Assembly (NCBI GenBank): GCA_026126105.1
Contig: JAHCJV010000005.1
Coordinates: forward strand, 46,418-110,417
Length of the DNA stretch: 64,000 nt
Direction of reading: 5' to 3'
Origin: Enhydrobacter sp.
Lineage (GTDB): Bacteria; Pseudomonadota; Alphaproteobacteria; Reyranellales; Reyranellaceae
The notes beneath the pieces were generated by a model. The model was not told where the DNA came from, did no database searches, and was given only the letters and a program-made list of their open reading frames with translations. This document shows, piece after piece, positions 1-64,000 of this stretch; positions within the stretch are counted from its first letter, which is position 1, and every line of letters begins with the position of its first letter. Both the position numbers and the translations under genes were made by a program.

Positions 1-2
1 GC

Positions 3-608
3 CTCGTGCCGCTCGACGCACAGGTGGGCGCGGCCGTACAGGCTGCGGCAGATACGCTGGGCCAGCTCGGGGCAAGGATCTCGAGCGTGACCTTGCCCGA
101 CTTCACTGCGCTCTACCGCTCCGCCGAAGTGATGGTGAAGTGCGAGGCTGCGGCCATGCACCGGCCGTGGATGGAGAAGACGCCCGAACTTTACGCCAAG
201 CAGGTACGCACGCGCATGGACGCGGGCTTCTTCATCCCGGCGACCCAGTACATCGACGCCCTTCGCCTGCGCGCGCATTTTGTGGCGGAATTTCTGGCGA
301 CGGCAATGGCCAGTGTCGACGCCGTCCTGCTGCCGGCCATTCCCTTCCCGATCCCGACGATCGAGGAAACTGACACCGAAGAGAAGGGCGGCCCGGCCGT
401 CCTGAAGATGGTCGCCGGCTTCACCGGCCTCACCCGTCCCTTCAACACGCTGGGCATCCCCGCGTTGTCAGTGCCCTGTGGCTTCGACACGAACGGCGCC
501 CCGATCGGCCTGCAGCTCGTCGGCCGCCCCTTCGACGAAGCGACGCTCTACCGCATCGGCCACGCCTACCAGGGCGCGACCAATTTTCATCAGAAAGTGC
601 CGGTGTAG
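3..608 (+). CDS. Amidase signature family protein, C-terminal part (5' truncated by window edge)
   Basis: C-terminal motifs PFNTLGIPALSVPCGF and PIGLQLVGRPFDEATLYRIGHAYQ are typical of amidases; frame is open to the window start. Confidence 0.85.
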   Translation, partial: LVPLDAQVGAAVQAAADTLGQLGARISSVTLPDFTALYRSAEVMVKCEAAAMHRPWMEKTPELYAKQVRTRMDAGFFIPATQYIDALRLRAHFVAEFLATAMASVDAVLLPAIPFPIPTIEETDTEEKGGPAVLKMVAGFTGLTRPFNTLGIPALSVPCGFDTNGAPIGLQLVGRPFDEATLYRIGHAYQGATNFHQKVPV

Positions 609-640
609 CGCCGAGCGCTCGAATCTCGGCGCTGGCGTAA

Positions 641-2119
641 TTAAACCGCCAAGTTCACCGTCACGCTCTTCCTCTGCGTGAAGCTGTCGAGCATGCCTTC
701 GAGCGAGAACTCACGGCCGAGGCCGCTCTGCTTGTAACCGCCGTACGACATGCCCGGGGTCTGGCCGCCGCCCTGGTTGACCTGCACCCAGCCCGATTCG
801 ATCGCATGCGCGGCGCGCAGGCCCTTGCCGATGTCGTGCGTCCAGACATAGGCGGCGAGGCCGTAATGGCTGTCGTTGGCCATGCGGATCGCCTCGGCCT
901 CGTCGCTCCAGCGGATCGCGACCAGCACCGGGCCGAAAATCTCCTCGCGCGCCAGCCGCCAGTCGTTGGAGCGGTCGGCAAAGACCGTCGGGATCGTGAA
1001 GTACCCCTCGCTCAGCGGACCGGTCTTGGGCGGCAGACCGCCGAACACCAACTTGGCGTCCGACCGGTCGAGCCCGTCCTGAACGTACTTGCAGACCTTG
1101 GTGTATTGCTTGTTGTTGATGATGGTGCCGATGTCGCTCGCCTCGTCCAGCGGATCGCCGATCTTCAGCGCCGTCGTCTTCTTCTCGAGCTTCTTCAGGA
1201 AGCTGTCGAAAATATCCTCGTGCAGGAACAGGCGCGATCCGGCGGTGCAGCTCTGGCTCTGACGGGTGAAGCGCATCGCGTTGATGATGCCGTCGACCGC
1301 CCAATCCTCGTCGGCGTCGGGATAGACAATCGACGGGCTCTTGCCGCCGAGCTCGAGCGACACCGGCACGATGCGCTCGGCCGCCGCGCGCATGATGATC
1401 TTGCCGACCTCGGTCGAGCCGGTGAAGGAGAGCTTTCGGATCTTCGGATGGTTGGCGATCGCGGCGCCGGCTTCGGGGCCGTAGCCCGTCAGCACGTTCA
1501 GCACGCCCGCCGGCAGGAACTCCTGGCAGATGTCGGCCATCATCAGCACGCCCATCGGCGCATCCTCGGCCGTCTTCATCACCATCACGTTGCCAGCGCA
1601 CAGGGCGGGCGCGATCTTGAGCGCGCCCAGCATGACAGGGGCGTTCCACGGGATGATCGCCCCGACGACGCCGATCGGCTCGCGGCGGGTGTAGGACAGC
1701 ACGTGCTCGCCGAGCGGCACGGTCTCGCCTTTGAGCTCCGAAGCGAGTCCGCCGAAGTAGCGGAAGATGTCGGCCGTCATGTTGGCCTCGCCGCGCGCCT
1801 GGGTGCGCAGCGCATTGCCGGTCTCGAGCGCGATGGTGCGCGCCAGCTCCTCGCTGCGCGCCTGGATCGCCTCGGCGATCTTGAGCAGCAGCTTGCCACG
1901 CTCGCGCGGCACGACCTTCTTCCAAGAGGCAAAGGCCCTTTCCGCTGCATCCACGGCGGCATCGACGTCGGCAGCGGCCGCGCGGGGCACGTCCACGATG
2001 GGCTTGCGCCTGGCCGGATTCTCGACCGTGAAATGCGCACCCGATGCGCTGCCGACCCACTTGCCGTCGATCAGCATACCCTTGGGCTGGTAGGTATTGG
2101 CGGGCTGTACAGCGGACAT
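641..2119 (-). CDS. Aldehyde dehydrogenase family protein
   Basis: PWNAP, FTGSTEVG, LELGGKSP, catalytic Cys in QSQSCTAG, EEIFGPV. Confidence 0.95.
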   Translation of the reverse strand: MSAVQPANTYQPKGMLIDGKWVGSASGAHFTVENPARRKPIVDVPRAAAADVDAAVDAAERAFASWKKVVPRERGKLLLKIAEAIQARSEELARTIALETGNALRTQARGEANMTADIFRYFGGLASELKGETVPLGEHVLSYTRREPIGVVGAIIPWNAPVMLGALKIAPALCAGNVMVMKTAEDAPMGVLMMADICQEFLPAGVLNVLTGYGPEAGAAIANHPKIRKLSFTGSTEVGKIIMRAAAERIVPVSLELGGKSPSIVYPDADEDWAVDGIINAMRFTRQSQSCTAGSRLFLHEDIFDSFLKKLEKKTTALKIGDPLDEASDIGTIINNKQYTKVCKYVQDGLDRSDAKLVFGGLPPKTGPLSEGYFTIPTVFADRSNDWRLAREEIFGPVLVAIRWSDEAEAIRMANDSHYGLAAYVWTHDIGKGLRAAHAIESGWVQVNQGGGQTPGMSYGGYKQSGLGREFSLEGMLDSFTQRKSVTVNLAV

Positions 2120-2244
2120 GACTCACCTCTGGTTTGGAAGGGCGCGGAGTGTCGCCTCAACACCATGACGCGACAAGACCTCTGCTGGGACGTTGGATAT
2201 GGTGATGAGGGAGAACCTTTCGAGCCGTCCGCCGGTTGATCCTT

Positions 2245-2608
2245 GGGAGCTGCCAGTGAGCGCGTATGACTACCGGGCCTCGGCATCCGGGCGCCGTTTT
2301 CCGTGGCGCAACCTATGCCTTCTTTGTCGCCGGCCTGCTCCTGGTCTTGCCTAGCACGTACCGCAAGCATCTCTACCGATCGACCAAGGCTCCTCATCGC
2401 ACGATGCTTCTGGGGTTGGCATTTTCAACACGGTGGCCTTCAACACGGTGGACGGGCCGTCGACCACCACCTGCTCGGGATTCATCACGTCAACGAAACC
2501 GTCGCGAGAGCAATGCCTGGTTTGGTACATCGGCTTCACGCTGTAGGGCATCCTGATGACCGTTGCGGGATGGCTGATCATGAGCGCGAGGAGGCACCAG
2601 ACTCCTAG
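2245..2608 (+). pseudogene. Decayed DUF2243-family membrane protein gene
   Basis: Motifs spread over different frames: LPVSA..GLG, ATYAFFVAGLLL, STK-LLI-TMLLG, FNTV, VDHHLLGIHHVNETV, EQCLVWYIGFTL*GILMTVAGWLIM. Shows frameshifts, a TAG where Trp is expected, and a 15-nt-period duplication. Family recognised from memory. Confidence 0.65.
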
Positions 2609-2857
2609 TCGAGGCGGTCTCGCCCTCCGATCACGATCTATGGTTCACTCGCCCTGGCTTTGCTCGCCGCATGGTTTCCGCTTTGTCGACTATGGCATTT
2701 TGGAGTCGATCCGACGCTTGACGACGTGCTGAGGTCCCACTGTTTTGGCTTGTGGTAGCTGCGTCGAGTCTCGAAGACGACAGAACGGGCGAGGCGCGCC
2801 CATCCTGTCGTCCTTCCGATCCGGTTGTCGCCCCGAGCACGAGCCCGGGCCGACAGC

Positions 2858-3409
2858 TCAGGCTGCCTGCGCGAGGGCGGGCATCAGCGCATCTTCGGCC
2901 GCCAAGGTGCGAGCGGCGGCGTGGACCGTTGCAGCGATGCGGACGCCTGCCTGAACCTGCTCGGCGGACAGGCCGTGGTCGCGGAGCACCTTCTCGTGCG
3001 CCTCGAGGCACATGCCGCAGCCATTAACGGCCGAGACCACCAGCGACCAGAGCTCGAAGTCGGCCTTGTCGACGCCCGGCTTGGCCATGGCCGTCATGCG
3101 CAGCTTGGCCGGCAACGTCTTGTAGTCGGCCGCGTGCACGAGATGCACGAAGCGGTAATAGATGTTGTTCATCGCCATCAGCGACGCGGCGATCTTCACC
3201 GCGTTGAGGGCCTCGGGCGAGAGATCGCCCGCGAAAGCATCGACCACGGCTTGCGTGGTTGGCGCGTGATTGGCAGCCAGCGCGGCCGCGATGAAGCTGC
3301 CGGCCTTCTGCTGCGGCGTCAGGAGCTGCTCGGACGCGAGGCTCGAGAGATTGAGCTTCACGTCGCGGGCATAGTCCGGCAACCGGTCCTTCAGGGTATC
3401 GATCGACAT
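2858..3409 (-). CDS. ahpD: Alkyl hydroperoxide reductase AhpD
   Basis: [37 protein letters not shown] (CxxC plus His); lies directly downstream of ahpC. Confidence 0.92.
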
Positions 3410-3419
3410 GATCGTGTCC

Positions 3420-3959
3420 TTACGCGGCCTTCAGGACCTCTTCGCCCTTCTGCCAGTTGCAGGGGCAAAGCTCGTCGGTCTGGAGCGCATCGAGCACGCG
3501 CAGCACTTCCTGCGGATTGCGGCCAACCGAGAGGTCGTTCACCGAAACGAAGCGGATGATGCCCTCGGGGTCGACGATGAAGGTCGCGCGCAGGCAGACG
3601 CCCTCGTTCTTGTCGAGGATTCCGAGCGCCGTCGACAGCTCGCGTTTGAGATCGGCCAGCATGGCGATGGGCAGGGTCTTCAGGTCGGCGTGGTTCTGCC
3701 GCCAAGCGAGATGGACGAACTCGCTGTCGGTCGACACGCCGTAAACCACGGCATCGCGCTCGACGAATTCCTTGTTGAGCTTGCCAAAGGCCGCGATCTC
3801 GGTCGGACAGACGAAGGTGAAATCCTTCGGCCAGAAGAACACGACCTTCCACTTGCCCTCGTCGGTCTTGTCGTTGACCTGCTTGAAGGCGGTCTTGGCA
3901 TCGGTGCTCACCACCGCCTTGAGGTCGAAGGAAGGAAACTTGTCGCCAATGGTCAGCAT
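3420..3959 (-). CDS. ahpC: Peroxiredoxin AhpC (AhpD-coupled type)
   Basis: [13 protein letters not shown] peroxidatic motif, [24 protein letters not shown]. Confidence 0.95.
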
Positions 3960-3980
3960 GAAACGCTCCGTTGAGACTCA

Positions 3981-3997
3981 ATTAGAACGCTTCTAAA
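3981..3997 (-). promoter_or_regulatory. Irr-binding iron control element (ICE)-like box upstream of ahpCD
   Basis: Minus strand reads TTTAGAA-GCG-TTCTAAT versus ICE consensus TTTAGAA-N3-TTCTAAA; overlaps a putative -10 (TAATTT, 3995-4000) paired with TTGCAA (4017-4022). Confidence 0.65.
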
Positions 3998-4052
3998 TTA
4001 ATCGAGCTGCACTGAATTGCAAGTCATTCGCAGAACTATTTCAATATAGATT

Positions 4053-4487
4053 TCATGTTGGCATTCGCTTGGACTTGCGCTTCTTCTTGACCGCCAGCTC
4101 GCCGTACTTCATCCCCTCCAGCTTGATGCCGTCGGGATCGAGGAAGAACACGGCGTAGTAGTCGTCGTAATACTCGTCGGCCGGATCGACGATCCGGACT
4201 TTCTCCTTCTCGAGGAACGTCTGCAGGGCATCGACGTCGCGCCGGCTGCGCAGCTGGAAGGCGTAATGGTGCAGCCCGACATCGCCGATCTTGTACGTCT
4301 TGCGGCCCTCGGCAGGCGCGATCCAGTAGCGGGTCCGGCCGTTGGTCCAACCGATCGTGTCGGGATATTCGTCCGAGATATCGAAGCCAAGGAATTCGAA
4401 AAGCTTCGAATAGAACGCTTTAGACTTCTCGTAGTCGCGCACCCTGATCGAGATGTGGTCAATTCCGACGACTTTCGAAACGGGCAT
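4053..4487 (-). CDS. VOC/glyoxalase family protein
   Basis: GIDHISIRVRDYEKSKAFY, GLHHYAF, YYAVFFLDPDGIKLE; RBS GAGGAG before ATG 4487. Confidence 0.9.
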   Translation of the reverse strand: MPVSKVVGIDHISIRVRDYEKSKAFYSKLFEFLGFDISDEYPDTIGWTNGRTRYWIAPAEGRKTYKIGDVGLHHYAFQLRSRRDVDALQTFLEKEKVRIVDPADEYYDDYYAVFFLDPDGIKLEGMKYGELAVKKKRKSKRMPT

Positions 4488-4545
4488 GGTTTGCTCCTCG
4501 TGCTGCTGGTTGGACAACCGGCTCCGACTCCCTAAGTTGCGCCCA

Positions 4546-5538
4546 ATGCGCCTTTCCGTTCTCGACCAATCCGTCGCCGTCGCCGGCCGTCCTCACGATC
4601 AGTCGATCCGCAACACCGTGGCCTTGGCCAGGCACTGCGAGACGCTCGGGTACGAGCGGTTCTGGGTGTCCGAGCACCACAACCACCCCACCATCGTCGG
4701 CACGGCGCCGGAGATTGTCATGGCTGCGATCGCCGCTACGACCGAGAGAATTCGTATCGGCAGTGCCGGGATCATGCTGCCGCACTATGCGCCCTTCAAG
4801 GTGGCCGAAGTCTTCCGCGTGCTCGACGCCTTGGCCCCCGGCCGCATCGACATGGGGCTCGGCCGCGCGCCCGGATCGGACGGCCGCACGGCATTCGCGC
4901 TGAACCCGGCCGCGAACGAACGGCCCGAGCACTTCCCGTCCGATGTCCGCGACCTGATCGCCTGGGTGCACAACGAGCCGCTGGTAAACGGGCATCCTTT
5001 CGCGGCGGTTCAAGCCTTCCCGCAAGGTGCCACCGCGCCCGAGGTCTGGATACTCGGCAGCTCGGACTACGGCGCCCAGGTCGCCGCCCTGTTCGGCCTG
5101 CCCTACTGTTACGCCTGGTTCTTCAGCGATGGCGCCGGCGGCGAGCGCGCGATCGATCTCTACAAGAGAACCTACCGGCCGAGCGCACGGCATCCCGAGC
5201 CGCACTCCGGCCTCTGCGTCTGGGCGCTCGCGGCGCCGACAATGGAAGAGGCGCAATACCATCTCACCTCGCGCGTGCTCTCGCGCATAAATCGCGACCG
5301 CGGCCTGCTCGGACCGCTGGTGTCGCCCGACGAGGCAGCGAAGATGCTGGCGCCGCACGACCAGACGCGCATCGACAGGATCCGCCGGGATACATTCGTC
5401 GGCACTGGCGCCGAGGTGATGGCCCGCATCGTCGAATTGAAGGAGCGGGTGGGCGTCGACGAGATGGCGGTCGTCACCTGGACCTACGACGAAGCCGTTC
5501 GCCGCCAGAGTTATGCCGAGCTGGCAAAAGCGTTCTAA
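4546..5538 (+). CDS. LLM-class (luciferase-like) flavin-dependent oxidoreductase
   Basis: MRLSVLDQS, RFWVSEHH, RIRIGSAGIMLPHYAPFKVAE, GRIDMGLGRAPG. Confidence 0.9.
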   Translation: MRLSVLDQSVAVAGRPHDQSIRNTVALARHCETLGYERFWVSEHHNHPTIVGTAPEIVMAAIAATTERIRIGSAGIMLPHYAPFKVAEVFRVLDALAPGRIDMGLGRAPGSDGRTAFALNPAANERPEHFPSDVRDLIAWVHNEPLVNGHPFAAVQAFPQGATAPEVWILGSSDYGAQVAALFGLPYCYAWFFSDGAGGERAIDLYKRTYRPSARHPEPHSGLCVWALAAPTMEEAQYHLTSRVLSRINRDRGLLGPLVSPDEAAKMLAPHDQTRIDRIRRDTFVGTGAEVMARIVELKERVGVDEMAVVTWTYDEAVRRQSYAELAKAF

Positions 5539-5549
5539 CGGCGGGAACA

Positions 5550-6797
5550 ATGACACAGACGCTCTTCACCAACGCAAACCTCGTGCTCGACGGTTTCGCC
5601 GATCTGCAGCCGGCCTTAACCGTTCTGGTAAAGGACAATCGCATCGTCGCGGTGTCCGCGAGTCCGATCAGCGCGCCGGAAGCGACCGTCATCGATGTTG
5701 GCGGAAGGACGCTGATGCCCGGGCTGATCGACGCCCACGCGCACATCACCGGGCTGTCACTGACGCCGAAGAACATCGCCTACCCCGCCGCGGAAATCGC
5801 CATTGCCTCGGCGAACTACCTGCGCAACTGCCTGATGGACGGCTACACGACCATCCGCGAGGCAGGCGGGGCAGACCACGCCACCGCCCGGCTACTGGCG
5901 GAAGACCACATCATCGGGCCGCGCCTGTACTACTCGGGCAAGGCACTGACCCAGACCGGCGGCGGTGCCGATTTCCGCACGCCCGACGAGGCGATCGACC
6001 CGTGCGGTCACGTGGGACCGTTCTCGAACATGTCAGTGATCGCCGACGGCACCGCCGAGGTGCGCAAGGCTGCGCGCGAAGAGCTGCGAAAAGGGGCCAC
6101 GCAGATCAAGCTGTTCGCGTCGGGCGGTGTGGTGTTCCCCGCAGAGGGCCATGCGACGCGCTACGAGTTTTCCGTGGAAGAGCTAGAGGCCGTCGTCGAA
6201 GAGGCGACGGCGCGCGATACCTATGTCATGGCGCATGTCTATACCGACGAGGGCGTGAGGCGGTGCCTGCGTGCGGGCGTGCGCTCCATCGAGCATGCCA
6301 ATTTCGTCACTGAAGATACGGTCATGATGATGGCCGACTATCACGCGTTCTACGTCCCGACCTTCATCTCGCTCGTGCAGCGGGTCGAGAGCGCCGCCGA
6401 AACCCATCTGCCAGCCTCCATCGTCGACAACCTGCAGCGCACGATCGCGCGGGGCCGCCAAGTCTATGGCTGGGCGCGCAAGCACAAGGTCCCGATAGGG
6501 TTCGGCACCGACCTTTGGGGTCCCGAGGCCCAGAAAGCCCAGCTCCGCGAATTCGAGATGCGCCGCGATCTCGATTCGCCCGTTAACATCCTGCGCTCGG
6601 CGACCGTCACCAACGCCGAGCTGCTCATGGAAAACGGCACGCTCGGCGTCATCAGCGAGGGCGCCTGTGCCGACCTCCTGATCGTCGAAGGCAACCCCCT
6701 CGCCGATCTGTCCGTCCTGATGAACCCGGACAAGAATCTCAAATTCATCATGAAGGATGGCAGGGTCTACAAGAACGAGCTGGCGGCCGGCTCCTGA
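5550..6797 (+). CDS. Metal-dependent amidohydrolase (prolidase-like subgroup)
   Basis: TLMPGLIDAHAH, QIKLFASGGV, VMAHVY, SIEHANF, GFGTD. Confidence 0.9.
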   Translation: MTQTLFTNANLVLDGFADLQPALTVLVKDNRIVAVSASPISAPEATVIDVGGRTLMPGLIDAHAHITGLSLTPKNIAYPAAEIAIASANYLRNCLMDGYTTIREAGGADHATARLLAEDHIIGPRLYYSGKALTQTGGGADFRTPDEAIDPCGHVGPFSNMSVIADGTAEVRKAAREELRKGATQIKLFASGGVVFPAEGHATRYEFSVEELEAVVEEATARDTYVMAHVYTDEGVRRCLRAGVRSIEHANFVTEDTVMMMADYHAFYVPTFISLVQRVESAAETHLPASIVDNLQRTIARGRQVYGWARKHKVPIGFGTDLWGPEAQKAQLREFEMRRDLDSPVNILRSATVTNAELLMENGTLGVISEGACADLLIVEGNPLADLSVLMNPDKNLKFIMKDGRVYKNELAAGS

Positions 6798-6837
6798 CGC
6801 AGCTCCGTCCAGCTTTCGGATAGCGTCAGCCCGCAGG
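6798..6837. repeat. Left direct repeat: degenerate copy of the 3' end of the 7801-8382 gene
   Basis: GCTCCGTCCAGCTTTCGGA (6802-6820) is identical to 7809-7827; 33 of 40 nt match over 6798-6837 vs 7805-7844. Confidence 0.85.
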
Positions 6838-6878
6838 AGAGAATAGCTTATCCTCACATCTCGGCCGTCGTATCTGGG

Positions 6879-7787
6879 CTAGCCCAGAAAAGCCGCGCGG
6901 TGCCGCTCGATGTACTGGGGGCGCGGCCAAAGGGCCTTATTCTTTGGCAAGCGAATTCGCTGCAGTTGTCGCTCAAACAACGACCGTAATTCGCCCGGCA
7001 CACGATTGTGCGAGACGAGCAAGCCGTAGTCGTCGGCGAGAGAGATCAGATGGCGGTCGAACAGCCAATGAACGGTCGCGGAGAGTGCCAGTCCGTTCTG
7101 CACGACATCGGGACCGCCAGCCGCAACGGACCAGATATGGGCGGCCTGCGCCTCCGCCTTGCCGCCGCCATTGACCATCCGCAAGCCCGTTACCGCGCAC
7201 GTGTTGTCGTAAGCCCGACAAACCTGATGCCGGAAGCTGGCATCGCGAATCTTTCGGTTCATCAGGATTTGCACGACGCGCCGCTCTTGCTCCTCTTCAG
7301 AGGCGTTCAGCAGCGTCAAGGTCTCCGAATCCGCGTGGGCTGGATCCAGTTCCAACCGTACCGCATTCGCAGGATCGAGCGTCTCCGCCAGACCCTGACG
7401 AACGATGTCGCCGAACTCGATCTCGGAGATCGTCCGAACCGAATGTCCCTGCAGGGCGCGGCCGATCAAAGATCGTTTGGCGACGAAGTCGAGCCGACGC
7501 TCGTAGAAGCCGCTCGATCGTTCCAGAGGAACGATCTCATCGAACGGCAGAAAGTCCTCCATCCAAGCGTAGGAATGCCCTGGAAGCTTGGGATCAGGAT
7601 CGATGCCCGCGACGCGGGCAGCGGCAAAATAGCCAACCCGCCCTCCACCCCGGCGGGGTGCCCGGTAAACAATCCAGTCTTCGGCCGCCTTTCGGGCCTC
7701 GGCCAAGTAACGATCCGGAAAATGGTATCGGGTCTGGATTTCATCGTCGTATCCAGACCCGGGTCTTGAATCGAAGACAGCCTTCAT
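6879..7787 (-). CDS. HNH endonuclease with N-terminal putative PUA/EVE-like domain (predicted restriction nuclease)
   Basis: RDASFRHQVCRAYDNTCAVTG, AQAAHIWSVAAGGPDVVQNGLALSATVHWLFDRHLI (HNH_2/COG3440-like). Confidence 0.88.
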   Translation of the reverse strand: MKAVFDSRPGSGYDDEIQTRYHFPDRYLAEARKAAEDWIVYRAPRRGGGRVGYFAAARVAGIDPDPKLPGHSYAWMEDFLPFDEIVPLERSSGFYERRLDFVAKRSLIGRALQGHSVRTISEIEFGDIVRQGLAETLDPANAVRLELDPAHADSETLTLLNASEEEQERRVVQILMNRKIRDASFRHQVCRAYDNTCAVTGLRMVNGGGKAEAQAAHIWSVAAGGPDVVQNGLALSATVHWLFDRHLISLADDYGLLVSHNRVPGELRSLFERQLQRIRLPKNKALWPRPQYIERHRAAFLG

Positions 7788-7800
7788 TGCCGCGGCGGGG

Positions 7801-8382
7801 TCAGCGCGGCTCCGTCCAGCTTTCGGAGAAGGCGAGCGCGCAGGTGCTGAAAGGTTGGCCCTCGCGCTCGCGCGGCCACGGCTGGCCCTTTGCTTCCTTG
7901 CCGTCGACTGTCAGCCTTGCGCCGAGCGCGGGGATCAGGAGCGTGCAGACACCGTAGGGCCGCGGATTGGGCGCCTGGTTGGGCTGCGTGTGGATCAGCA
8001 GCGGCTCGCCAATGTCGTACCAGGTGAGCGCAATCTCCGCATCCGTGGCCGAAACATGTTCGGTCCAGAAATAGCGCGGGTCGCCGGACTTCTCGAACGC
8101 CGCGTCGACCACAGGGATCGTCAGATCCTTCAGCTCCGGATTGAGCATGCCCTGCACGGTCTTCTGCAACCAGCGGGCCATGGCGATGTTGTCGGAATAA
8201 ATACGCCATTTGCCCTCGGTCAGCTCGCTCTTCATGTAGAGCACGTGACCAGGTCCCGAGGGGCAATGGATGATTCGCCAGTAGCTCGCGTCGGTCGAAT
8301 TCGGGTCTCCGTCCTTGCTGCTGAGGCGGATGAAGGGATTCTCCCCTGTGAGAATTGTGCGATTTGGGTCGGCAACGCTCAT
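7801..8382 (-). CDS. Conserved hypothetical protein (193 aa)
   Basis: RBS CAGGAGA before ATG 8382; typical codon usage; no motif recognised. Confidence 0.8.
   Translation of the reverse strand: MSVADPNRTILTGENPFIRLSSKDGDPNSTDASYWRIIHCPSGPGHVLYMKSELTEGKWRIYSDNIAMARWLQKTVQGMLNPELKDLTIPVVDAAFEKSGDPRYFWTEHVSATDAEIALTWYDIGEPLLIHTQPNQAPNPRPYGVCTLLIPALGARLTVDGKEAKGQPWPREREGQPFSTCALAFSESWTEPR
7805..7844. repeat. Right direct repeat (functional 3' end of the 7801-8382 gene)
   Basis: Matches 6798-6837 at an offset of 1007 nt. Confidence 0.85.
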
Positions 8383-8399
8383 CTCGTGTCTCCTGTTCT

Positions 8400-8425
8400 G
8401 GAACTCGCCCCCTGATCGTCGCGTT
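8400..8425 (+). promoter_or_regulatory. EcfG/SigT-type general stress response promoter
   Basis: GGAAC-N17-CGTT, 33 nt upstream of ATG 8459. Confidence 0.65.
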
Positions 8426-8458
8426 TTACCGGCTGCAAGAAATTCAGGGAGCCGCCGC

Positions 8459-11221
8459 ATGGTCGTCTTTCGTCGCGCGATTGTCATCATCGCTACCGGC
8501 ACGCTCGGATTCACGGGCTTCGCCGGGACGTCCTTCGCACAGTCCTCACCTTCGGTCGGGCCGGGCGACCCGCCTGCCCGTGTGGGACGTCTGGCCTATC
8601 TCCAGGGCACCGTGTCGTTCCATGAGAACGACCAGACCGATTGGCAGCCGGCGCTGCTGAACTCGCCGGTCACGACCGGTGACGCTATCTGGACCGAACC
8701 CAATGCACGTTCCGAAGTGTCCATCGCCGGCACTCGTGTGCGCCTGGACTCCGCGACGCTCCTCGACATGGTCGCGCTCGATGATCACCTCACCCGCATG
8801 GAGCTGGAGCAGGGACGCATCGACATCAAGACCTTCACCTACGACAACCGACAGCCATACGAGGTGATCACGCCACGCGGCATCGTCACGATTCAGCAGC
8901 AGGGCGACTACTACGTCGAGGCGGGGTCAACGCAGGATCCGACGAGACTCGGCGTGCGCGAAGGCGCTGCGCAGTTCGAGACGGCGAACGGGCAGACCGT
9001 GGCCGTCCGGGCTGGCGAGGTGGTCGAGATTTCAGGTCAAGACGGGGCACCGCAACTCAGCACGATCAAGACCGCCCCCCCGCCAATGCCCAAGCAGTGG
9101 GCGGAGCGGGACCGCCAGATCGCCTACGACAAGCCCCCTCAGTATCTGTCGAACAATGTGACCGGATACGAGGATCTGAATCGATACGGTACGTGGCAGA
9201 ACGATCCGGAATACGGACAGGTATGGTACGTCAACTCGCCGCCTTCCGGATGGGCGCCCTATACGACCGGTCGGTGGGTGTCCGACCCGACCTATGGCTG
9301 GACCTGGGTCGATGAGCAGCCTTGGGGCTTTGCACCGTACCATTATGGGCGATGGGCACAGCGCAACGAGCGCTGGTTCTGGGTTCCGCCCGACCGGCAG
9401 CAGCCCACCGTTTACGCGCCGGCGCTGGTGGCTTTCATGGGCGGCCTCGAGCTCGGCCAGGCGCTCGGCGCGCATAACCGGCGGCCCGTCGGCTGGTTCC
9501 CACTCGGGCCGCGCGAAGTCTACGTGCCTCCCTATTCGATGAATCGTGACTATTATCGCCGCATCAACTTCTCGGCTCGCGTGCAGCAGGAGATCCTCGA
9601 GGACCGCTGGCGGCGTTTCGAGCGTCGCGAGGCCCTGCGCGAAGACGAGCAGCGGCAGATGTGGATGAACCGCCGCTTTGCGCGGATCGTCGCGGCCGAC
9701 GACTTCGCCCGCTCGCGCCCCGTGCAGCGCGCGCTCATCCGTGTGAGCGGAGACAAGCTCGCGGCAGCACCCGTCGCGCTGATAGCCGCGCCGCCTCGCC
9801 CCAATGAGTCGATCCGCGCCATGGTGGAACGCCGGGAAGACCGGCGCGACAACAGAGCAGAGCGGCGCGAAGACCAGCGCGACGATCGCGCAGATCAGCG
9901 GGAAGACCGGCGCGACAACCGCGCAGATCGGCGTGAGGACCAGCGCGACGCCCAGCTGAACGAGTCGCGGCGCGCGGAGAACATGTTGGGCCTCCAGCCT
10001 GAGCCCGAGAAGAAGAAGGCTCCCGGGCCGCAGATCGCGGACCGCCGCGATGCCCGTCGCGACGGCAGGGCAGACGCAAGCAAGTCTGACACCGACCGAA
10101 GGGATGCCAAGCAGGACCTGCCGCAGCTGGCGCCCCGCCACGCGTCGGCGCCGCCGCAGCCCAAGCTCGACGGAGACCGCCGGCAAGCTGGTGACGACAA
10201 AAGGCCCGATCAGGCGAACGAGGCCAACCGCGCCGCCGACCGGGACCGTGCTACACCGGACCGTGACCGTGGGGATCGAGCTGACCGCGACCGTGCCGAC
10301 CAGGTCCGTACCGATCAGGATCGCAGGGACCGAGACCGCGCTGATCGCGACCGCTCAGGGGCGCCGGACCGCGACCGTGCCAATCAGCGCAATGAGCAGC
10401 CCGGACAAGCGAACCTTCCGCCACTAAGGGACCGCAACGACCGACGGCCCGATGCACCGCAAGCCGGCGAGCCGCGCAACCAGGCTCGTGAGGGTGCCCA
10501 ACCGAATAGCGGCAAGGCCGACCGCGACGACAACGATACGAAGCGTCCCACCCAGGCGGAGCGTCCAGCCGAACCGAACAAGCCAAAACAGGCCGACGCG
10601 CCGAAGCGCGGGGAACAGACACAACGTCCGGCCGACCCCGCCCCACCCAAACAGGGAGAGGAGTCGAAGCTGCGGAACCAGGCGCAGCGTTCGGACGACG
10701 CGGACAGGCCGAATCCCGCCCCGGAGCCCAAGCGGCCCGAAGCGCGCCCACAGGCCGAGCCCCCCAAGGCTCAGCAGGCCCAACCGCGAGCGCCACAGGC
10801 CGAACCGCGCCAACAGGCGCAGCAGCCCCAGCCCCAGCCGCAGCGACAGGCCGAGCCGCCGAAGCAGCCTGCCCCTCAGCCGCAACGCGAGCCGCAGCAG
10901 AGGCCAGACCGGCAAGGGATGAACGCTCCCGCACGGCAGCCCGAGCGTCAGCAGGCGCAGCCGCAGCGCCCCGCTCCGCAGCAACAGGCTGCACCGCAGC
11001 CGCAGCCTCGGCCCCAGGCCGCTCCTCAGCAGCCGCCGCAACAAGCACAGGCGCCACGCCCGGCGTCCCAGCCTCAAGCTCAGCCGAGGCCCCAGGCTGC
11101 TCCTCAGCAGCCGCAACAGGCGCAGGCTCCCGCTCCACAGCAGCAGGCTCAGCAGCCCGGCGGGGGTGGTGGCGGCGGTGGAAACCGCGGCGGCGGCAAC
11201 CAGAAGAACGACAAGAACTAG
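8459..11221 (+). CDS. Exported FecR-like/DUF6600 domain protein with long low-complexity tail
   Basis: Signal-peptide-like N-terminus, DPPARVGRLAYLQGTVSF, WAPYTTGRW..WTWVDEQPWGFAPYHYGRW, VGWFPLGPREVYVP; C-terminal half is R/D- and Q/P-rich repeats. Confidence 0.8.
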   Translation: MVVFRRAIVIIATGTLGFTGFAGTSFAQSSPSVGPGDPPARVGRLAYLQGTVSFHENDQTDWQPALLNSPVTTGDAIWTEPNARSEVSIAGTRVRLDSATLLDMVALDDHLTRMELEQGRIDIKTFTYDNRQPYEVITPRGIVTIQQQGDYYVEAGSTQDPTRLGVREGAAQFETANGQTVAVRAGEVVEISGQDGAPQLSTIKTAPPPMPKQWAERDRQIAYDKPPQYLSNNVTGYEDLNRYGTWQNDPEYGQVWYVNSPPSGWAPYTTGRWVSDPTYGWTWVDEQPWGFAPYHYGRWAQRNERWFWVPPDRQQPTVYAPALVAFMGGLELGQALGAHNRRPVGWFPLGPREVYVPPYSMNRDYYRRINFSARVQQEILEDRWRRFERREALREDEQRQMWMNRRFARIVAADDFARSRPVQRALIRVSGDKLAAAPVALIAAPPRPNESIRAMVERREDRRDNRAERREDQRDDRADQREDRRDNRADRREDQRDAQLNESRRAENMLGLQPEPEKKKAPGPQIADRRDARRDGRADASKSDTDRRDAKQDLPQLAPRHASAPPQPKLDGDRRQAGDDKRPDQANEANRAADRDRATPDRDRGDRADRDRADQVRTDQDRRDRDRADRDRSGAPDRDRANQRNEQPGQANLPPLRDRNDRRPDAPQAGEPRNQAREGAQPNSGKADRDDNDTKRPTQAERPAEPNKPKQADAPKRGEQTQRPADPAPPKQGEESKLRNQAQRSDDADRPNPAPEPKRPEARPQAEPPKAQQAQPRAPQAEPRQQAQQPQPQPQRQAEPPKQPAPQPQREPQQRPDRQGMNAPARQPERQQAQPQRPAPQQQAAPQPQPRPQAAPQQPPQQAQAPRPASQPQAQPRPQAAPQQPQQAQAPAPQQQAQQPGGGGGGGGNRGGGNQKNDKN
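9833..9964 (+). repeat. In-frame 33-nt (11-aa) tandem repeat, 4 units
   Basis: REDRRDNRAER / REDQRDDRADQ / REDRRDNRADR / REDQRDAQLNE. Confidence 0.85.
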
Positions 11222-11222
11222 G

Positions 11223-12191
11223 CTAGAGCACCTGATTGCGGAGAACCTGGTCGCCCCTTCCAAGGCGTTCCAGGTTCTCGATCAGGATATCGATGACGTT
11301 GTCTTCGTAAGCACGCGTTTCACCGGCCGTATGCGGCGTGATGAAGACATTCGGCATCGTCCACAGAGGCGATGCTGCGGGTAGTGGCTCCTCGGCGGTG
11401 ACATCGATTGCCGCCGATCCGATCTTGCCGGTCTGCAGCGCAACGATCAGAGCAGCTTCATCAGCGACCTTGCCACGCGCCACGTTGACGAACATTGCCG
11501 ACGGCTTCATCGCGGCGAACGCCGCGGCGCTCATCAGGCCGGTGGTCTCCGGCGTGAGCGCACAAGTCAGCGCCACGATGTCGGCTTGCGGGATGAGCTT
11601 TAGCAGCTCTCCCATGGCGCAAATCGAATCCGCGCCGTTGGTGCCCTTGCCTGGATCCTGCCGGATGCCCACCACTTTCATTCCGAATGCCTTGCCGAGC
11701 ATCGCAAGATGGCTGCCGATCCGGCCCATGCCGACCACCAGCATCGTCTTGCCGCCGAGTTCGTCCTCGCGCTGGGTCAGGTCGCCGATCATGCCGCGCC
11801 AGAGCTTCTTGTGCTGATTGTCGCGCGCCTCGGGCAGGCGCCGCGCCACCGCGAGGATGAGAGCGATTGCGTGCTCGGCCACGGCGCGCGCGTTGACGCC
11901 GGCGGCGCTGCACAGGCGTACGTTCCTTGCGGCAAGCTGGTCCCGGGAATACTGGTCCATGCCCGAGCTGATCGACTGAATGAACTTCAGCTTCGTGGCG
12001 GCGGGGATAAGCTCGTTCTTCCACATGCCGGACACGACCACGACATCGGCTTCGCCAACCCGCTTCTGGAGGTCGTCGTAGTTCCAGACCTGGAAGTTCC
12101 GGATGCCGGTCTTGCGGGCGTCGAAGCGCGCCTGCATCTGATAGGCGGCATGTGCGAAGCAGATCGTCAGTGCATCGTTCGACGGAAACAT
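11223..12191 (-). CDS. D-2-hydroxyacid dehydrogenase
   Basis: GMGRIG, FVNVARGKVADE, IDVTAEEPLP, ITPHTAG. Confidence 0.92.
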   Translation of the reverse strand: MFPSNDALTICFAHAAYQMQARFDARKTGIRNFQVWNYDDLQKRVGEADVVVVSGMWKNELIPAATKLKFIQSISSGMDQYSRDQLAARNVRLCSAAGVNARAVAEHAIALILAVARRLPEARDNQHKKLWRGMIGDLTQREDELGGKTMLVVGMGRIGSHLAMLGKAFGMKVVGIRQDPGKGTNGADSICAMGELLKLIPQADIVALTCALTPETTGLMSAAAFAAMKPSAMFVNVARGKVADEAALIVALQTGKIGSAAIDVTAEEPLPAASPLWTMPNVFITPHTAGETRAYEDNVIDILIENLERLGRGDQVLRNQVL

Positions 12192-12249
12192 TGGCTCTCC
12201 CAATCCAAAGTGCGACAGTAGCCTCTACAGCATCCAAGGGGGAATCGTC

Positions 12250-13110
12250 ATGGTCATGCGCCGCAATCTGCTCCGCGAACGCCTCAACGCCGGCCAGCCG
12301 ACCGTGGGGACCCACATCCTGTCCTGCTGGCCAACACTGGTAGAGTTGATCGGCCATTCCGGGCAATATGACTACGTCGAGTTCACCGCCGAATACGCGC
12401 CGTTCGACATGCACGATCTCGACAATCTCGGCCGTGCCTTCGAGGTCGCCGGCTTGGGCGGCATGATCAAGATCGAGCAGACGCAGTACACGCATCAGGC
12501 GATGCGGGCGATCGGCTCGGGCTTCCAGAGCGTGCTGTTCGCCGACATTCGCTCGGTCGAGGACGCCAAGCTCGCAGTCGACGCGGTGCGCGCCGAGACG
12601 ACCATGGCGGCGGGCGCGCGCGGACGCGGCCGGCTCGGCGTCGGCATGCGGCGCGACGTCGGCGTCGTTCGCTACGGCGGCCAGCCTGCCTATGTCGATG
12701 CGCTGAACGATGTGGTCATCGCCATCATGGTCGAGAAGAAGTCGTGCGTGGACGATCTCGAGGCGATACTCGAGGTGCCCGGCATCGACATGGTCCAGTT
12801 CGGCGGCTCCGACTTCTCCATGAGCATCGGCAAGCCCGCGCAGCACAACGACCCCGAAGTGGTCGCGGCCGAGAAAAAGACGATCGAGACCGCGCTCAGA
12901 ATGGGCCTGCATCCGCGAGTCGAGCTGCGCGACCCGAGCGGCGCCGCCAAGTATCTCGACATGGGCGTGAAGCATTTCTGCATCGGCTGGGACGTGCGCA
13001 TTCTCGCCGACTGGTGGGACATCAAGGGCGCGGAGATGCGCGGCCTGGTGGAAGGCAATTCCCAGCCGGCGGCCGTCAAGCCGGCAAAGGTCGCGGGCAA
13101 CTACTCTTGA
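12250..13110 (+). CDS. HpcH/HpaI aldolase family protein
   Basis: FTAEYAPFD, IMVEKKS, PGIDMVQFGGSDFSMSIG; start could be 12256. Confidence 0.85.
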   Translation: MVMRRNLLRERLNAGQPTVGTHILSCWPTLVELIGHSGQYDYVEFTAEYAPFDMHDLDNLGRAFEVAGLGGMIKIEQTQYTHQAMRAIGSGFQSVLFADIRSVEDAKLAVDAVRAETTMAAGARGRGRLGVGMRRDVGVVRYGGQPAYVDALNDVVIAIMVEKKSCVDDLEAILEVPGIDMVQFGGSDFSMSIGKPAQHNDPEVVAAEKKTIETALRMGLHPRVELRDPSGAAKYLDMGVKHFCIGWDVRILADWWDIKGAEMRGLVEGNSQPAAVKPAKVAGNYS

Positions 13111-15182
13111 GCCTTCCCCCGGTTGCGCCGCGGCGCACGTCCTCGTTCACGCGGCACGGCATTACGGTTGAAGACGACTATGCCTGGCTGAAAGATCCCG
13201 ACTGGCAGAAGGTGCTGCAGGATCCATCTTGCCTGCAGCCCGACATCTTCGCCTATCTCGAGGCGGAGAACCGTTACGCCGAGGAGATCCTCGCGCCAAC
13301 GGAAGCGCTGCAGAAGCAGCTCGTCGCCGAGATGCGCGGCCGCATCAAGGAGGACGACTCCGGCGTGCCTATGCCGGACGGGCCGTTCGCCTACAGCTGG
13401 AAATACCGCGACGGCGGTCAGCACCAGCAGATCGGCCGCGTGCCGCGCACCGGCGGGGATTTCCAGACGATCCTGGATGGCGATGCTCTCGCGGCGGCGT
13501 CGGAATATTTCAAGTTCGGCGGCCACCGCCATTCGCCCGACCATCGGCTCGAAGCCTGGAGCGCCGACCTGTTGGGCTCGGAATACTTCACGATCCGCGT
13601 CCGGCGCTGGGACAATGGCGAAGATCTGCCGGACATCATTACACGATCCGCGGGCAGCGTCGTCTGGGGACTCGATTCGACCTTCTTCTTCTATGTCGAG
13701 CGCGACGAGAACCATCGCCCCCTGAAGGTGTTCCGCCATTGTCTGGGCACGCCCCAAGCCGAGGACGTGCTGGTTTACGAAGAGCATGACATCGGCTGGT
13801 TCACGAACATCTCGGAGAGCGCCAGCGGCCGGTTTCTGATCATATCCGGCGGCGACCACGACACGTCCGAGGAGCGGCTGGTGAATCTCGCCGATCCGGG
13901 CGCAGAACCCCAGCTGATCACGCCGCGCGAGAAAGGAGTTCGCTACAGCGTGGCCGACCGGGGCGACGAGTTGTTCATCCTGACCAACGCCGACGGCGCC
14001 ATCGATTTTCGTATTGTGACGGCGCCGCTGGCGACGCCCGGCCGCAAGCAGTGGCGCGAACTGATCCCGCACCGTCCCGGCATCTACGTCCTGTCGATGG
14101 AACTCTATGCTGGGCATCTGGTACGCCTGGAACGCTCGAACGCCCTGCCTTTCATCGTCATCCGAGACCTCGCCAGCGGCGCCGAGCACGGCATAGCCTT
14201 CGACGAGGCTGCCTATTCACTCGAGATTCAGAGCAGCTACGAGTTCGTGACGACGACCTTGCGCTTCTCCTACTCGTCGATGACGACGCCGGCCGAAGTC
14301 TACGACTACGATATGGCAAGCCGACAGCGAGCCCTGCGGAAGCGACAGGAAATCCCGTCCGGGCACGACCCGTCGGCCTATTTGACCACCCGGATCTTCG
14401 CGACCGCGCATGACGGTGCAGAGGTTCCGGTATCGCTGCTGCATCGGCGCGACTTCGTTGCCGACGGCAACGCCCCCCTGTTGCTCTACGGCTACGGCTC
14501 CTACGGCATGGCGATGCCGGCGTCGTTCTCGGCCAACCGCCTGTCGCTGGTCGATCGCGGATTCGTCTATGCCATCGCCCATATCCGCGGTGGCGCCGAC
14601 AAGGGCTGGAACTGGTATCTCGACGGCAAGCGCGAGAAGAAGACCAACACCTTCGACGATTTCGCCGCTGTCGGCCGCGTGCTGATCGAACGGAAATATA
14701 CCTCGGCCGGCCGCATCGTCGGTCACGGCGGCAGCGCGGGCGGCATGCTGATGGGCGCGGTCGCCAATCGCGCTCCCGCGCTCTTCGCGGCGATCGTCGC
14801 CGAAGTCCCGTTCGTCGATGTGCTGAACACGATGCTCGACGAGACGCTGCCGCTCACCCCGCCCGAATGGCCCGAATGGGGCAACCCCATCATCGATCCC
14901 GAGGCGTTTCGCACCATCCTCGCCTATTCGCCCTATGAGAATGTGAGCGCGCAGCGCTATCCCGCGATTCTCGCGATGGCCGGCCTCACCGACCCTCGGG
15001 TCACCTATTGGGAGCCTGCCAAGTGGGTTGCCCGGCTGCGTGCCACCATGACGGGCGGCGGCCCCGTGCTGCTGCGCACCAACATGGAAGCGGGCCATGG
15101 CGGCGCCTCGGGACGCTTCAGCCGACTCGACGAGATCGCGATTGCGTACGCCTTCGCGATCTCAGTCAGCTCGTCAGCGTAA
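13107..15182 (+). CDS. ptrB: S9 family peptidase, oligopeptidase B
   Basis: DDYAWLK, GGSAGG nucleophile, GLTDPRVTYWEPAKW, AGHGG; TTG start overlaps the upstream TGA. Confidence 0.9.
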   Translation: MSLPPVAPRRTSSFTRHGITVEDDYAWLKDPDWQKVLQDPSCLQPDIFAYLEAENRYAEEILAPTEALQKQLVAEMRGRIKEDDSGVPMPDGPFAYSWKYRDGGQHQQIGRVPRTGGDFQTILDGDALAAASEYFKFGGHRHSPDHRLEAWSADLLGSEYFTIRVRRWDNGEDLPDIITRSAGSVVWGLDSTFFFYVERDENHRPLKVFRHCLGTPQAEDVLVYEEHDIGWFTNISESASGRFLIISGGDHDTSEERLVNLADPGAEPQLITPREKGVRYSVADRGDELFILTNADGAIDFRIVTAPLATPGRKQWRELIPHRPGIYVLSMELYAGHLVRLERSNALPFIVIRDLASGAEHGIAFDEAAYSLEIQSSYEFVTTTLRFSYSSMTTPAEVYDYDMASRQRALRKRQEIPSGHDPSAYLTTRIFATAHDGAEVPVSLLHRRDFVADGNAPLLLYGYGSYGMAMPASFSANRLSLVDRGFVYAIAHIRGGADKGWNWYLDGKREKKTNTFDDFAAVGRVLIERKYTSAGRIVGHGGSAGGMLMGAVANRAPALFAAIVAEVPFVDVLNTMLDETLPLTPPEWPEWGNPIIDPEAFRTILAYSPYENVSAQRYPAILAMAGLTDPRVTYWEPAKWVARLRATMTGGGPVLLRTNMEAGHGGASGRFSRLDEIAIAYAFAISVSSSA

Positions 15183-16374
15183 AGAGTTCCGCCTCGTCGC
15201 GAACGCCGCGCAGGCGGTGGCGACCGACGGAGATCAGATGGTGGCGGCTTTCGGTGGCCGCCCCGGCGAAAGCGTGCGAGACCAGAAGCGGATGGCCGAG
15301 TTCCTTGCATAGAAGTTCGATGCGCGCGGCCTCGTTCACCGCCGGACCGATCGCCGTGAAATCGAGCCGCGCCCCGGCACCGACGTTGCCGTACTGCACC
15401 ACGCCGAGATGCAGCGCGATGTCGAGTCCGGGCGTCAGCTGTCCCGCCTCGCGGCGGCGTGCAGCCAGCAGGTCCATCAGGTCCAGCGCGTCGCTGGCGG
15501 CGGACAAGGCAGCGGCACAGGTGGTGGCCCGGCGTCGGCCATCGATCCGGAAAATCGCGAGCAATCCGTCGCCGAGGAATTTCAGCACCTCGCCGCCACG
15601 GCGCGTCATCGGCCGCACCATGCAGTCGAAACAGTCGTCGAGGAGTGCGATCATCTCGGCCCCGGGCAGGGCGTCGGCCAGCGCCGTGAAGTCGCGCAGG
15701 TCAGCATAGAACAGCACGGCCTCCACCTCGTGCACCTCCCCGCGCAGGACAGTGCCCGACAGGACACGCGACGCGGCGTCCACACCTAAGTAGGCCTCGA
15801 GTAGACCCTGTCCCACATCGCGCATGGCAATCGCCTTGATTGCGAGGGCAAAGACCGGCAGCACGTCGCGCAGCGCGGCAAGATGGGCTTCCGCAAATCC
15901 GCCGGCAGATTCGGTTGCGACGGAGCAGACGAGCCACAGCTGGCCAACCCCCTCTTCGGCACGCGGCCCATCGCTTGGCGCCAACTCGCCGAACGGAAAA
16001 ATGCTGCCCAGCCAGTCCGTCATGCCGAGCGCCCGCAGCTCGGCGAACACCGGCTCCTCGTCTGCGGGGGGCGAGTGCCGGAGGTCGAGCCGGCGCTCGA
16101 GCGTGCCCGTCTTCAGCATGCCGGCAAATGGACTTTGCTGCATGATCGGGTCCTCGACCTCTTCATGTTGGAACTCGAAACGGGTGGCGGGTCCCGTCGT
16201 CCGATCCCAGATGAGGCTGCGCACCAGCACCATCGGATGAAGTGCGTTCATTCCGACGAAAATGCGCGCGACCGGCACGCCCGCGGCCCCGACGCGACGC
16301 CCGAAGCCGTCGACCAGTTCCCCGAGCGGCAGGTTGCGCAGCCCGGCCTCGGCAAGCCAGAGAGACAAGCTCAT
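15166..16374 (-). CDS. Class III adenylate cyclase with N-terminal sensory domain
   Basis: FYADLRDFT, EVLKFLGDGLL, GNVG..RLDFTAIGPAVNEAARIE (K/D pattern indicates ATP specificity); start uncertain (16374 or 16392). Confidence 0.85.
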   Translation of the reverse strand: MSLSLWLAEAGLRNLPLGELVDGFGRRVGAAGVPVARIFVGMNALHPMVLVRSLIWDRTTGPATRFEFQHEEVEDPIMQQSPFAGMLKTGTLERRLDLRHSPPADEEPVFAELRALGMTDWLGSIFPFGELAPSDGPRAEEGVGQLWLVCSVATESAGGFAEAHLAALRDVLPVFALAIKAIAMRDVGQGLLEAYLGVDAASRVLSGTVLRGEVHEVEAVLFYADLRDFTALADALPGAEMIALLDDCFDCMVRPMTRRGGEVLKFLGDGLLAIFRIDGRRRATTCAAALSAASDALDLMDLLAARRREAGQLTPGLDIALHLGVVQYGNVGAGARLDFTAIGPAVNEAARIELLCKELGHPLLVSHAFAGAATESRHHLISVGRHRLRGVRDEAELFTLTS

Positions 16375-16462
16375 AGCCCAAACATAGAACATCTCGCCCG
16401 CCGTTTCCTGCCGGACTGCGCACCGAGCTGATCCAGACCGCACGTTCCGGCGTATCTTCTCC

Positions 16463-17110
16463 ATGCATCGCTTCGCATTCTTTCTGCTTGTCTTCCTGAC
16501 CGCGAGTTCCTCGGCGGTCGGCGCCGACCGCCTGCCTTATGGTGCGGACCTGTCTTTTTCCGTATGGCGAAACGGCCAGCAGATCGGCAGGCACAAATTG
16601 GCCTTCGAGCAGGATAGCGGCCAACTCAAGGTCTCGACGTCTATCGACCTCGCCGTCAAACTTGTCGGCATTACCGCCTACCGCTACTCGCACCGCGCGC
16701 AAGAAGTGTGGAGCGGAGATGCTCTCCTGTCGCTGACGAGCCGCACCGATGACGACGGCAAGCAATACTCGGTACAGGCCAGCCGGACGGGAGAGGGGAT
16801 CGCCGTACTGGCGCAGAGCGCGGGCCGTCAGGTGCTGCCGGGCACCATCCTCCCTTCCTCCCACTGGAACTTCCGGCAGGTCGCTCAGACGGTCCTGCTG
16901 AACAGCCAAAAGGGCAGCGAGGCTCGCGTGAAGGTCACCACAGTCGGGCGCGAAACGATCAGGACCGCCTCGAGCACCCTGCCGGCGACTCGCTACCGCT
17001 ATGAGGGGGATGTCAAGATGGACCAGTGGTTCGACGACCGTGGACGCTGGGTCAAGATGGCCTTTGCGGGTTCCGATGGCTCGGCCATCGAATACGTGCT
17101 GCAGGAATGA
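16463..17110 (+). CDS. DUF6134-family exported protein
   Basis: Signal peptide, FSVWRNGQQIGRH, AYRYSHRAQEVW, PSSHWN, WFDDRGRWVK. Confidence 0.7.
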   Translation: MHRFAFFLLVFLTASSSAVGADRLPYGADLSFSVWRNGQQIGRHKLAFEQDSGQLKVSTSIDLAVKLVGITAYRYSHRAQEVWSGDALLSLTSRTDDDGKQYSVQASRTGEGIAVLAQSAGRQVLPGTILPSSHWNFRQVAQTVLLNSQKGSEARVKVTTVGRETIRTASSTLPATRYRYEGDVKMDQWFDDRGRWVKMAFAGSDGSAIEYVLQE

Positions 17111-17643
17111 CCGGCCTGGTCGCTGTGCAGCGATGCGCCGGGCTGCTGCTCGCCCTCGGCTTGCTGGGCGCCTGCGCCCGCCCGCCACAGATTCCGCCGG
17201 AGAGCGGGGCGCCGGCACTCCACCTGGAGGAGTTCTTCGTCGGCAGCAGCAGCGGTGAAGGTGTCTTCACCAACGGATTCACCGGCGAAAGGCGCGAGTT
17301 CCGGGTCGCGATCGTAGGGTCGCTCACTGGCGACGAACTGACGCTCGTCGAGGATTTCACCTATGCCGACGGCGAGCAGGATCGGAAGACCTGGCGGCTC
17401 CAGCGCACGGGACCGGGCCGCTACAGCGGCACCCGGGAGGACGTCGAGGGCCTCGCCCGGGCGTGGACCGAGAACGGCCAGGTGAGGCTGGAGTACACGG
17501 TGAAGCTCGCGGGCTGGCGATTGGACTTCGCCGATGTACTGGCGCTGCGTGCCGACGGGACACTTCTCAATCGAGCGATCATCAGCAAGTGGGGCGTGAG
17601 GGTCGGACGGGTCGAGCTGGTGCTGCGCAAGCCGGCGGCCTGA
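17107..17643 (+). CDS. DUF3833-family lipoprotein
   Basis: Lipobox LLGAC, LEEFFVG, LVEDFTYADGEQDRKTW, LLNRAIISKWGVRVG. Confidence 0.8.
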   Translation: MTGLVAVQRCAGLLLALGLLGACARPPQIPPESGAPALHLEEFFVGSSSGEGVFTNGFTGERREFRVAIVGSLTGDELTLVEDFTYADGEQDRKTWRLQRTGPGRYSGTREDVEGLARAWTENGQVRLEYTVKLAGWRLDFADVLALRADGTLLNRAIISKWGVRVGRVELVLRKPAA

Positions 17644-17651
17644 TCGTCACC

Positions 17652-18500
17652 TTACAGAGCGACCCTCGCGGTCGGCAGCGCAAGCCCCGCAACGCCCACG
17701 CGGGTATGGAAGATGCTGCCGCAATTCTCGTGCGGCCCGCCGCGTGAGCCGGTGACGATGTAGAGATCACGCAGGTCGTCGCCGGCGAAGCAAAGGCTGG
17801 TGACCATCGGCAGAGGCACGGCAACATCCTGGCGGTGCGTGCCGTCCGCGTTGAACACGGCCACCCGTCCGCCATGGGCGTCGGCCACCCAGACCGAGCC
17901 GTCCTGCGCCACCTTCAGCCCGTCGGGCACGCGATCCTCTCCAAGCGCGGCGAACCTGCGCCACGGGCCGACGCTGCCGTCCGGTTTCGCGTCGTACACG
18001 CGCACGTACGGCCCGCGCGCGTCGCAGTGATAGAGAAGCTTACCGTCGGGCGAGAAGCCTAGGCCGTTGGTGAGCAGCACGCCGTCAGACAGCGTGCGCA
18101 TCGAACCGTCGAGGTCGATGACGTGAAGATGGCCAGGCCTTGGCGTCTCGCCGCCGAACACCTTGAATGCCAGCGAACCGACATAGATGCGCCCGGTCGC
18201 ATCTGTCGTGAGGTCGTTGAAGCCGGTGGCACCAGGAATCGCGTCGAGCGACAGCAGCGACTTCGTCCCGCCGTCGTCCAGGGACACGTAAGCAATGTCG
18301 CGCCCCCCGACAACGATACCGCCCGACTCGTGCAACGCCATGCCGCCGATGCCGCGACGTCTAGGGACCGCTGTCGAGACCTTACCGGCGCGATCGAGCA
18401 GGAAGACGCCGCCATTCAGCACGTCGCTAAAATAGAGCCCGCGTTGCGGATGCCAGACTGGCCCCTCAATCAGACCGTAGCCGGTGGCGACTTGCTGCAT
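17652..18500 (-). CDS. SMP-30/gluconolactonase/LRE family protein
   Basis: LIEGPVW, FNDLTTD, TNGLGFSPDG, PDGLKV. Confidence 0.9.
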   Translation of the reverse strand: MQQVATGYGLIEGPVWHPQRGLYFSDVLNGGVFLLDRAGKVSTAVPRRRGIGGMALHESGGIVVGGRDIAYVSLDDGGTKSLLSLDAIPGATGFNDLTTDATGRIYVGSLAFKVFGGETPRPGHLHVIDLDGSMRTLSDGVLLTNGLGFSPDGKLLYHCDARGPYVRVYDAKPDGSVGPWRRFAALGEDRVPDGLKVAQDGSVWVADAHGGRVAVFNADGTHRQDVAVPLPMVTSLCFAGDDLRDLYIVTGSRGGPHENCGSIFHTRVGVAGLALPTARVAL

Positions 18501-18510
18501 GACCCCTCCC

Positions 18511-19260
18511 TTAATGTGCGGCGAGCGGCGAGGTGGCGTCGGCCCCGAAATAGGCATGCTCCAAACGATTCGCGAGATCGCCCTCACTGGCGCGGGCTTC
18601 GAGGACGATCGTGCCACGCGCCAAGGCGTAAACGCGATCGACAACGGCGACTGCCTTCTCGATCAGCTGCTCGACCAGCAACACCGCGGTGCCCGCCTCG
18701 CGCAGCCGGACGACGGCAGCGAGCACGCGGTCGACTAGCACCGGTGATAGGCCGGCCGACGGCTCGTCGAGCATCAGCAGCCGCGGCCGGGCAACGAGAC
18801 CCTGGGCGACGGCCAGCATCTGCTGCTGGCCGCCCGACAGGGTGACCGCGCGGTCGTTGCGCTTGGCGGCGATCTCGGGAAAGAACGTCAACGCCTCCTC
18901 GACCTGCGTCACGCGAACGTCACGCGGCAGGCCGTAGCCCGCCAGCAGGAGATTGTCGAAGACGCTGAGCTGCGTGAACACGCGATGGCCTTCGACGACA
19001 TGGACAAGTCCCGCGCGCACCGTCTCGCGCGGGCTGGCGGTGGAGATATCCTGCCCGGCGAAGCGCACCTGCCCGGTGCGCGGCAGAAGGCCGGACAGGG
19101 CACGCAGCAAGGTCGTCTTGCCCGCGCCGTTAGGGCCCAGCAGTGCCACGGCTTCGCCCGCGCCGATCGTGAGCGCGATGTCGCGCAGGACGACGATCTT
19201 GCCGTAGCCGGCCGTCAGGCCGCTGACCTGAAGGAGAGGCTCAGGCGCCGAGATAGGCAC
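18511..19260 (-). CDS. Branched-chain-type ABC transporter ATP-binding protein (LivF-like)
   Basis: GPNGAGKTT, LSGGQQQM, MLDEPSAGL, LLVEQ. Confidence 0.92.
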   Translation of the reverse strand: MPISAPEPLLQVSGLTAGYGKIVVLRDIALTIGAGEAVALLGPNGAGKTTLLRALSGLLPRTGQVRFAGQDISTASPRETVRAGLVHVVEGHRVFTQLSVFDNLLLAGYGLPRDVRVTQVEEALTFFPEIAAKRNDRAVTLSGGQQQMLAVAQGLVARPRLLMLDEPSAGLSPVLVDRVLAAVVRLREAGTAVLLVEQLIEKAVAVVDRVYALARGTIVLEARASEGDLANRLEHAYFGADATSPLAAH

Positions 19261-21034
19261 TGACCACCTCCCGGTGCGAGCGGATCTCGGCGGGTGTGCC
19301 GGCCGCCAGCACCTTGCCGAGGTTGAGAACGGTCACCCGATCGCAGATGTCGAAGATCAGGTCGGCGTGATGCTCCACCAGCAGCACTGCGGTTCCGGCG
19401 CGGCTGACCGCCTTGATCAGCGCGCCGAGCCGGCGGATCTCCTCGGCGGACAGTCCGGCGGCGGGCTCGTCGAGCATCAGGCAGGCCGGCCGCAGCATCA
19501 GCGCGCGGGCGATCTCGACGAAGCGCAGCTCGCTGTGCTGGAGGCGATCGGCGCGTACACCGGCGAGCGATTCGAGACCGACGACGGCGAGCGCCAGCAT
19601 CGCGGCCTCGCGCAGCTGAATCTCGTCCCGGCGATGGCGCGGCAAGGTGAGCAGCGATTCGGCGAAGCTGCCCTGGCCATCGATCGTGCCCCCGACCATG
19701 ACGTTCTCGAGTACAGAAGCCGCGCCGATCAGCCGCGGAGTCTGGAAGGTACGGGCGATGCGATGGGGCGCGCGCAGATGCGGTGCGCCCGGCGGCAGCA
19801 TCGCCGTGCCCAGCCTCACTTCCCCCTTCTGTGGCGCGTAGTAGCCCGAGATGACATTCAGGGTCGTGGTCTTGCCGCTGCCGTTGGGGCCGATCAGGCC
19901 GTGCACCTCGCCGGGACGGATCTCGAGATCAATGCCCGCAATCGCACGCACGCCGCCGAAAGACAGCTCAATGCCCTTGAGCGACAGCACCTCACCGTCG
20001 CGGCGCTCGTCGAGCAGGCGAGGCAGCAACTCGGGGCGGGGCGCGATCTCACGGTGCTGCTCGAGCGGCCGGCGGTTCTTGTAGTCGATCAGGTCGGCGA
20101 TGCCGCCCGGTATCACCAGTACGATCAGCAGCAGGAGCGCCGCGTAGAGAAACGTAGACCACTGTACCAGCGGCGCCGCAAACTCCGGCAGCACCGTCAG
20201 AAGGAGCGTACCGAGCGCGGGCCCAAGGATCGAGCCGCGACCGCCGATCAGGATGCCGATGAAGAACAGCACCGACATCTCGAAGGTGAAGGCGTCGGGC
20301 GTTATGTAGGACTGGAGCGACGAGAACAGGCCGCCCGCCACGCCGCCCAAGGCGCCTGCGAGCAGGAAGACCATCATCAGCAGCTTGGGCTTGGCGACTC
20401 CCGAGGCCTCGGCCGCTACTTCCGCATCGCGGATGGCGATCAGCCCCCGTCCAAAGCGGCTCGAGGCGATATTGGCAGTCATCCAGGTCGCGATCGCCGC
20501 CAGAAAGAAGCAGAAGTAGTAAAAACCCCAACCCGGATCGAACGGCCACGGGAACACGGGGCCCGGCGTGCCGACGCCGCCACCGGTCACGCTTTTCCAG
20601 GCCAGTGCCACCTGGGTCACGATGGTGGCGAAGCCCAGCGTCGTCATGGCAAAATAGAAGGTGCGAAGCCGCAGCGCCGGCAGGCCCACGACCACGCCGA
20701 ATACTGCCCCCATTACGCCGCCCGCGACGAGAGCGAGGTAGGGATGCCAGGGCTCGCCCACGTTGCCGGCGGCTAGCGCCGCCGTCGTGTAGGCACCGAG
20801 CGTGAGCATCGACACCCAGCCAATCGCGATCTGCCCGGCGTAGCCGACCACCAGGTTCAGCCCTGCGCCCAGGACCCAGTAGATGTAGGCCCGCTGGGCA
20901 ATGACGCCGATGTAGGAGTCGTCGAGAAGCGGCAACAGCAGGCCGACGAGCCCGAGCGCAATCCAGGCCAGCTTGCCTTCGAGCCAGCCCGTGCCGCCGG
21001 CACGAGCCTGTATTGGGGCGGCGGTGTCCGTCAT
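19241..21034 (-). CDS. Fused ABC permease/ATP-binding protein (LivM-LivG-like)
   Basis: GLNLVVGYAGQ, YFAMTTLGF, then GLIGPNGSGKTT, MLDEPAAGL, LVEHH. Confidence 0.9.
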   Translation of the reverse strand: MTDTAAPIQARAGGTGWLEGKLAWIALGLVGLLLPLLDDSYIGVIAQRAYIYWVLGAGLNLVVGYAGQIAIGWVSMLTLGAYTTAALAAGNVGEPWHPYLALVAGGVMGAVFGVVVGLPALRLRTFYFAMTTLGFATIVTQVALAWKSVTGGGVGTPGPVFPWPFDPGWGFYYFCFFLAAIATWMTANIASSRFGRGLIAIRDAEVAAEASGVAKPKLLMMVFLLAGALGGVAGGLFSSLQSYITPDAFTFEMSVLFFIGILIGGRGSILGPALGTLLLTVLPEFAAPLVQWSTFLYAALLLLIVLVIPGGIADLIDYKNRRPLEQHREIAPRPELLPRLLDERRDGEVLSLKGIELSFGGVRAIAGIDLEIRPGEVHGLIGPNGSGKTTTLNVISGYYAPQKGEVRLGTAMLPPGAPHLRAPHRIARTFQTPRLIGAASVLENVMVGGTIDGQGSFAESLLTLPRHRRDEIQLREAAMLALAVVGLESLAGVRADRLQHSELRFVEIARALMLRPACLMLDEPAAGLSAEEIRRLGALIKAVSRAGTAVLLVEHHADLIFDICDRVTVLNLGKVLAAGTPAEIRSHREVVSAYLGA

Positions 21035-21044
21035 GTGCGGCGCC

Positions 21045-21914
21045 TCATACCCGTCTGGCCGTCGCTGCCCCGGCGAGGCCTTCGGGCCTGAGCAGCAGCA
21101 CCACGATGAAGACAGCGAACACTGCGACAGCAGCGAAGATGCCGCCGACGAGGAAGTTGGCCGCTTGCTGGAACAGGCCAAGCGCCAGCCCGCCAATCAC
21201 GGCGCCGCGGTTGGAGCCCATGCCGCCAAGCGCCACGGGCACGAAGCCGTAGAAGTTCAGGATCGCCTGGTTGCCGATGAAGGCGAGCAGCATCTGCGCG
21301 CCGGTGAAGCCCGCCAAGGCGCCGATCACGCCGGCCAGGGCAAAGCTTGCCATCCTGAGCCGCGTCTCGGGAAGACCCAGCGCACGGGCGGCGTAGCTGT
21401 CTTCTGCAATTGCGAGGAACGCGCGGCCGATCAGCGTCTTGCGATAGAGGAACTCGAGGCCCGCAATTGTGACGGCGCAGGCCAAGACCGGCAGCCAGAA
21501 CTTCTGGTCGACGACGCCCCAGATCGAGTCGGCATCGATTGGGATCAGCACCGGGAACGGATACGCCTCGGTGCCGTACTCGATGGCGACGACCTGCTGG
21601 ATCATGAGCGCGAAGGCGAGCGTCGACAGCACGTAGAGGTGTTGCTCGACGCTTTTCAATACCGGCCGTACCGTCAGGATCTCTGTGACGATGCCGAGTG
21701 CGGCCCCGCACGCCAGCACCAGCACGAACGCCAGCACGGCGTTCATGCCCAATGTATTGATGAAGAGCGCGCCCAGCACACCACCCAGCATTCCCAGCAT
21801 GCCCGCGGTGAAGCTGAACACACGCGACGCCGAGAACATCACGTTGTACGTGATGCCGATCAGTGCGTAGACCGCTCCTACCGCAAGGCCGTAGGAAACG
21901 ATCGACTGGAACAT
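21045..21914 (-). CDS. Branched-chain-type ABC permease (LivH-like)
   Basis: GLAVGAVYALIG, ALGGMGS..GAVIGG, LLLRPEGL. Confidence 0.9.
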   Translation of the reverse strand: MFQSIVSYGLAVGAVYALIGITYNVMFSASRVFSFTAGMLGMLGGVLGALFINTLGMNAVLAFVLVLACGAALGIVTEILTVRPVLKSVEQHLYVLSTLAFALMIQQVVAIEYGTEAYPFPVLIPIDADSIWGVVDQKFWLPVLACAVTIAGLEFLYRKTLIGRAFLAIAEDSYAARALGLPETRLRMASFALAGVIGALAGFTGAQMLLAFIGNQAILNFYGFVPVALGGMGSNRGAVIGGLALGLFQQAANFLVGGIFAAVAVFAVFIVVLLLRPEGLAGAATARRV

Positions 21915-21917
21915 GGC

Positions 21918-23111
21918 CTAGCTGCTGTAGCCGGGGGCGATGTTGAAGGCGCCGTCCTTCAGCGAATTGACCTCGCACATCACCACTTCGGAGTCGGGGA
22001 AGCCGTTGTGCTGCTCGGGCGTCCAGGTAACCGTGCCGTAGATGCCCGGCCACCCCTTGACCTTGTTCATGTAACCGACGACGTCCTCGGCCTTGGTGCC
22101 GGCGGTCTTGAAGGTCTCGGCCATCATCATGACGCTGTCCCAACCCAGCGCCACCCACCAAAGCAGCGTATCGCTGAACTCGACCTTGGCCTTCTTCAGC
22201 CGCTCGACATACTCCGCCGCCTTCGGCAGCAGCTTGCCGTTGACGTAGCAGACCTGCCGGAAGTTATTCGAATAGACCTTGTTCCAGTACTCGGGCTTCT
22301 CGAGCAGGGCCTTGGTCTGGCCGGAACCAAGCGTGGTCTGGCCGACGATCGGCACGTCCCAACCCATCGCGCCACGCGTATTGCAGATGCGCGACAGGAA
22401 GCCGGCGTTGACGCTCCACGGCATGATCACCTGGGCGCCGGCGCTCTGCATGCGCAGGAGTTCGGGCTTGAGATCAGGGTTGGCTGCATCAACGTGGTTC
22501 TGGTAGACGACCTCCGCACCCTTGGCCTTGAGCATTGGCACGTATGTGTTCACCGATGCCGTGCCGTAGCCGGTGGTATCGCTGACCACCGCAATCTTCT
22601 TCAGCTTGAGCACATCGACGACATAGTGGTTGGCGCCGCCACCGATCTGGGTGTTGGTCGGTGCGATGCGGAAGGCCATCGGGTACTTCTTGACGTCGAT
22701 CAACTCGTCCACCCAGCACGGATGCAGCATCGGCACCTTGTCGCGCGCGATCAGCGGGGTGGCGGCGAGCGCCTCGCCCGAATTGACCGGCCCGAAGATC
22801 ATGGCGACCTTCTGGCGCTGCGTGAGTTCGGCCACGGCATTCACCGCCTTGGTCGGGTCGCTTTGCGTGTCGCGGCTGATGAGCTCGAGCTTGCGCCCGT
22901 TGACGCCACCTTTGTTGTTGATCTCTTCGACGCCAAGCTGGACGCCGCGATTGATGCCGACGCCAGTCGAGGAACTCGGTCCGGTAAGCGCCGGGAGATA
23001 TCCAATCTTGATTGGTTCGCTTTGCGCTATGGCAGGCGCTGACAGCCCGGTTGCGAGCGACACTGCCCCAGCAGCCGAGCCGGACAAGACAAGGCGACGC
23101 TTTATCAGCAT
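21918..23111 (-). CDS. ABC substrate-binding protein (Liv/type 1 periplasmic)
   Basis: Tat-like RR leader, IKIGYLPALTG, INNKGGVNGRKLEL..RDTQSDP. Confidence 0.9.
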   Translation of the reverse strand: MLIKRRLVLSGSAAGAVSLATGLSAPAIAQSEPIKIGYLPALTGPSSSTGVGINRGVQLGVEEINNKGGVNGRKLELISRDTQSDPTKAVNAVAELTQRQKVAMIFGPVNSGEALAATPLIARDKVPMLHPCWVDELIDVKKYPMAFRIAPTNTQIGGGANHYVVDVLKLKKIAVVSDTTGYGTASVNTYVPMLKAKGAEVVYQNHVDAANPDLKPELLRMQSAGAQVIMPWSVNAGFLSRICNTRGAMGWDVPIVGQTTLGSGQTKALLEKPEYWNKVYSNNFRQVCYVNGKLLPKAAEYVERLKKAKVEFSDTLLWWVALGWDSVMMMAETFKTAGTKAEDVVGYMNKVKGWPGIYGTVTWTPEQHNGFPDSEVVMCEVNSLKDGAFNIAPGYSS

Positions 23112-23200
23112 GGTGTTTCCTTCCCAAGTGCTTTGTTATTTGCATGCAGCATAGACGCTGGCCGATGGCGGTCAATAAAAGACGCCTTTAAGGTCCTGCC

Positions 23201-24550
23201 ATGGCCGTCGAACCACAAGCCGGTAAGCTGCTCACCACGATCCTCGACGGGATCGGCCAGCCGTTCTACGCGGTGGACGGGAACTGGCGCATATACCTGT
23301 ACAATCGTGACGCGGCGCAGCATTTCGGCCGCAGCGCAAAACAGATGATCGGCACGATGCTGTGGGAGAACTTCCCGCAGGACATCGACACCGAGCGCGG
23401 CCGCATCATTCGCGGCGCCATGGCATCGCGCGAAGTGGTACGCGGCGAGACTCTCTCGCTGGTGGGACGGTATATTTCCTACGTGATCTTCCCGCTCGGC
23501 GACGGGCTGGGCGTCTTCTTCCGCGACATAACCGACAGGCGCAATGCCGAACGCCAACGGGACGAAGCCGAGGAGGCGCTGCGCAAGCGGTCGGCCGAGC
23601 TCGAGGCCGTCCTCGAAACGATCCCGACGGCCGTATGGTTCACGACCGACCCGGAGCTGCGCAACGTCGTCGGCAATCGGCGCGCCACTGAACTGCTTCG
23701 CACGGCGCGAGAGGCCGACCTTTCCTCCACACTCAACCACCCGGACCACTTCGCCGTATTTCGTGAGGGCAATGCCGTGCCACCCGAGGCTCGGCCTCTG
23801 CACCGCGCCGCGCGCGGCGAGATCGTAAATAACGAGCTGCTGGAGGTCCGCTTCGCGGGTGGCGACCGCAGGATGATACTGATGCGCGCCGCGCCTCTAC
23901 GCAGCAATACGGGCGAGCTGCAGGGCGCGGTGGCCGCCGCAGCGGACGTCACGGAGCGGCACCGGCATGAGGACCACCTGCAGCTGCTGGTCAACGAGCT
24001 CAATCACCGCGTGAAGAACACGCTGGCGATCGTGCAGTCGATTGCAACCCTTACGCTGAAAGACATCGATCCTGCGGTCCGCGCCGCGTTCGAGGAGCGG
24101 CTCCTCACACTCAGCGGCGCGCACAGCCTGCTAACTGACGAGAGCTGGGATGGCGCTCATCTCGCTGCCGTGGCCCGCGCGTCGCTGCGCGCGGGCCGCG
24201 ACCGGATCAGCTTCGCGGGCGAGGACCTCCGGCTCAGGCCCAAGAGCGCGGTGGCACTGGCCATGGCGCTGCACGAGCTTGGCACCAACGCCTTGAAGTA
24301 CGGGGCCCTTTCAGTCGAGCAGGGCTCGGTTGCCGTGCGCTGGTCGACGAGCGACGGCCGATTTCGCCTGCACTGGGAGGAGCGAGGGGGACCGGTAGTA
24401 CTGGCACCGGTTCGCCGCGGTTTCGGCTCACGGATGATCGAGCGGGGCTTGGCGGCCGAACTGCGGGGCGAGGTCCGCATCGACTGGCGGCCGGAAGGCG
24501 TGGTCTGCACCATAGATGCGCCTTTGGTCGCAATCCACGAGAGGGTCTGA
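23201..24550 (+). CDS. PAS-domain HWE-family sensor histidine kinase
   Basis: ELNHRVKNTLA, LHELGTNALKYGALS, LHWEERGGP, GFGSRMIER. Confidence 0.92.
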   Translation: MAVEPQAGKLLTTILDGIGQPFYAVDGNWRIYLYNRDAAQHFGRSAKQMIGTMLWENFPQDIDTERGRIIRGAMASREVVRGETLSLVGRYISYVIFPLGDGLGVFFRDITDRRNAERQRDEAEEALRKRSAELEAVLETIPTAVWFTTDPELRNVVGNRRATELLRTAREADLSSTLNHPDHFAVFREGNAVPPEARPLHRAARGEIVNNELLEVRFAGGDRRMILMRAAPLRSNTGELQGAVAAAADVTERHRHEDHLQLLVNELNHRVKNTLAIVQSIATLTLKDIDPAVRAAFEERLLTLSGAHSLLTDESWDGAHLAAVARASLRAGRDRISFAGEDLRLRPKSAVALAMALHELGTNALKYGALSVEQGSVAVRWSTSDGRFRLHWEERGGPVVLAPVRRGFGSRMIERGLAAELRGEVRIDWRPEGVVCTIDAPLVAIHERV

Positions 24551-24551
24551 C

Positions 24552-24896
24552 GTGCGACGCGTGCTGGTCGTCGAGGACGAGGTGCTGGTCGGCATGATGA
24601 TCGAGGAGATGCTGCAGGACCTCGGCTACGAGTTGGTCGCGCTCGCGACACATCTCGATCAGGCGCTTGCTCTTGCGCGTAGCGAGTCGTTCGACTTCGC
24701 CCTGCTCGATATCAACCTCAACGGCAAGCAGAGCTTTCCGGTGGCCGATGTCATCCGCGAGCGCGGCCTCCCGTTTCTGTTCGCCACCGGCTACGGCGAC
24801 CGCATTCTTGATGCGCACTACACCGGCGCGCCGCTTCTGCAGAAGCCCTTCAGCCTCGAGGAGCTGCGCCGCGCGCTCAAGCGCGCTGGCCTCTGA
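24552..24896 (+). CDS. Single-domain response regulator
   Basis: VLVVEDE, LLDINL, FATGYG, QKPF. Confidence 0.9.
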   Translation: MRRVLVVEDEVLVGMMIEEMLQDLGYELVALATHLDQALALARSESFDFALLDINLNGKQSFPVADVIRERGLPFLFATGYGDRILDAHYTGAPLLQKPFSLEELRRALKRAGL

Positions 24897-24898
24897 CA

Positions 24899-25816
24899 TC
24901 AGGCCGCCGGCGGGACCATCGTGCCCTCCGGCAGCGATGTGCAGTGATCGTAGATGTTGGACGGCCGGGTGAACCAGACTTTGTCCTTCTGCGGATGATC
25001 GGCAATGTGCTGCAGTGCCTCGCGCAGCGCACGCAGGCGATAGGGCTGGCCGACAATCATGGTGTGGAGCGCGATGCCGCAGACCAGCGGCTGCTTAGCG
25101 GACTGGCGCAGCAACTCCTCGAACTGGCCAATGATCATGTCGCGAAAATCGTCGCCGGTATGGTGGCGAACCAGTATCTGCGGGCTGTCGTTGACCTCGA
25201 TCGGATAAGGCAGGCTCATCAGCCTGCCGGCGCGCGTCCTCATCCAGATCGGCTGGTCGTCGTTCGGCCAGTCCATCAGGAAGTCGTATCCCGTCTCCTT
25301 GAGAAGGTCGGGCGTGACGCGCGTCGACGCCATCCACGGCGCCATCCAGCCACGCGGGCGCTTGCCCGATGCCTTCTCGATCGAATCGCGGATCTCCTCG
25401 AGGAAGCGCCGCTCGTCGGCTTCCCACATGCCGCCATGCCGCTCGGCATTGGTGCGGCCGTGGCCGATGAATTCGTCGCCGCGCGCCTTCAGCGCATCAA
25501 CGATCTGCGGCGCGTAGTCGAACACAGTGGTATTGATCAGGTGCGCGGCCGGCAGGTTGAGTTCGTCGAACAGCTCCAGGCAGCGCCAGACGCCAACGCG
25601 GTTGCCATAGTCGCGCCATGCAAAAGTACGCGGATCGGGCGGCGGATTTGCGACGGTTAGCAGATGGCCTTCGCCCGCCCCGAAGGCGAAATGCTCGATG
25701 TTGAGGCCGAGATAGACCGCCAGCCGCTTGCCGCCGGGCCAGGAATAGTCCTTCCGATCGACGATCGGGGAATAGGGATAGCGGTCATGGTACGGCAGGC
25801 GGATGGTGTGGGTCAT
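24899..25816 (-). CDS. Polysaccharide deacetylase/PuuE-like hydrolase
   Basis: WRDYGNRVGVWR, HGRTN, RGWMAPW, DDQP, LPYPIEVND, LHTMIVGQPYR. Confidence 0.85.
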   Translation of the reverse strand: MTHTIRLPYHDRYPYSPIVDRKDYSWPGGKRLAVYLGLNIEHFAFGAGEGHLLTVANPPPDPRTFAWRDYGNRVGVWRCLELFDELNLPAAHLINTTVFDYAPQIVDALKARGDEFIGHGRTNAERHGGMWEADERRFLEEIRDSIEKASGKRPRGWMAPWMASTRVTPDLLKETGYDFLMDWPNDDQPIWMRTRAGRLMSLPYPIEVNDSPQILVRHHTGDDFRDMIIGQFEELLRQSAKQPLVCGIALHTMIVGQPYRLRALREALQHIADHPQKDKVWFTRPSNIYDHCTSLPEGTMVPPAA

Positions 25817-26640
25817 TTCGGAGCTCCGGCAACCTCGGCGTTCATGCGGCGGAAAGCGGCGACGGCGTTCGCATGGAACGCACGCTCCTCCGGCCCGGCC
25901 TCGACCAGCGGCCGCCGCTCGTCGTCGAAGTGTCCGTAGCTGTCCGTGCCGCGCACCAGCATCGCGGAGACCCGCGTCGGCATGGTGCAGCGCGCGTGGG
26001 TCGGGATGTAACTGATGCCAAGTCCGACGCGGCGCTGCGTCGATCGGTTGGGCCGTGAGTTGTGGACCAGATGCGTGTGATGGAGCGAGAACTGACCGGC
26101 CTTTACGGCCATATAGGCGGTGCGCGACCGGTCGACCTCAGCGGCCAGCGTCTGGCCGCGCGACAGCAGGTTGTCGGTATCCTGCATGTCGGCATGGCGC
26201 AGTTGCCCGAGCCTGTGCGAGCCAGGCACGACCTCCATGCAGCCCGATTCGATCGGCGCATTTGTCAGCGCCACCCAGGCCGTAACATGGCAGATCGGAT
26301 CGAGGGCAAAGTAGGTCGCGTCCTGATGCCAGCTCACATAGGTACCGGTGCCGGGATCCTTCGGCCAGACCGAGAGGTGGAACAGCCGGATGTCCGGGCC
26401 GATCAGGTCCTCGACCGCATCGAGTATCTCGGGTGAATGCACGATCTCGTCGACCCACGGGAAAAGAAGATGCGGCTTGAAGTTGTGGCCGCGCGTCATC
26501 TTCTGGCCTTCGGCGCGCTCGAACGCCTGCAGCCTCTCATGCCAGGCCTGGGCTTGCTCGGGCGAAAAGGCATCGACCGGGCAGACATAGCCGTCGCGCT
26601 CATACTGTGCGACCTGCTCGGAGGTGAGCTTCTTGAACAT
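25813..26640 (-). CDS. Phytanoyl-CoA dioxygenase (PhyH)-family Fe(II)/2OG oxygenase
   Basis: WHQDATY (HxD), TAWVAL, GCMEVVPGSH, LVHNS. Confidence 0.9.
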   Translation of the reverse strand: MFKKLTSEQVAQYERDGYVCPVDAFSPEQAQAWHERLQAFERAEGQKMTRGHNFKPHLLFPWVDEIVHSPEILDAVEDLIGPDIRLFHLSVWPKDPGTGTYVSWHQDATYFALDPICHVTAWVALTNAPIESGCMEVVPGSHRLGQLRHADMQDTDNLLSRGQTLAAEVDRSRTAYMAVKAGQFSLHHTHLVHNSRPNRSTQRRVGLGISYIPTHARCTMPTRVSAMLVRGTDSYGHFDDERRPLVEAGPEERAFHANAVAAFRRMNAEVAGAPK

Positions 26641-27401
26641 CAGTGCGCCGTCCAGCCGCCGTCGACGAACAGCAGCGTACCGGTGACGAAGGACGAGTCG
26701 TCGCTCGCCAGAAACAGGGCTGCCTTCGCCACCTCCTCGGGCTGGCCGATGCGCCCGATCGGGTGGCGCTGCTTCCAGAAACTGCGGGCTGCCTCCGGAT
26801 CTGCCTGGCGCAGCAGCGAGCGCGCCGGCATCGGCGTGTCGATGACCCCCGGCATCAGCGCATTTACCCGGATCCCTTGCCGCGCATGATCGACGGCGAT
26901 CGTCTTGGTGAAAGAGGCGATCGCACCCTTCGAAGCGACATAGGCGGCGTTCTTGCCGAGGCTCGATTGCGCGAGCTGCGATCCGACGGTGACGATGGAA
27001 CCCGACCCGGCGGCGATCATCGGCTGGATGGCGTGATGGATCCAGAGGTAGGTGCCCTTCACGTTAATGGCGAAAGTGCGATCCCAGGTCTCCTCGCTCA
27101 GCGCATCGACGGTGCCGCCGAGCGAGATGCCAGCCGCCGTCATCAGCACGTCGATCCGGCCCCATGTCTCCATCACGCGCGCGACCCCGTCGCGCGCGGC
27201 CCCGGCCTGGCTTACATCCGCTGCGATGGTGATCGCCTGTCCTCCCCCGGACTCGATGTCGGCAGCGACCTGGCCCAGCCCGACCTGGTCGACGTCGACG
27301 AGCGCGAGCTTCGCGCCTTCCGCTGCGAATAGCCGCGCCGAGGCTGCGCCGATGCCGGAGGCAGCTCCTGTGACGATGGCGACCTGATCCTTGAGCTTCA
27401 T
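26640..27401 (-). CDS. SDR family oxidoreductase
   Basis: TGAASGIG, YVASKG, IRVNALMPG, VTGTLLFVDGG. Confidence 0.95.
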   Translation of the reverse strand: MKLKDQVAIVTGAASGIGAASARLFAAEGAKLALVDVDQVGLGQVAADIESGGGQAITIAADVSQAGAARDGVARVMETWGRIDVLMTAAGISLGGTVDALSEETWDRTFAINVKGTYLWIHHAIQPMIAAGSGSIVTVGSQLAQSSLGKNAAYVASKGAIASFTKTIAVDHARQGIRVNALMPGVIDTPMPARSLLRQADPEAARSFWKQRHPIGRIGQPEEVAKAALFLASDDSSFVTGTLLFVDGGWTAH

Positions 27402-27461
27402 GGGACGCGAGCTTAGCCTGCGCCGGGGTCTACGCTAAATCCCAAATACCGGAGGAACGCC

Positions 27462-28625
27462 ATGAAAGACGCGATGGACAGACTGCTCGGGGACAGCGTG
27501 AGCAAGGGCGAGGTGCCAGGCGTTGTCGCCGTGGCAACCGACGCCAAAGGCACGACCTACGAGGGCGGTTTCGGCAAGCGCGTGCTCGGCGAAGCCGCCG
27601 ATATGACACCCGATACGGTAGTCTGGGTCGCCTCGATGACCAAGGCGATCACCGGCGCTGCCGCGATGCAGCAGGTCGAACGCGCTAAGATCGGCCTCGA
27701 TGCGCCGGCCAGGGACGTGATCCCGTATCTCGGGGAGGTCGAGGTCCTCGAAGGGTTCGATTCGGCCGGCAAACCCCGGACGCGCAAGCCAAAGCGCGAC
27801 ATCACCCTGCGCCACCTGCTCACCCACACCGCCGGGTTCAGCTACGAGATCTGGAACGCCGACATCATCAAGTATCAGACGGCGATGGGTGTCCCGGGCA
27901 TCACCGGCTGCGAGAACAAGGCGCTCACGACCCCGCTGCTGTTCGACCCGGGCGAGCGCTGGGACTACGGCATCAACATCGATTGGGCCGGCAAGATGGT
28001 CGAAGCGACCAGCGGCAAGAAGCTCGGGGAATATTTGAAGGAGAACGTGCTTGGGCCGCTGGGGATGGACAGCACGGCCTTCTTCATCACGCCGTCGATG
28101 CGCGAACGGCTCGCCCGCATCCACCATCGCGGCCCCGACGGTTCATTGACGCCGGACATGGCCCTCGAGATTCCGCAGCAGCCGGAATTCGAAATGGGCG
28201 GCGGCGGACTCTACGGCACGGCCGGCGACTACGCGAAGTTCGTGCGCATGATGCTGAACCAGGGTCGGTCGGATCGGGGCGAGCAGGTGCTGAAGCCCGA
28301 GACGGTGGCGCAGATGTCGAAGAACGCCATGGGCGACTGCAAGGTCGGCCTGCTGCGGACGGCGATTCCGCCGCTTTCGAACGACGCGGAGTTCTTCCCC
28401 GGCATCGAAAAGCAATGGGGCCTTTCCTTCATGATCAACAACGCGCCGGCGCCGACCGGACGCTCCGCGGGCAGCCTGGCGTGGGCAGGGCTCGCCAATA
28501 CCTACTACTGGATCGACCAGGCCAAAGGCGTGGGCGGCGTCTATGCCACCCAGATCCTGCCATTCGCAGACACCAAGTCGCTGCCGCTCTTCTACTCGTT
28601 CGAGAAGGCTGTCTACGACGCCTGA
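27462..28625 (+). CDS. Serine hydrolase, beta-lactamase/esterase family
   Basis: ASMTK (SxxK), LLTHTAG, WDYGIN (YxN), WAGLANTYYWID. Confidence 0.9.
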   Translation: MKDAMDRLLGDSVSKGEVPGVVAVATDAKGTTYEGGFGKRVLGEAADMTPDTVVWVASMTKAITGAAAMQQVERAKIGLDAPARDVIPYLGEVEVLEGFDSAGKPRTRKPKRDITLRHLLTHTAGFSYEIWNADIIKYQTAMGVPGITGCENKALTTPLLFDPGERWDYGINIDWAGKMVEATSGKKLGEYLKENVLGPLGMDSTAFFITPSMRERLARIHHRGPDGSLTPDMALEIPQQPEFEMGGGGLYGTAGDYAKFVRMMLNQGRSDRGEQVLKPETVAQMSKNAMGDCKVGLLRTAIPPLSNDAEFFPGIEKQWGLSFMINNAPAPTGRSAGSLAWAGLANTYYWIDQAKGVGGVYATQILPFADTKSLPLFYSFEKAVYDA

Positions 28626-28682
28626 CCGGCGGCCGTCGCGGCGCTGGGCGGGGCCTTCAAAGTGGGCTAAGGGGACGGACCT

Positions 28683-29873
28683 GTGTCGCGTCCCGAAGCT
28701 CCGCGTTCTGCTCCCGCCTTCGCGATCGCCTTGTTGTCGGTGGCGGCTTTCGCCTCAGCCGCCAACATGCGCGTGATCGACCCGCTGCTCGTCCAGCTCG
28801 GAATCGAGTTCGGCGTGACGGTGGGCGCCGCCTCCATCGCCGCCACGGCGTTCCTGCTTGCGAATGGCGTCTTCGTGCTGGTGCATGGACCGTTCGGCGA
28901 TCGCCACGGCAAGATGCCCGTGGTTGCCATCGCGTGCCTCGCCGCCGCCGTATGCTGCGCGCTGAGCGCTTTGGCGACCTCGCTCGGCGTGCTGTCGTTT
29001 GCGCGCTTCCTCACCGGCGTCACCAGCTCGGCCATCATCCCCCTCGCCATTGCCTGGCTCGGTGACAACGTCCCCTACGACAAGCGCCAGGCGACCCTGG
29101 CCCGGTTCCTGACCGGCCAGACGCTCGGCCTGATGACGGGTTCCGCCATGGGCGGAGCCCTGGGCGACTGGCTGGGCTGGCGGTCGGTCTTCTGGGTGCT
29201 GTCCGCGATCTATGTCGCCGCGGGTGCTGCGCTGTTCGCCGTGATGTGGGCACGACCCGAAATTGCCGGGCCCGGCGAACCCGCTGCCGGTTCCATGGTT
29301 ACCCAGATGCTGGGCGTGCTGAAGCGATCCTGGGCGCGTACGGTGATCATGGTCGTGGCGCTGGAGGGCGGTGTCTTCTGGGGCAGCTTCACCTTCGTGG
29401 GCGCCGATCTGCACGAACGCTTCGGGTTGAGCTTCGCTGCGGTCGGATTGGCGGTCGCGGCATTCGGTGCCGGCGGCTTTATCTATGTGACGCTGGCTCA
29501 CATCCTCGTCCGATTGCTGGGGGAGCGCGGCCTCGTGCTCTGGGGCGGCGGCGGGCTGGGACTTTCCTTTGCGGTCCTGGCCCTGGCCCCCAATGCAATC
29601 GTCGCATTCGCCGCGATCGTCGGCTGCGGTATCACCTTCTACATGCTGCACAATACGCTGCAGACCCACGGGACGCAGATGGCACCCGAGGCGCGCGGCT
29701 CGGCGCTGGCGCTGTTCGCCCTCTGCCTGTTCGTCGGGCAGGCGGTCGGCGTGCCGCTCGCCGCTCCGGTCGTCGATCGCTGGGGCGCCGTCCCCATTTT
29801 CTGGGGGGCCGCTCTTTTCCTGCCGGCGCTGGCTCTTTTCTTTGCCGTTTCTCTTCGCAAGCACCGCGCGTAA
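28683..29873 (+). CDS. MFS transporter
   Basis: About 12 hydrophobic segments, GPFGDRHGK motif, GWRSVF. Confidence 0.9.
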   Translation: MSRPEAPRSAPAFAIALLSVAAFASAANMRVIDPLLVQLGIEFGVTVGAASIAATAFLLANGVFVLVHGPFGDRHGKMPVVAIACLAAAVCCALSALATSLGVLSFARFLTGVTSSAIIPLAIAWLGDNVPYDKRQATLARFLTGQTLGLMTGSAMGGALGDWLGWRSVFWVLSAIYVAAGAALFAVMWARPEIAGPGEPAAGSMVTQMLGVLKRSWARTVIMVVALEGGVFWGSFTFVGADLHERFGLSFAAVGLAVAAFGAGGFIYVTLAHILVRLLGERGLVLWGGGGLGLSFAVLALAPNAIVAFAAIVGCGITFYMLHNTLQTHGTQMAPEARGSALALFALCLFVGQAVGVPLAAPVVDRWGAVPIFWGAALFLPALALFFAVSLRKHRA

Positions 29874-29929
29874 CCGTCGATACACTTCGTGTATTGACAG
29901 AATTCGGCTCCCATCGGTCTATCGCATCA

Positions 29930-30322
29930 ATGACCGATATCTCCTCCGATCTGAGGTTAGAACCCTGCGACGTGCTTGTCGTGGAGGACGAGCTCTCGCT
30001 GGCGGAGACGATCAGCCAATTCCTGGTGCGCGGCGGTTTGCGGGTCCGGACGGCGCATGGCGCCGCGTCGGCACTGCGGACGGCCAGCATTACGCCACCC
30101 CGCGTGGCCATCATCGATTATCAGATACCTGGCATGAACGGCTTGGACCTCGCTGCCAGACTTCGCACCGATCTGCCGATGCTTCAGACCATCCTGATGT
30201 CTGCCAACAACCTGCACTTCGATCGCGCGACTCTGGAGAAGGCAGGCGTGAAAGTGTTCGTCAACAAGCCAATGCCGCCGGGTCCGCTTCGGCAGGCCGT
30301 GATGCGCCTGCTCCAGGCCTGA
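29930..30322 (+). CDS. Orphan single-domain response regulator
   Basis: VLVVEDE, IIDYQIPGMNG, LMSA, FVNKP. Confidence 0.85.
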   Translation: MTDISSDLRLEPCDVLVVEDELSLAETISQFLVRGGLRVRTAHGAASALRTASITPPRVAIIDYQIPGMNGLDLAARLRTDLPMLQTILMSANNLHFDRATLEKAGVKVFVNKPMPPGPLRQAVMRLLQA

Positions 30323-30325
30323 TGC

Positions 30326-31306
30326 TCAGTTGGCCGGCGATACGCGGAACTGATAGGGCTCCTCGAGCGTCTTCGCGTCCTCCGTGGTGATTGTGAACTC
30401 GGTGGCCTTGGCGGCCGAGCTCAGCTGATCGAGGTCGGTGGCGCCGATGATCGGCGCGGCCATGTAAGGCTTGCTCAGCAGCCAGGCGAGCGCCGCCTGT
30501 GCCGGCGTGCAGTTCTTGCCGAGCGCGATCTTCTTGAGCCGATCGACGATCTCCCAGTCGCAATCGCGATAGGTGCCCGCCTGGACATTCGTGTCGTTCT
30601 GGGCACGCTCGGTGGCGCCGCCGCCTTCCTTGCTGCGGTTTCCGGCGAGGAAGCCGCGCGCCAGCGGCGAGTACGGGATGAGGCCGACGCCCTGCTCCTC
30701 GCACAACCGGTTCATCTCGCGCTCTTCCTCGCGCTGGATCATGTTGTACAGGTTCTGCATCGCAATCGGCCGGGAGTAACCCTTCCCGTCTGCGATCATG
30801 ATCATCTGCGCGAACTTGTAGGCCGGCATGGTCGAGCCGCCGATGTAGCGGACTTTGCCCGACCGTACGAGCTGATCGAGCGAGTACATCATCTCTTCGA
30901 TCGGCGTATACGGATCGAGGCGATGCACCTGATAGACGTCGATATAGTCCGTCTGAAGGCGCTTGAGCTGCTCGTCGACGGCAGCCATCAGATGCTTGCG
31001 GCCGGTGCCCTGGTCGTTCTGCGCCGCGCTCATGCGGATGCCGACCTTGGTCGACAGCACGATCTCCTCGCGCTTCACCATCTTCATGAGCGTGGCTCCC
31101 ATGATCTCCTCCGAGCGCCCCGCGTTGTAGGCGTCCGCCGTGTCGAAGAAGGTGATGCCGACATCGAGCGCGCGCCTGAAATAGGCGGGCGCCTCGGCCT
31201 CGTCGAACTTGCCCCAGCCGCGTCGGCCCTTGGCGCCCCACGAATTGCCGCCGAGGCAGATCCGGCTGACGATCAGGCCGGAGCGGCCGAGAGGTCCGTA
31301 CTTCAT
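30326..31306 (-). CDS. Aldo/keto reductase
   Basis: FFDTADAY, LSTKV, YIDVYQVHRLD, GKVRYIG, PYSPLARG. Confidence 0.95.
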   Translation of the reverse strand: MKYGPLGRSGLIVSRICLGGNSWGAKGRRGWGKFDEAEAPAYFRRALDVGITFFDTADAYNAGRSEEIMGATLMKMVKREEIVLSTKVGIRMSAAQNDQGTGRKHLMAAVDEQLKRLQTDYIDVYQVHRLDPYTPIEEMMYSLDQLVRSGKVRYIGGSTMPAYKFAQMIMIADGKGYSRPIAMQNLYNMIQREEEREMNRLCEEQGVGLIPYSPLARGFLAGNRSKEGGGATERAQNDTNVQAGTYRDCDWEIVDRLKKIALGKNCTPAQAALAWLLSKPYMAAPIIGATDLDQLSSAAKATEFTITTEDAKTLEEPYQFRVSPAN

Positions 31307-31353
31307 CTCAAACTCCCCTTGCTGGCGGCAGCTTAAGTTCCCACCTTGAGGGC

Positions 31354-31572
31354 ATGAAAGTCCTGATCGAATATTGCGGCGCCTGAGGCTACAAGCCGCA
31401 AGCCCTCCGTGTGAGGGAACGCCTTGAGAAGATGGGTGCGACCGACTTCGAGTTGCGCCCCGGTAGATCCGGCCAGTTCGACGTCACCGTCGACGGCGCC
31501 CTCAAATACACCCGCAGCAAGACCGGCCGCTTCCCGACCGATGCCGAGATCGACGATCTCATGCCCGATTGA
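31354..31572 (+). CDS. SelW/SelT/SelH (Rdx-family) selenoprotein; UGA at 31384-31386 read as Sec
   Basis: MKVLIEYCGA(UGA)GYKPQALRVRERLEKMGATDFELRPGRSGQFDVTVDGALKYTRSKTGRFPTDAEIDDLMPD; CxxU motif, GxFxV, GRFP; RBS GAGGG; SECIS-like hairpin. Confidence 0.85.
31399..31426 (+). promoter_or_regulatory. Putative bacterial SECIS element
   Basis: CCCTC-CGTGT-GAGGG hairpin (31403-31417), loop begins 21 nt after the UGA and contains GU; outer CAAG/CTTG pairing. Confidence 0.6.
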
Positions 31573-31575
31573 ACG

Positions 31576-32562
31576 TCAGGCGTAGATTTCTTTGTTCACG
31601 CAGTGGGCCACGATCGGCTTGCCGTCGAAAACCGACAGGATGTTCTCCATAACGGCGATCGCCATGCGATCGTTGGCTTCCTTGGTGACACCGGCCATGT
31701 GCGGACTGAAGATCACGTTCTCCAGCGCGAACAGTTTGTGCTTCGCGTCGGGGGGCTCGCGCTCGAGCACGTCCAGGCCTGCGCCGCGCAACCTGCCGCT
31801 GGTCAACGCGTTGTAAAGCGCCTCCTCATTCACGATGCCGCCACGCGCGGTGTTCACCAGAAACGCGCCGGTCTTCATCAGCCCGATCGTTTCGGCATTG
31901 AACATGTCGACCGTCTCCGGCGACTTCGGACAATGCACCGATACGAAATCGACCTTGGGCAGGATCGCCTTGAGGTCGGTCACCTTGGTGGCGCCGGCCG
32001 CCTTGATGTCGGCCTCGGAGATGTTCGGGTCGAGCACATAGGTGTCCATCTCGAATGCCACGCAGCGCTTGACCGTGCGCGAGCCGATGCGCCCCATCCC
32101 GACGACCAGGATCGACTTGCCGGCAAGGTCGGCGGGCTGGTCCGAAAGGCGCTCGTGCCAGGCATTCTCGCGCACGAAGCGGTCCATCTTGCGGGTGAGA
32201 CGCGCCGAGGCCAGGAGCATGTACATGGCGTGCTCGGCGACCGACACCGAATTGGCGATGCCCGTGGTCATGAGCGGGATCCTGCGCTTGCTGAGCGCCG
32301 GCACCTCGACCTGGTCGAAGCCGACGCCGAGACGCGCCACCACTTCCATGACCGGCGAGACATCGAGTTCGGCCTGCTTATAGGGCGTGCCGCCCAAGGT
32401 GACCGCATTGGCGTCCTTGAGCTTGGAATGGTACGAGGAAGCCACTTCAGCTAGCGGCAGAATTTCGAAATCGACATCGTCGCGCTTCTTGAGGACGTCC
32501 ATTCCCGCCTGCGGCATCCAGCCGACGATCAGCACTTTCTTGCGATTCTTGCCCGTGGTCAT
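31576..32562 (-). CDS. D-2-hydroxyacid/phosphoglycerate dehydrogenase-like protein
   Basis: RLGVGFD, SVAEHA, GMGRIG, VNTARGGIVNE, DVLEREP, SPHMAG. Confidence 0.92.
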   Translation of the reverse strand: MTTGKNRKKVLIVGWMPQAGMDVLKKRDDVDFEILPLAEVASSYHSKLKDANAVTLGGTPYKQAELDVSPVMEVVARLGVGFDQVEVPALSKRRIPLMTTGIANSVSVAEHAMYMLLASARLTRKMDRFVRENAWHERLSDQPADLAGKSILVVGMGRIGSRTVKRCVAFEMDTYVLDPNISEADIKAAGATKVTDLKAILPKVDFVSVHCPKSPETVDMFNAETIGLMKTGAFLVNTARGGIVNEEALYNALTSGRLRGAGLDVLEREPPDAKHKLFALENVIFSPHMAGVTKEANDRMAIAVMENILSVFDGKPIVAHCVNKEIYA

Positions 32563-32639
32563 CGTTCCCCCTGCCATTCGCCAACTACATATCATCGTAC
32601 CAAGGGGCAACGCGGCGCGCGACCCCGCGTTGACCGCCC

Positions 32640-33890
32640 ATGCAATTCCGCGACGCAATCGAGAAGGATGCCGAGGACCTGCGCACGCTGGCCGATTGGG
32701 CGGTGGCGGCCTCTGGATATCGTGAATTCGTGCCTCGTCCCATCGTGAGCGGTAACGATTGGCGAACCCAGGAATGGCAGCTTGATGCCGCCGCGATGAC
32801 GCTGCGTCGCACCTGGTTGGGTGTGGCGCATCGGTCGGGCGATTCAACGCTGAAAAGCCCGCGCGCCGGGCACATCGCCCATGTCGCCTGCGGCTCCCGC
32901 GTGACCTTCGGCTACGAGCGCGACATCGACGCCTCCCTGCTCGAGCAGCGCATGGGATACCTGCGCGTGCCGGCCGGCTGCTCGTCGGACCTCGTGCTGT
33001 TCCGCAGCGGACAGGCAGCCCTCGCCTGCCTCGTCCACTTCGCCGTCTCGCAGTGGGGGAAAGCCGATCCCCTCACCGTCGCGCATGCCGGCGCCTATTT
33101 CGAGACGGCAGCGCTGCTCTCGTCCTGGCCTGAGCGTCTGGTCAGGCAACTCGACGACGCTGGAGAGGCGGACATCGTCATCGCCGAACCGGTGTGGTGC
33201 GATGGACAGTTCGGATGCGGGCAGCGCCTGCCTAAGGCCCGCCGCGCGCTGATCCTGGATATCACCATGTCCGGACCGGCATACGATCTTGCGCCATACC
33301 TCGATGACTGCCCGTTGGTGATCGCCTACAGCTCCGGACTGAAGCTCGACCAAGCGGGCCTCGAGCTCGCCAATGCCGGCATCGTCCGCGTGCTGGCGCG
33401 CGAAGGCACGCAGGAGGTGGGAGCGGCGTTGCGCAAGCTGCGCGGGCTGACCGGGGGCGGCCTCACGCTCGACGAGCTGTCGGCCCTCTCCGCGCCGTGG
33501 TTCATGGATCGCGCTTATGCCGAGCGCTACACCGCGGCGATCTTCGCCAACAATCGCGCGCTCGCCGCGGCGATCGGCTCACAGTCCGCCGTCTTCGGCG
33601 CGCGCTGCCATCCGTCGCTCCTCGATCCCGCGGCAGAGGCTCCGTTCTGCGCGCTGACGCTCAACGAGCCCTCGGCCGAAGGATATCGGGCGCTCGAAGC
33701 GAAGATCGCCAGGGAGTGCGCGCGTCGGGGACTGCTCGCCGTCAAAGGCGGTTCGTTCGGCTTTCGCGGCCACCGCTTCGAGCTGATCGAGCCGGAAGGC
33801 GGTCGGTCCTTCCTGCGCGTGGCAATGGGCTGGCGCGACGGCTGGAGCCGGCAAGGCCTATGCGAGCTGTTTGCCGAGCTCGCCGCCTGA
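32640..33890 (+). CDS. Hypothetical protein; divergent fold-type I PLP-dependent enzyme (Cys/Met-metabolism-like)
   Basis: YER..FRSGQAAL..YFET..IAEP..ILDIT..YSSGLKL mirrors the YxR / FxSGMAA / Y / E / DxT / SxxK order of cystathionine gamma-lyase-type enzymes. Confidence 0.55.
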   Translation: MQFRDAIEKDAEDLRTLADWAVAASGYREFVPRPIVSGNDWRTQEWQLDAAAMTLRRTWLGVAHRSGDSTLKSPRAGHIAHVACGSRVTFGYERDIDASLLEQRMGYLRVPAGCSSDLVLFRSGQAALACLVHFAVSQWGKADPLTVAHAGAYFETAALLSSWPERLVRQLDDAGEADIVIAEPVWCDGQFGCGQRLPKARRALILDITMSGPAYDLAPYLDDCPLVIAYSSGLKLDQAGLELANAGIVRVLAREGTQEVGAALRKLRGLTGGGLTLDELSALSAPWFMDRAYAERYTAAIFANNRALAAAIGSQSAVFGARCHPSLLDPAAEAPFCALTLNEPSAEGYRALEAKIARECARRGLLAVKGGSFGFRGHRFELIEPEGGRSFLRVAMGWRDGWSRQGLCELFAELAA

Positions 33891-33931
33891 CGGCACCCCG
33901 CGGTCCTTGTTGGCTCAAGACGTACGAGATG

Positions 33932-34411
33932 CTACGGCAGATACGTCAACGGGAGCCGCGTCGTCGATTTGATCTCTTCCATGGCGAACATGGAGGTGAC
34001 GTCGCTCAGCTCGACCTTGGCAATCAGCCGTTTGTAGAAGGCGTCGTAGGCGTCGATATCCGGCAGCACGAGCCGGATGAGGTAGTCGATCTCCCCGCTC
34101 ATCCGATAGCAGTCCATCACCTCGGGAAAAGAGGCTATCGCCTTGGCGAAGCGGCCGAGCCATGCCGCGTTGTGCTGCGCCGTGCGCACCGCCACGAAAA
34201 CCGTGACGCCCGCATTCAACGCCCGGCGGTCAAGAAGCGCCACTTTGGCGCGTATGATGCCGCGCTCCTGCAGGCGATTGATGCGACGCCAACACGGCGT
34301 GGTCGACAGCCCGACACGCTTGGCAATCTCGGCCAGCGGCATGTCGGCGCTTTCCTGGAGGCAATCCAGAATCCTCCTGTCAAATGAATCCAGCGACGCT
34401 TTCGCGGCCAC
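33932..34411 (-). CDS. Lrp/AsnC regulator, DecR(YbaO)-like
   Basis: VGLSTTPCWRRI, YRMSGEIDYL, DIDAYDAFYKRLI, FAMEEIK. Confidence 0.9.
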   Translation of the reverse strand: MAAKASLDSFDRRILDCLQESADMPLAEIAKRVGLSTTPCWRRINRLQERGIIRAKVALLDRRALNAGVTVFVAVRTAQHNAAWLGRFAKAIASFPEVMDCYRMSGEIDYLIRLVLPDIDAYDAFYKRLIAKVELSDVTSMFAMEEIKSTTRLPLTYLP

Positions 34412-34501
34412 TCACGCATCCTTGGAACAGATTTCCTCAGATTTGCCCAATCAGTGGGAAGCAAGCAACCCATTTCCCGCCATATCGCCTAGGATCGCCA
34501 G

Positions 34502-34759
34502 ATGTTGCGCCGCTTCACCGACCACCCCGCCTCCGTGAACGAGACCTACCTCCAGCATATGGCCATGGCCTTCGGCTTCGGCGGGCACATGCTGGTGGGC
34601 AGCCTCGCCTGTTTCGTGCATGGGTTCTTTCCATGGCTGTGCCCGACTCGAGGCAGCGACACGATCCGCACACTGCATCGGCGCATGGTGACGCATCGCA
34701 CGACGCCTTCGGCGAAGTCGGTTCACGCCGATGGGGTAGCTGCCGCCGAGGCCAAGTAA
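34502..34759 (+). CDS. DUF6356-family small protein
   Basis: FTDHPASVNETYLQH, ACFVHGFFPWL. Confidence 0.75.
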   Translation: MLRRFTDHPASVNETYLQHMAMAFGFGGHMLVGSLACFVHGFFPWLCPTRGSDTIRTLHRRMVTHRTTPSAKSVHADGVAAAEAK

Positions 34760-34765
34760 ACGCTT

Positions 34766-34791
34766 GCAACCGGTCTGTCGCGACCCACGTT
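34766..34791 (+). promoter_or_regulatory. Possible EcfG-type promoter for the HPF-like gene
   Basis: GCAAC-N17-CGTT (one mismatch to GGAAC), 34 nt upstream of ATG 34826. Confidence 0.45.
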
Positions 34792-34825
34792 CAGTAGGTC
34801 AGCGACCGGAAACAAGGAGAGCACG

Positions 34826-35209
34826 ATGGAAACACCCCTGAAAATCAGCTTCCAGGGAGGCGATGCCAGCGAAGCTCTCAGCGGTCTCATCAGCGAGAAT
34901 GTCGACGCTCTCGAGAAGCTGCACGGCCGAATGACGGCTTGCCACGTGGTCGTACAAGTCCCGGACGGCCATCACCGTGCGCATCAGTTCAGCGTCAAGA
35001 TCCATCTCGCGCTGCCGGGCGGCATAGATGTCAATGTCGACCATGCGCCACAGGGCGACAATCACTTCGCCGACGCTCAGGCTGCGGTGCACGATGCTTT
35101 CCGCCGCGCCAAGCGCGTGCTCAGGGATCGTGCCCGCAAGCAGCGCGGCGAGGTGAAGACGCTGCATGAGCGCATCGAACGAACCATCGACCAGCCGCCC
35201 GATGCCTAG
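34826..35209 (+). CDS. HPF/RaiA-family ribosome-associated protein
   Basis: PLKISF..LEKLHGRMTACHVVV..FSVKIHLALPG..AVHDAFRRAKRVL. Confidence 0.8.
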   Translation: METPLKISFQGGDASEALSGLISENVDALEKLHGRMTACHVVVQVPDGHHRAHQFSVKIHLALPGGIDVNVDHAPQGDNHFADAQAAVHDAFRRAKRVLRDRARKQRGEVKTLHERIERTIDQPPDA

Positions 35210-35218
35210 CCGCGCCGG

Positions 35219-35818
35219 CTAGCGCCGAGCGACGCCCTTTTCGTCCAGTCGCTCGCGCAGCATCCCGATCCGGTCGCCACCCCAGAACAGCTCGCCGCCG
35301 AACTCGAACGTCGGAACACCGAAGACCCCGGCGGCTTCGGCTTCAGCGCGCAGGCGGTCGTGTTCGGCGCCGCCGTGTCCATCGAGAAACGTGGCGAACC
35401 CGGCAGGCGCGCCGGCTTCAATCAGCAGCGCCTCCACCGCAGCGACGTCTTCGGGATCGAGTTCCCGCCGCCAGAAGCGGTCGAACACGAAATCGTTGAA
35501 GCGCCGAAAACAGCCATGCTGCTGGGCGTACAGCATGCCGGTGTTGGCCGGCCGGGCATAGAACACCTTGGTTGGACCTTTCAGCACCAGCCCCTGCTTG
35601 TTGGCGAAGCGGCGTGCATCCATGGAGGCGTAGCGCACGCGCCGCCAGTGATGCGGATCGCGGTCAGCGACCGATTGCTGGAACGAAGCGATGTCGAGCG
35701 TGTACGGCCGCCACTCGAGCGTGATGTCGTAATCCTGCTCGAGTTCGTACGCCCACGCCTTCGCGACGAAGGCGTAAGGGCTTACGTAATCGCTCCATAG
35801 CCGAACGTCAGCGGGCAT
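35219..35818 (-). CDS. DsbA-like / 2-hydroxychromene-2-carboxylate isomerase family protein
   Basis: WSDYVSPYAF, MDARRFA, GVFGVPTF..ELFWGGDR. Confidence 0.85.
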   Translation of the reverse strand: MPADVRLWSDYVSPYAFVAKAWAYELEQDYDITLEWRPYTLDIASFQQSVADRDPHHWRRVRYASMDARRFANKQGLVLKGPTKVFYARPANTGMLYAQQHGCFRRFNDFVFDRFWRRELDPEDVAAVEALLIEAGAPAGFATFLDGHGGAEHDRLRAEAEAAGVFGVPTFEFGGELFWGGDRIGMLRERLDEKGVARR

Positions 35819-36983
35819 CCTTCGCCAACCTGGTTTCCACGACTCGCGACCACAGCGTGGCGCCGAGTGTGATGATCTCGTCGTTGAAATCGTACCCCGG
35901 ATTGTGGACCTCACAGCCTCCTTCGCCGCCGCCGTTGCCGATGTTGATGAAGGCTCCGGGCACCTTCTCGAGCATGTACGAGAAATCCTCGGAGGCCATC
36001 ACGTACGGCCCCTCGCGGTTCATGTTCTCGTCGCCCACGATCCCGGCCGCGACATCGGCGATAAACTTCACCGCATCCCTGTCGTTGACGAGCGGCGGGA
36101 AGACAACGCGCACGTCAGCCTTGGCGCTGCCGCCCAGCGTCCGGGCGATCCCCTCGGAGATCGTCTCGATGCGCTCCTTGACCAGAGCCATCGTCTCCTT
36201 GCGGAAAGCGCGGATCGTGCCGCGCAGCACCGCCTCTTGAGGGATAACGTTGTAGGCGTCACCGGCGTGCATCTGCGTCACCGAGATCACCGCTGAATCG
36301 AGCGGCGCGACATTGCGCGAGACCACGCTCTGCAGCGCCGAGATGATCTGAGTCGCGATGATGACCGGATCGATGCCGCTCTCCGGGCGTGCGCCGTGCG
36401 CACCCTTGCCGGTGATGTGGATGTCGAACAGCCCACCGCCTGCCATCTGGGGACCGGAGCGGATGGCGAACTTGCCGACGTCGAGCTTCGGCCGGTTGTG
36501 CATGCCGAATATCTGTTCGCAGGGAAACTTGTCGAACAGCCCGTCCTTGACCATCGCTTCGGCGCCGCCGCGGCCTTCCTCGGCTGGCTGGAAGATAAAA
36601 TGGACGGTGCCGTCGAAGTTGCGTGTCGCCGAAAGATACTTGGCCGCGCCCAGCAGCATCGTGGTGTGACCGTCGTGACCGCAGGCGTGCATGCGGCCCT
36701 GGTGCCGGCTGCGATGATTGAATGTATTGTGCTCGTCCATCGGCAGCGCATCCATGTCGGCGCGCAGGCCGATCGCCATCGGATTGTTGCCGACCCGGAT
36801 CGTGCCGACCACCCCCGTCTTGCCGATGCCGGTAGTGACCTCGACGCCCCATTCCTTGAGCTTCTCGGCCACGATGCGGCTAGTGCGCTCCTCCTCGAAG
36901 CCCAGCTCGGGATGGGCGTGGATGTCGCGGCGGATGGCGGTGAGTTCGGCCGATGCTGCAGCGATCTTGGGCTCGATATTCAT
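35808..36983 (-). CDS. M20 aminoacylase / hippurate hydrolase family
   Basis: IHAHPELGFEE, LRADMDALP, MHACGHDGHT, FQPAEEG, SEDFSYM. Confidence 0.95.
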   Translation of the reverse strand: MNIEPKIAAASAELTAIRRDIHAHPELGFEEERTSRIVAEKLKEWGVEVTTGIGKTGVVGTIRVGNNPMAIGLRADMDALPMDEHNTFNHRSRHQGRMHACGHDGHTTMLLGAAKYLSATRNFDGTVHFIFQPAEEGRGGAEAMVKDGLFDKFPCEQIFGMHNRPKLDVGKFAIRSGPQMAGGGLFDIHITGKGAHGARPESGIDPVIIATQIISALQSVVSRNVAPLDSAVISVTQMHAGDAYNVIPQEAVLRGTIRAFRKETMALVKERIETISEGIARTLGGSAKADVRVVFPPLVNDRDAVKFIADVAAGIVGDENMNREGPYVMASEDFSYMLEKVPGAFINIGNGGGEGGCEVHNPGYDFNDEIITLGATLWSRVVETRLAKDAR

Positions 36984-36988
36984 GGCAG

Positions 36989-37783
36989 TCAGGACTCCAA
37001 CAGGAAGGCCGTCATTACACGACGAAATTCGGCCCCATGCACGTTCGGATAAAAGTGGCCGCCGTCCGGCAGGATGTAGGAGCGGGCATTAGGAATCAGC
37101 CGGACCAGCTCTTCGGTGAAATAGAGCGGCGTGACCATGTCGTCGCGCGCACAGATTGCCAAGGTGGGCGACTTGACCGTCTGCAGCTGGTCGCGCCGGT
37201 CGTGCGCCACGATAGCCGCAATCCGCGACAGGACGATCTCGGGAATCGGTATGGTTTCGTTCGCCTTCGCTTCAGCCACCGCGAGATCGGCGTCGTGGTC
37301 TCGCACCCACCAGGGCGAATTGAGCGCCAGCGCGCTCGACTTCTGGTAGGCCACAGGCCCCAGTTCCTTAAGCATCAGCGCCCGCGTCTCGAACAGGCGC
37401 CGGAAGAAGGCGTCGGTCTTCGCCCAGGTGGCGCTCAGCACCAGACGGTCGATCCGCTCGGGATGCTCGATCGCCAGCACCTGCCCCATCGCGCCGCCGG
37501 TGGAATGGCCGCACCAGTGGACCTTCTCGAAGCCCAGCGCATCGACCAGCTGCAGCGCGTCGTCGGCCATCTGAGCGACGCTGTAGTCGATTCGCGACAG
37601 CGTGCTGCGACCGGTACCGCGATGATCGTGCACGATGACGGTAAACTGCTCAGCGAGCTTCGCCACATTCTCGCCCCACCAACGGCTGTCACCGCCCAAA
37701 CCGGGCACGAGCAGCAAGGGAGATCCGGTCCCGTGCCGCTCGTAGTAAAGTTCCGCGCCATCGCGCAATTTGACGTGTGGCAT
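36989..37783 (-). CDS. Alpha/beta hydrolase, RutD-like
   Basis: PGLGG, HDHRGTGRS, GHSTGG, ARDDMVTP, GGHF. Confidence 0.85.
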   Translation of the reverse strand: MPHVKLRDGAELYYERHGTGSPLLLVPGLGGDSRWWGENVAKLAEQFTVIVHDHRGTGRSTLSRIDYSVAQMADDALQLVDALGFEKVHWCGHSTGGAMGQVLAIEHPERIDRLVLSATWAKTDAFFRRLFETRALMLKELGPVAYQKSSALALNSPWWVRDHDADLAVAEAKANETIPIPEIVLSRIAAIVAHDRRDQLQTVKSPTLAICARDDMVTPLYFTEELVRLIPNARSYILPDGGHFYPNVHGAEFRRVMTAFLLES

Positions 37784-37856
37784 TTGTTGCGTTGCTCCCT
37801 CGCGCGCGCCAGATAAGCTCGCGTTCCTGAAGTTCGTCGAGGGAGGAAACCGCAGG

Positions 37857-38216
37857 ATGCGTCGCTTGTCGATTGCCGCTTTCGCGCTGGCCACGTCTCT
37901 CGGAGGCTGCGCACAGGGCCCCGCCGTGCCTTGGACGCCGATAGCACGGCCATCGCCCGAGGATCCGACGCCCATGGGCATTGCCTATGTCTGCGAGGGT
38001 CGCAAGGAGGTGGGAGTCGTCTATGCCAAGAACCGCGCATCGGTGACCTTGGACAACAAGACCTGGCGCGCCGAATACCAGCCGACCGGCGACGGTTTCC
38101 GCTATGCCGATTCCACGATCGAATGGACGGGCCGCGACGATCTCGCCGTCCTGCGTCAGAACGGCATTGCAAAGCCGCTGGCGTTCAATTGCCGCCCCAG
38201 TCGGCGGACTACCTGA
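37857..38216 (+). CDS. MliC-like lipoprotein
   Basis: Lipobox LGGC, YVCEG, GFRY..EWTGRDDLAVL. Confidence 0.6.
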   Translation: MRRLSIAAFALATSLGGCAQGPAVPWTPIARPSPEDPTPMGIAYVCEGRKEVGVVYAKNRASVTLDNKTWRAEYQPTGDGFRYADSTIEWTGRDDLAVLRQNGIAKPLAFNCRPSRRTT

Positions 38217-38310
38217 GCCAGAGCTTGATCGCGTAGCCGACGACCGCCGTCACCCCGACGCCGCCCGCCCAGAGCGCGACGAACCATAGCCACTGCCGCG
38301 GCGCCGGCAT
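38209..38310 (-). CDS. DUF2474-family small membrane protein (33 aa) after cydB
   Basis: MPAPRQWLWFVALWAGGVGVTAVVGYAIKLWLR; ATG overlaps the cydB stop; below the ORF-track size cutoff. Confidence 0.75.
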   Translation of the reverse strand: MPAPRQWLWFVALWAGGVGVTAVVGYAIKLWLR

Positions 38311-39311
38311 CAGTGATAGCCCTCGTGACCGGTCTTGCCGCGGAACACCCAGTAGGCATAGCCGGTATAGACCAGGATTATCGGCACCATGACCGCGGCC
38401 CCCACCAGCATGAAGCCCAGGCTCTTGGCTGGCGCGGCGGCATCCCAAATGGTGATCGCGCGCGGCACGACATAGGGGTAGAGGCTGATGCCGAGACCGA
38501 TGAGGCCGAGTGCAAACAGCCCGAGCGCAATCAGGAACGGCAGGTAGCTGTGCTTGCGGCGCAGCGCGAAGAAGAAGCCGACCGAGGCCGCGGCCACCAG
38601 CAGCGGCACCTGCGCCGTGAATAGCACCTGCGGCCAGGCGAACCAGCGCAGATAGTAGTCGTTGGCGAGGAACGGCGTCCACGCGCTGACTGCCGCCATA
38701 CCGACGATGGTCGCGACGGCAAAGCGCAGCGCCAGCCGATAGCAATGATCGAGCAGAGAACCCTCGCTCTTCATGATCAGCCACGTGGCACCGAGCAGCG
38801 CATAGCCGCAGACCAGCGCCACACCGACCAGCAGGCTGAACGGCGACAGCCAATCCCACCATCCTCCGGAATAGGCTCGGGCGTCCACCGAGATGCCCTG
38901 CAGCAGGCCGCCGAGAGTGATGCCCTGAGCGAAAGCAGCCACGAGGGACCCGAAGGTGAAGGCGGCGTCCCAATACTTGCGATGGCCCGGATCGCGCCAG
39001 CGGAACTCGAAGGCGACGCCCCGAAAGATCAACGCCAGCAGCATGGCGATGATCGGCGTGTAGAGCGCCGAGAGGATCACGCCATAGGCCATCGGGAACG
39101 CCGCCATCAGGCCGCCGCCGCCCAGCACCAGCCAGGTCTCGTTGCCATCCCACACCGGCGCGATCGAGTTCATCGCGGCGTCGCGCTCGCGGCCTTCGGC
39201 GAAGGCCGGGAACAGGATGCCGATGCCGAGATCGAAGCCATCCATCACGACATAAGCGAAGATCGCGAAGGCGATGATGAAAGCCCAGATGGTGGGCAGG
39301 TCGAAGGCCAT
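38310..39311 (-). CDS. cydB: Cytochrome bd(-like) ubiquinol oxidase subunit II
   Basis: MDGFDLGIGIL, APVWDGNETWLV, FRGVAFEFR; start 39311 or 39317. Confidence 0.95.
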   Translation of the reverse strand: MAFDLPTIWAFIIAFAIFAYVVMDGFDLGIGILFPAFAEGRERDAAMNSIAPVWDGNETWLVLGGGGLMAAFPMAYGVILSALYTPIIAMLLALIFRGVAFEFRWRDPGHRKYWDAAFTFGSLVAAFAQGITLGGLLQGISVDARAYSGGWWDWLSPFSLLVGVALVCGYALLGATWLIMKSEGSLLDHCYRLALRFAVATIVGMAAVSAWTPFLANDYYLRWFAWPQVLFTAQVPLLVAAASVGFFFALRRKHSYLPFLIALGLFALGLIGLGISLYPYVVPRAITIWDAAAPAKSLGFMLVGAAVMVPIILVYTGYAYWVFRGKTGHEGYH

Positions 39312-39318
39312 CGGCATG

Positions 39319-40728
39319 TCAGACCTTCCCTTGCCTGGCCGCGACGGCGGGAGCCGGCGTGATGCCGGCGGCGCGCGCCGGCACGTCGCCGTGCGGACCT
39401 TCCTCGTCGTGACGCGGCGGCTGGCTCATCAGCCGCAGGATGTAGTGGACGCCCGCGCCGAACACGATGAAATAGACGCAGATGAACGCCAGGAGCGACG
39501 TGGCGACTGCCGGCGCCTCCAGAGGCGACACCGAGTCGGCCGTGCGCAGCAAACCATGGACCGTGTAAGGCTGGCGGCCGACTTCCGTCGTCACCCAGCC
39601 CGCGATCACGGCGACGAAGCCGGCCGGCCCCATCGCGAGCGCCAGACGATGCAGCCACGGCCAGTCGTATAACGCACCGCGTACCCGGGCGAGCAGGCTG
39701 ACGCCGGCGAGCAGCAACATCAGCAGGCCCAGTCCGACCATGATCCGAAACGCCCAGAAGACGATCGGCACAGGCGGCCACTCGCTCCGCTCGACAGTGT
39801 CCAGCCCCGCAAGAGGGGCGTCGAGAGAATGCTTGAGAATCAGTGACGATAGCTTCGGGATCGAGACGTCGTACAGGACCTTGCCTTCCTTCATGTCCGG
39901 CCAGCCGAACAGGACCAGCGGCGCGCCGTCGGAATGGCTCTGGAAATGGCCCTCCATCGCCATGACCTTGACCGGCTGATGCTCGAGCGTATTCAGGCCC
40001 TGCTGGTCGCCGGCCAGGATCTGAATCGGCGCGACAACGGTGATCATACCCATGGCCATCGAGAACATCACCCGCGTGCCATCGGTCTTGCGGCCGGCGA
40101 GCAGATGCCAGGCGCCCACGCCGCCCACCACCAAAGCGGTAGTCAGGTAGGCGGCCAGCACTGTATGCACGAGGCGATAAGGAAAGGACGGATTGAAGAT
40201 CACCTCGATCCAGTCGACCGGCACGAACTGGCCGTTGGCGGCGATCGCATGACCGGCCGGCGTATGCATCCAGCTGTTGGCTGACAGGATCCAGAAGGCG
40301 GAGATGAAGGTTCCCACCGCAACAGCAAGCGTGGCGGTGAAGTGAAGCGACTTGCCAACCCTGTTCATGCCGAACAGCATCACGCCAAGGAAGCCGGCTT
40401 CGAGGAAGAAGGCAGTCAGCACCTCGTAGGCCATGAGCGGACCGATCACCGGGCCGACCTTGTCGGAGAAGACAGACCAGTTGGTGCCGAACTGGTAGGA
40501 CATGACGATGCCCGATACCACGCCCATGCCGAAGGCGAGCGCGAAGATTTTGAGCCAGTACTTGAACAGGTCGAGATAGACCGCGCGTCCCGTCCACAGC
40601 CACAGCGCCTCGAGCACGGCGAGATAACTCGCCAGGCCGATCGAGAACGACGGAAAGATGAAATGAAACGAGACGGTGAAGGCGAACTGCAGCCGCGCCA
40701 GCAGTGTTGCGTCGAAAGCGTCGAACAT
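39319..40728 (-). CDS. cydA: Cytochrome bd(-like) ubiquinol oxidase subunit I (short Q-loop, CioA-like)
   Basis: ARLQFAFTVSFHFIFP, YQFGTNW, FFLEAGF, KVMAMEG, GWVTTEVGRQP. Confidence 0.95.
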   Translation of the reverse strand: MFDAFDATLLARLQFAFTVSFHFIFPSFSIGLASYLAVLEALWLWTGRAVYLDLFKYWLKIFALAFGMGVVSGIVMSYQFGTNWSVFSDKVGPVIGPLMAYEVLTAFFLEAGFLGVMLFGMNRVGKSLHFTATLAVAVGTFISAFWILSANSWMHTPAGHAIAANGQFVPVDWIEVIFNPSFPYRLVHTVLAAYLTTALVVGGVGAWHLLAGRKTDGTRVMFSMAMGMITVVAPIQILAGDQQGLNTLEHQPVKVMAMEGHFQSHSDGAPLVLFGWPDMKEGKVLYDVSIPKLSSLILKHSLDAPLAGLDTVERSEWPPVPIVFWAFRIMVGLGLLMLLLAGVSLLARVRGALYDWPWLHRLALAMGPAGFVAVIAGWVTTEVGRQPYTVHGLLRTADSVSPLEAPAVATSLLAFICVYFIVFGAGVHYILRLMSQPPRHDEEGPHGDVPARAAGITPAPAVAARQGKV

Positions 40729-40741
40729 GGCGTCCCCCGTC

Positions 40742-42118
40742 TCAGACGATACGTGACACCGAGCCCGGAGACTTCAATGCGACACTTAGCACATCGAGTG
40801 CCCCCGCGAGATCGGCCCTGCTGCGTGCGGCGCCGAGGGCGATGCGGATGGCATGCTCGGGCGCGTCGTCCACAGTGAAGCTGTCGCTGGTTACGACAGC
40901 AAGTCCCTGCCTTTGCACATGGGCGGCGAACTCGAGGCGGCTCCAGGCCGATGGCAGGCGCAGCCAGAGGTGATGGCCTCGGGGGTGCGCGGCGTAGTCC
41001 TGTCCGATCAGCGCCTTGGCTGCGATCTTCTGGCGCGCTGCCGCCTCCGCTGTAATGGCTGCGATCACTGCGTCGGCGCTGCCATCGGCCAGCCAGCGCA
41101 GAGTGAGTGCCACCATCAGCGGTACAGGCATCTGTACGACTGTCCGAAGCGCGTTGGCCAGCAGCGCCGCCGCGGCGCGATCGGGCGTCACCATGAACGA
41201 GACGCGCAGTCCGGGGGCGATGCACTTCGACAGGGTCGTGGCATGATAGCTGCGCTCCGGAACGAGCGTTGCGACAGGCGCGAGGCGGGTATCGAACGCG
41301 CCATAAGCGTCGTCCTCGAACAGCAGGATGTCACATTTGCGGATGACCGCCGCGAGTTGCTCGCGCCGGTTCGGCAGCAGAGTCACGGTCGTCGGGTTGT
41401 GAATTGTCGACACGAGATACACGGCTTTGGGCTTGTGGCGTTTGCACGCTTCCTCAAGGGCCGCGGGAAGCATTCCGGCTCCGTCCGACTCGACGCCGAT
41501 GAGCCGAACGCCCGCAGCCGCCGCAGCCGCCTTGAAGCCGGGATAGGTCAGCCGATCCGTCAGCACCGTGTCGCCCGGCTTCGTGAGCGACAGCAGCAGT
41601 GCCATCAGTGCGGTCTGCGTGCCGGGGAAAATCAGCAGCCGGTCCGGTGCAGCCGTCCGTACGCGCTTGCGCAGCCAGTCCGCCGCGATGCCGCGATCGG
41701 CCTCGCTGCCGCCGGCCTGCTGGTAGCTCATGAAACCGGTCAAACCGTAGTCGCGCCGCAATCCGTCGAGCCCTCGTGCGATGCGGCCTTCGAGGTCGGC
41801 CTCGACCGGCTCGGGTGGAAGGTTCATCGACAGGTCGAAATCGATGCCGGCTGCGGCCGCGCGCGGCGCGCGCGCGAGGCTCTCGGCGACGAAGGTACCT
41901 TGCCCGACCCGCGCCTCGGTCAGACCGCGACGGCGCGCCTCGCTGTACGCGCGGGTAACGGTGGTGAGATCGACACCCAGCGCCCTGGCGAGAGCACGAT
42001 GGGTCGGCAGCCGTTCGCCGCGATGCAGGCGACCCGAGGCCACATCCGCGCTGAGCGCCTCCACGATAGCTTCATAGATCGGAACGGGTCGGTCGCCGAG
42101 TGTCGGGAGCCAATCCAT
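40742..42118 (-). CDS. MocR/GabR-family PLP-dependent transcriptional regulator
   Basis: wHTH RLPTHRALARALGVDLTTVTRAY..GQGTFV plus aminotransferase domain with LSKCIAPGLR. Confidence 0.92.
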   Translation of the reverse strand: MDWLPTLGDRPVPIYEAIVEALSADVASGRLHRGERLPTHRALARALGVDLTTVTRAYSEARRRGLTEARVGQGTFVAESLARAPRAAAAGIDFDLSMNLPPEPVEADLEGRIARGLDGLRRDYGLTGFMSYQQAGGSEADRGIAADWLRKRVRTAAPDRLLIFPGTQTALMALLLSLTKPGDTVLTDRLTYPGFKAAAAAAGVRLIGVESDGAGMLPAALEEACKRHKPKAVYLVSTIHNPTTVTLLPNRREQLAAVIRKCDILLFEDDAYGAFDTRLAPVATLVPERSYHATTLSKCIAPGLRVSFMVTPDRAAAALLANALRTVVQMPVPLMVALTLRWLADGSADAVIAAITAEAAARQKIAAKALIGQDYAAHPRGHHLWLRLPSAWSRLEFAAHVQRQGLAVVTSDSFTVDDAPEHAIRIALGAARSRADLAGALDVLSVALKSPGSVSRIV

Positions 42119-42169
42119 ACAATCCTCACTCGTCGATCTTGATCGTAGGGCAAAGTGTACGGATATACA
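42113..42169. promoter_or_regulatory. Candidate MocR operator in the MocR/DUF983 divergent region
   Basis: ATCCATACA (42113-42121) and TGTACGGAT (42156-42164) form an 8/9 inverted repeat; TGTA-N6-TACA at 42156-42169. Confidence 0.4.
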
Positions 42170-42191
42170 AACCGACCCGATGGAGGCTTTC

Positions 42192-42566
42192 ATGAACGGC
42201 CCTGCAAAATTCCTGCTACGCGGACTTGCTGGCCGGTGCCCGGCCTGCGGCGACGGCCATCTGTTCCGAGCCTTCCTGAAGGTCGAGGATCATTGCGAAC
42301 GGTGCGGCGAGCCATTCCGCCACCATCGCGCCGACGACCTGCCCGCCTACTTGGTGATTTTCCTCGTCGGGCACATCGTCGTGCCGATCGCCATGTGGAT
42401 CGAGATCGCCTACAGCCCGGAATACTGGCTGCAAGCCGTTATCGGACTACCGCTCATCGCCGGCCTCGCGCTCGGACTGCTTCAGCCGCTGAAGGGCGCG
42501 GTCGTCGCCCTGCAATGGCATATGGGCATGCACGGCTTCGCCGAGTCCAAACTCGCCCGCTCCTAG
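42192..42566 (+). CDS. DUF983-family membrane protein
   Basis: GRCPACGDGHLF..LKV..CERCG..ADDLPAY..LQPLKGAVVALQW; RBS GGAGG supports the 42192 start. Confidence 0.85.
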   Translation: MNGPAKFLLRGLAGRCPACGDGHLFRAFLKVEDHCERCGEPFRHHRADDLPAYLVIFLVGHIVVPIAMWIEIAYSPEYWLQAVIGLPLIAGLALGLLQPLKGAVVALQWHMGMHGFAESKLARS

Positions 42567-43579
42567 CCGAAGGCGTCGAATAGTTCCGCGATCGTCGCGC
42601 GATCGAGGCCGGCGCGCAGACAGGTTTCCAGCAGCACACGCGCTTTCAACGGATGGAGCCGGCCGCCCCAGATCAGGCCGGCCTCGCGCAGGGCTATTTC
42701 CGAGCTTGACCCGCCGTAGGTCTTGCGCAGCATCGGTCCGCCGCCGGCGCGCGGCGACACGACAGTCGGCATCGCCTTGGCGAGGCCGATGACGTTCTCG
42801 GTCGCGCGCTCCGGCGTATGGCCGCCGCCCATTGCCGCGATCACCGCGCCGCGAAAGCCCAGACGGTCCGGCGCCGCAAGCATAAACGGCATGAGCGCAG
42901 CGTCGTCGTCGAGCGACATCCAGAACAGCGCGACCGGCGCGGCCTTGCCGCTCACACCGGCGAGCTTCGAACGCGCGGCGACGACGGCATTGCGCACCGG
43001 CAGCGCGAACGGCACGACGCGATCTTCGACCAGTGCCGCAAGCGGACCGGTCTGGGTCGAAGCGAAGGCATTGAGGCGAGTCGGGTGGACCTTGAGGACG
43101 TCGGATGCGGCGTAGACCTCGTCCAACATTACCGCGACGACGCCGAGAGCCTTCGCGTTCTTGCGCACCCAATCATCGGTGGCAACTCTGACGGCGGCGA
43201 GCAGGTTTCCCGGCCCGTCGGGCGAGGTCAGTGCGGGATTGCGCATCGCTGCTGTCACAATCACAGGAATCTCCAGATCGAGCAGCAGGTCGAGCAGGAA
43301 ACTCGTCTCCTCCATCGTGTCGGTGCCCTGCGTCACGACGACGCCATCGGCCTTCACGTCGCGAATCCTGGTCGCGAGTGCGTGGATCTGATCGAACGAC
43401 AGCGAATGGCTGCCGACCCGCGAGACGGTTTCGGCGCCGATCTCGGCGATCTCCTTCAGCACCGGGACGGCGGCGACGAGGTCGTCGGCGCCCAACCCCA
43501 TCTGCATGGCACCGGTTGAATCCGGACGCGTGGCGATGGTGCCCCCGAGGGCAAGAACATGGATACGCGGTTTGCTCAT
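42563..43579 (-). CDS. Asparaginase
   Basis: LGGTIA, QGTDTMEE, SPDGPGNL. Confidence 0.92.
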   Translation of the reverse strand: MSKPRIHVLALGGTIATRPDSTGAMQMGLGADDLVAAVPVLKEIAEIGAETVSRVGSHSLSFDQIHALATRIRDVKADGVVVTQGTDTMEETSFLLDLLLDLEIPVIVTAAMRNPALTSPDGPGNLLAAVRVATDDWVRKNAKALGVVAVMLDEVYAASDVLKVHPTRLNAFASTQTGPLAALVEDRVVPFALPVRNAVVAARSKLAGVSGKAAPVALFWMSLDDDAALMPFMLAAPDRLGFRGAVIAAMGGGHTPERATENVIGLAKAMPTVVSPRAGGGPMLRKTYGGSSSEIALREAGLIWGGRLHPLKARVLLETCLRAGLDRATIAELFDAFG

Positions 43580-44112
43580 GGCGTCAGCTTCAGGGATCGG
43601 AAAAAACGGTTGGCGTCAGGACCGTCGACGCCGGGGCCCAGGAAGGCAAGGGATACGAAGCGGCGCCCCTTCAGGAGCGAGAGCAGACGCAACATCGCGC
43701 CGGCCTGCACTGCGCCGATCGACTCGACCGAGGCGCCGGCAGGGACGTCGCGCCACTCTGTGCGATCCCATCTGCGGCCGGCGAGCTGAGACGCCCGGCC
43801 GTCGAGCGCTGCCTGTAAGACTCGGCGCGGCTGGGTAACGTCGACATCGGCCGGATAGAGCGCAGTCTGGGCGGCATAGGAGAAGCCACCGCTTTCGAGA
43901 CTGTAGGAATGCAACGTGAAAGGCGTGCCACGAGCGGAAACATCGTTGATGACCCGATGGTCCGGTATGCCCGGCATCTCGACAGTGAAGGCGTTGTCCT
44001 CGACTAGCACCGCGTACCACTTGGCCGGGATATCGAGCTTCCTCTGCGCATAGACGGTTGAAGGCGCCACGATGGCCGCCGCGCCGAGGATGAAGCGGCG
44101 CGTGCAGGTCAT
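43576..44112 (-). CDS. Exported hypothetical protein
   Basis: RRFIL leader, FTVEMPG, GRRFVSLAFLG..RFFRSL; ATGA overlap with the upstream gene. Confidence 0.7.
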   Translation of the reverse strand: MTCTRRFILGAAAIVAPSTVYAQRKLDIPAKWYAVLVEDNAFTVEMPGIPDHRVINDVSARGTPFTLHSYSLESGGFSYAAQTALYPADVDVTQPRRVLQAALDGRASQLAGRRWDRTEWRDVPAGASVESIGAVQAGAMLRLLSLLKGRRFVSLAFLGPGVDGPDANRFFRSLKLTP

Positions 44113-45809
44113 GAGCGGACGCCGAACCTCTCGCAAACCTCTTCCGGCGTGTAGTAGCCGCGGGCGAGATCGCGCGCGACCAGCTCGGGCTTGCGCTTGG
44201 CCGGATCGCCGAAGCCGCCGCCGCCCGGCGTCTGCACGCGCACCACATCGCCAATTCCGATCTCTATGTCCTGGTCCTTGGAGAGGTGAGGTGGCCGATA
44301 GGTCTTGCCACCCTGCGTAACGAGCACAGTGTTGACGCCGCCCGCCTCGCCGCCGAGCGCTCCCTGTGGACCGGTGCGACCGTGATCCATCACCATCGAC
44401 ACCCTTGCCTGGCCGCGACGCAGCTTGATGGCGTAGTTGATGCCGAAGCCGCCGCGGAATTCGCCGGCGCCGCCCGAGCCCTCGCGCAGGGAGAATTCCT
44501 CGAACAGGATCGGATAGAACTGTTCGAGCACTTCGACAGGCGGCATCTTGGAAATGCCGATCGTCGAGCAGCCGTTGGACAGGCCGTCGCCGCCCTGGAA
44601 GCCGCCGTACCCGCCACCGGTGAAGAGATACATGATGTAATTGCGCTGGCGCTCCGGGTCGTAGCCGCCGACACCGAGATTGCCCGACGTGCCCGCAGGT
44701 GCGGCGAACAGCAGGTCGGGAATGGCATGGGTCAGGGCCGCGAATATCGCCTCCGCGATGCGCTGGCTCACTTCGGCCGCGCAACCAGACACTGGTCGCG
44801 GATACCTCGCATACAGGAAGGTGCCCTCGGGCTCGATGATGTGCAGCGGCTCGAAGGTACCGCGATTGATCGGCACGTCCGGGAAGATGTGTTTGATCGC
44901 GAGATAGATCGCCGATTTGGTGGTGGCGATGACGCTGTTCATCGGCCCGCGGCAGGGCGGGCTCGAACCGGCCATGTCGAAGGTCAGGTCCTCGCCTTTC
45001 TTGGTGATCTTCATCCTGATCGTGAGCGGCGCATCGACCACGCCGTCGCTGTCGACCTGCGATGTTCCCTCGTACACGCCATCGGGAATGCCGGCGATCT
45101 TGGCGCGCATCTGGCGCTCGGCGCGGTGGCGCATCTCGGCGATGGCCTGCTTCACCACACCAGCGCCATAGCGGTCGATCAGCATCGTCAGCCGCTGCTC
45201 GCCGGTAACGAGGGCCGCCCCCTGTGCCTTGATGTCGCCGATGCGTTGGTCGGCGATGCGCATGTTGCTCATCAGGATGGCCAATATTTCCTGGTCCAGC
45301 GCGCCCTTCTTCCAGAGCTTGACCGGCGGCAGGCGCAGGCCCTCCTGCTCGACCTCCGTGGCACTGGCCGAGAAGCCGCCCGGCACCATGCCGCCGATAT
45401 CCGGCCAATGACCGGTGTTGGCCAGCCAGGCAAACAGCTCGCCCTTGTAGAAGAACGGCTTCACGAAGCGCACGTCCATCAGATGCGTGCCGCCGAGATA
45501 CGGATCGTTGACGATGAACACGTCGCCCGGATCGACCGTGCCCGCGTAGTGGCTCTTCACCCGGTCGATCACCGCGCCGGTCGAGAACTGCATGGTGCCG
45601 ACGAACACCGGCAGGCCGAGCTCGCCCTGCGCGATCAGCGAGCCGTCGATCGCGTCGTAGATTCCGTCCGAGCGGTCCATGCCCTCCGAGATCACCGGCG
45701 AGAAGGCCGCGCGCACGAAGGCAAGGTCCATCTCGTTGCAGACCTGAATCAGGCCGTTCTGGATGACGGTCAGCGTGACGGGATCGAGGTTCGAGGAGGT
45801 TTCGGACAT
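44109..45809 (-). CDS. Hydantoinase B/5-oxoprolinase family protein
   Basis: RAAFSPVISE, NDPYLGGTHLMD, HWPDIGGMVPG, DSDG, TPGGGGFG. Confidence 0.92.
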   Translation of the reverse strand: MSETSSNLDPVTLTVIQNGLIQVCNEMDLAFVRAAFSPVISEGMDRSDGIYDAIDGSLIAQGELGLPVFVGTMQFSTGAVIDRVKSHYAGTVDPGDVFIVNDPYLGGTHLMDVRFVKPFFYKGELFAWLANTGHWPDIGGMVPGGFSASATEVEQEGLRLPPVKLWKKGALDQEILAILMSNMRIADQRIGDIKAQGAALVTGEQRLTMLIDRYGAGVVKQAIAEMRHRAERQMRAKIAGIPDGVYEGTSQVDSDGVVDAPLTIRMKITKKGEDLTFDMAGSSPPCRGPMNSVIATTKSAIYLAIKHIFPDVPINRGTFEPLHIIEPEGTFLYARYPRPVSGCAAEVSQRIAEAIFAALTHAIPDLLFAAPAGTSGNLGVGGYDPERQRNYIMYLFTGGGYGGFQGGDGLSNGCSTIGISKMPPVEVLEQFYPILFEEFSLREGSGGAGEFRGGFGINYAIKLRRGQARVSMVMDHGRTGPQGALGGEAGGVNTVLVTQGGKTYRPPHLSKDQDIEIGIGDVVRVQTPGGGGFGDPAKRKPELVARDLARGYYTPEEVCERFGVRS

Positions 45810-45822
45810 GGACCTATGCCTA

Positions 45823-47058
45823 TCACAGTTCGGTGTCGCCCTTCAGCAGGCGCTGCACGATCGAGCGGTTGAGGATTTCGTTCGTGCCGTCGGCGACATT
45901 GACGATGCGCAGCGAGTGCCAGGCGTGGTGCAGGCCGAGCTCGTTGGTGAAGCCCATGGCGCCGTGGGTCTGCATGGCGCGGTCGACTGCCTTGTAGCCG
46001 ACCTGCACGGAATAGGCCTTAGCCATGGCAAGCTCCTTTACGGCCGGTGCGCCCCGGTCGAGAAGGGTCGCTACATTGAGGCCCATCAGGTGCGCGCCAT
46101 GCAGCTCCATGGCGCTTTCGGCCAAGGGGAACGTGACGCCCTGGTACTCGGAGATCGCCTTGCCGAACGCCTTGCGCTGCTTGGCATAGTCTAGCGCCTT
46201 CTCCAGCGCCCAGCGGCCATACCCCACGGCGCGTGCAGAATTGTAGATGCGCCCCAGCGACACGCCGTACAGCGCCGCGGCAAATCCCTGATGCAGCTCG
46301 CCGACGAGCTGCCAAGGCTCGACGCGCACGTCCTCGAGGCGCAACTCCGCTTCGTCGCCACCGATATGGCCGAACAGCTTTATGATGCGCTGGACCTCGA
46401 AGCCGGGCGATGACGTGGGTACGAGGAAGGCGGATATGCCGCCCTTGCGCGCCGCCGCCCGCTCCCCGTCGGTGACGGCGAAGACGATGCAATAGTCGGC
46501 AACGGGCGAGTTCGACGTCCAGATCTTGCGGCCGGTCAGGCGCCAGGCGTTGCCGTCGGGAACCGCTCTGGTCGACAGGGCGGCCGCGTCGGAGCCGGCG
46601 CCAGGCTCGCTGAGGCCGAAGCACATCGAGGCCTCGCCCGCCATCATCGGCGCCAGGATCTTCTCGCGCGCCTCATCGGTCACCTTCTCCAGCAGGCGGC
46701 TCGGTCCGAAAGCCCAGTGGCTGATCACATAGAGCATCAGCCAGTTCTGCGGCCCGCAGAGATGGAACAACGCCTCCCAGCCGACATAATAGGCGAGATG
46801 CGCGAGGCCGCCCCCACCCAGCGCCTCGGGCACGCACATATTGTAGTAGCCGGCTTTGGCGGATGCGCGCCGCACCTCGCCAATAAGGCCCTTCAGCGCG
46901 TCGGAGAACCGGCCGTCCTCGCGATAGAGCCGACGCGGATCCTCGAACAGGTCGCGGTGCTTTTCGTGCCGCGGCAGCACCTCCTTGCGCGCGAAATCGA
47001 GCAGCCCGTCGCGCACCGAGCGCACATCTTCCGGCAGTTCCCATGCAATCGCCGACAT
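45823..47058 (-). CDS. Acyl-CoA dehydrogenase family protein
   Basis: FGLSEPGAGSD, GRKIWTS, QRKAFGKAI..YQG, QTHGAMGF, DGTNEI. Confidence 0.92.
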   Translation of the reverse strand: MSAIAWELPEDVRSVRDGLLDFARKEVLPRHEKHRDLFEDPRRLYREDGRFSDALKGLIGEVRRASAKAGYYNMCVPEALGGGGLAHLAYYVGWEALFHLCGPQNWLMLYVISHWAFGPSRLLEKVTDEAREKILAPMMAGEASMCFGLSEPGAGSDAAALSTRAVPDGNAWRLTGRKIWTSNSPVADYCIVFAVTDGERAAARKGGISAFLVPTSSPGFEVQRIIKLFGHIGGDEAELRLEDVRVEPWQLVGELHQGFAAALYGVSLGRIYNSARAVGYGRWALEKALDYAKQRKAFGKAISEYQGVTFPLAESAMELHGAHLMGLNVATLLDRGAPAVKELAMAKAYSVQVGYKAVDRAMQTHGAMGFTNELGLHHAWHSLRIVNVADGTNEILNRSIVQRLLKGDTEL

Positions 47059-47077
47059 CCGCCCTCCCGATATTGGT

Positions 47078-47093
47078 GGGCATCATTCTTGCA
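47078..47093 (+). promoter_or_regulatory. Possible sigma54 (-24/-12) promoter for the molybdoenzyme gene
   Basis: GGGCAT-CATTC-TTGCA with exact GG-N10-GC spacing, 54 nt upstream of ATG 47148. Confidence 0.45.
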
Positions 47094-47147
47094 GCGGTAA
47101 CCTGAAGGGGCCACAATTCCCCGACCCCCAATTTCGATGGACAGCCC

Positions 47148-49484
47148 ATGAACGCGCCTGTCGCTGCGAACGATCTTGAATTGGCGAAATTCGGCGTCGG
47201 CCAGCCGGTGCCGCGCAACGAGGATCCCACCCTGCTGAGGGGCGAGGGCCGCTATAGCGACGATATCAAGCTCGACAATCAAGCCCATTGCGTGATGGTG
47301 CGCAGTCAGGTGGCGCACGGCATCATCAAAGACATCGACATCGAGGACGCGCGCAAGATGCCCGGCGTGCTGGGTGTCTGGACCGGCGCCGACCTCAACG
47401 CGGCCGGATATGGTCCGCTGAAGACGCTGATGATGGTGCCCCAGCGTGACGGTTCGCCGATGAAGACGCCGACGCGTTATTCGCTGGCCACCGACAAGGT
47501 TCGTTTCGTCGGTGACCCGGTGGCCTTCGTAGTCGCGGAGACCCCGGCGCAGGCCAAGGATGCCGCGGAAGCCGTCGTCGTCGACATCGAGGCGCTGCCC
47601 GCGGTCACCGAGGCGCGCGAGGCAGCCCAACCGGGAGCTCCCGTGGTGTATGATGACGTGCCGGGCAACGTCTGCGCCGACTATCACTACGGCGACACGC
47701 CTAAAGTCGACGAGGCCTTTGCCAAGGCGGCTCATGTCACGCGCCTGCGGCTGATCAGCAACCGCATCGTGGTCTGCGCGATGGAGCCGCGCTCCGCCGT
47801 CGCCTCCTACGACAAGGAAACCGACCGCTACACCTTCCAGGCGGGCAACCAGGGCGCCTTCGGCCTCAAGGGTCAGATGGCCGCCCTGCTCGGCGTCAAG
47901 CCGGCGCAGGTGCGGATTCTCACCGGCAATGTCGGCGGATCGTTCGGCATGAAGGGCTCTCCCTATCCCGAGTACGCCGGCATGTTCCACGCGTCCAAGC
48001 TGCTCGGCCGGCCAATCAAATGGACCGACGACCGCAGCGGCAGCTTTCTCAGCGACCAGCACGGCCGCGATCATGATTTTGACGCCGAGCTGGCGCTCGA
48101 TAAGGACGGCACCTTCCTCGCGGTGCGGCTGGTCGGCTACGCCAATCTCGGCGGCTATCTGTCAAACGTCGGCGCCGCCATGGGCGCGCTCGGCGTCACA
48201 CGCAATCTCGCCGCCATCTACCGCACCCCGCTGATCTCGGTCTCGACCAAGGTGTGCTTCACCAACACCTCGCCGGTCGGCGCCTATCGCGGCGCAGGCC
48301 GGCCCGAGGCGAACTACTTCATGGAGCGGCTGATCGCGACGGCTGCGCGCGAGATGGGCATCGATCAGGTGGAAATGCGCAAGCGCAACCACATCAAGCC
48401 GGAAGAGATGCCGTACAAGACCGCTTCGGGCACGGTGTATGATTCGGGCGAGTTCACGGCCCTGCTCGACAAGGCTCTAAAGCAGGCCGACGTCGACGGC
48501 TTCGCCGCGCGCAAGGAAGAGAGCAAGGCCCGCGGCAAGCTGCGCGGCCTGGGCATCGGCGACTATCTCGAGGTCACCGCGCCGCCGATGAACGAGATGG
48601 GCGGCATCCGCTTCGAGCCGAACGGCGACGTCACGATCATCACCGGCACGCTCGATTACGGCCAGGGGCACTGGTCGGCCTTCGCCCAGGTGCTGACCAC
48701 CAAGCTCGGCATCCCGTTCAAGAAGATCAAGCTCGTCCAGGGCGACAGCGACCTCTTGATCGCGGGCGGCGGCACTGGCGGCTCCAAGTCTATCATGGCG
48801 TCGGGCGCCGCGATTGTCGAAGCCTCCGACAAGGTGATCGACAAGGGCAAGCTGATCGCTGGCGTCGCGCTCGAAGCCTCGCCAGCCGATATCGAGTTCA
48901 ACGCCGGACGGTTCACCATCGTCGGCACCGACCGCGGGATCGGTATCATGGAACTGGCCGGAAAGCTGCGCAGCGGGATGAAACTGCCCGAGGGCGTGCC
49001 GGACTCGCTCGACGTCAGCCATGTCCACGAAGCGGCGCCATCGGCCTTTCCCAACGGCACCCATGTCTGCGAGGTCGAGATCGATCCCGATACCGGCATC
49101 GTCGAGATCGTTAAATACACGATGGTCGGCGACTTCGGCACCGTCATCAATCCGCTGCTGGTCGAGGGCCAGAGCCACGGCGGCGTGGTGCAGGGCATCG
49201 GCCAGGCGATGCTCGAACACGTCGTCTACAGCGAGGAAGGCCAGCCGCTGACCGGCAGCTTCACCGACTACGCCCTCCCGCGTGCAGACGATGTGCCGTT
49301 CTTCGCGATGGACTACCACTCGGTCCCCGCCAAGACCAACGTGCTGGGCGCCAAGGGCTGCGGCGAGGCCGGATGCGCCGGCTCCCTGCCGTCGGTGATG
49401 AACGCCATCGTCGACGCCTTGGGCGGCAAGCACATCAACATGCCGGCCACCCCGGAACGGGTATGGGAAGTCCTCCACTCGTAG
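47148..49484 (+). CDS. Xanthine oxidase-family molybdopterin-binding large subunit (CoxL form II-like)
   Basis: GGSFGMK, AYRGAGRPEA, GQGH, GGSKS, QSHGGVVQGIG, KGCGEAG. Confidence 0.92.
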   Translation: MNAPVAANDLELAKFGVGQPVPRNEDPTLLRGEGRYSDDIKLDNQAHCVMVRSQVAHGIIKDIDIEDARKMPGVLGVWTGADLNAAGYGPLKTLMMVPQRDGSPMKTPTRYSLATDKVRFVGDPVAFVVAETPAQAKDAAEAVVVDIEALPAVTEAREAAQPGAPVVYDDVPGNVCADYHYGDTPKVDEAFAKAAHVTRLRLISNRIVVCAMEPRSAVASYDKETDRYTFQAGNQGAFGLKGQMAALLGVKPAQVRILTGNVGGSFGMKGSPYPEYAGMFHASKLLGRPIKWTDDRSGSFLSDQHGRDHDFDAELALDKDGTFLAVRLVGYANLGGYLSNVGAAMGALGVTRNLAAIYRTPLISVSTKVCFTNTSPVGAYRGAGRPEANYFMERLIATAAREMGIDQVEMRKRNHIKPEEMPYKTASGTVYDSGEFTALLDKALKQADVDGFAARKEESKARGKLRGLGIGDYLEVTAPPMNEMGGIRFEPNGDVTIITGTLDYGQGHWSAFAQVLTTKLGIPFKKIKLVQGDSDLLIAGGGTGGSKSIMASGAAIVEASDKVIDKGKLIAGVALEASPADIEFNAGRFTIVGTDRGIGIMELAGKLRSGMKLPEGVPDSLDVSHVHEAAPSAFPNGTHVCEVEIDPDTGIVEIVKYTMVGDFGTVINPLLVEGQSHGGVVQGIGQAMLEHVVYSEEGQPLTGSFTDYALPRADDVPFFAMDYHSVPAKTNVLGAKGCGEAGCAGSLPSVMNAIVDALGGKHINMPATPERVWEVLHS

Positions 49485-49497
49485 TAGGCTGACCTTC

Positions 49498-50844
49498 ATG
49501 AAGGACGTTGCCATCGTGGGCTACGGCCCGGTTGGCGCGCTGTTGGCGAACCTGCTGGGTCAAGCCGGCCTTTCGGTCGCCGTGTACGAACGCGACACGG
49601 CGGTCCATCCGTTGCCGCGTGCCGTCCATTTCGACGGCGAGGTGATGCGCATCTTCCAGTCTGCCGGGCTGGCGGAGCACATCGCCCTGGCCACGCGGCC
49701 GTCATCGCAGGGCATGCACTTCGTCAACGCAACGGGCCAGACCCTGATCGTGCGGCGCGGCATCGACGGCCCCGGTCCGCACGGCTGGCCGAATAACTGG
49801 TACTTCCACCAACCGATGCTCGAGCAGATCCTGCGCGAGGGCGTCGGCCGCTATCCCCACGTCGAGGTTCATCTGGGGCACGAGGTGTCCAACCCAAGCG
49901 AACTCGACGCGCGCTATGTCGTGGGTTGCGACGGCGCGCGCTCGCTGGTGAGACGGGCAATCGGCAGCCAGGCCTGCGATCTCGGCCTGCATCAGCCGTG
50001 GCTGGTCGTCGACCTGCTATGCGACCCTTCCTCACGCCGGGTCAAATCTCTGCCCGATTATACCATCCAGCTTTGCGACCCCCGCCGGCCGATGACGATC
50101 GTCAACGTGGGCGGCGCGCGCCGGCGCTGGGAGATCATGCTGATGCCCGGCGATGATCCGACGCGGGTAGCCGAGTCCGGGAAGTTCTGGCCGCTGCTAG
50201 AACGCTGGCTCGGCCCCGAGGACGCTCGCATCGAGCGCTCTGCCGTCTACACCTTCCATTCGATCGTGCAGCAAGGTTGGCGCAAGGGAAAGCTGCTCCT
50301 CGCCGGAGACGCCTGTCACCAGACGCCGCCGTTCCTGGGCCAAGGCATGTGCGCCGGTATGCGCGATGCGGCAAATCTCGCCTGGAAGCTTTCTGCGGTG
50401 CTGCGAGACGGCGCACCCGATTCGCTGCTCGACACCTATGAAAGCGAGCGAGCGCCGCATGTCCGCACCTTTATTGAGCTAGCCGTGAAGCTGGGCGCGG
50501 TGCTGCAGGAGACCGATCCGGATGCCGCCGCGGCGCGCGACGCCCGCTTTGCGGTCGGCACGGAGCGGTTCGACTATCCGCAGCCGCAGCTCGGCAGAGG
50601 ATGCCGTGCCGATGCCCCGCCACCCGTCGGCACAATCTTCCCGCAGCCGCGCCTGCCCGACGGCCGACTGATGGACGAGGCGATCGGCCAGCGTTTCGCG
50701 ATCGTCGGTGAGACGGAACTGCTGGCGTCCGCACGAGCAGACTCCGTTCTGCTGCCCGGCGTCGGAGCGGACTGGCTGGCGAGTCACCGCGTCCGGGCCG
50801 CACTCCTGCGGCCCGATCGCTATGTTTTCGACGTGGCGGCCTAA
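49498..50844 (+). CDS. FAD-dependent aromatic hydroxylase, MhpA-like
   Basis: GYGPVG, PRAVHFDGE, GCDGARS, LAGDACHQTPPFLGQGM. Confidence 0.9.
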   Translation: MKDVAIVGYGPVGALLANLLGQAGLSVAVYERDTAVHPLPRAVHFDGEVMRIFQSAGLAEHIALATRPSSQGMHFVNATGQTLIVRRGIDGPGPHGWPNNWYFHQPMLEQILREGVGRYPHVEVHLGHEVSNPSELDARYVVGCDGARSLVRRAIGSQACDLGLHQPWLVVDLLCDPSSRRVKSLPDYTIQLCDPRRPMTIVNVGGARRRWEIMLMPGDDPTRVAESGKFWPLLERWLGPEDARIERSAVYTFHSIVQQGWRKGKLLLAGDACHQTPPFLGQGMCAGMRDAANLAWKLSAVLRDGAPDSLLDTYESERAPHVRTFIELAVKLGAVLQETDPDAAAARDARFAVGTERFDYPQPQLGRGCRADAPPPVGTIFPQPRLPDGRLMDEAIGQRFAIVGETELLASARADSVLLPGVGADWLASHRVRAALLRPDRYVFDVAA

Positions 50845-51236
50845 GCCGGCGTGAACATCGGCAGCGGCGGGCCGCCGTCGGTCGGCTTGAAAACGAGCTT
50901 CACCGCCTGCTCGCACTTCAGCGTGTCGAAATCGCAGTCGACAATGTTGGTCACCATGCGCGGACCCTCGGCCAGAGTGACGTATGCCATGGCGTAAGGC
51001 ACCGGCGCGCGGCGCATGACGCTGTAGGAATAGATCGTGCCGTTGCCTGAGCACTCGATCCATTCGGTCTTGTCGCTGAAGCAGAACGGACAGATCGTGC
51101 GCGGATAATGGTGCGCCTGCCCACAGGCCGTGCACTTGCGCACCAGCAGCTTGCCCTGCGCGGCGGCGTCCCAGTAGGCCTGAGTCTCCTGGCTCACGGC
51201 AGGCGCCGGCAGCTTGCGTTCCTTCGTCTCGGCCAT
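50841..51236 (-). CDS. DUF35/OB-fold Zn-ribbon acyl-CoA-binding protein
   Basis: CTACG..HYPR..CPFC, GTIYSYSV, LAEGPRMVTNI. Confidence 0.9.
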   Translation of the reverse strand: MAETKERKLPAPAVSQETQAYWDAAAQGKLLVRKCTACGQAHHYPRTICPFCFSDKTEWIECSGNGTIYSYSVMRRAPVPYAMAYVTLAEGPRMVTNIVDCDFDTLKCEQAVKLVFKPTDGGPPLPMFTPA

Positions 51237-51240
51237 CGGA

Positions 51241-52413
51241 CTATTCCCTCTCCAGAATGACAGTCGCACTGCCGTGGCGCAGGCCAAGCGAGCCACCCGT
51301 GCCGTGGGCGACAGCCAGATCGCAGTTCTTCACTTGCACCTTGGGATGCGCCTCGCCGCGCAATTGGCGCACAGCCTCGAGCACCTTGGTGAGGCCGCCG
51401 CGGTTGCCCGGGTGATTGCTGCACAGCCCGCCGCCGTCGGTGTTGAACGGCAGCTTGCCGGTGCCGGAGATCAGGTTGCCGTCGGCCACGAAGGCGCCGC
51501 CTTTGCCCTTCTCGCAGAAGCCGAGATCCTCGAGCTGCATCAGCACGGTGATTGTGAAGCTGTCGTAGATCGAGGCGTACTTGATGTCGGACGGCTTCAC
51601 GCCTGCCTCGGCAAAGGCCGTTGCGCCCGAAAAGCGCGCGCCGGAATAGGTCAGATCGACCTTGCCGCCCATCTGCGTCTTCACGAACTCGCCGGCCCCG
51701 ATCACCTTGACCTTGGGCCGCTTGAGCTTGGCGGCGATCTCTGGTGCGACGACAACGATCGCGCCGCCGCCGTCCGTGATGACGCAGCAGTCGAGCCGGT
51801 GGAGCGGATCGGAGATCATCGGCGAGTTCACGACTTCCTCGACCGTGACCACGTCCTTCAGGAGCGCATGCGGATTGTATTGCGCGTGGTGCGAGGCCGC
51901 GACCTTGATCCAGGCGAGCTGCTCTGCCGTGGTGCCGAACTCGTGCATGTGGCGCATCGCGCACATCGCATACATGTTCACGACCGTCGGCCCATAAGGG
52001 AACTCGAACGGCTCATCCGGCGTCGGCGTGCCGCCGCGTGACCGCGGAACGGTGCCGGTCGCCATGCCCTCGGCACGCGGGCGGCCAGCGAGCGTGATCA
52101 GCGCCACCTTGCACTTGCCTGCAGCGATCGCCTCGGCCGCGTGACCGACATGGATCACATAGGACGAGCCGCCGGTGTCGGTGGAGTCGACGTGCCGCGG
52201 CTTCAGCCCCATGTACTCGACCATCGACATCGGCCCCAGCCCGGGGGCGTCGCCGGCGCAGAAGTAGCCGTCGACATCGTCCTTCGTCAGGCCGGCATCC
52301 TCAAGCGCGCCCTTGGCCACCTGGGCGTGAATCTGGGATAAAGAGATATCCTTCGCCAGCCGCGTCGGATGCTCGTAGATGCCGGCAATATAGGCCTTGC
52401 CCTTGATGCTCAT
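51241..52413 (-). CDS. SCP2/Ltp2-type thiolase-domain protein
   Basis: GIYEHP, HRLDCCVITDGG, YDSFT, FNTDGGGL, QLRGEA, HGTGG. Confidence 0.9.
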   Translation of the reverse strand: MSIKGKAYIAGIYEHPTRLAKDISLSQIHAQVAKGALEDAGLTKDDVDGYFCAGDAPGLGPMSMVEYMGLKPRHVDSTDTGGSSYVIHVGHAAEAIAAGKCKVALITLAGRPRAEGMATGTVPRSRGGTPTPDEPFEFPYGPTVVNMYAMCAMRHMHEFGTTAEQLAWIKVAASHHAQYNPHALLKDVVTVEEVVNSPMISDPLHRLDCCVITDGGGAIVVVAPEIAAKLKRPKVKVIGAGEFVKTQMGGKVDLTYSGARFSGATAFAEAGVKPSDIKYASIYDSFTITVLMQLEDLGFCEKGKGGAFVADGNLISGTGKLPFNTDGGGLCSNHPGNRGGLTKVLEAVRQLRGEAHPKVQVKNCDLAVAHGTGGSLGLRHGSATVILERE

Positions 52414-52533
52414 CGGCGGGCGATCTCCCTGGTCAATGTTGCGCCGCATCGTAGGCGAAAGCGGCTCACGGAAAAGCGACTTCTTTCGTCCTGAGGAACC
52501 CGGCTACTCTCGAAGTCTCACAGGGAGAGAAGT

Positions 52534-53343
52534 ATGGTGTTTCGGACTTTGGTGACGTTTGTGGCTGCCTGCCTGATGCTCGCCGGTGTGGCGCAAGCGC
52601 AGGGCAAGGCCGAGCTGTTGTGGTACAGCCAGGCCGCGTTCAAGCTCACCACTCCGGGCGGGAAGGTGATCATGATCGATCCCTGGATCATGGGTGCAAC
52701 CAAGATCCCGCCTGAACTGAAGGACCTCGGCAAGATCGGAAAGGTCGACCTGATCCTGGTTACGCACGGTCACGGCGACCATCTCGGCGACGCGATGGAA
52801 ATTTCTAAGACCAACAATGCGCCAATCTGGGGACCGGCTGGCATGAACCAGGCGCTCGCCACACTCGGGAAAATGCCTGCCAACCTCGTGCCGCGGATGA
52901 ACAAGGGCGGCACGATCGAACCGTTTCCCGGCGTCAAGATCACCATGACGCATGCGGAACATTCTTCCGAAATGATCCTGAAGGACGAGCATGGCAAGGA
53001 TACGAGCTATGCTGCCGGCGAGCCGGTGGGATTCATCATCCAGCTCGAGAACGGTTTCAAGATCTGGCACATGGGCGACACCGGCGTGTTTGGCGACATG
53101 AAGTGGATCGGCGAATACTACAAGCCCGACCTGATCCTGATCCCGATCGGCGGCCACTTCGTGATGGATCCGAAGGATGCCGCCTATGCGACCAAGGAGT
53201 TGATCAAACCCAAGATGGCCTGGCCAATGCATTACGCGTCGAACCCGATGCTCAAGGGCACGCCGGCCGAATTCAAGGCGGCGCTTGGCGACAGCAAAGT
53301 CGAGATGATCGTCGCCGAGCCGGGCACGAAGAAAGAGTTCTGA
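52534..53343 (+). CDS. Exported metallo-beta-lactamase-fold hydrolase (UPF0173-like)
   Basis: Signal peptide, THGHGDH, HAEHSS, HMGDTG, PIGG, PMHY. Confidence 0.88.
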   Translation: MVFRTLVTFVAACLMLAGVAQAQGKAELLWYSQAAFKLTTPGGKVIMIDPWIMGATKIPPELKDLGKIGKVDLILVTHGHGDHLGDAMEISKTNNAPIWGPAGMNQALATLGKMPANLVPRMNKGGTIEPFPGVKITMTHAEHSSEMILKDEHGKDTSYAAGEPVGFIIQLENGFKIWHMGDTGVFGDMKWIGEYYKPDLILIPIGGHFVMDPKDAAYATKELIKPKMAWPMHYASNPMLKGTPAEFKAALGDSKVEMIVAEPGTKKEF

Positions 53344-53356
53344 TCCGATCCGGAGC

Positions 53357-54538
53357 CTAGTCGGCCGAGGCGGCCCTCGCCTCGACCGCGGCGGCCTCGA
53401 ACGCGATCGGGCCGTCATCGAGCAGCTTGACGTCGGAGGCCGACCAGCGGGCCTCGACCTTGTCGCCTATGTCGAGCGGATTGCGGAAGAAGGTATCGTC
53501 GGGCACGTGCGCCACGAACTCCTCTCCGTTGTCGAGGTCTATGGTGACTTTCACGTAGGAGCCCTGGTTCTCCAGCGTATGGACTTCTCCGACGGTCGTG
53601 TTCAGGCCGCCGGCCGGCTTGGCACCGGGCAGCATCTTCTCGACGCCGATGCGGTCGCGACGGATCGAACCGTAGAGCTTGGCGCCGCGCGCGGGCCGAA
53701 TCTCGCCGACCGGGAACGCAAATCGCGCACCCTTGTCGCTCGCCACGGCGGCCATGCCGTTCATCGTGCTCTCGACTGTTCCGGACAGCACATTCTGGCC
53801 GCCGACGAAGCGCGCGACGTATGCGTTGCGCGGCGCGACGAAAATGTCGCGCGCGCTGGCAGCCTGCTCGATCCGGCCCTGCGCCATGACGACCACCATG
53901 TCGGCGACGGCGATCGCTTCGAGCTGGGTGTGTGTCACATGCACGAAGGTGATGCCGAGCTCCTTCTGCACGCGGCGCAACTCGCCGCGCATGCGCAGGC
54001 GAAGATACTCGTCGAGGGCCGACAGCGGCTCGTCGAGCAGCAGCACGCGCGGATTGGTGATCAAGGCGCGGGCAAGGGCCACGCGCTGCTGCTGTCCGCC
54101 CGACAGCTCGGCCGGAAGCCGGTTGGCAAATTTCTCGAGCTGGACCTTGGCCAGGAGCTCGCGCGCCTGGTTGTGGCGTGCGGGAAGGCCAATGCCGCGC
54201 ACCTTAAGCGCGAACGCGACATTGTCGAGCACGCTGCGATGCGGGAACAGCGCGTAGCTCTGGAACATCATCGCCGTGCCGCGCTCGACCTGCGGCAGCC
54301 CGACGACCGACCGACCGCCGATGCGGACGTCACCGGTCGTGGGATTCTCATGCCCGGCGATCATGCGCAGGATCGTGGTCTTGCCGCACCCGCTCGGCCC
54401 CAGCAGGCAGCAATAGGATCCATGCGGAATGGTGAGCGACAGCTCCTTGACCGCGACGGTTTCGCCGAACCGCTTGGTGACGCCAGCGACCTCGACCTGT
54501 CCGCCGCCAATCGCGCCGCTACCCGTTGCCTGGGTCAT
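53357..54538 (-). CDS. PotA-like ABC ATP-binding protein
   Basis: GPSGCGKTT, FQSYALFPH, LSGGQQQRVALAR, VTHTQLEA. Confidence 0.92.
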   Translation of the reverse strand: MTQATGSGAIGGGQVEVAGVTKRFGETVAVKELSLTIPHGSYCCLLGPSGCGKTTILRMIAGHENPTTGDVRIGGRSVVGLPQVERGTAMMFQSYALFPHRSVLDNVAFALKVRGIGLPARHNQARELLAKVQLEKFANRLPAELSGGQQQRVALARALITNPRVLLLDEPLSALDEYLRLRMRGELRRVQKELGITFVHVTHTQLEAIAVADMVVVMAQGRIEQAASARDIFVAPRNAYVARFVGGQNVLSGTVESTMNGMAAVASDKGARFAFPVGEIRPARGAKLYGSIRRDRIGVEKMLPGAKPAGGLNTTVGEVHTLENQGSYVKVTIDLDNGEEFVAHVPDDTFFRNPLDIGDKVEARWSASDVKLLDDGPIAFEAAAVEARAASAD

Positions 54539-55365
54539 GTGTTGCTCCGACTACGCCGGCGCTGGATGGCGCCAATGGAGGTGAGGGCCACGACGATCAC
54601 GAAGAACGATACGATGGTCGTGACGGCACCGACTGCGTAGAGCGTCGGCGACGTGACGTTGGTCGTCATTGCCCAGATCTCGAGCGGCAGCGTGTTCTTG
54701 GCGCCCGCAGCCAGAGCGGTCCGCGCGATCTCGTCGTAACTCAGCGTAAAGCCGAACAGCGCCACGCCGATGATGCCGGGCAGCAGCATCGGTATCGTGA
54801 CTTCCTTGAGCTTCTGCCAGTTGGTCGCTCCCAGGTCCGTTGCCGCTTCCTCGTAGGAGCGGTTGAAGCGGCCCAGAACCGCGAACATGATCAGAAGGCC
54901 GAACGGCAGGGTCCAGGTGAGCTGCGCGCCCAGCCCCGAGCTGTACCAGCCGGTCGGCAGACCGAGCAGACGGAAGGTGAGCGCGATGCCCAGCCCGACG
55001 AACAGCCCGGGCATGATCAGGCTCGCGATCGCGAGATAGAAGGCAAACGCCGAGCCTCGGAACGGCCGGCGGAACGCCAGGCCGGCAAGGACCGACACCA
55101 GCACGGTTACGACAGCGACGACCGCCGCGAGCACGATGGAGCGCTGGAAGGAGCCGGCGATGTCGCCCACGCGGGATTGCGAGATGAGCGCGTCGAACCA
55201 GTGAAGCGACACACCGTTCAGCGGGAAGGTCATGCCGCCGGTGGGACCCTGGAACGACAGGACATAGATCACGACCATCGGACCGTAGAGGAACGCCACG
55301 AAAAGTCCGAAGAACGCCGCGAAGAAATAGAACGTCCAGGGGCGCGAACCGTCAGCCGAGTGCAT
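54535..55365 (-). CDS. PotC-like ABC permease
   Basis: YGPMVVI..SF, EEAATDLGA, FTLSYDE. Confidence 0.9.
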   Translation of the reverse strand: MHSADGSRPWTFYFFAAFFGLFVAFLYGPMVVIYVLSFQGPTGGMTFPLNGVSLHWFDALISQSRVGDIAGSFQRSIVLAAVVAVVTVLVSVLAGLAFRRPFRGSAFAFYLAIASLIMPGLFVGLGIALTFRLLGLPTGWYSSGLGAQLTWTLPFGLLIMFAVLGRFNRSYEEAATDLGATNWQKLKEVTIPMLLPGIIGVALFGFTLSYDEIARTALAAGAKNTLPLEIWAMTTNVTSPTLYAVGAVTTIVSFFVIVVALTSIGAIQRRRSRSNT

Positions 55366-55374
55366 TACGCTTCC

Positions 55375-56283
55375 TCACCGTGCCAATTCCTTGCGCACAT
55401 CGACCAGGCGCAGGATGCCCGCGACCATAAGCGTGACGATGATCACCATGATGACCGCGCTCGCCGCCGCCGGCGGGTACTGCAGGGCCGCGACCTCGTT
55501 CTGAAGCGCCGAGACGACCGACGCGCTCTGCCCGCCGCTCATGGTGCGCACCACGAACGAATCGCCCATCACCAGTGTGATCACGAAAATCGAGCCCAGC
55601 GCGATGCCGGTGCGCGACAGCGGCAGCACGATCTCGAAGACCGTTCGGAAGCGACCGGCACCGGCATCGCGCGCCGCCTCGAGCAGGCTCTTGTCGATGC
55701 GCGCCATCGAATTGAAGATCGGCACGACCATGAACAGCGTGAACAGATGGACATAGGCCACCACGACGGCAAAGTCGGAGAACAGGAGAAATTCCAGCGG
55801 CTGGCTCGTGACGCCTGCCCCCTGCAGGGCCTGGTTGAAGATGCCGTTGCGGCCGAGGAAGGGAATCCACGAGATCATGCGGATGATGTTGGAAGTCAGG
55901 AACGGCACGGTGCAGAGCAGGAACAGGCCGATCTGGAACAGCAGGCCGCGCACGTGGAAGACCAGGAAATAGGCGATGTTGAAGCCGAGCAGCAGCGTGA
56001 TGGCCCAGACGATCAGCGCGAACTTGATCGAACTGGCGTAGAGCCGCAGCGTCACCTCACGGGTGAAAAGATCGACGTAATTGTCGAAGATGAAGGCCGG
56101 AATGATGTCGGTGCGGCTGAAGTCGAAGAAGCTCACGACCAGCACCACCAGCATGGGCAGGCCGAAGAACAGCGCCAGCACGGCGACCATCGGCGCGACC
56201 TGCAACCAGGACGCACGCTCGCCGGTATTCTCCGCCGGCGGCGCCTCTTCCAGGAGAGACGCCGCGTGTTCGATGCTTGTCAT
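55375..56283 (-). CDS. PotB-like ABC permease
   Basis: VPFLTSNIIR..SW, LLEAARDAGA, PLSRTGI. Confidence 0.9.
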   Translation of the reverse strand: MTSIEHAASLLEEAPPAENTGERASWLQVAPMVAVLALFFGLPMLVVLVVSFFDFSRTDIIPAFIFDNYVDLFTREVTLRLYASSIKFALIVWAITLLLGFNIAYFLVFHVRGLLFQIGLFLLCTVPFLTSNIIRMISWIPFLGRNGIFNQALQGAGVTSQPLEFLLFSDFAVVVAYVHLFTLFMVVPIFNSMARIDKSLLEAARDAGAGRFRTVFEIVLPLSRTGIALGSIFVITLVMGDSFVVRTMSGGQSASVVSALQNEVAALQYPPAAASAVIMVIIVTLMVAGILRLVDVRKELAR

Positions 56284-56299
56284 GGCTGGAGGGTGACGG

Positions 56300-57580
56300 T
56301 CAGGACGAGATGAACTCGTTCCAGCGACGCGTCAGATAGCGATCCTCGTCCATCACCGTGTTCCAGCAAGCGATGTTGCCCATGCGGTCCCAGATCGCGC
56401 CGCCGTCGCGGGTCGTACCCTTCTTCTCCATGAGGGTGCCGTACGGATCCTTGATGTCGACCGCGGCCGGCTTACCGTCGTACCAGTAGTCCCATTCCTC
56501 AGGCGTAAGGAACTTCTTGGCCGTCGACGGGACCGCCGAATAGTAACCCTGCTTGGCGATGAAACCGCCCTGCCAGCCCGAGTTGAACCAGTTCATGTAC
56601 TCGTAGGCGCAGTCGAGCTTCAGGCCGCTGAGATGCGCCATCGGCGCCAGGCCGACGAACCAGCCGCGATAGCCTTCCTTGAGCGGCACGTAGTAGCAGT
56701 CGATGCCGCGCGAGCGCACCGCGGTCACCGCCGGCGACCACATCGACTGGACGACCACCTCGCCCGAGGCCATGAGATTTACCGACTGGTCGAAAGTGCT
56801 CCAGAAAGAGCGGAAGTGGCCGCCCTTCTTGAGATCGATCATGATCTTGACGGTCTTGTCGATCTCCTCCTTCGTCATATTGCCCTTGTCTTTGTACTTG
56901 AAGTCGCCGCGTGCCTCGAGCGCCATGGCGACGTCCATCACACCGACCGGCGCGTAGTCGACCAGAGCCGTCTTGCCCTTGTATTTGGGATCGAGCAGGT
57001 CCTTCCAGCTCGTGATCTTGTCGCGGCCGCCAACGAGATCCGGCCGGATGCCGAGCGTGTCGGCGTTGTAGATCGTGGGGATCATGGTCAGGAAGTCGGT
57101 CGGCTTGGACGCGAGCTTCTTGCCGTCGGCCGCCTCATAAAACATCGCCTCGATCGGTGCGAGGCCCTGGGTCGACGCCATCTGGCCGTTCGGATAGCTG
57201 CCCTTGGTGAAGAGCGGCACGGTCTCGCCCCATAGCTTGTATTTCGCCACCGGGATCGACGCGAGCACACCCTTGCCGGCGAGATAGGGCAGTTTTGTGC
57301 TGTCTATGTTGTTGATGTCGATGGTGTTCGGCTGGGTCAGCGAGCGGTTGAGCTGCACATCGTCGGTGATCGCCTGCATGACGATCTTGAAGCCGAGATC
57401 CTTGCTCGCCTGGTCGGCGATCTCCTTGATCGCCGCGTACGAGCCGCCAGCATGGACCAGCGTGATGTCCTTCGCATTTTGCGCCCACACGGTGGGAAAT
57501 CCGGTGATCGCTTCGGTTGCTGCGATGGCGCCGCCGGCGGCGGCTCCCTTGAGAAGAAGCCGTCGATTGATCCGCTTCAT
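56300..57580 (-). CDS. PotD/PotF-like ABC substrate-binding protein
   Basis: Tat-like RR leader, IYNADTLGIRPD, SWKDLLDP, QSMWSP, EGYRGW. Confidence 0.88.
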   Translation of the reverse strand: MKRINRRLLLKGAAAGGAIAATEAITGFPTVWAQNAKDITLVHAGGSYAAIKEIADQASKDLGFKIVMQAITDDVQLNRSLTQPNTIDINNIDSTKLPYLAGKGVLASIPVAKYKLWGETVPLFTKGSYPNGQMASTQGLAPIEAMFYEAADGKKLASKPTDFLTMIPTIYNADTLGIRPDLVGGRDKITSWKDLLDPKYKGKTALVDYAPVGVMDVAMALEARGDFKYKDKGNMTKEEIDKTVKIMIDLKKGGHFRSFWSTFDQSVNLMASGEVVVQSMWSPAVTAVRSRGIDCYYVPLKEGYRGWFVGLAPMAHLSGLKLDCAYEYMNWFNSGWQGGFIAKQGYYSAVPSTAKKFLTPEEWDYWYDGKPAAVDIKDPYGTLMEKKGTTRDGGAIWDRMGNIACWNTVMDEDRYLTRRWNEFISS

Positions 57581-57629
57581 GAGCCCGCCTCCGTATCGAC
57601 TTCGCGAGATCGAAGTCGTCGAAAGCGTC

Positions 57630-57644
57630 GCAAGAAATATGCCA
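57630..57644 (-). promoter_or_regulatory. Sigma54-type promoter for the ABC transporter operon
   Basis: Minus strand TGGCAT-ATTTC-TTGC (GG-N10-GC). Confidence 0.65.
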
Positions 57645-57684
57645 CCCATGCGCGATCAGCCATCGGCAAAGTTGGAAGCGGAGA

Positions 57685-57700
57685 AGGCGCGCGTCTTGCA
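57685..57700 (+). promoter_or_regulatory. Sigma54-type promoter for the rut operon
   Basis: AGGCGC-GCGTC-TTGCA (GG-N10-GC); predicted +1 near 57711. Confidence 0.55.
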
Positions 57701-57711
57701 TTGGCGAACGG

Positions 57712-58803
57712 ATGGAAATCGGCGTCTTCATCCCCATCGGCAGCAACGGCTGGCTCGTGTCGACGACCTCGCCGCAGTACAGGCCGAGCTTCGAATTGAA
57801 CAAGCAGACGACGTTGAATGCCGAGCGCTACGGTCTCGACTTCGTGCTGTCGATGATCAAGCTGCGGGGCTTCGGCGGAAAGAGCGAGTTCTGGGATCAT
57901 AATCTCGAATCCTTTACCCTGATGGCCGGCCTTGCCGCCGTGACGTCTCGCATCAAGCTGTTCGCGACCGTGCCGACTCTCGCCGTGCCGCCGGCAATCT
58001 GCGCGCGCATGTGCTCGACGATAGACTCGATCTCGAATGGGCGGTTCGGTCTGAATGTGATCACCGGCTGGCAGATTCCCGAGTATTCCCAGATGGGCCT
58101 GTGGCCGGGCGATGCCTATTTCAGCCACCGCTATGAATACGCGACAGAGTACGTCCGGATCCTGCGGGACCTGTGGGAACGCGGCGTGTCCGATCTCAAG
58201 GGCAAGTTCTTCACCATGAACGATTGTCGGCTCAGCCCGCGCCCACAGGCCGACATGAAGATCATCTGCGCCGGGCAGAGCGACACCGGGCTGGCCTTCA
58301 CCGCGCAGCATGCCGACTACAATTTCAGCTTCGGCAAAGGCCTCAACACGCCGACCGCCTGCAGCGACATCGTGGAGCGCATGCAGCTCGCCGCAGCAAA
58401 GACCGGTCGAAAGGTCGCGTCCTACTGTTTGTTCATGGTGATCACCGGCGAGACCGACGCGGAAGCGATGGCCAAGTATGAAACCTACAAGGCCGGTGCC
58501 GATCTCGAGGCACTGAGCTGGATGGTCGATCAGGCGACAGCCGACAAGGCGTCCGGCACGGACAGCGGCGTGCACCAGGCGATCATTCCCGACTCGATGG
58601 TCAATCTGAACATGGGCCTTCTGATAGGCGCGCCGAGAACCGTGGCCCAGATGCTCGACGAGGTGGCAATGATTCCCGGCCTGGCGGGCGTACTGCTGAC
58701 CTTCGACGAATTCGTCAGCGGCACGCAGCTGTTCGGCGAACGCATCCAGCCGCTGATGAACTGCCGCCGTCACGCGACCTCGCTTGCGAAGGCCGCCGAA
58801 TAG
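57712..58803 (+). CDS. rutA: Pyrimidine monooxygenase RutA, copy 1 (more divergent)
   Basis: [60 protein letters not shown]. Confidence 0.88.
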
Positions 58804-58833
58804 GCCTCATAAACGTGCCTCGGAGGGTTGGGC

Positions 58834-59921
<1,088 letters not shown>

Positions 59922-59925
<4 letters not shown>

Positions 59926-60689
59926 CCGACCCCGCGCCTGTCAGCTATTTTCCGATCGACGATCCCGCCGCGCGCTGCCTCCCGGCAAAGCCCGAGCCGA
60001 TCATGCTGCGCCCGTCCGAGACGGCGCTGATCATCGTCGACATGCAGAACGCCTATGCCTCGCCCGGCGGCTATACCAGCCTTGCGGGCTTCGACGTCTC
60101 GGGCGCACCGGCCGCGATCGCCAACATCAAGCAGGCCGCGGCGGCCGCGCGCGCCGTCGGCATGCCCGTGATCTACTTCCAGAACGGTTGGGATCCCGAC
60201 TATGTCGAAGCCGGCGGGCCGGGCTCGCCCAACTACCACAAGTCCAATGCGCTGAAGCTGATGCGCCGCAAACCCGAGCTGCAGGGCAAGCTTCTGGCCA
60301 AGGGCGGCTGGGACTACGAGCTGGTGCATGAGCTGCCGCCACAGCCAGGCGACATCGTCGTCGAGAAGCCGCGCTACTCCGCCTTCTTCAACACCAATCT
60401 CGACAGCGTGCTGCGCAGCCGCGGTATCCGCTCCCTGGTGTTCACCGGGATCGCCACCAATGTCTGCGTGGAATCGACCCTGCGCGACGGCTTCTTCCTC
60501 GAGTATTTCGGCGTCGTGCTGCACGACGCCACGCATCACGCCGGGCCCGACTTCATTCTCGATGCCTCGCTCTACAACATCGAGAAGTTCTTCGGCTGGG
60601 TGTCGTCGACCGCGGAGTTCCTCGACGCGCTGAAAGCCAACGCCAACCCAATGGCCAATACTGTGGCAAGCACGAAGGGAGAATCCTGA
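59922..60689 (+). CDS. rutB: Ureidoacrylate amidohydrolase RutB (isochorismatase family)
   Basis: [46 protein letters not shown]. Confidence 0.92.
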
Positions 60690-61078
60690 TGCCCAAGACC
60701 GCGATCTTTCCGCCCGGCGCCGGCCCGACGCTTGCGCCCTATTCGCCGGGCACCTCGGCCGACGGCATCGTCTATGTCTCGGGCACGCTGGCGCTCGACA
60801 AGGAGTTCAACGTCGTCCATGTCGGCGACGCCGCCAAGCAGACGGAGTTCGTGCTCGAGCAGATCAAGGCGGTCATCCAGGCGGCGGGCGGCACCATGGC
60901 CGACGTGACCTTCAACCACATCTTCCTCACCGACTGGGCGAATTACGGCGCCATCAACGGCGTCTACGGCAAGTATTTCCCCGGCGACAAGCCTGCGCGT
61001 TACTGCATCCAGTGCGGCCTGGTGAAGCCGGACGCGCTCGTCGAGATCGCCTCGGTCGCCCATATCGGCAAGCAGTGA
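60689..61078 (+). CDS. rutC: RutC (RidA/YjgF family)
   Basis: [47 protein letters not shown]. Confidence 0.92.
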
Positions 61079-61857
61079 GCTTCATCGACGTTCACGACAG
61101 CGAGCGGCCTGACGCGCCGACTGTCCTGCTCTCGGCAGGGCTTGGTGGCACGGCGAGCTACTGGGCCCCTCAGCTTACCGCGCTCAAGTCGCGCTATCGC
61201 GTCGTTGTCTACGATCAGGCGGGGACCGGCCGCAACAAGTGCGACCTGCCCGACGATCGCAGCATCGCAGCGATGGCAGACGAAGCGCTGGCCGTCATGA
61301 ACGCGACGAACACCGACAGGGCACATTTCGTCGGCCATGCGCTCGGCGGTCTGATCGGGCTCGATCTCGCGGCACGCCATCCCGATCGCCTGCACTCGCT
61401 CACCGTCGTCAATGGCTGGGCCGCAGCACATGCCCACACCAAGCGCTGCTTCGAGCTGCGGCTCATGCTGCTCGAGCACAAAGGGCCCGCCGCCTACGTG
61501 CGCGCCCAACCGATCTTCCTCTATCCCGCCGACTGGCTGGCGAAGAACGCCGAGCGCGCCGCGCAGGAAGAGGCGCACGGCCTCAGCGGCTTCCAGGGCG
61601 CCGATACCTTGAAGCGCCGGATCGCCGCCCTCCTGGCGTTCGACGCCACACCTCACTTGGCGGACCTGCGCACGCCAACCCTGATCTCTGCCGCCCGCGA
61701 CGACGTGCTGGTGCCGTTCTCGATGTCGGAGCAACTGGCCGCTGCGATACCGGGCGCAACGCTCGACATCGCGCAATGGGGCGCTCACGCGATCAATGTC
61801 ACGCAGCCTTCCGGATTCAACGCGACGCTGCTGAAGTTTCTCGACGCCAATTCATAG
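61075..61857 (+). CDS. rutD: Carbamate/aminoacrylate hydrolase RutD
   Basis: LSAGLGG..YWAPQ, YDQAGTG, GHALGG, HTKRCF, WGAHA; GTGA overlap with rutC. Confidence 0.9.
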
Positions 61858-61867
61858 CAGCTCATGG

Positions 61868-61947
61868 CTGGGAGCGCGGCTCTCCAGAGTTGCTCTTGCT
61901 TTGGTTTGCATCATCCCATGAGCGGGTCTGGAGACCCACGCTCCCAG
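61868..61947. repeat. REP-like imperfect inverted repeat between convergent genes (possible bidirectional terminator)
   Basis: CTGGGAGCGCGGCTCTCCAGAGTTGCTC vs reverse complement of GAGCGGGTCTGGAGACCCACGCTCCCAG: 23/28 match, 24-nt spacer. Confidence 0.65.
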
Positions 61948-61948
61948 C

Positions 61949-63160
61949 TTACTCCGCGACGTCGCGGGCGCCGACGGTGCGGGAGCGGAACTCGTCGGGG
62001 ACCTCCCGCCCGACGTCAGTGAAGGCCTTCTTCACGGCCGCCACAGTGGGACCGAACACTGCCTTGCGGTTCTCGCGCGCCCAGCTGTTGGAGCCGACGA
62101 TCGTGTCGAGCGAGCCCTGGAAACGCGGCATCACATAGCGCGCAAACAGCTCGTAGGAGCGCATCGTCGCTTCGCGGTCGGCCCATTCGTGTGCCCGGAA
62201 CAGGATCCCGCCGAAGCCACCCTGGGAATAGCCGAGCAGGCGCTCGATGCCCTTGGCGACCGTGTCGGGCGTGCCGACCAGGGTCGTGCCCTGCTTCACG
62301 CCATCGCGCAGCGGATCGTCAGAACGGCCCGGGGGCCGGCCGAGCGTATCCTCGAAATAGGTCACCGTCTCACACCGCTCGCCGGCATGGACCTCGCGCA
62401 GCGCCCGCTCGTCGTCGTCCGCGACATGCGCGTTGACCACGACGCGCCATTTCGAGCGGTCGGCCTTGTGACCGTGCTTGGCCGCGGTCTCCTCGTAGAT
62501 CGCCCACTGCTTGGCCATCGCCTCCGGCCCGCCCGGCAGGCCGGCGCCGATCGACAGCACGCCGACGCCGTGCTTGCCTGCCGCGATCATGCCCGACGGC
62601 GTGATCGTGCTCGCGCAGGCGATCGGGAAGTGTGGATAAGAGTAAGGCGCAAGATGCAACCGCGCCTCCTTGAGCTCGAACCAGTCGGTCTTCATCGTGA
62701 CCGGCTCCTCGCATTTCAGCAGCGCCATGATGGCGGCGAGCGACTGCTCCATGCGGTCGCGCTGGGTCGAGGGATCTATCCCCATCATGTAGGCGTCCGA
62801 CGGCAGCGCGCCCGGGCCGCAACCCAGCATGGTGCGGCCGCGTGACATGTGGTCGAGCTGCACGAACCGGTTCGCGACCATCAGCGGATGATGATAGGGC
62901 AGGCTGGTCACGCCGGAGCCGAGCCGGATGTAGCGCGTGCGCTCGATCAGCGCGCCGATGAAGACCTCGGGCGACGCGATCGTCTCCCATCCGGCGGAAT
63001 GATGCTCGCCGATCCAGGCCTCGTCGTAGCCCAGGTCGTCGATCCATTCGACCAGCTCCATGTCGCGCGCCATGCCCAACGTCGGATTCTCGCCGACCCG
63101 ATGGAACGGCGCGAGGAAGATGCCGAACTGCAGGCCCTTGTGGTTGCCGGTCTGTGCCAT
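61949..63160 (-). CDS. LLM-class flavin-dependent monooxygenase (limonene monooxygenase-like)
   Basis: FGIFLAPFH, AWIGEHHSAGWE, SLPYHHP, LDHMSRGR..GCGPGALPSDA. Confidence 0.88.
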   Translation of the reverse strand: MAQTGNHKGLQFGIFLAPFHRVGENPTLGMARDMELVEWIDDLGYDEAWIGEHHSAGWETIASPEVFIGALIERTRYIRLGSGVTSLPYHHPLMVANRFVQLDHMSRGRTMLGCGPGALPSDAYMMGIDPSTQRDRMEQSLAAIMALLKCEEPVTMKTDWFELKEARLHLAPYSYPHFPIACASTITPSGMIAAGKHGVGVLSIGAGLPGGPEAMAKQWAIYEETAAKHGHKADRSKWRVVVNAHVADDDERALREVHAGERCETVTYFEDTLGRPPGRSDDPLRDGVKQGTTLVGTPDTVAKGIERLLGYSQGGFGGILFRAHEWADREATMRSYELFARYVMPRFQGSLDTIVGSNSWARENRKAVFGPTVAAVKKAFTDVGREVPDEFRSRTVGARDVAE

Positions 63161-63210
63161 GAAAACCTCCGTAGACAGCCAGCCTAGCACGGGATAGGCG
63201 GAAATATTCC

Positions 63211-64000
63211 ATGAGCCCATCCGACGCCCTCCCCCTTTCGCGCTTCACGATCGTCGAAGTGAACGACCGCGACGTACCGCTCTGCCTGCGGCTCGCCACG
63301 TCGCTTGCCGGAAAGATCGCGGCCGACCTTGGTGCCACAGTGCTCAAGATCGAACCGCGCGATGGCGATCCGGTGCGACGGGCGCCGCCGTTCCTGCCGC
63401 AAGGCGAAAGCGCGCTGTTTCAATTCCTCAACACGTCGAAGCGCACACTTACGCTTGATCTCGGAGACCAGGCCGACCGCGCCACCCTGACGAAGCTGCT
63501 CGAAACGGCAGACGCCGTGCTGTTCGAGGAGCCGGCCTCGATCGCGCCGCTGGCGCGGACCGGCCGCGCGACGCCGATCGAGGTCGCAGCCTTTCCGCTG
63601 GAGATGAACGCTGCCCGCCGCCCCGTCAGCGAATTCACCCTCCAGGCCTTGGGCGGGCTGCTTCATATGGTGGGCGAGCCCAAGCGCAAGCCGCTGCGGC
63701 TCGGCGGCCATCAGGCATCGTATCCGGCCGGCCTCACCGCCTTCACGGGCCTGGCCGCCGCTCTCGCCGCGCGCGATGCGGGCCGGAGGCCGCCTTCAGT
63801 GCGTGTATCGCTCGCCGAAGTGCTGCAATGGGTGAACTGGAAGGCGGCGTCCGGCGCGGAGGCCAGCGGCACCTCGCCCGGCCGTGAGGGAAAGCAGTCG
63901 GAGTTCCAGATCGTTCCATGCCGCGACGGTCACGTGGCGGTCGTCTATACCGCCACCCAATGGCCTGCAACGCGCGCACTGATCGGCGACCCTCGTCTCG
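63211..64000 (+). CDS. Family III (CaiB/BaiF) CoA transferase, 3' truncated by window edge
   Basis: KIAADLGATVLKIEPRDGDPVRR, FLNTSKR, GEPKRKPLR; frame is open to the window end (not in the ORF track). Confidence 0.8.
   Translation, partial: MSPSDALPLSRFTIVEVNDRDVPLCLRLATSLAGKIAADLGATVLKIEPRDGDPVRRAPPFLPQGESALFQFLNTSKRTLTLDLGDQADRATLTKLLETADAVLFEEPASIAPLARTGRATPIEVAAFPLEMNAARRPVSEFTLQALGGLLHMVGEPKRKPLRLGGHQASYPAGLTAFTGLAAALAARDAGRRPPSVRVSLAEVLQWVNWKAASGAEASGTSPGREGKQSEFQIVPCRDGHVAVVYTATQWPATRALIGDPRL

Follow-up and report, generated by a model that had tools for sequence, protein, structure and literature searches.

A direct repeat bracketing an HNH nuclease gene in a Reyranella-like alphaproteobacterium: a probable scar of recombination between two alleles of one chromosomal slot

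An intact HNH nuclease gene is bracketed by the two copies of a direct repeat in the window, i.e. the whole 64-kb stretch of DNA analysed, which derives from a Reyranella-like alphaproteobacterium. We consider it probable that this repeat is a leftover of the end of the neighbouring conserved gene, P193, stranded when an old recombination merged two alleles of a single chromosomal slot, and that it is not an att site. Two alternative fillings of one slot would thus have been stitched together, with both cut ends still readable, providing a clean, datable case of small accessory genes moving between species without mobile-element machinery. It also carries a caution for genome scanning, as the finding that a direct repeat restores the 3' end of a gene does not on its own argue for an att site.

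Organisation of the locus

The slot is bordered by two core genes, P193 and LUX, and in the window contains the following features.

4453-5538, forward strand: LUX, a luciferase-like (MsnO8-family LLM) oxidoreductase, core gene and the slot's other border
5550-6797, forward strand: AMID, an amidohydrolase (Amidohydro_1), the slot's second accessory gene, downstream of LUX
6798-6857, no strand assigned: P193 3'-end copy, displaced and non-functional, whose best-kept 40 nt (6798-6837) are the left repeat
6858-6878, no strand assigned: decayed vestige of a LUX 3'-end copy, immediately following the HNH stop (from multiple alignment)
6873-6888, no strand assigned: perfect 16-bp palindrome TCTGGGCTAGCCCAGA over the HNH stop
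6879-7787, reverse strand: intact HNH gene, 302 aa, with a predicted PUA/EVE-like N-terminal domain and a C-terminal HNH_2 domain
7788-7800, reverse strand: 13-nt spacer from the P193 stop to the HNH start
7801-8382, reverse strand: P193, open reading frame for a conserved 193-aa protein, core gene in Reyranella, its 3' end being the repeated sequence
7805-7844, no strand assigned: right repeat copy, the working P193 3' end, encoding the C-terminus TCALAFSESWTEPR before the stop

The repeat is real and non-random. Its exact 19-nt core, GCTCCGTCCAGCTTTCGGA, lies at 6802-6820 and 7809-7827 inside a larger 40-nt repeat (6798-6837 and 7805-7844) that is 33/40, or 83%, identical, just as the first-pass annotation had reported, and with up to three mismatches allowed the core occurs only twice in the 64-kb window, where shuffled sequence predicts 0.01. 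That annotation was also correct in assigning the right copy to the C-terminus of the P193 protein, where the stop is TGA (7801-7803), and in describing the left copy, which adjoins the amidohydrolase stop (6795-6797), as a diverged version; it reads SCGLTLSESWTELR and has no stop, continuing as QEPAASSFL before termination. Alignment with relatives shows that the left repeat belongs to a longer copy of the P193 3' end, now decayed, of which it is the best-preserved piece; this copy is ~60 nt long in the window and about 65-70 nt in relatives, and was originally about 60-70 nt. Between it and the HNH stop lies the remnant of the LUX end, barely recognisable in the window and clear in the relatives L084, L081 and L116, so that the evidence for this second scar comes from the homologous loci. 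The composite order in the window is therefore P193, HNH, LUX 3'-end remnant, P193 3'-end copy, AMID and LUX.

All 80 species loci returned contain P193, at 79-96% identity, and searches of Pfam, NCBIfam, PADLOC and PDB gave no match for it. Homologues of LUX begin to align only at about residue 20-33, so its true start is probably near 4546. All HNH-bearing loci have a spacer of roughly 13-30 nt between P193 and HNH, and a scan of the window spacer for promoter-like or terminator-like sites found none; P193 and HNH are probably co-transcribed, judging from this arrangement. The palindrome across the HNH stop, singled out in the first-pass annotation, does exist, but we judge it a chance occurrence as the window holds two perfect 16-bp palindromes against 1.9 expected from shuffles and this one is not conserved in relatives. 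Its folding z-scores are -0.4 and -0.7, and for the palindrome and the inter-gene segments neither RNA structure nor promoter/terminator consensus was better than in shuffled controls.

Contents of the slot in related species

The slot was followed through a census of 71 related species loci having both flanks, P193 and LUX. The two genes are convergent and mostly adjacent, the gap between them being no more than 232 nt in 52 loci, comprising 42 in which it is below 150 nt and 10 in which it is 151-232 nt and filled by palindromic elements. These short gaps hold REP/MITE-like palindromic sequences, and the REP-like element of relatives is not present in the window. Most related species have an empty site, and in other species the slot carries different cargo; no integrase was seen. 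HNH occupies the slot in 8 loci of the census, AMID in 1, and unrelated, metabolic cargo in 11, such as a glutaminase, a transporter, a methyltransferase plus MarR, DUF1254/1214 and a binding protein. In the set of 80 species loci L002 alone carries AMID, further carriers being L081, L083, L084 and L096, and the genes recorded as neighbours of HNH are P193, DUF6600, the amidohydrolase, the LLM oxidoreductase and a glyoxalase.

The presence of HNH is patchy (8/71 species loci, scattered on the flank tree), and in Reyranella it always lies at the same P193/LUX junction. A search of 29 empty, short or other-cargo gaps by nhmmer profile and tblastn found no HNH remnants. We regard the P193-LUX slot, with the same good confidence as the explanation of which it forms part, as a variable region of Reyranella whose content has been changed by recombination through the conserved flanks.

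The second repeat copy and its origin

All 17 complete loci that have HNH without AMID lack a second repeat copy, and in such loci the HNH stop is usually within 16 nt of the LUX stop; in L017 and L082, which have the closest HNH genes, the two stops are flush (0 nt). Across L001-L080 a second copy was found in the window only, and outside this set only in L081, L083, L084 and L116, in the same position. It is thus restricted to loci shown or inferred to hold HNH and AMID together. In three of these composite loci (L084, L081 and L116) a ~22-nt copy of the LUX 3' end follows HNH, then the P193-end copy, and in L084 this LUX-end scar is identical to the genuine LUX end in 20/22 positions.

These features would be explained if the slot had existed as two alleles, an allele X in which HNH was wedged between the P193 and LUX stop codons, as in L017 and L082, and an allele Y in which AMID had been added after LUX with its stop against that of P193. 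X-type and Y-type DNA would have met in one cell, where a homologous crossover in a flanking gene and one illegitimate join, linking LUX 22 nt from its stop to P193 ~70 nt from its stop, would have produced the composite by homology-facilitated illegitimate recombination, a process with precedent (PMC3240628, PMC5361080). The composite would have arisen once, in an ancestor common to the window, L081, L083, L084 and L116. The repeat pair would then be two alleles of one gene end, a working one that travelled with HNH and a displaced one that is now decaying. The copied LUX end that follows the HNH stop and precedes the left repeat indicates that the HNH segment came from this same locus as it stood in another Reyranella chromosome. 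A short, GAGCNCG-like motif is shared at the LUX/P193 join and is suggestive of a microhomology join. As to the order of events, either gene may have been the newcomer, HNH in a Y-type genome or AMID in an X-type one.

The gene ends themselves conform to this view. The working P193 copy has the TGA end and the X-type spacer, both resembling the loci with the closest HNH genes, and the displaced copy has a TAG or TAA end, like the AMID-only L002 and most empty alleles. An orphan P193 3' fragment lies downstream of a segment having its own intact 3' end, donor-like X-type loci survive in L017 and L082, and the junction joins non-homologous ends of LUX and P193. The first-pass annotation had seen here the signature of integration into a gene's 3' end with the end restored; the working end does appear to have arrived with HNH, as that implies, although not through site-specific integration. 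We also considered a tandem duplication within one genome and rejected it, given that the copies have different stop codons and downstream spacers, just as the X and Y alleles do, and that a LUX-end fragment lies between them.

The event is old, as dS between the window and L081, L083 and L084 is 0.45-0.8. The displaced ends have since decayed differently by lineage, through indels and loss of frame or stop. In L083 gene conversion is suggested by 43 nt that are identical in both copies, a lineage-specific base among them, and occasional conversion between the copies would keep their central stretch identical. The sole Y-type locus, L002, is sister to the composite L081 in the flank tree, and for this reason could be a secondary repeat-to-repeat deletion rather than a surviving parent.

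Alternative explanations

The same observations bear on the suggestion that the repeat is selectively maintained, for example because it allows HNH to be deleted reversibly or because it serves AMID or HNH as a 3' regulatory element. The central stretch is indeed better conserved than neutral divergence predicts, that of L083 has been homogenised with the real copy, and the AMID-only L002 groups with a composite locus, all of which such maintenance would account for; against this stand the lineage-specific decay of the relics, the lack of significant predicted RNA structure, and a search of four public runs, confined to low-depth contigs, which revealed no repeat-to-repeat joint. We consider maintenance unlikely. 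A little less likely again is a more specific proposal, that the repeat pair is a recombinase-free switch for the presence or absence of HNH, with L002 as its product, or that the nuclease promotes its own spread. Were the switch real, a lineage could shed the nuclease by repeat-to-repeat deletion and regain it by recombination.

Homing-type selfish spread, in which HNH would cut HNH-less P193/LUX junctions and be copied in by repair, is compatible with the sporadic occurrence of HNH across the flank tree at one fixed Reyranella junction and with the absence of decaying remnants from the empty sites searched. This sporadic pattern is, however, also expected from allele exchange driven by recombination, and the divergence of HNH follows that of the flanks about as closely as the flanks follow one another (Spearman 0.47 vs 0.52), which fits co-inheritance. 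The junctions at empty sites lack sequence conservation and are often taken by other elements, homologues of the nuclease at up to 64% identity sit in unrelated contexts, the copies in L070, L116 and L112 are frameshifted, and the predicted PUA/EVE-like reader with HNH_2 is typical of modification-dependent restriction and not of homing endonucleases. Homing is very improbable on this evidence, and the homing-type insertion at an att site envisaged in the first-pass annotation gives way to a scar of homologous plus illegitimate recombination.

Least credible of all, and already largely refuted, is site-specific integration of a minimal integrative cassette, or the remnant of an island, by an integrase acting at an att site in the P193 3' end, with the repeats as attL and attR: a perfect 19-nt core does bracket HNH and reconstitute the gene end, and empty sites do exist, but att-like repeats bounding a discrete cassette are hard to reconcile with 17 complete HNH-only loci without a second copy, with the copied LUX end that separates HNH from the left repeat, with a native end in all empty alleles that is TEPR-stop-like, the same as the supposedly restored one, and with a core that varies by lineage as a decaying relic would. 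The same flanking repeat does not accompany every insertion, and no recombinase was found in or beside the element, the earlier statement that integrase and transposase are missing being borne out by the window reading frames scanned, by the called genes within about 6 kb in L081 and L082, and by ten scanned cargo proteins.

The HNH nuclease

The HNH protein matches Pfam HNH_2 at residues 197-250 (E=7e-10), and this C-terminal HNH (beta-beta-alpha-metal) region has the catalytic His, Asn and His, as H217, N231 and H240 are invariant in 42 homologues. When the family profile was compared with the PDB, the only sequence matches were TagI (E=7e-5), VcaM4I and ScoMcrA, over the HNH part. An AlphaFold2 model has pLDDT mostly of 80-96 for residues 1-180 and is of low confidence in the HNH core (33-60, residues 210-260). 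In it, approximately residues 1-130 form a predicted PUA/EVE-like domain, for which Foldseek gave probabilities of 0.97-1.0 against the EVE proteins 2eve, 1zce, 2gbs and THYN1 5j3e, with target-normalised TM of 0.46-0.57 and weak E-values (5e-3 to 3e-2). At the level of prediction the N-terminal domain thus has a PUA-superfamily reader fold, and no sequence-level match to EVE or SRA domains was found for it. The protein scored 84 bits against the NCBIfam phosphorothioate-restriction model, below the cut-off of 180, and so is not a member of that subfamily.

The gene is under purifying selection, with dN/dS of 0.05-0.10; values for LUX in several pairs were discarded as artefacts of out-of-frame extraction (dN about 2). 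Its GC3 is 0.69, compared with 0.79-0.87 in neighbouring genes. The family is large and widespread (>1,700 matches), and the exact window protein is absent from the assembly index. No DNA methyltransferase was found among the genes neighbouring HNH. The protein is probably a functional, solitary Type IV restriction enzyme, and its substrate is most likely DNA with a foreign base modification. The predicted N-terminal reader domain of the family matches no sequence-based family model, and knowing which modification it recognises would add modestly but usefully to what is catalogued for modification-dependent restriction enzymes.

Comparison with known systems

Chromosomal hotspots of accessory genes between core genes exchange their content by homologous recombination. 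The P193-LUX slot resembles them in having many alternative contents across species, a patchy distribution and no mobile-element genes, but differs in being very small (0-5 kb), with cargo that is mostly metabolic and not defensive. Integrase islands in gene or tRNA 3' ends likewise have a direct repeat containing the gene 3' end flanking accessory DNA, whereas here no integrase was seen, most insertions of HNH lack the repeat, an additional LUX-end scar is present, and the two repeats represent diverged alleles rather than a crossover core.

The nuclease finds its counterparts in the modification-dependent enzymes combining PUA-superfamily and HNH domains, VcaM4I/TspA15I (EVE-HNH, PDB 6yex), TagI (SRA-HNH, PDB 6ghs) and ScoMcrA (PDB 5zmm) (PMC6765204, PMC7897488). 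Like them it has about 300 aa, with a predicted N-terminal PUA-like beta-barrel and a C-terminal HNH_2-type nuclease, and like them it is solitary, no DNA methyltransferase being reported near the PUA-HNH enzymes (PMC6765204). It differs in showing no detectable N-terminal sequence similarity to them, the fold being assigned from predicted structure.

The closest parallel for the scar is the displacement of gene ends proposed for rhs C-terminal displacement and for the T6SS effector-immunity arrays of Vibrio cholerae (PMC5361080). There, as in the recombination scar we propose, incoming DNA anchored by homology brings its own 3' end of a conserved gene and the resident 3' end is pushed downstream, surviving as an orphan fragment, with no recombinase needed and an illegitimate far junction. 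The present locus is distinct in that the anchor gene is not a polymorphic toxin and both ends encode about the same C-terminus, the donor would be another allele of the same chromosomal slot, and two scars, the P193 end and the LUX end, mark the join.

Results

The direct repeat on either side of the HNH gene is a fossil left by a recombination in which two alleles of one small variable slot became joined; this slot is the space between the convergent core genes P193 and LUX in Reyranella. The genes concerned are:

4453-5538 (+), LUX, luciferase-like MsnO8-family oxidoreductase
5550-6797 (+), AMID, amidohydrolase
6879-7787 (-), HNH, intact 302-aa ORF with a Pfam HNH_2 domain, between the repeat copies
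7801-8382 (-), P193, 193-aa protein without family assignment
right of P193 (+), DUF6600 protein

The repeat is exactly as the first-pass annotation described it, a perfect 19-nt core (6802-6820 / 7809-7827) within a 40-nt repeat (6798-6837 / 7805-7844) identical at 33/40 positions, and these are the only two copies with ≤3 mismatches in the window, where shuffles expect 0.01. The right copy encodes the P193 C-terminus TCALAFSESWTEPR*, and the left, adjoining the amidohydrolase stop, encodes SCGLTLSESWTELR without a stop codon. The 16-bp palindrome noted over the HNH stop codon exists, but it is at chance level (2 perfect 16-bp palindromes in the window vs 1.9 in shuffles) and is not conserved in relatives; no unusual folding was found in its region. 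The other such palindrome lies at 16515-16530 (CGGTCGGCGCCGACCG), and there is no third.

HNH starts 13 nt beyond the P193 stop, and as no promoter-like or terminator-like site was found in this spacer the two genes are likely co-transcribed. GC3 is 0.69 in HNH vs 0.79-0.87 in adjoining genes. The listed LUX start is probably too early (4453-4546), homologues aligning from about residue 20-33, and it overlaps the 5' end of a divergent glyoxalase-like gene, 4053-4517 (-). The DUF6600 protein has a C-terminal half (9600-11221) that consists of one long low-complexity stretch with abundant Arg, Asp, Pro, Gln and Ala; its GC is 0.70-0.75 and its AT skew is extreme, up to +0.76.

P193 relatives (79-96% identity) come from genomes of Reyranella and Reyranellaceae. 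Five window proteins were mapped onto 80 species-representative P193 loci (L001-L080), 71 of which contain both P193 and LUX.

Slot contents across Reyranella relatives
Gap <150 nt: 42 loci; convergent genes frequently 0-30 nt apart
Gap 151-232 nt: 10 loci; palindromic REP/MITE-like elements inside, no HNH remnant
HNH: 8 loci, besides three truncated contigs
AMID only: 1 locus (L002)
Other genes: 11 loci

Both the empty alleles and the alternative cargo anticipated by the first-pass annotation are thus present among the 71 loci. The other cargo comprises glutaminase, a transglutaminase-like protein and a CitMHS transporter; a DUF6600 paralogue with a methyltransferase and a MarR regulator; a DUF1254/DUF1214 protein; an FG-GAP protein; and a GntR-aminotransferase, a MOSC-rubredoxin protein and a periplasmic binding protein. 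The slot is variable in a general way and is not dedicated to defence. Neither an integrase nor a transposase turned up among the other cargo or within ~6 kb in the homologous loci L081 and L082. A class I SAM methyltransferase occupies the slot in L011 (5438-8370), L018 (6602-9540) and L013 (8017-9370), accompanied in L013 by the MarR regulator and in L011 and L018 by a second DUF6600/FecR paralogue, which amounts to the adjoining gene family duplicated into the slot.

Two palindromic element families were also observed in the slot. The first, absent from the window, looks like a REP/MITE-type repeat targeting gaps between convergent genes.

Palindromic elements in the slot
~100-110 nt, GTCATCCCGAGCG.AGCGAGGGATC ... 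inverted, recurring in several Reyranella genomes: L028:6583-6717, L014:6583-6733, L081:6985-7075, and L083 between the P193-end relic and AMID
~150 nt, CCTCATGCTGAGGAG ... CCTCCTCAGGATGAGG, occupying the otherwise empty slot in one clade: gap after P193, ~6583-6800, in L027, L030, L035, L047, L050, L052, L053 and L060

Across L001-L080 a second copy of the repeat core is present in the window alone. Further loci were added by a metagenome scan with the HNH protein and look-ups of its closest homologues, and in the combined set the second copy occurs only alongside both HNH and AMID, in the window, L084, L083, L081 and, with AMID presumed, L116, whose contig stops within the relic (HNH identity 91, 92, 89 and 89% for L084, L083, L081 and L116). 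It is absent in 17/17 complete loci with HNH but without AMID. In most of these the HNH and LUX stops lie between a 4-nt overlap and 16 nt apart, exactly flush in L017 (HNH identity 88%) and L082 (87%), the exceptions being gaps of 420 nt (L038) and 218 nt (L094).

The composite loci carry two scars, giving the order P193 - spacer - HNH - LUX-end relic - P193-end relic - AMID - LUX, in which the relics are copies of gene 3' ends. The 22 nt that follow the HNH stop in L084, TCAGAAGACCTTGGCGAGGTCG, match the real LUX 3' end, TCAGAAGGCCTTGGCGAGCTCG, at 20/22 positions; this copy is also present in L081 and L116, and only as a decayed trace in L083 and the window. The LUX-end relic is followed immediately by ~65-70 nt copied from the P193 3' end, stop codon included; in L084 this stop overlaps the AMID stop (CTAG), and in the window it is lost and the relic touches the AMID stop. 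In L081 and L083 a further palindromic element, roughly 110 nt long, separates the P193-end relic from AMID; it is a later insertion, as the slots of L028 and L014, otherwise empty, contain it too.

As the LUX-end relic shows, the HNH segment derives from a locus with HNH directly next to LUX, which is the usual HNH allele of Reyranella (X-type), and the P193-end relic touching AMID shows that in the other parent P193 abutted AMID (Y-type), the form seen in L002. In the composite clade and the closest X-type loci the working P193 end has a TGA stop with a homologous spacer beyond it; in the relics, in L002 and in most relatives lacking HNH the P193 stop is TAG or TAA. The composite would require one homologous crossover in a flank and one illegitimate join, of LUX (+22) to P193 (about -70), and a GAGCNCG-like motif is common to both sequences at the join. 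Homology-facilitated illegitimate recombination yields such an outcome (PMC3240628). Transfer may have brought HNH into a Y-type genome or AMID into an X-type genome. As L002 groups with L081 on the flank tree, it could alternatively be a secondary repeat-to-repeat deletion. The proposed readings as an att site, a cassette or a homing insertion find no support.

This merging of alleles is old, since the window is separated from L081, L083 and L084 by a synonymous divergence of 0.45-0.8. Relic decay differs by lineage: substitutions have accumulated, L084 has a 1-nt deletion, and the window has lost the stop. In L083 relic and real P193 end are identical over 43 nt, including a lineage-specific base, which indicates gene conversion between them; gene conversion, or chance, would explain the perfect 19-nt core in the window.

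HNH-bearing loci are scattered on the neighbour-joining tree of flanks. HNH and flank divergence correlate about as well (Spearman 0.47) as flank with flank (0.52), no HNH debris was found in empty sites, and three copies are frameshifted (L070, L116, L112), all of which fits an old slot resident, exchanged and lost by allele replacement through conserved flanks. The frameshifted copies, each in two reading frames (L070:6601-7499, L116:834-1734, L112:384-1275), are pseudogenes or assembly errors. A biofilter-metagenome contig ~90% identical to the window has an HNH allele with 8 nt in place of 202 (window 7315-7518), probably a dying copy. HNH homologues with ≤64% identity have unrelated gene neighbourhoods and are found on plasmids of Rhizobiales and Roseomonas or, rarely, in phages, so P193 is not a functional partner of HNH outside Reyranella. 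In L096 (1-2914) a homologue (66% identity) lies beyond the opposite end of LUX, oriented divergently from the LUX start, and AMID follows LUX, a second insertion position of this family beside LUX.

The C-terminal part of the protein is the HNH_2 domain, with H217, N231 and H240 invariant. Its family profile has only three PDB matches, TagI (SRA-HNH), VcaM4I (EVE-HNH) and ScoMcrA, all modification-dependent restriction enzymes. The AlphaFold2 model (mean pLDDT 75) is confident at residues 1-180, with the HNH core poorly modelled, and in Foldseek the predicted N-terminal domain is similar to proteins with EVE and other PUA-like domains (probability 0.97-1.0, E-values weak). PADLOC matches the protein to generic HNH restriction models; an NCBIfam phosphorothioate-restriction model matches well below its cut-off. 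A dN/dS of 0.05-0.10 shows that the gene is functional. HNH probably encodes a solitary Type IV restriction endonuclease that belongs to a known architectural class.

Discussion

Both the recombination scar and the nuclease belong to known kinds, and the locus is of value chiefly as an unusually legible example of an allele-merging scar. It counsels that a repeat restoring a gene end needs careful interpretation. No methyltransferase was found near the HNH gene, as is typical of PUA-HNH enzymes (PMC6765204, PMC7897488), and the composite is formally like the displaced 3' ends reported for rhs and T6SS effector arrays (PMC5361080).

Follow-up and report, generated by a model that had tools for sequence, protein, structure and literature searches.

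Between an aldo/keto reductase gene and a 2-hydroxyacid dehydrogenase gene, both on the minus strand, lies a short interval for which gene callers report no more than a small GTG-started reading frame. We ask here whether this interval holds a selenoprotein gene that annotation cuts short, and which element of its mRNA might allow an in-frame UGA to be read as selenocysteine (Sec). The window is the whole stretch of DNA analyzed, 64,000 nucleotides from Enhydrobacter sp., and all positions refer to it. A sequence-only reading had proposed a hidden SelW/Rdx-like gene with a CxxU motif in this interval, followed by a SECIS-like hairpin. The reading frame, the TGA at codon 11, the Rdx motifs and the gap between the neighboring genes were all found where that reading had placed them.

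A reading frame interrupted by UGA

The features of the locus are as follows.

30326..31306, minus strand: aldo/keto reductase, divergent neighbor (PF00248, E=1.1e-72)
31354..31572, plus strand: proposed SelW-like (Rdx family) selenoprotein gene, 72 codons including Sec-11
31375..31386, plus strand: redox motif Cys8-Gly-Ala-Sec11 (TGC GGC GCC TGA), with TGC in 81/81 and TGA in 81/81 sequences
31384..31386, plus strand: in-frame UGA, putative selenocysteine codon, TGA in 80/80 related genomes
31411..31572, plus strand: 53-aa GTG-started ORF reported by gene callers (from the ORF list), its GTG lying inside hairpin H1 (see below)
31576..32562, minus strand: D-isomer-specific 2-hydroxyacid dehydrogenase, convergent neighbor (PF02826 and PF00389)

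The SelW-like ORF fills the 269-nt gap between the two minus-strand genes (start at 31306, stop at 31576). It begins with ATG at 31354, has a Cys codon at position 8 (31375-31377) and TGA at codon 11 (31384-31386), and then continues for 61 codons to a TGA stop at 31570-31572. On the plus strand, 31354-31572 translates as MKVLIEYCGA-(TGA)-GYKPQALRVRERLEKMGATDFELRPGRSGQFDVTVDGALKYTRSKTGRFPTDAEIDDLMPD-(TGA); the product thus begins MKVLIEYCGA-UGA-GYKPQ, contains the motifs GQFDVTVDG and TGRFP, and ends in LMPD. Its start codon and that of the reductase are 47 nt apart, and the stop codon of the dehydrogenase is 3 nt from its own stop.

For comparison, a scan of one genome per species gave 80 loci, nearly all from Reyranella, Enhydrobacter or Reyranellaceae, which together with the window make up a set of 81 sequences. 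The divergent aldo/keto reductase adjoins the gene in 74 of the 81 loci and the convergent 2-hydroxyacid dehydrogenase in 67/81. Over 18 kb the window shares 86% DNA identity with a Reyranella chromosome (L001, NZ_OZ257242.1); judged by its sequence, the source organism is Reyranella-like but a species distinct from every representative fetched. Reyranella and Enhydrobacter are common in soil, freshwater and engineered-water metagenomes.

Conservation of the UGA and of the codons around it

Codon 11 is TGA in 80/80 loci, preceded by M-K-V-L-I-E-Y/F-C-G-A. Across codons 2-10 and 12-16, synonymous third-position variation is found in 11 of the 15 flanking codons, and amino acid changes are rare, affecting at most 8 of the 81 sequences at any one codon. 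The third-position variants include K2 (AAA/AAG), V3 (GTC/GTG/GTA), Y7 (TAT/TAC) and A10 (GCT/GCC) on the 5' side, and G12 (GGC/GGT), Y13 (TAC/TAT) and Q16 (CAG/CAA) 3' of the UGA. Based on this codon comparison, both sides of the UGA carry the signature of translation. Among the ordinary stop codons of the window, TGA is moreover the most frequent, ending 25 of 42 proxy genes, and UGA is therefore not reassigned in this organism. The TGA is identical in independent DNA contigs from two runs (X1, X2) and in metatranscriptome contigs (X25, X29).

Three full-length database proteins carry a sense codon at this position, with GGA in the DNA of P0001 (Gly), TGG in that of P0002 (Trp) and TGT in that of P0003 (Cys). 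We considered that P0001 and P0002 might represent TGA translated under alternative genetic codes, which is ruled out by the real GGA and TGG in their DNA. The three codons are three different one-base changes of TGA, each present in one short metagenome contig of less than 1.3 kb. The TGT contig, at 1.4x coverage, is the sole instance of Cys opposite the UGA among close relatives. Such a pattern is expected from errors or rare variants and not from a Cys clade, and sense variants surface in databases because each of them creates a callable ORF.

Protein family and predicted fold

In all profile and PDB sequence comparisons, the U of the SelW-like protein was replaced by C. With the UGA read through in this manner, the protein matches Pfam Rdx PF10262 over residues 2-69 (E=1.4e-15, 57.7 bits versus a cutoff of 22.6). 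The match to TIGR02174 (CXXU_selWTH) likewise exceeds its cutoff (46.2 versus 34.2 bits). By E-value, the best NCBIfam match is NF041051 SelTWH_Campy, the Campylobacter SelT/SelW/SelH (seleno)protein (8.5e-20), with full-length coverage; its score of 70.8 bits is below the curated cutoff of 88, and the SelW-like protein is therefore not a SelTWH_Campy equivalog member.

The top match in a PDB sequence search was mouse SelW 2npb (E=9e-7), with the alignment running through G-A-C-G-Y-K-P, followed by MIEN1 and then by bacterial Rdx structural-genomics proteins. Native mouse SelW reads CGAUGYKP, so that its redox center and the next four residues are the same as in the window protein. C8-G-A-U11 aligns with the CxxC of 2npb (SelW), 2ljk (MIEN1) and 2fa8 (Atu0228), which places a Cys opposite the UGA.

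The structure was modeled on P0003, a natural Cys-variant homologue that is 79% identical and stands in for the window protein. Its AlphaFold2 model has a pLDDT of 94.9 and the topology b1(2-8), a1(14-26), b2, b3, b4, a2, with the CxxC between b1 and a1. In Foldseek, this model reaches TM values of 0.82-0.90 to 2fa8, 3dex, 2ojl, 2obk and 2p0g, with MIEN1, SelW and thioredoxins at lower ranks. Modeling of the homologue thus predicts a thioredoxin-like Rdx/SelW fold, b-a-b-b-b-a, for the window protein. By its sequence, 31354-31572 encodes a SelW-like member of the Rdx family, in keeping with the earlier family assignment: PF10262 and TIGR02174 are both above their cutoffs, and the fold of the homologue agrees.

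An invariant hairpin downstream of the UGA

Two mutually overlapping RNA structures lie 3' of the UGA.

31403..31417, plus strand: candidate SECIS hairpin H1, CCCUC (31403-31407), loop CGUGU (31408-31412) and GAGGG (31413-31417)
31402..31437, plus strand: competing fold H2, the RNAalifold consensus and the MFE fold in most homologues

The hairpin CCCTC-CGTGT-GAGGG is present as the sequence-only reading had described it. Its stem begins 16 nt and its loop 21 nt after the UGA, and it is encoded by Ala17-Arg21 in helix a1. Only loop nucleotide 3, which is U or G (loop CGKGU), varies in H1 among all 81 sequences, codons 17-21 being GCC CTC CGT/CGG GTG AGG throughout. Zero synonymous variation is seen in only 4 of the 31 conserved codons of at least four-fold degeneracy, and these four, 17, 18, 20 and 21, make up the stem arms; by our own calculation, the probability that the four lowest of 31 all fall in codons 17-21 is about 5/31465.

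The H1 codons CTC, CGT/CGG, GTG and AGG are moreover non-preferred. Arg21 is AGG in 81/81, a codon that accounts for 6% of the Arg codons in the window and for 1/71 at another Arg position of the gene. Arg19 is CGT or CGG and never CGC, which makes up 62% of the Arg codons in the window, and Val20 is GTG, whereas the other Val codons of the gene are GTC. Where the upstream neighbor and 5' region differ, in six or seven loci, the hairpin stays the same; it therefore goes with the gene and its UGA and not with the promoter region between the genes. H1 is also intact in L079 and L080, the members that diverge most. Comparison of the 81 sequences thus establishes a nucleotide-level constraint on H1, and the combination of invariance with fixed rare codons argues for a constraint at the RNA level, which fits a SECIS.

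All 5 pairs of H1 form in 78/78 distinct sequences. We found no covariation in these 78 sequences by RNAalifold or pair counting, because the region hardly varies. In the window alone, H1 is no better than shuffles (76-nt fold, z=-0.72), so that the weight of the hairpin comes only from its invariance across relatives. The window sequence has H1 in its MFE fold; with 66 nt from the UGA folded for each homologue, H1 was in the MFE of 15/81, a competing fold was preferred in 66/81, and forcing H1 cost a median of 2.6 kcal/mol. A bacterial SECIS is described as a stem-loop that directly follows the UGA and has a G in its small apical loop (PMC1088965). Held against this description, H1 has G in its CGKGU loop, which starts 21 nt past the UGA, but it lacks covariation and is disfavored by the competing fold. 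The SECIS-like character claimed for the hairpin is supported by its invariance and its fixed rare codons, though it is the MFE structure in a minority of sequences only. We consider it probable, with room for doubt, that H1 is the SelB-binding element, and leave a small remaining probability for an element other than H1 or H2.

A stem of 5 bp is short for a SECIS. A scan of the window against Rfam matched no RNA family. Two further structures were considered and rejected: a longer H1 with the extra pair 16.3-22.3, which forms in only 47/81 sequences, and a predicted hairpin enclosing the UGA (UGCGGC...GCCGCA), whose pairing can be put down to constraints on the protein and on codon usage and which the ribosome would melt.

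In the competing fold H2, UGAGG (31412-31416) forms an inner stem with CCUUG (31422-31426), which in most relatives reads CCUC followed by G or C. The outer stem joins GCC (31402-31404) to GGU (31435-31437), for which most relatives have GGC. Pairing holds in 92% of cells across the alignment; the changes are C/U on one side only, and some pairs are broken.

Promoter-like elements, mRNA start and transcription

Upstream of the start codon, a further feature was recognized.

31318..31347, plus strand: promoter-like elements, CTTG at 31318-31321 (TTG at -35..-33 from the ATG) and CCCACCTT at 31340-31347 (-14..-7)

These elements were compared in the 74 relatives with the divergent aldo/keto reductase arrangement. 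TTG is present at -35..-33 in 72/74, and a CCAYCTT motif occupies -13..-7, with A-11 in 72/74, T-8 in 74/74 and T-7 in 71/74; the spacer between the promoter-like hexamer positions is 17 nt. The distance from the TTG element to the start codon of the divergent reductase varies between 9 and 14 nt. Positions -6..-1 are effectively random in the 74 relatives and contain no Shine-Dalgarno sequence. Only 1 nt separates the ATG from the GAGGG that had been taken for a ribosome-binding site, and the relatives do not conserve this GAGGG; this part of the sequence-only reading does not stand. In the 7 loci with another upstream neighbor, purine-rich Shine-Dalgarno-like sequences (AAAGGAG, GGGAGG, AAGGAAG) precede the same start codon. 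The start codon of one locus (L077) is GTG.

A strict sigma-70 scan found no promoter, the hexamers being too degenerate for it, and comparison by eye with the sigma-32, EcfG and RpoE promoter consensus sequences gave no fit. Placing +1 at the A of the ATG would give the canonical -35/-10 geometry, which makes a leaderless mRNA the most economical interpretation. Based on this sequence arrangement, we regard the chances that the mRNA is leaderless and starts at the A of the ATG as evenly balanced. The Shine-Dalgarno-like sequences of the 7 other loci and the transcript data given next are consistent with a leaderless mRNA.

The SelW-like gene is transcribed in environmental RNA. Metatranscriptome contigs span 31368-31574 and so take in the UGA as well as sequence 5' of the 53-aa ORF. 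None of them reaches 5' of the ATG, though the end of a contig says little about where transcription begins. In one soil RNA run (X27), word depth is about 164, compared with 5.6 on a neighboring gene, contig depth being a weak indicator of expression level.

Selenocysteine machinery in the lineage

A tRNA scan found no tRNA-Sec in the window. Similarly, tblastn with Escherichia coli SelA, SelB and SelD found no selA, selB or selD in the window or in the 80 loci with about 1.3 Mb of flanks, and the Sec machinery genes are therefore unlinked to the SelW-like gene. Earlier work defined the Sec trait by the presence of SelD, SelA and SelB orthologues (Peng et al. 2016; PMC5029168). In that survey, Reyranella massiliensis 521 is Sec-utilizing with 10 known selenoproteins, more than any other alphaproteobacterium in its list, where most have 1 (PMC5029168). 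This strain is represented in our set (L027), and its copy of the gene has the TGA.

A Sec-containing SelW had been called unusual for an alphaproteobacterium. The statement is apt for most of the class, whose members mostly have 1 known selenoprotein, but it does not apply to this lineage, in which the gene is universal and R. massiliensis has 10 selenoproteins. Searching the literature for Reyranella or Enhydrobacter together with selenoprotein, we found nothing specific by those names. A scan for other selenoprotein genes by GC3 and CxxU/UxxC motifs, covering the window and about 1.3 Mb of the loci, gave false positives only; these traced back to a pair of neighboring genes that share a frame in L055 and to an antisense frame within a dehydrogenase gene.

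The 53-residue annotation and other interpretations

Mechanical ORF finding yields only the 53-aa GTG piece at 31411-31572, as anticipated by the sequence-only reading, which had held that ORF callers miss or truncate such genes. A protein search returned 437 homologues, almost all of them 51-53 aa long and shortened at the same place; database names for these entries are "Rdx family protein" (NCBI) and "predicted Rdx family selenoprotein" (JGI), both 53 aa. Reports by gene callers and hundreds of database entries of this length could suggest that the real product is the 53-aa ORF from GTG 31411 and that the ATG...TGA stretch is non-coding or a 10-codon leader peptide. Such a product would lack strand b1 and the whole CxxU center of the fold. 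The Rdx profile aligns from residue 2, and codons 1-10 and 12-19 are kept as protein, varying mainly at third positions. In addition, the GTG sits in an invariant hairpin without a Shine-Dalgarno sequence, whereas the seven loci with another upstream neighbor place a purine-rich, Shine-Dalgarno-like sequence at the upstream start codon. We regard the short product as extremely improbable. Even less credible is the possibility that the TGA arose in the window by nonsense mutation, as a lesion of a pseudogene or through an error of sequencing. The sequence-only reading had named TGC or TGT in close relatives as the sign of such a mutation or error, and the relatives do not carry these codons. 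The GGA, TGG and TGT contigs show that sense variants can exist, yet these are single short contigs, each with a different one-base change and one at very low coverage, and the objection fails against TGA in 80/80 independent genomes and in independent DNA and RNA runs.

A different proposal accepts the reading frame but dispenses with selenium: near-cognate decoding would insert Trp or Cys at the UGA, or the codon would be suppressed, and CCCTC-N5-GAGGG would be a DNA operator or another RNA signal. Sec genes are indeed absent from the window and the 80 flanking loci, a dimeric regulator might conceivably bind such a palindrome, and covariation that would demonstrate an RNA helix is lacking. 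Against this, the gene belongs to a known Sec/Cys redox family with U at exactly the position of the UGA, the genus is documented as Sec-utilizing and selenoprotein-rich, and the palindrome remains unchanged where the upstream neighbor and promoter region differ, traveling with the UGA. Decoding without selenium is thus very unlikely in our view. It is less far-fetched, though still unlikely, that the gene is as we read it and that the functional SECIS is H2, or that H1 and H2 alternate. In H2, GAGG pairs with CCUC of codon 24 and presents a G-A-N-N-G loop about 30 nt after the UGA. This fold is favored by the RNAalifold consensus and the MFE of most homologues, its loop also holds a G, and C/U changes at 23.3, 24.3 and 28.3 keep G-C or G-U pairing. 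One-sided C/U changes are, however, ordinary synonymous transitions opposite G and carry little information; pair 41-55 is broken in 36/78 sequences, and H2 as a whole is broken in L079 and L080, which keep H1. Nor can H2 account for Leu18 CTC in 81/81 or for the avoidance of CGC at Arg19, and it leaves 31405-31411 unpaired, yet these nucleotides are invariant apart from one position. The frozen 31405-31411, the uninformative C/U changes and the two divergent loci lead us to favor H1 over H2.

Discussion

The interpretation that we prefer, and consider highly probable, is the full-length one: a 72-residue SelW-like selenoprotein with Sec at UGA-11, probably with H1 as SECIS and possibly with a leaderless mRNA. 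That the locus encodes a Sec-containing SelW, as the sequence-only reading had it, is supported at the sequence level by the protein family, the order-wide conservation of the UGA and the constraint on the hairpin. In this model, the gene would be monocistronic, its promoter probably lying within the 47 nt that separate it from the divergent reductase. The minimal in-CDS SECIS H1 would recruit SelB-GTP with Sec-tRNA(Sec) for the decoding of UGA-11, yielding a 72-residue thioredoxin-like protein (b1-a1-b2-b3-b4-a2) with the active site Cys8-Gly-Ala-Sec11 at the b1/a1 junction. As a thiol-dependent oxidoreductase, the protein may cycle between the selenol/thiol and selenenylsulfide forms. Sec insertion at UGA-11, the binding of SelB to H1 and the biochemical role are what we infer from these comparisons.

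The bacterial SelW-like CxxU family is long established (Kryukov & Gladyshev 2004; Zhang et al. 2005, 2006, 2008), and the gene described here is a currently mis-annotated member of it. In the Sargasso Sea set, SelW-like proteins were represented by 48 sequences, the largest selenoprotein family there. In the GOS survey, 427 Sec forms were found versus 56 Cys forms, making this the most abundant prokaryotic selenoprotein family in ocean metagenomes, and the family has been noted for its few Cys homologues. In the view of 2006, alphaproteobacteria had FdhA as their sole selenoprotein.

The protein of the window shares with the bacterial SelW-like selenoproteins the same HMM family (Rdx PF10262, formerly PF05169; TIGR02174), a CxxU with Sec in the second position, an in-frame UGA followed by a small hairpin with a loop G, and the rarity of Cys forms. 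Differences concern the host and the RNA. Known members come mostly from marine metagenomes, Deltaproteobacteria, Clostridia and Epsilonproteobacteria, whereas the hosts here are Reyranellaceae, which are alphaproteobacteria of soil and freshwater. With 5 bp and a 5-nt loop, the hairpin is very short; its sequence is frozen, and the mRNA may be leaderless.

By comparison to mouse SelW (2npb), the fold and the local G-A-U-G-Y-K-P are the same, but the window protein has 72 aa compared with 88 aligned PDB-chain residues, and the Foldseek TM is only 0.67 (P0003 model). The eukaryotic SECIS lies in the 3' UTR, whereas the candidate element described here lies within the ORF. The closest folds are those of Cys Rdx structures (Atu0228 2fa8, SAV_2001 3dex, 2obk, 2ojl, 2oka and 2p0g; TM 0.82-0.90), which have the redox motif in the same place. 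These proteins differ in carrying CxxC instead of CxxU, in their low identity of 21-30% and in being about 30 residues longer.

A more speculative extension concerns regulation. H1 and H2 share the GAGGG arm and are mutually exclusive, with H2 the more stable, and the decoding of UGA-11 on a leaderless mRNA might be gated by the two structures as a regulated switch between Sec insertion and termination, for example in response to SelB or Sec-tRNA supply. We consider this a long shot. If true, such a switch would constitute a new control layer on a bacterial selenoprotein, conserved in the 74 sampled Reyranellaceae-like genomes with the reductase arrangement.

In conclusion, the gene matters mainly for annotation. 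The 53-aa records lack the catalytic CxxU, and as a consequence the selenoproteome and redox inventories of Reyranella and Enhydrobacter miss this gene. The lineage consists of aerobic alphaproteobacteria and is unusually rich in selenoproteins for its class. As a compact natural SECIS candidate, the frozen 15-nt hairpin lends itself to work on SelB recognition beyond Escherichia coli. The retention of Sec by all 80 species sampled, with no credible Cys form, points to strong selection for selenium at this site.

Gene neighborhood and upstream spacer

The genes and spacer flanking the selW-like gene are arranged in the window as follows:

30326-31306, minus strand: aldo/keto reductase gene, divergent from the selW-like gene (arrangement kept in 74 of 81 genomes)
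31307-31353: spacer of 47 nt between the reductase gene and the selW-like gene
31576-32562, minus strand: 2-hydroxyacid dehydrogenase gene, convergent with the selW-like gene (arrangement kept in 67 of 81 genomes)

Only 3 nt lie between the stop codons of the selW-like and dehydrogenase genes. The maintained order of reductase, selW-like and dehydrogenase genes hints at a functional link, for example in carbonyl or redox detoxification. Farther downstream, a 416-aa open reading frame (32640-33890, plus strand) had no Pfam match at E ≤ 1e-5.

Comparison of the spacer among the 74 relatives that keep the divergent reductase gene identified TTG at positions -35 to -33 and CCAYCTT at -13 to -7, with constant spacing to the selW ATG in 72-74 of these, and no Shine-Dalgarno sequence before this ATG. 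The geometry of the spacer is compatible with a promoter whose +1 is the selW ATG, which would yield a leaderless mRNA. The reverse complement of the reductase Shine-Dalgarno sequence AAGGGG is contained within the run CCCCTTG of the spacer, and the reductase and selW-like genes thus have overlapping signals in common.

Alternative RNA folds

Two predicted folds in addition to the invariant candidate SECIS hairpin were considered:

31375-31400: hairpin UGCGGCGCC-UGA-GGC...GCCGCA, with the UGA inside the triloop
31402-31437: competing fold that combines an outer GCC/GGC stem with pairing between CCUC (codon 24) and GAGGG, which forms the 3' arm in the invariant hairpin

The UGA-enclosing hairpin is conserved and exhibits no covariation; its conservation is explainable by the Cys, Gly and Pro codons together with codon usage. 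The competing fold is the predicted minimum in 66 of the 81 homologues, and may be either an artefact of the folding model only or a real alternative conformer.

Variation among orthologues

In some orthologues (L027 and L042, codons 27-31; L058 and L067), helix a1 is followed by an in-frame insertion of five residues, which is a duplicated "LEKLG" in Reyranella massiliensis 521 (L027) and "KGTEL" in two others. The a1-b2 loop therefore tolerates changes in length, unlike the hairpin region, which is never altered among orthologues. A 115-aa database protein (P0054), in which an N-terminal flavodoxin-like part is fused to the C-terminal 50 residues of the SelW-like protein, probably stems from a chimeric metagenome contig or from an erroneous gene call.

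TGA is replaced by TGT, GGA or TGG in three short metagenome contigs (L083, L084 and L085), which provide the sole "full-length" database proteins of the clade of the selW-like gene. These are three different one-base substitutions of TGA, each in a single low-coverage contig, and they exemplify how errors or rare variants can make a selenoprotein seem to have Cys, Gly or Trp homologues.

What the first reader, a model, noticed from the sequence alone, without database searches (positions are those of the whole stretch)
32640..33890. Highly divergent stand-alone PLP enzyme of the Cys/Met (gamma-lyase/synthase) fold
This 416-aa ORF has no obvious annotation but keeps the ordered motif skeleton of fold-type I trans-sulfuration enzymes: YER, FRSGQAA, aromatic YFET, E, ILDIT (Asp contacting the pyridine N) and YSSGLKL (candidate Schiff-base Lys). 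It also has an unusual GGSFGFRGHR C-terminal motif. It converges on a DecR-like (cysteine-responsive in E. coli) regulator. It could catalyse an undescribed beta/gamma-elimination or replacement, possibly on S- or Se-amino acids, given the selenoprotein gene ~1 kb away (speculative).
Basis: inference. Interest (0 to 1): 0.55.

Follow-up and report, generated by a model that had tools for sequence, protein, structure and literature searches.

The report
Unannotated stress-controlled PLP enzyme family
This gene encodes a conserved but unannotated vitamin-B6 (PLP) enzyme, a distant cousin of the cystathionine/methionine lyase-synthase family, that in Alphaproteobacteria sits behind a general-stress-response promoter; its substrate is still unknown.

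Summary
It has no Pfam, NCBIfam or PDB sequence match. Public relatives that carry a name (about 700 sequences, 306 clusters at 50% identity) are all called hypothetical protein.

A high-confidence AlphaFold model (pLDDT 95.6) is fold-type I. Its 13 best structural neighbours are all Cys/Met-metabolism PLP enzymes (Z 22-26); the next family scores Z 19. Profile-profile alignment (95.5%, E 1.4e-8) places K235 on the Schiff-base lysine, D207 on the pyridine-N aspartate, Y153 on the stacking tyrosine and Y92/R94 on the YxR phosphate clamp. So the fold and PLP interpretation is supported.

The DecR and selenium links are not supported. The regulator is a generic Lrp/AsnC protein. Both adjacencies were seen only in the one Reyranellaceae lineage that is syntenic over the whole region.

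Two results are new:
- A conserved EcfG-type promoter (GCAAC-N16-CGTT) ends 8 nt before the ATG. It recurs upstream of orthologues in several alphaproteobacterial families with different neighbours, which suggests a leaderless general-stress-response gene.
- Basal relatives lie in a cassette with a LysA-like decarboxylase, ABC exporters and an arginase-family gene.

The substrate remains unknown. I rate it a new variant of a known kind, of moderate interest.

The parts
32640..33890 (+). Coding sequence of the 416-aa PLP-enzyme homologue (P0001), stop codon included
   Evidence: 695 homologues and 306 clusters at 50% identity. AF2 pLDDT 95.6.
32607..32631 (+). EcfG-type (general stress sigma) promoter-like element, GCAAC-N16-CGTT, ending 8 nt before the ATG. 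This implies a leaderless or near-leaderless mRNA.
   Evidence: Sequence. Only the two boxes are conserved in 9 orthologous upstream regions. The strict motif lies upstream of the homologue in 44 of 82 loci, against a background of 0.01-0.03 per 470 nt. The consensus, GCAAC variants and short distances to the CDS are given in PMC6599016.
32640..32843 (+). N-terminal extension of two long helices (residues 1-68) that carries the family-invariant R56
   Evidence: Secondary structure. R56 is kept in 77 of 77. Canonical enzymes mostly align from about residue 20 or from about residue 83 onward.
32907..32924 (+). FGYERD: Y92 and R94 are equivalent to the YxR motif. In canonical gamma-family enzymes this motif binds the PLP phosphate of the neighbouring subunit.
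   Evidence: Aligned to YSR by hmmsearch against PDB and by hhalign. Kept in 76 of 77.
33000..33020 (+). FRSGQAA: equivalent to the SSGMAA phosphate-binding turn. Q125 is specific to the crown clade (36 of 36); basal members have Met (40 of 41).
33093..33107 (+). AYFET: Y153 aligns with the Tyr that stacks on the PLP ring. E155 is invariant in this family where canonical enzymes have Gly or Cys.
33258..33260 (+). D207 codon: aligns with the Asp that binds the pyridine N1
   Evidence: Kept in 77 of 77.
33327..33347 (+). YSSGLKL: the S232-x-x-K235 motif. K235 (33342-33344) aligns with the Schiff-base lysine.
   Evidence: hhalign. S232 is kept in 77 of 77 and K235 in 76 of 77.
33747..33776 (+). 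GGSFGFRGHR: a family-specific C-terminal-domain motif (R376 in 76 of 77, R379 in 77 of 77). It lies in the stretch of the chain where I would expect the canonical SLGGxES segment.
   Evidence: Its place in the fold is inferred from the strand order in the model and was not aligned residue by residue.
33810..33842 (+). FLRVAMGWRDG: resembles the canonical RLSVGxE segment. R393 is the candidate alpha-carboxylate binder. It is Arg in all 36 crown-clade members and Lys in 35 of 41 basal members.
   Evidence: The equivalence is inferred from motif resemblance and is not covered by the hhalign match.

Best explanation
The gene encodes an active PLP-dependent enzyme. It belongs to a previously unannotated sister family of the Cys/Met-metabolism (gamma) branch of fold-type I. 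By analogy with that branch, PLP would be held as an internal aldimine on K235. D207 would bind the pyridine N1 and Y153 would stack on the ring. S123/G124 and S232 would hold the phosphate, together with Y92/R94 reaching in from a partner subunit, so the enzyme should be at least a dimer. R393 probably binds the alpha-carboxylate of a free L-amino acid. The most likely chemistry is elimination or replacement of a leaving group at C-beta or C-gamma, either releasing a 2-oxo acid plus ammonia or forming a new C-X bond. The substrate differs from those of the six canonical paralogues in the same genome. The gene is monocistronic. In Alphaproteobacteria it is probably transcribed as a leaderless mRNA from a sigma-EcfG promoter, which makes it a general-stress-response enzyme. 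Candidate roles are removing or converting a harmful amino acid or analogue, or producing a protective product such as H2S. Shown here: the ORF, its conservation, the fold, the alignment of catalytic residues, the conserved promoter motif, and the PhyR/ECF-sigma locus in the genome. Inferred: PLP binding, oligomeric state, reaction class, EcfG dependence and physiological role.
For: - Fold: AF2 with 77 homologues gives pLDDT 95.6 and pTM 0.93. VIA-align against 48,161 PDB representatives puts 13 Cys/Met-family chains first (Z 22.1-26.0, 278-318 residues aligned), followed by a step down to Z 19.4 for other fold-type I families. Foldseek top hits are MGL, CGS and CBL at E 1e-12 to 1e-11. The first, weaker model gave the same result.
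- Sequence: hhalign of the family profile against the genome's six canonical PF01053 proteins gives Prob 95.5%, E 1.4e-8 over 252 columns, and matches YxR, SGM, the stacking Tyr, the ETP Glu, the Asp and SxxK. hmmsearch against PDB finds only Cys/Met enzymes among its best 20 rows (best E 1.2e-4). Ten of 77 relatives give weak PF01053 hits. The nearest named ESM Atlas clusters are PF01053.
- Catalytic residues are nearly invariant.
- Distinctness: the family is monophyletic (SH-aLRT 100) on a long branch away from the canonical paralogues. It is single-copy in this genome alongside six canonical genes.
- Stand-alone status: no gene neighbour is conserved beyond family level.
- Promoter: GCAAC-N16-CGTT ends 8 nt before the ATG, and no Shine-Dalgarno-like purine run lies in the 15 nt before the ATG (my reading of the sequence). 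The two boxes are conserved while the spacer varies. The strict motif occurs upstream of the homologue in 44 of 82 loci. These include two different Reyranella gene contexts, Dongiaceae, Desertibaculum, Micropepsaceae-type loci and one Hyphomonadaceae locus. Background is 0.011 per 470 nt in this genome.
- The motif matches the published EcfG consensus, including GCAAC variants and distances of 2-10 nt to the CDS (PMC6599016).
- PhyR (NF006623, 299.6 bits against a cut-off of 240) and adjacent ECF-sigma-like ORFs are present in the genome.
Against: - No experiment exists. PLP binding and activity are inferred from alignment and a predicted structure.
- The protein fails the Pfam and NCBIfam family models, so reaction class cannot be transferred with confidence. 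Fold-type I enzymes with this scaffold also do transamination, decarboxylation, aldol and Claisen chemistry.
- The Asn of the canonical ETPxNP motif appears to be replaced (Cys in the crown clade, Tyr in basal members), and the canonical SLGGxES segment is replaced by GGSFGFRGHR, so the substrate pocket is different.
- The C-terminal Arg equivalence (R393) is not covered by the profile alignment.
- The promoter assignment is a motif match. About half of the loci, including most non-Reyranella crown members such as Methylocystis and Pedomonas, lack the strict motif.
- The genome-wide frequency of the strict motif is close to the shuffled expectation, so only the cross-species positional conservation carries weight.
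- No homologue was found in a published EcfG regulon: in the one regulon paper read, the words pyridoxal, PLP and cystathionine do not occur.
Confidence: 0.6

Rival explanations
1. It is just a very divergent isozyme of a canonical trans-sulfuration or methionine enzyme (cystathionine gamma-synthase, beta- or gamma-lyase, methionine gamma-lyase, O-acylhomoserine sulfhydrylase). On this reading it acts on S- or Se-amino acids.
For: The closest structures are all such enzymes. The catalytic residues align. The crown clade keeps Arg at the presumed alpha-carboxylate site, as free-amino-acid enzymes do. H2S production from cysteine by such enzymes is a known stress defence (my own knowledge), which would fit an EcfG promoter.
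Against: The genome already has six full-length PF01053 genes. The protein misses every Pfam and NCBIfam model, even at E<=10. A long separate branch has its own invariant set: R56, E155, Q238, N305, R376 and R379. Among the neighbours that were annotated, the only sulfur- or selenium-related genes were MsrA (L060), a DsbA-like gene and the SelW-like ORF. Basal relatives pair with decarboxylase and arginase genes. The selenoprotein and Lrp adjacencies were seen only in one lineage.
Confidence: 0.15
2. It is a gamma-replacement (aminocarboxypropyl-transfer type) enzyme that forms a C-N or C-C bond on an amine, guanidino or peptide-bound nucleophile, as in LolC, CndF or Fub7. It would be a descendant of the enzyme in the basal decarboxylase/arginase/ABC cassette.
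For: Basal family members are translationally coupled or adjacent to a LysA/NspC-like decarboxylase in Microbacterium, Vulcanimicrobiota, Magnetococcales and three metagenome contigs. They are often followed by ABC exporters and an agmatinase-like gene. The invariant E155 sits two residues after the stacking Tyr, where canonical enzymes have Gly or Cys, and could favour a cationic group (inference). CndF is among the structural neighbours (Z 23.1).
Against: The window protein's clade has lost the cassette. The own genome has only two weakly similar ODC-fold genes (28-29% identity), and none of the crown loci held a decarboxylase match within the flanks fetched. The crown clade differs from the basal members at pocket positions (Q125 vs M, R393 vs K, G371 vs S/A), which suggests a change of function. 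The chemistry of the cassette is itself unknown.
Confidence: 0.12
3. It uses the fold-type I scaffold for different chemistry, such as transamination, racemisation, decarboxylation or an aldol/Claisen-type reaction, rather than beta/gamma elimination or replacement.
For: Aminotransferases, AONS/SPT-type enzymes, kynureninase and others still align at Z 17-19. The substrate-pocket motifs differ from the canonical ones. A divergently transcribed D-2-hydroxyacid dehydrogenase could supply or consume a 2-oxo acid.
Against: The gamma family is clearly the nearest, with a gap of about 2.7 Z units and all 13 top representatives. Gamma-family hallmarks that aminotransferases lack are conserved: the N-terminal YxR, SGM/Q, and the stacking Tyr in a YxxT context. 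The dehydrogenase adjacency is confined to one lineage.
Confidence: 0.1
4. It is a catalytically dead PLP-fold protein, such as a binding or regulatory protein, or not a functional gene.
For: No family model recognises it. No function is known for any member.
Against: Lys, Asp, Tyr and the phosphate-binding residues are nearly invariant across 77 members down to 25% identity. Hundreds of intact full-length homologues exist. The model is high-confidence and compact. The promoter is conserved.
Confidence: 0.03

Closest known systems
Cys/Met-metabolism PLP-dependent enzymes (Pfam PF01053: cystathionine gamma-synthase, beta-lyase and gamma-lyase, methionine gamma-lyase, O-acetyl- and O-succinyl-homoserine sulfhydrylases)
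   Same: Same fold and domain order (Z 22-26 over about 300 residues). Same ordered catalytic skeleton: N-terminal YxR, S-G-(M/Q) turn, stacking Tyr, Glu of the ETP strand, Asp-x-Thr, S-x-x-K lysine, and a C-terminal R-x-(S/A)-x-G segment.
   Different: It is not recognised by PF01053 or by any NCBIfam model, and shares only 12-20% identity with solved structures. It has an extra two-helix N-terminal extension with the invariant R56. E155 replaces Gly/Cys after the stacking Tyr, and Cys/Tyr stands where the ETPxNP Asn is expected. It has the family-specific motifs LKLDQxGLELAN and GGSFGFRGHR. It forms a long separate branch. It has no sulfur-metabolism gene context.
Secondary-metabolism offshoots of the gamma family (CndF, BesB, CalE6; LolC and Fub7 from my own knowledge)
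   Same: These are divergent gamma-family scaffolds recruited for non-canonical substrates. CndF (Z 23.1), CalE6 (top Foldseek hits) and BesB (Foldseek E 3e-11) are among the structural matches. Basal relatives of this family also sit in biosynthetic-looking cassettes.
   Different: As far as I know those enzymes are still classed with PF01053 (not tested here); this family is not recognised by it. The window gene is stand-alone and not in a gene cluster. No product is known.
Sigma-EcfG (PhyR-NepR-EcfG) general stress regulon genes of Alphaproteobacteria
   Same: A GGAAC/GCAAC-N16-17-CGTT element lies immediately upstream of the start, as in published EcfG targets, including ones only 2-10 nt from the CDS. 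A PhyR/ECF-sigma locus is present in the genome. An HPF gene 0.9 kb downstream carries the same motif at 34766.
   Different: In the one regulon paper read (PMC6599016), the words pyridoxal, PLP and cystathionine do not occur. EcfG dependence is untested, and about half of the homologous loci lack the strict motif.

Membership tests
Pfam PF01053 Cys_Met_Meta_PP | Match to the family HMM at or above the gathering score | tested here: not met
   No Pfam family was reported for P0001 even at E<=10. Only 10 of 77 relatives give weak hits, best E 5.8e-4.
Pfam PF01053 Cys_Met_Meta_PP | Fold-type I architecture with the gamma family as nearest structural neighbours | tested here: met
   The model has pLDDT 95.6. 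The top 13 PDB representatives are all Cys/Met family, Z 22.1-26.0, rmsd 3.0-4.6 A, 278-318 residues aligned. The next family scores Z 19.4.
Pfam PF01053 Cys_Met_Meta_PP | Schiff-base lysine in an S-x-x-K motif about 25-30 residues after the PLP-N1 aspartate | tested here: met
   hhalign aligns S232..K235 with S-x-T-K and D207 with the DNT Asp. The spacing is 28 residues. K is kept in 76 of 77 and D in 77 of 77.
Pfam PF01053 Cys_Met_Meta_PP | N-terminal Y-x-R and S-G-M turn that bind the PLP phosphate; Tyr stacking on the ring | tested here: met
   YER aligns with YSR, SGQ/SGM with SGM, and Y153 with the stacking Tyr.
Pfam PF01053 Cys_Met_Meta_PP | C-terminal Arg (RLSVG) that binds the substrate alpha-carboxylate, and Asn of ETPxNP | tested here: inconclusive
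   The C-terminal domain is not covered by the hhalign match. FLR393VAMG resembles RLSVG; position 393 is R in the crown clade and K in most basal members. The position expected for the Asn holds Cys or Tyr.
Pfam PF01053 Cys_Met_Meta_PP | Binds PLP; active as a dimer or tetramer with shared active sites | not testable with these tools
   Needs protein chemistry or a structure.
NCBIfam equivalogs for MetB, MetC, MetZ, MetY, MGL and CGL | Score above the curated cut-off of any model | tested here: not met
   No NCBIfam family at E<=10. Fused or distant relatives give only fragments of about 20 bits against cut-offs of 440-666.
Sigma-EcfG general stress regulon (Alphaproteobacteria) | GGAAC-N16-17-CGTT-type promoter upstream of the gene, conserved in orthologues | tested here: met
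   GCAAC-N16-CGTT lies at 32607-32631. The boxes are conserved and the spacer is free. The strict motif occurs in 44 of 82 loci across several families and contexts, against 0.01-0.03 expected per locus. Consensus from PMC6599016.
Sigma-EcfG general stress regulon (Alphaproteobacteria) | Organism encodes the PhyR/EcfG system | tested here: met
   PhyR model NF006623 scores 299.6 bits (cut-off 240) at C157:15968-16720, with ECF-sigma-like matches at 17707-18168 and 18351-18797. The single NepR Pfam hit lies beside an SDR gene and is doubtful.
Sigma-EcfG general stress regulon (Alphaproteobacteria) | EcfG-dependent, stress-induced transcription from that site | not testable with these tools
   Needs TSS mapping and expression data.
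DecR (YbaO)-type cysteine-responsive Lrp/AsnC regulon | Neighbouring regulator is specifically DecR-like and is linked to the gene across lineages | tested here: not met
   The best NCBIfam hit is generic Lrp at 100 bits against a cut-off of 233, and no DecR model is listed. The gene is convergent. The adjacency occurs only in Reyranellaceae clade a.

The most novel reading that the evidence does not exclude
The whole family may be a new functional class of gamma-type PLP enzymes whose ancestral job is not sulfur chemistry. In the basal cassette (small acidic peptide, LysA/NspC-like decarboxylase, this enzyme, ABC exporters, arginase-family enzyme), the enzyme would attach an amino-acid-bearing side chain to an amine, guanidino or peptide-bound nucleophile. 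That side chain would then be decarboxylated and the product exported. Alphaproteobacteria would later have captured a copy, changed its pocket (Q125, R393, G371) and placed it under sigma-EcfG as a dedicated stress-response enzyme with a still unknown free-amino-acid substrate.
Probability: 0.15. Interest if true: 0.75.

Novelty: new variant of a known kind. Interest (0 to 1): 0.5.

Why it matters
PLP enzymes of the gamma family are a rich source of new C-S, C-N and C-C bond chemistry. This clade has a few hundred sequence clusters and is invisible to Pfam, NCBIfam and RefSeq naming, so genome annotation and metabolic models miss it entirely.

The work here gives it a confident fold, a testable active site (K235, D207, Y153, Y92/R94, R393) and two handles on function. 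One is a conserved general-stress promoter in Alphaproteobacteria. The other is a conserved decarboxylase/arginase/ABC-exporter cassette around its basal relatives. If the stress link holds, it adds an enzyme of amino-acid chemistry to the alphaproteobacterial general stress response, whose effectors are largely uncharacterised. If the cassette makes a new metabolite or modified peptide, that would be a new biosynthetic route.

Cultured hosts exist for follow-up: Reyranella soli, R. aquatilis, Methylocystis parvus, Dongia species and Microbacterium paraoxydans.

Tried and rejected
- Direct sequence searches (Pfam, NCBIfam, phmmer against PDB) gave nothing meaningful for the single protein. A profile of 24 close homologues also gave nothing against PDB; only the 77-member profile reached Cys/Met enzymes.
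- The first AF2 model, built from 24 close homologues, had pLDDT below 50 at the lysine loop. It was replaced by a model built from the diverse alignment.
- Neighbourhood clustering of 82 loci found no partner conserved beyond family level. PhaC/PhaR genes lie nearby in Dongiaceae and Hyphomonadaceae, but the arrangements differ and I did not treat this as functional evidence.
- The D-2-hydroxyacid dehydrogenase, aldo-keto reductase, SelW-like ORF and Lrp/AsnC neighbours were rejected as functional partners. The whole region is syntenic only within one Reyranellaceae clade.
- The N-terminal extensions of fused forms (about 700-1050 aa) are not the decarboxylase (no BLAST similarity) and have no Pfam or NCBIfam match. 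The exceptions are a C-terminal HemK-like methyltransferase in P0224 and Pkinase plus FGE-sulfatase in P0179.
- My impression that a 95-aa ORF in the Microbacterium cassette is a PqqD-like RiPP recognition element got no Pfam support.
- The NepR Pfam hit turned out to lie beside an SDR gene, so it was dropped in favour of the PhyR model.
- Literature searches for the cassette or for gamma-replacement plus decarboxylase pairs found nothing relevant.
- The 8-bp hairpin reading of 32608-32632 was rejected. The stem is not conserved in orthologues, whereas the two promoter boxes are.
Full report
**Observation.** The window has an ATG-initiated ORF at 32640-33890 on the + strand that encodes 416 residues. 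The single sequence has no Pfam or NCBIfam match even at E<=10 and no meaningful PDB sequence match. It is nevertheless a real, conserved gene. A word-indexed search found 695 homologues, all unnamed or called 'hypothetical protein'. An exhaustive phmmer search of 1.84 billion cluster representatives found 306 clusters at E<=1e-3. RefSeq and UniRef members in Reyranella soli, Methylocystis parvus and Microbacterium paraoxydans are named 'hypothetical protein'. The N-terminus is conserved among close homologues, which supports the annotated start.

**Fold.** AlphaFold2 with 24 close homologues gave pLDDT 81 and a poorly defined lysine loop. With 77 diverse homologues it gave pLDDT 95.6, pTM 0.93 and no segment below 50.
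- Foldseek against PDB returns methionine gamma-lyase, cystathionine gamma-synthase, and beta- and gamma-lyases at E 1e-12 to 1e-11 (first model).
- An independent all-against-representatives structural search puts 13 Cys/Met-metabolism chains first (Z 22.1-26.0, rmsd 3.0-4.6 A, 278-318 aligned residues).
- It then drops to Z 19.4 for serine palmitoyltransferase/AONS-type enzymes and aminotransferases (first model; re-ranking of Foldseek's list).
- So the protein is fold-type I and the gamma family is its nearest known relative.

**Catalytic skeleton.** A profile of the 77 homologues finds only Cys/Met enzymes among its best 20 rows in PDB (best E 1.2e-4), aligning YER with YSR, the SSGMAA turn and the DxT aspartate. 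The window's genome has six full-length PF01053 genes. hhalign of the family profile against an alignment of those six gives 95.5% probability and E 1.4e-8 over 252 columns. The alignment matches:
- Y92/R94 to the YxR phosphate clamp;
- S123-G124-Q125 to SGM;
- Y153 to the stacking Tyr;
- E183 to the ETP Glu;
- D207 to the PLP-N1 Asp;
- S232..K235 to the SxTK Schiff-base motif.

Across 77 members down to 25% identity, D207, S232, E155, E183, R56, Q238, N305 and R379 are invariant. K235, Y92, R94 and R376 are kept in 76 of 77. An inactive protein is therefore unlikely.

**Why it is not simply a member of PF01053.**
- It fails the Pfam and NCBIfam models. Only 10 of 77 relatives give weak PF01053 hits.
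- In a tree with the six canonical paralogues, the family is monophyletic (SH-aLRT 100) on a long branch.
- It has features of its own:
  - a two-helix N-terminal extension carrying the invariant R56;
  - Glu two residues after the stacking Tyr;
  - Cys/Tyr where the ETPxNP Asn is expected;
  - the motifs LKLDQxGLELAN and GGSFGFRGHR.
- The equivalence of FLR393VAMG with the canonical RLSVG carboxylate-binding segment is my inference from motif resemblance. It lies outside the hhalign match.

**Gene context.** I fetched 80 loci from species-representative genomes. Most are Alphaproteobacteria: Reyranella, Dongia, Methylocystis, Pedomonas, Micropepsaceae, Hyphomonadaceae and Magnetococcales. A few are Gammaproteobacteria, Binatia, Terriglobia, Vulcanimicrobiota and a planctomycete. 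I clustered their neighbours.
- The window's arrangement is aldo-keto reductase, SelW-like ORF, D-2-hydroxyacid dehydrogenase (divergent, 77-bp spacer), the PLP gene, convergent Lrp/AsnC, DUF6356, HPF. It is kept only in one Reyranellaceae clade in which the whole region is syntenic.
- Other Reyranella have the gene next to a 6-phosphogluconate-dehydrogenase-like gene and SDRs.
- Dongiaceae have it after phaC. Hyphomonadaceae have it near phaR and phaC.
- Elsewhere the neighbours include Mn catalase, MsrA, LigD, GNAT, a 2OG oxygenase and others.
- No partner is conserved, so the gene is effectively stand-alone. The regulator is a generic Lrp/AsnC protein (Lrp model 100 bits against a cut-off of 233).

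**A conserved stress promoter.**
- Position: the 77-bp spacer holds GCAAC-N16-CGTT at 32607-32631, ending 8 nt before the ATG. I see no Shine-Dalgarno-like purine run in the 15 nt before the ATG (my reading).
- Conservation pattern: aligning the upstream regions of nine orthologues shows that only the two boxes are conserved while the spacer sequence varies. That is the signature of a promoter rather than of the hairpin that the palindromic AACG/CGTT ends suggest.
- Recurrence: the strict pattern G[GC]AAC-N15-17-CGTT occurs upstream of the homologue in 44 of 82 loci (L001 and L009 are the same place). These include both Reyranella gene contexts (8-10 nt before an in-frame start), one Hyphomonadaceae locus (8 nt), Dongiaceae (9 nt in L041, 32-36 nt in the others), Desertibaculum (36 nt) and Micropepsaceae-type loci (58-87 nt).
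- Near-matches: the R. aquatilis group has GCAGC-N16-CGTT at the same place.
- Background: the rate is 0.011 per 470 nt in this genome and 0.03 in the fetched loci.
- Consensus: the motif is the published sigma-EcfG consensus. That paper lists GCAAC variants and targets only 2-10 nt from the CDS (PMC6599016).
- Regulator: the genome encodes PhyR above the curated cut-off, next to ECF-sigma-like ORFs.
- Neighbour: the same motif precedes the nearby HPF gene (34766).

I therefore read the gene as a probable leaderless member of the general stress regulon. This is a motif-level inference that needs TSS and expression data.

**Deeper relatives.** In the tree the window protein lies in a crown clade (36 of 77 rows, SH-aLRT 100) nested among longer basal members of 460-520 aa. 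Basal members sit in a recurring cassette:
- The usual order is a small ORF (homologous 55-aa acidic peptides in two cases), a LysA/NspC-like fold-type III decarboxylase that often overlaps the start of the PLP gene, and then one or two ABC exporters.
- An agmatinase-like arginase-family gene follows in several cases. In Microbacterium paraoxydans the cassette also has an aKG-HExxH peptide beta-hydroxylase and a GNAT.
- Vulcanimicrobiota and four Magnetococcales loci also have the decarboxylase. In one of them (L081, as in P0179) I confirmed that the PLP domain is fused to a protein kinase and an FGE-sulfatase domain.
- Crown and basal clades differ cleanly at pocket positions: Q125 vs M, R393 vs K, G371 vs S/A.
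- The own genome has no specific decarboxylase partner.

So the family probably began in a biosynthetic or export context, and the alphaproteobacterial crown clade changed function.

**Verdict.** The fold and PLP interpretation is supported by structure prediction and profile alignment. The sulfur, selenium and DecR speculation is not supported, though it is not excluded. The most likely mechanism is PLP-dependent elimination or replacement at C-beta or C-gamma of a free amino acid, by a dimeric or tetrameric enzyme expressed under sigma-EcfG. The substrate is unknown. It is best filed as a new variant (sister family) of the gamma-type fold-type I PLP enzymes, of moderate interest. There is a smaller chance that the family as a whole performs a new kind of gamma-replacement chemistry linked to decarboxylation and export.

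Noticed in passing
L093:4145-13731, L100:849-6475, L101:3456-11032, L095:5787-8488, L102:465-3214, L079:4444-9302, L081:1909-7019: Basal relatives of the family (30-36% identity) sit in a recurring cassette. The order is a small ORF (homologous 55-aa acidic peptides ending in SGN in L093 and L100), a LysA/NspC-like PLP decarboxylase, the PLP enzyme, ABC exporter(s), and an agmatinase-like arginase-family gene. Microbacterium paraoxydans adds an aKG-HExxH peptide beta-hydroxylase and a GNAT. In Magnetococcales (L081, P0179) the PLP enzyme is fused to Pkinase and FGE-sulfatase domains. It looks like an undescribed small-molecule or modified-peptide pathway.
   Followed up: partly
window 31354-31572 (+): A SelW-like (Rdx family) ORF of 72 codons with an in-frame TGA at 31384-31386 inside a CGAU redox motif. 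It is a likely selenoprotein, lying between the aldo-keto reductase and the 2-hydroxyacid dehydrogenase. The syntenic Reyranella locus L001 has a called 53-aa Rdx gene at the same place.
   Followed up: partly
window 34766-34791 (+): A second strict EcfG-type motif (GCAAC-N17-CGTT) lies just upstream of the short HPF/RaiA-like gene (34826-35209). This is consistent with a local pair of general-stress genes.
   Followed up: partly
window 32608-32632: The 8-bp inverted repeat CAACGCGG/CCGCGTTG just before the ATG overlaps the two promoter boxes. In orthologous loci the boxes are kept but the stem is not, so a promoter reading fits better than a hairpin or structured RBS.
   Followed up: yes
L040, L043, L045, L037 (Dongiaceae type); L047, L050, L069 (Hyphomonadaceae): PHA genes lie next to the homologue in two different arrangements: phaC directly upstream in Dongiaceae, and phaR, an alpha/beta hydrolase and phaC downstream in Hyphomonadaceae. 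L037 is labelled Binatia but has the Dongiaceae arrangement, which suggests mis-binning or gene transfer.
   Followed up: no
G000 contig C157:15968-18797: The PhyR gene (NF006623, 299.6 bits) lies beside two ECF-sigma-like ORFs, and a strict EcfG motif lies at 17616 (-). This is the probable general-stress-response control locus of this genome. A weak NepR Pfam hit at 19124-19195 sits next to an SDR gene and is doubtful.
   Followed up: partly
whole genome G000: Of 287 strict EcfG-type motifs, 48 are followed within 4-12 nt by an ORF of at least 70 aa, with a peak at exactly 8 nt (14 cases). This hints that leaderless EcfG-dependent transcripts may be common in this organism.
   Followed up: no
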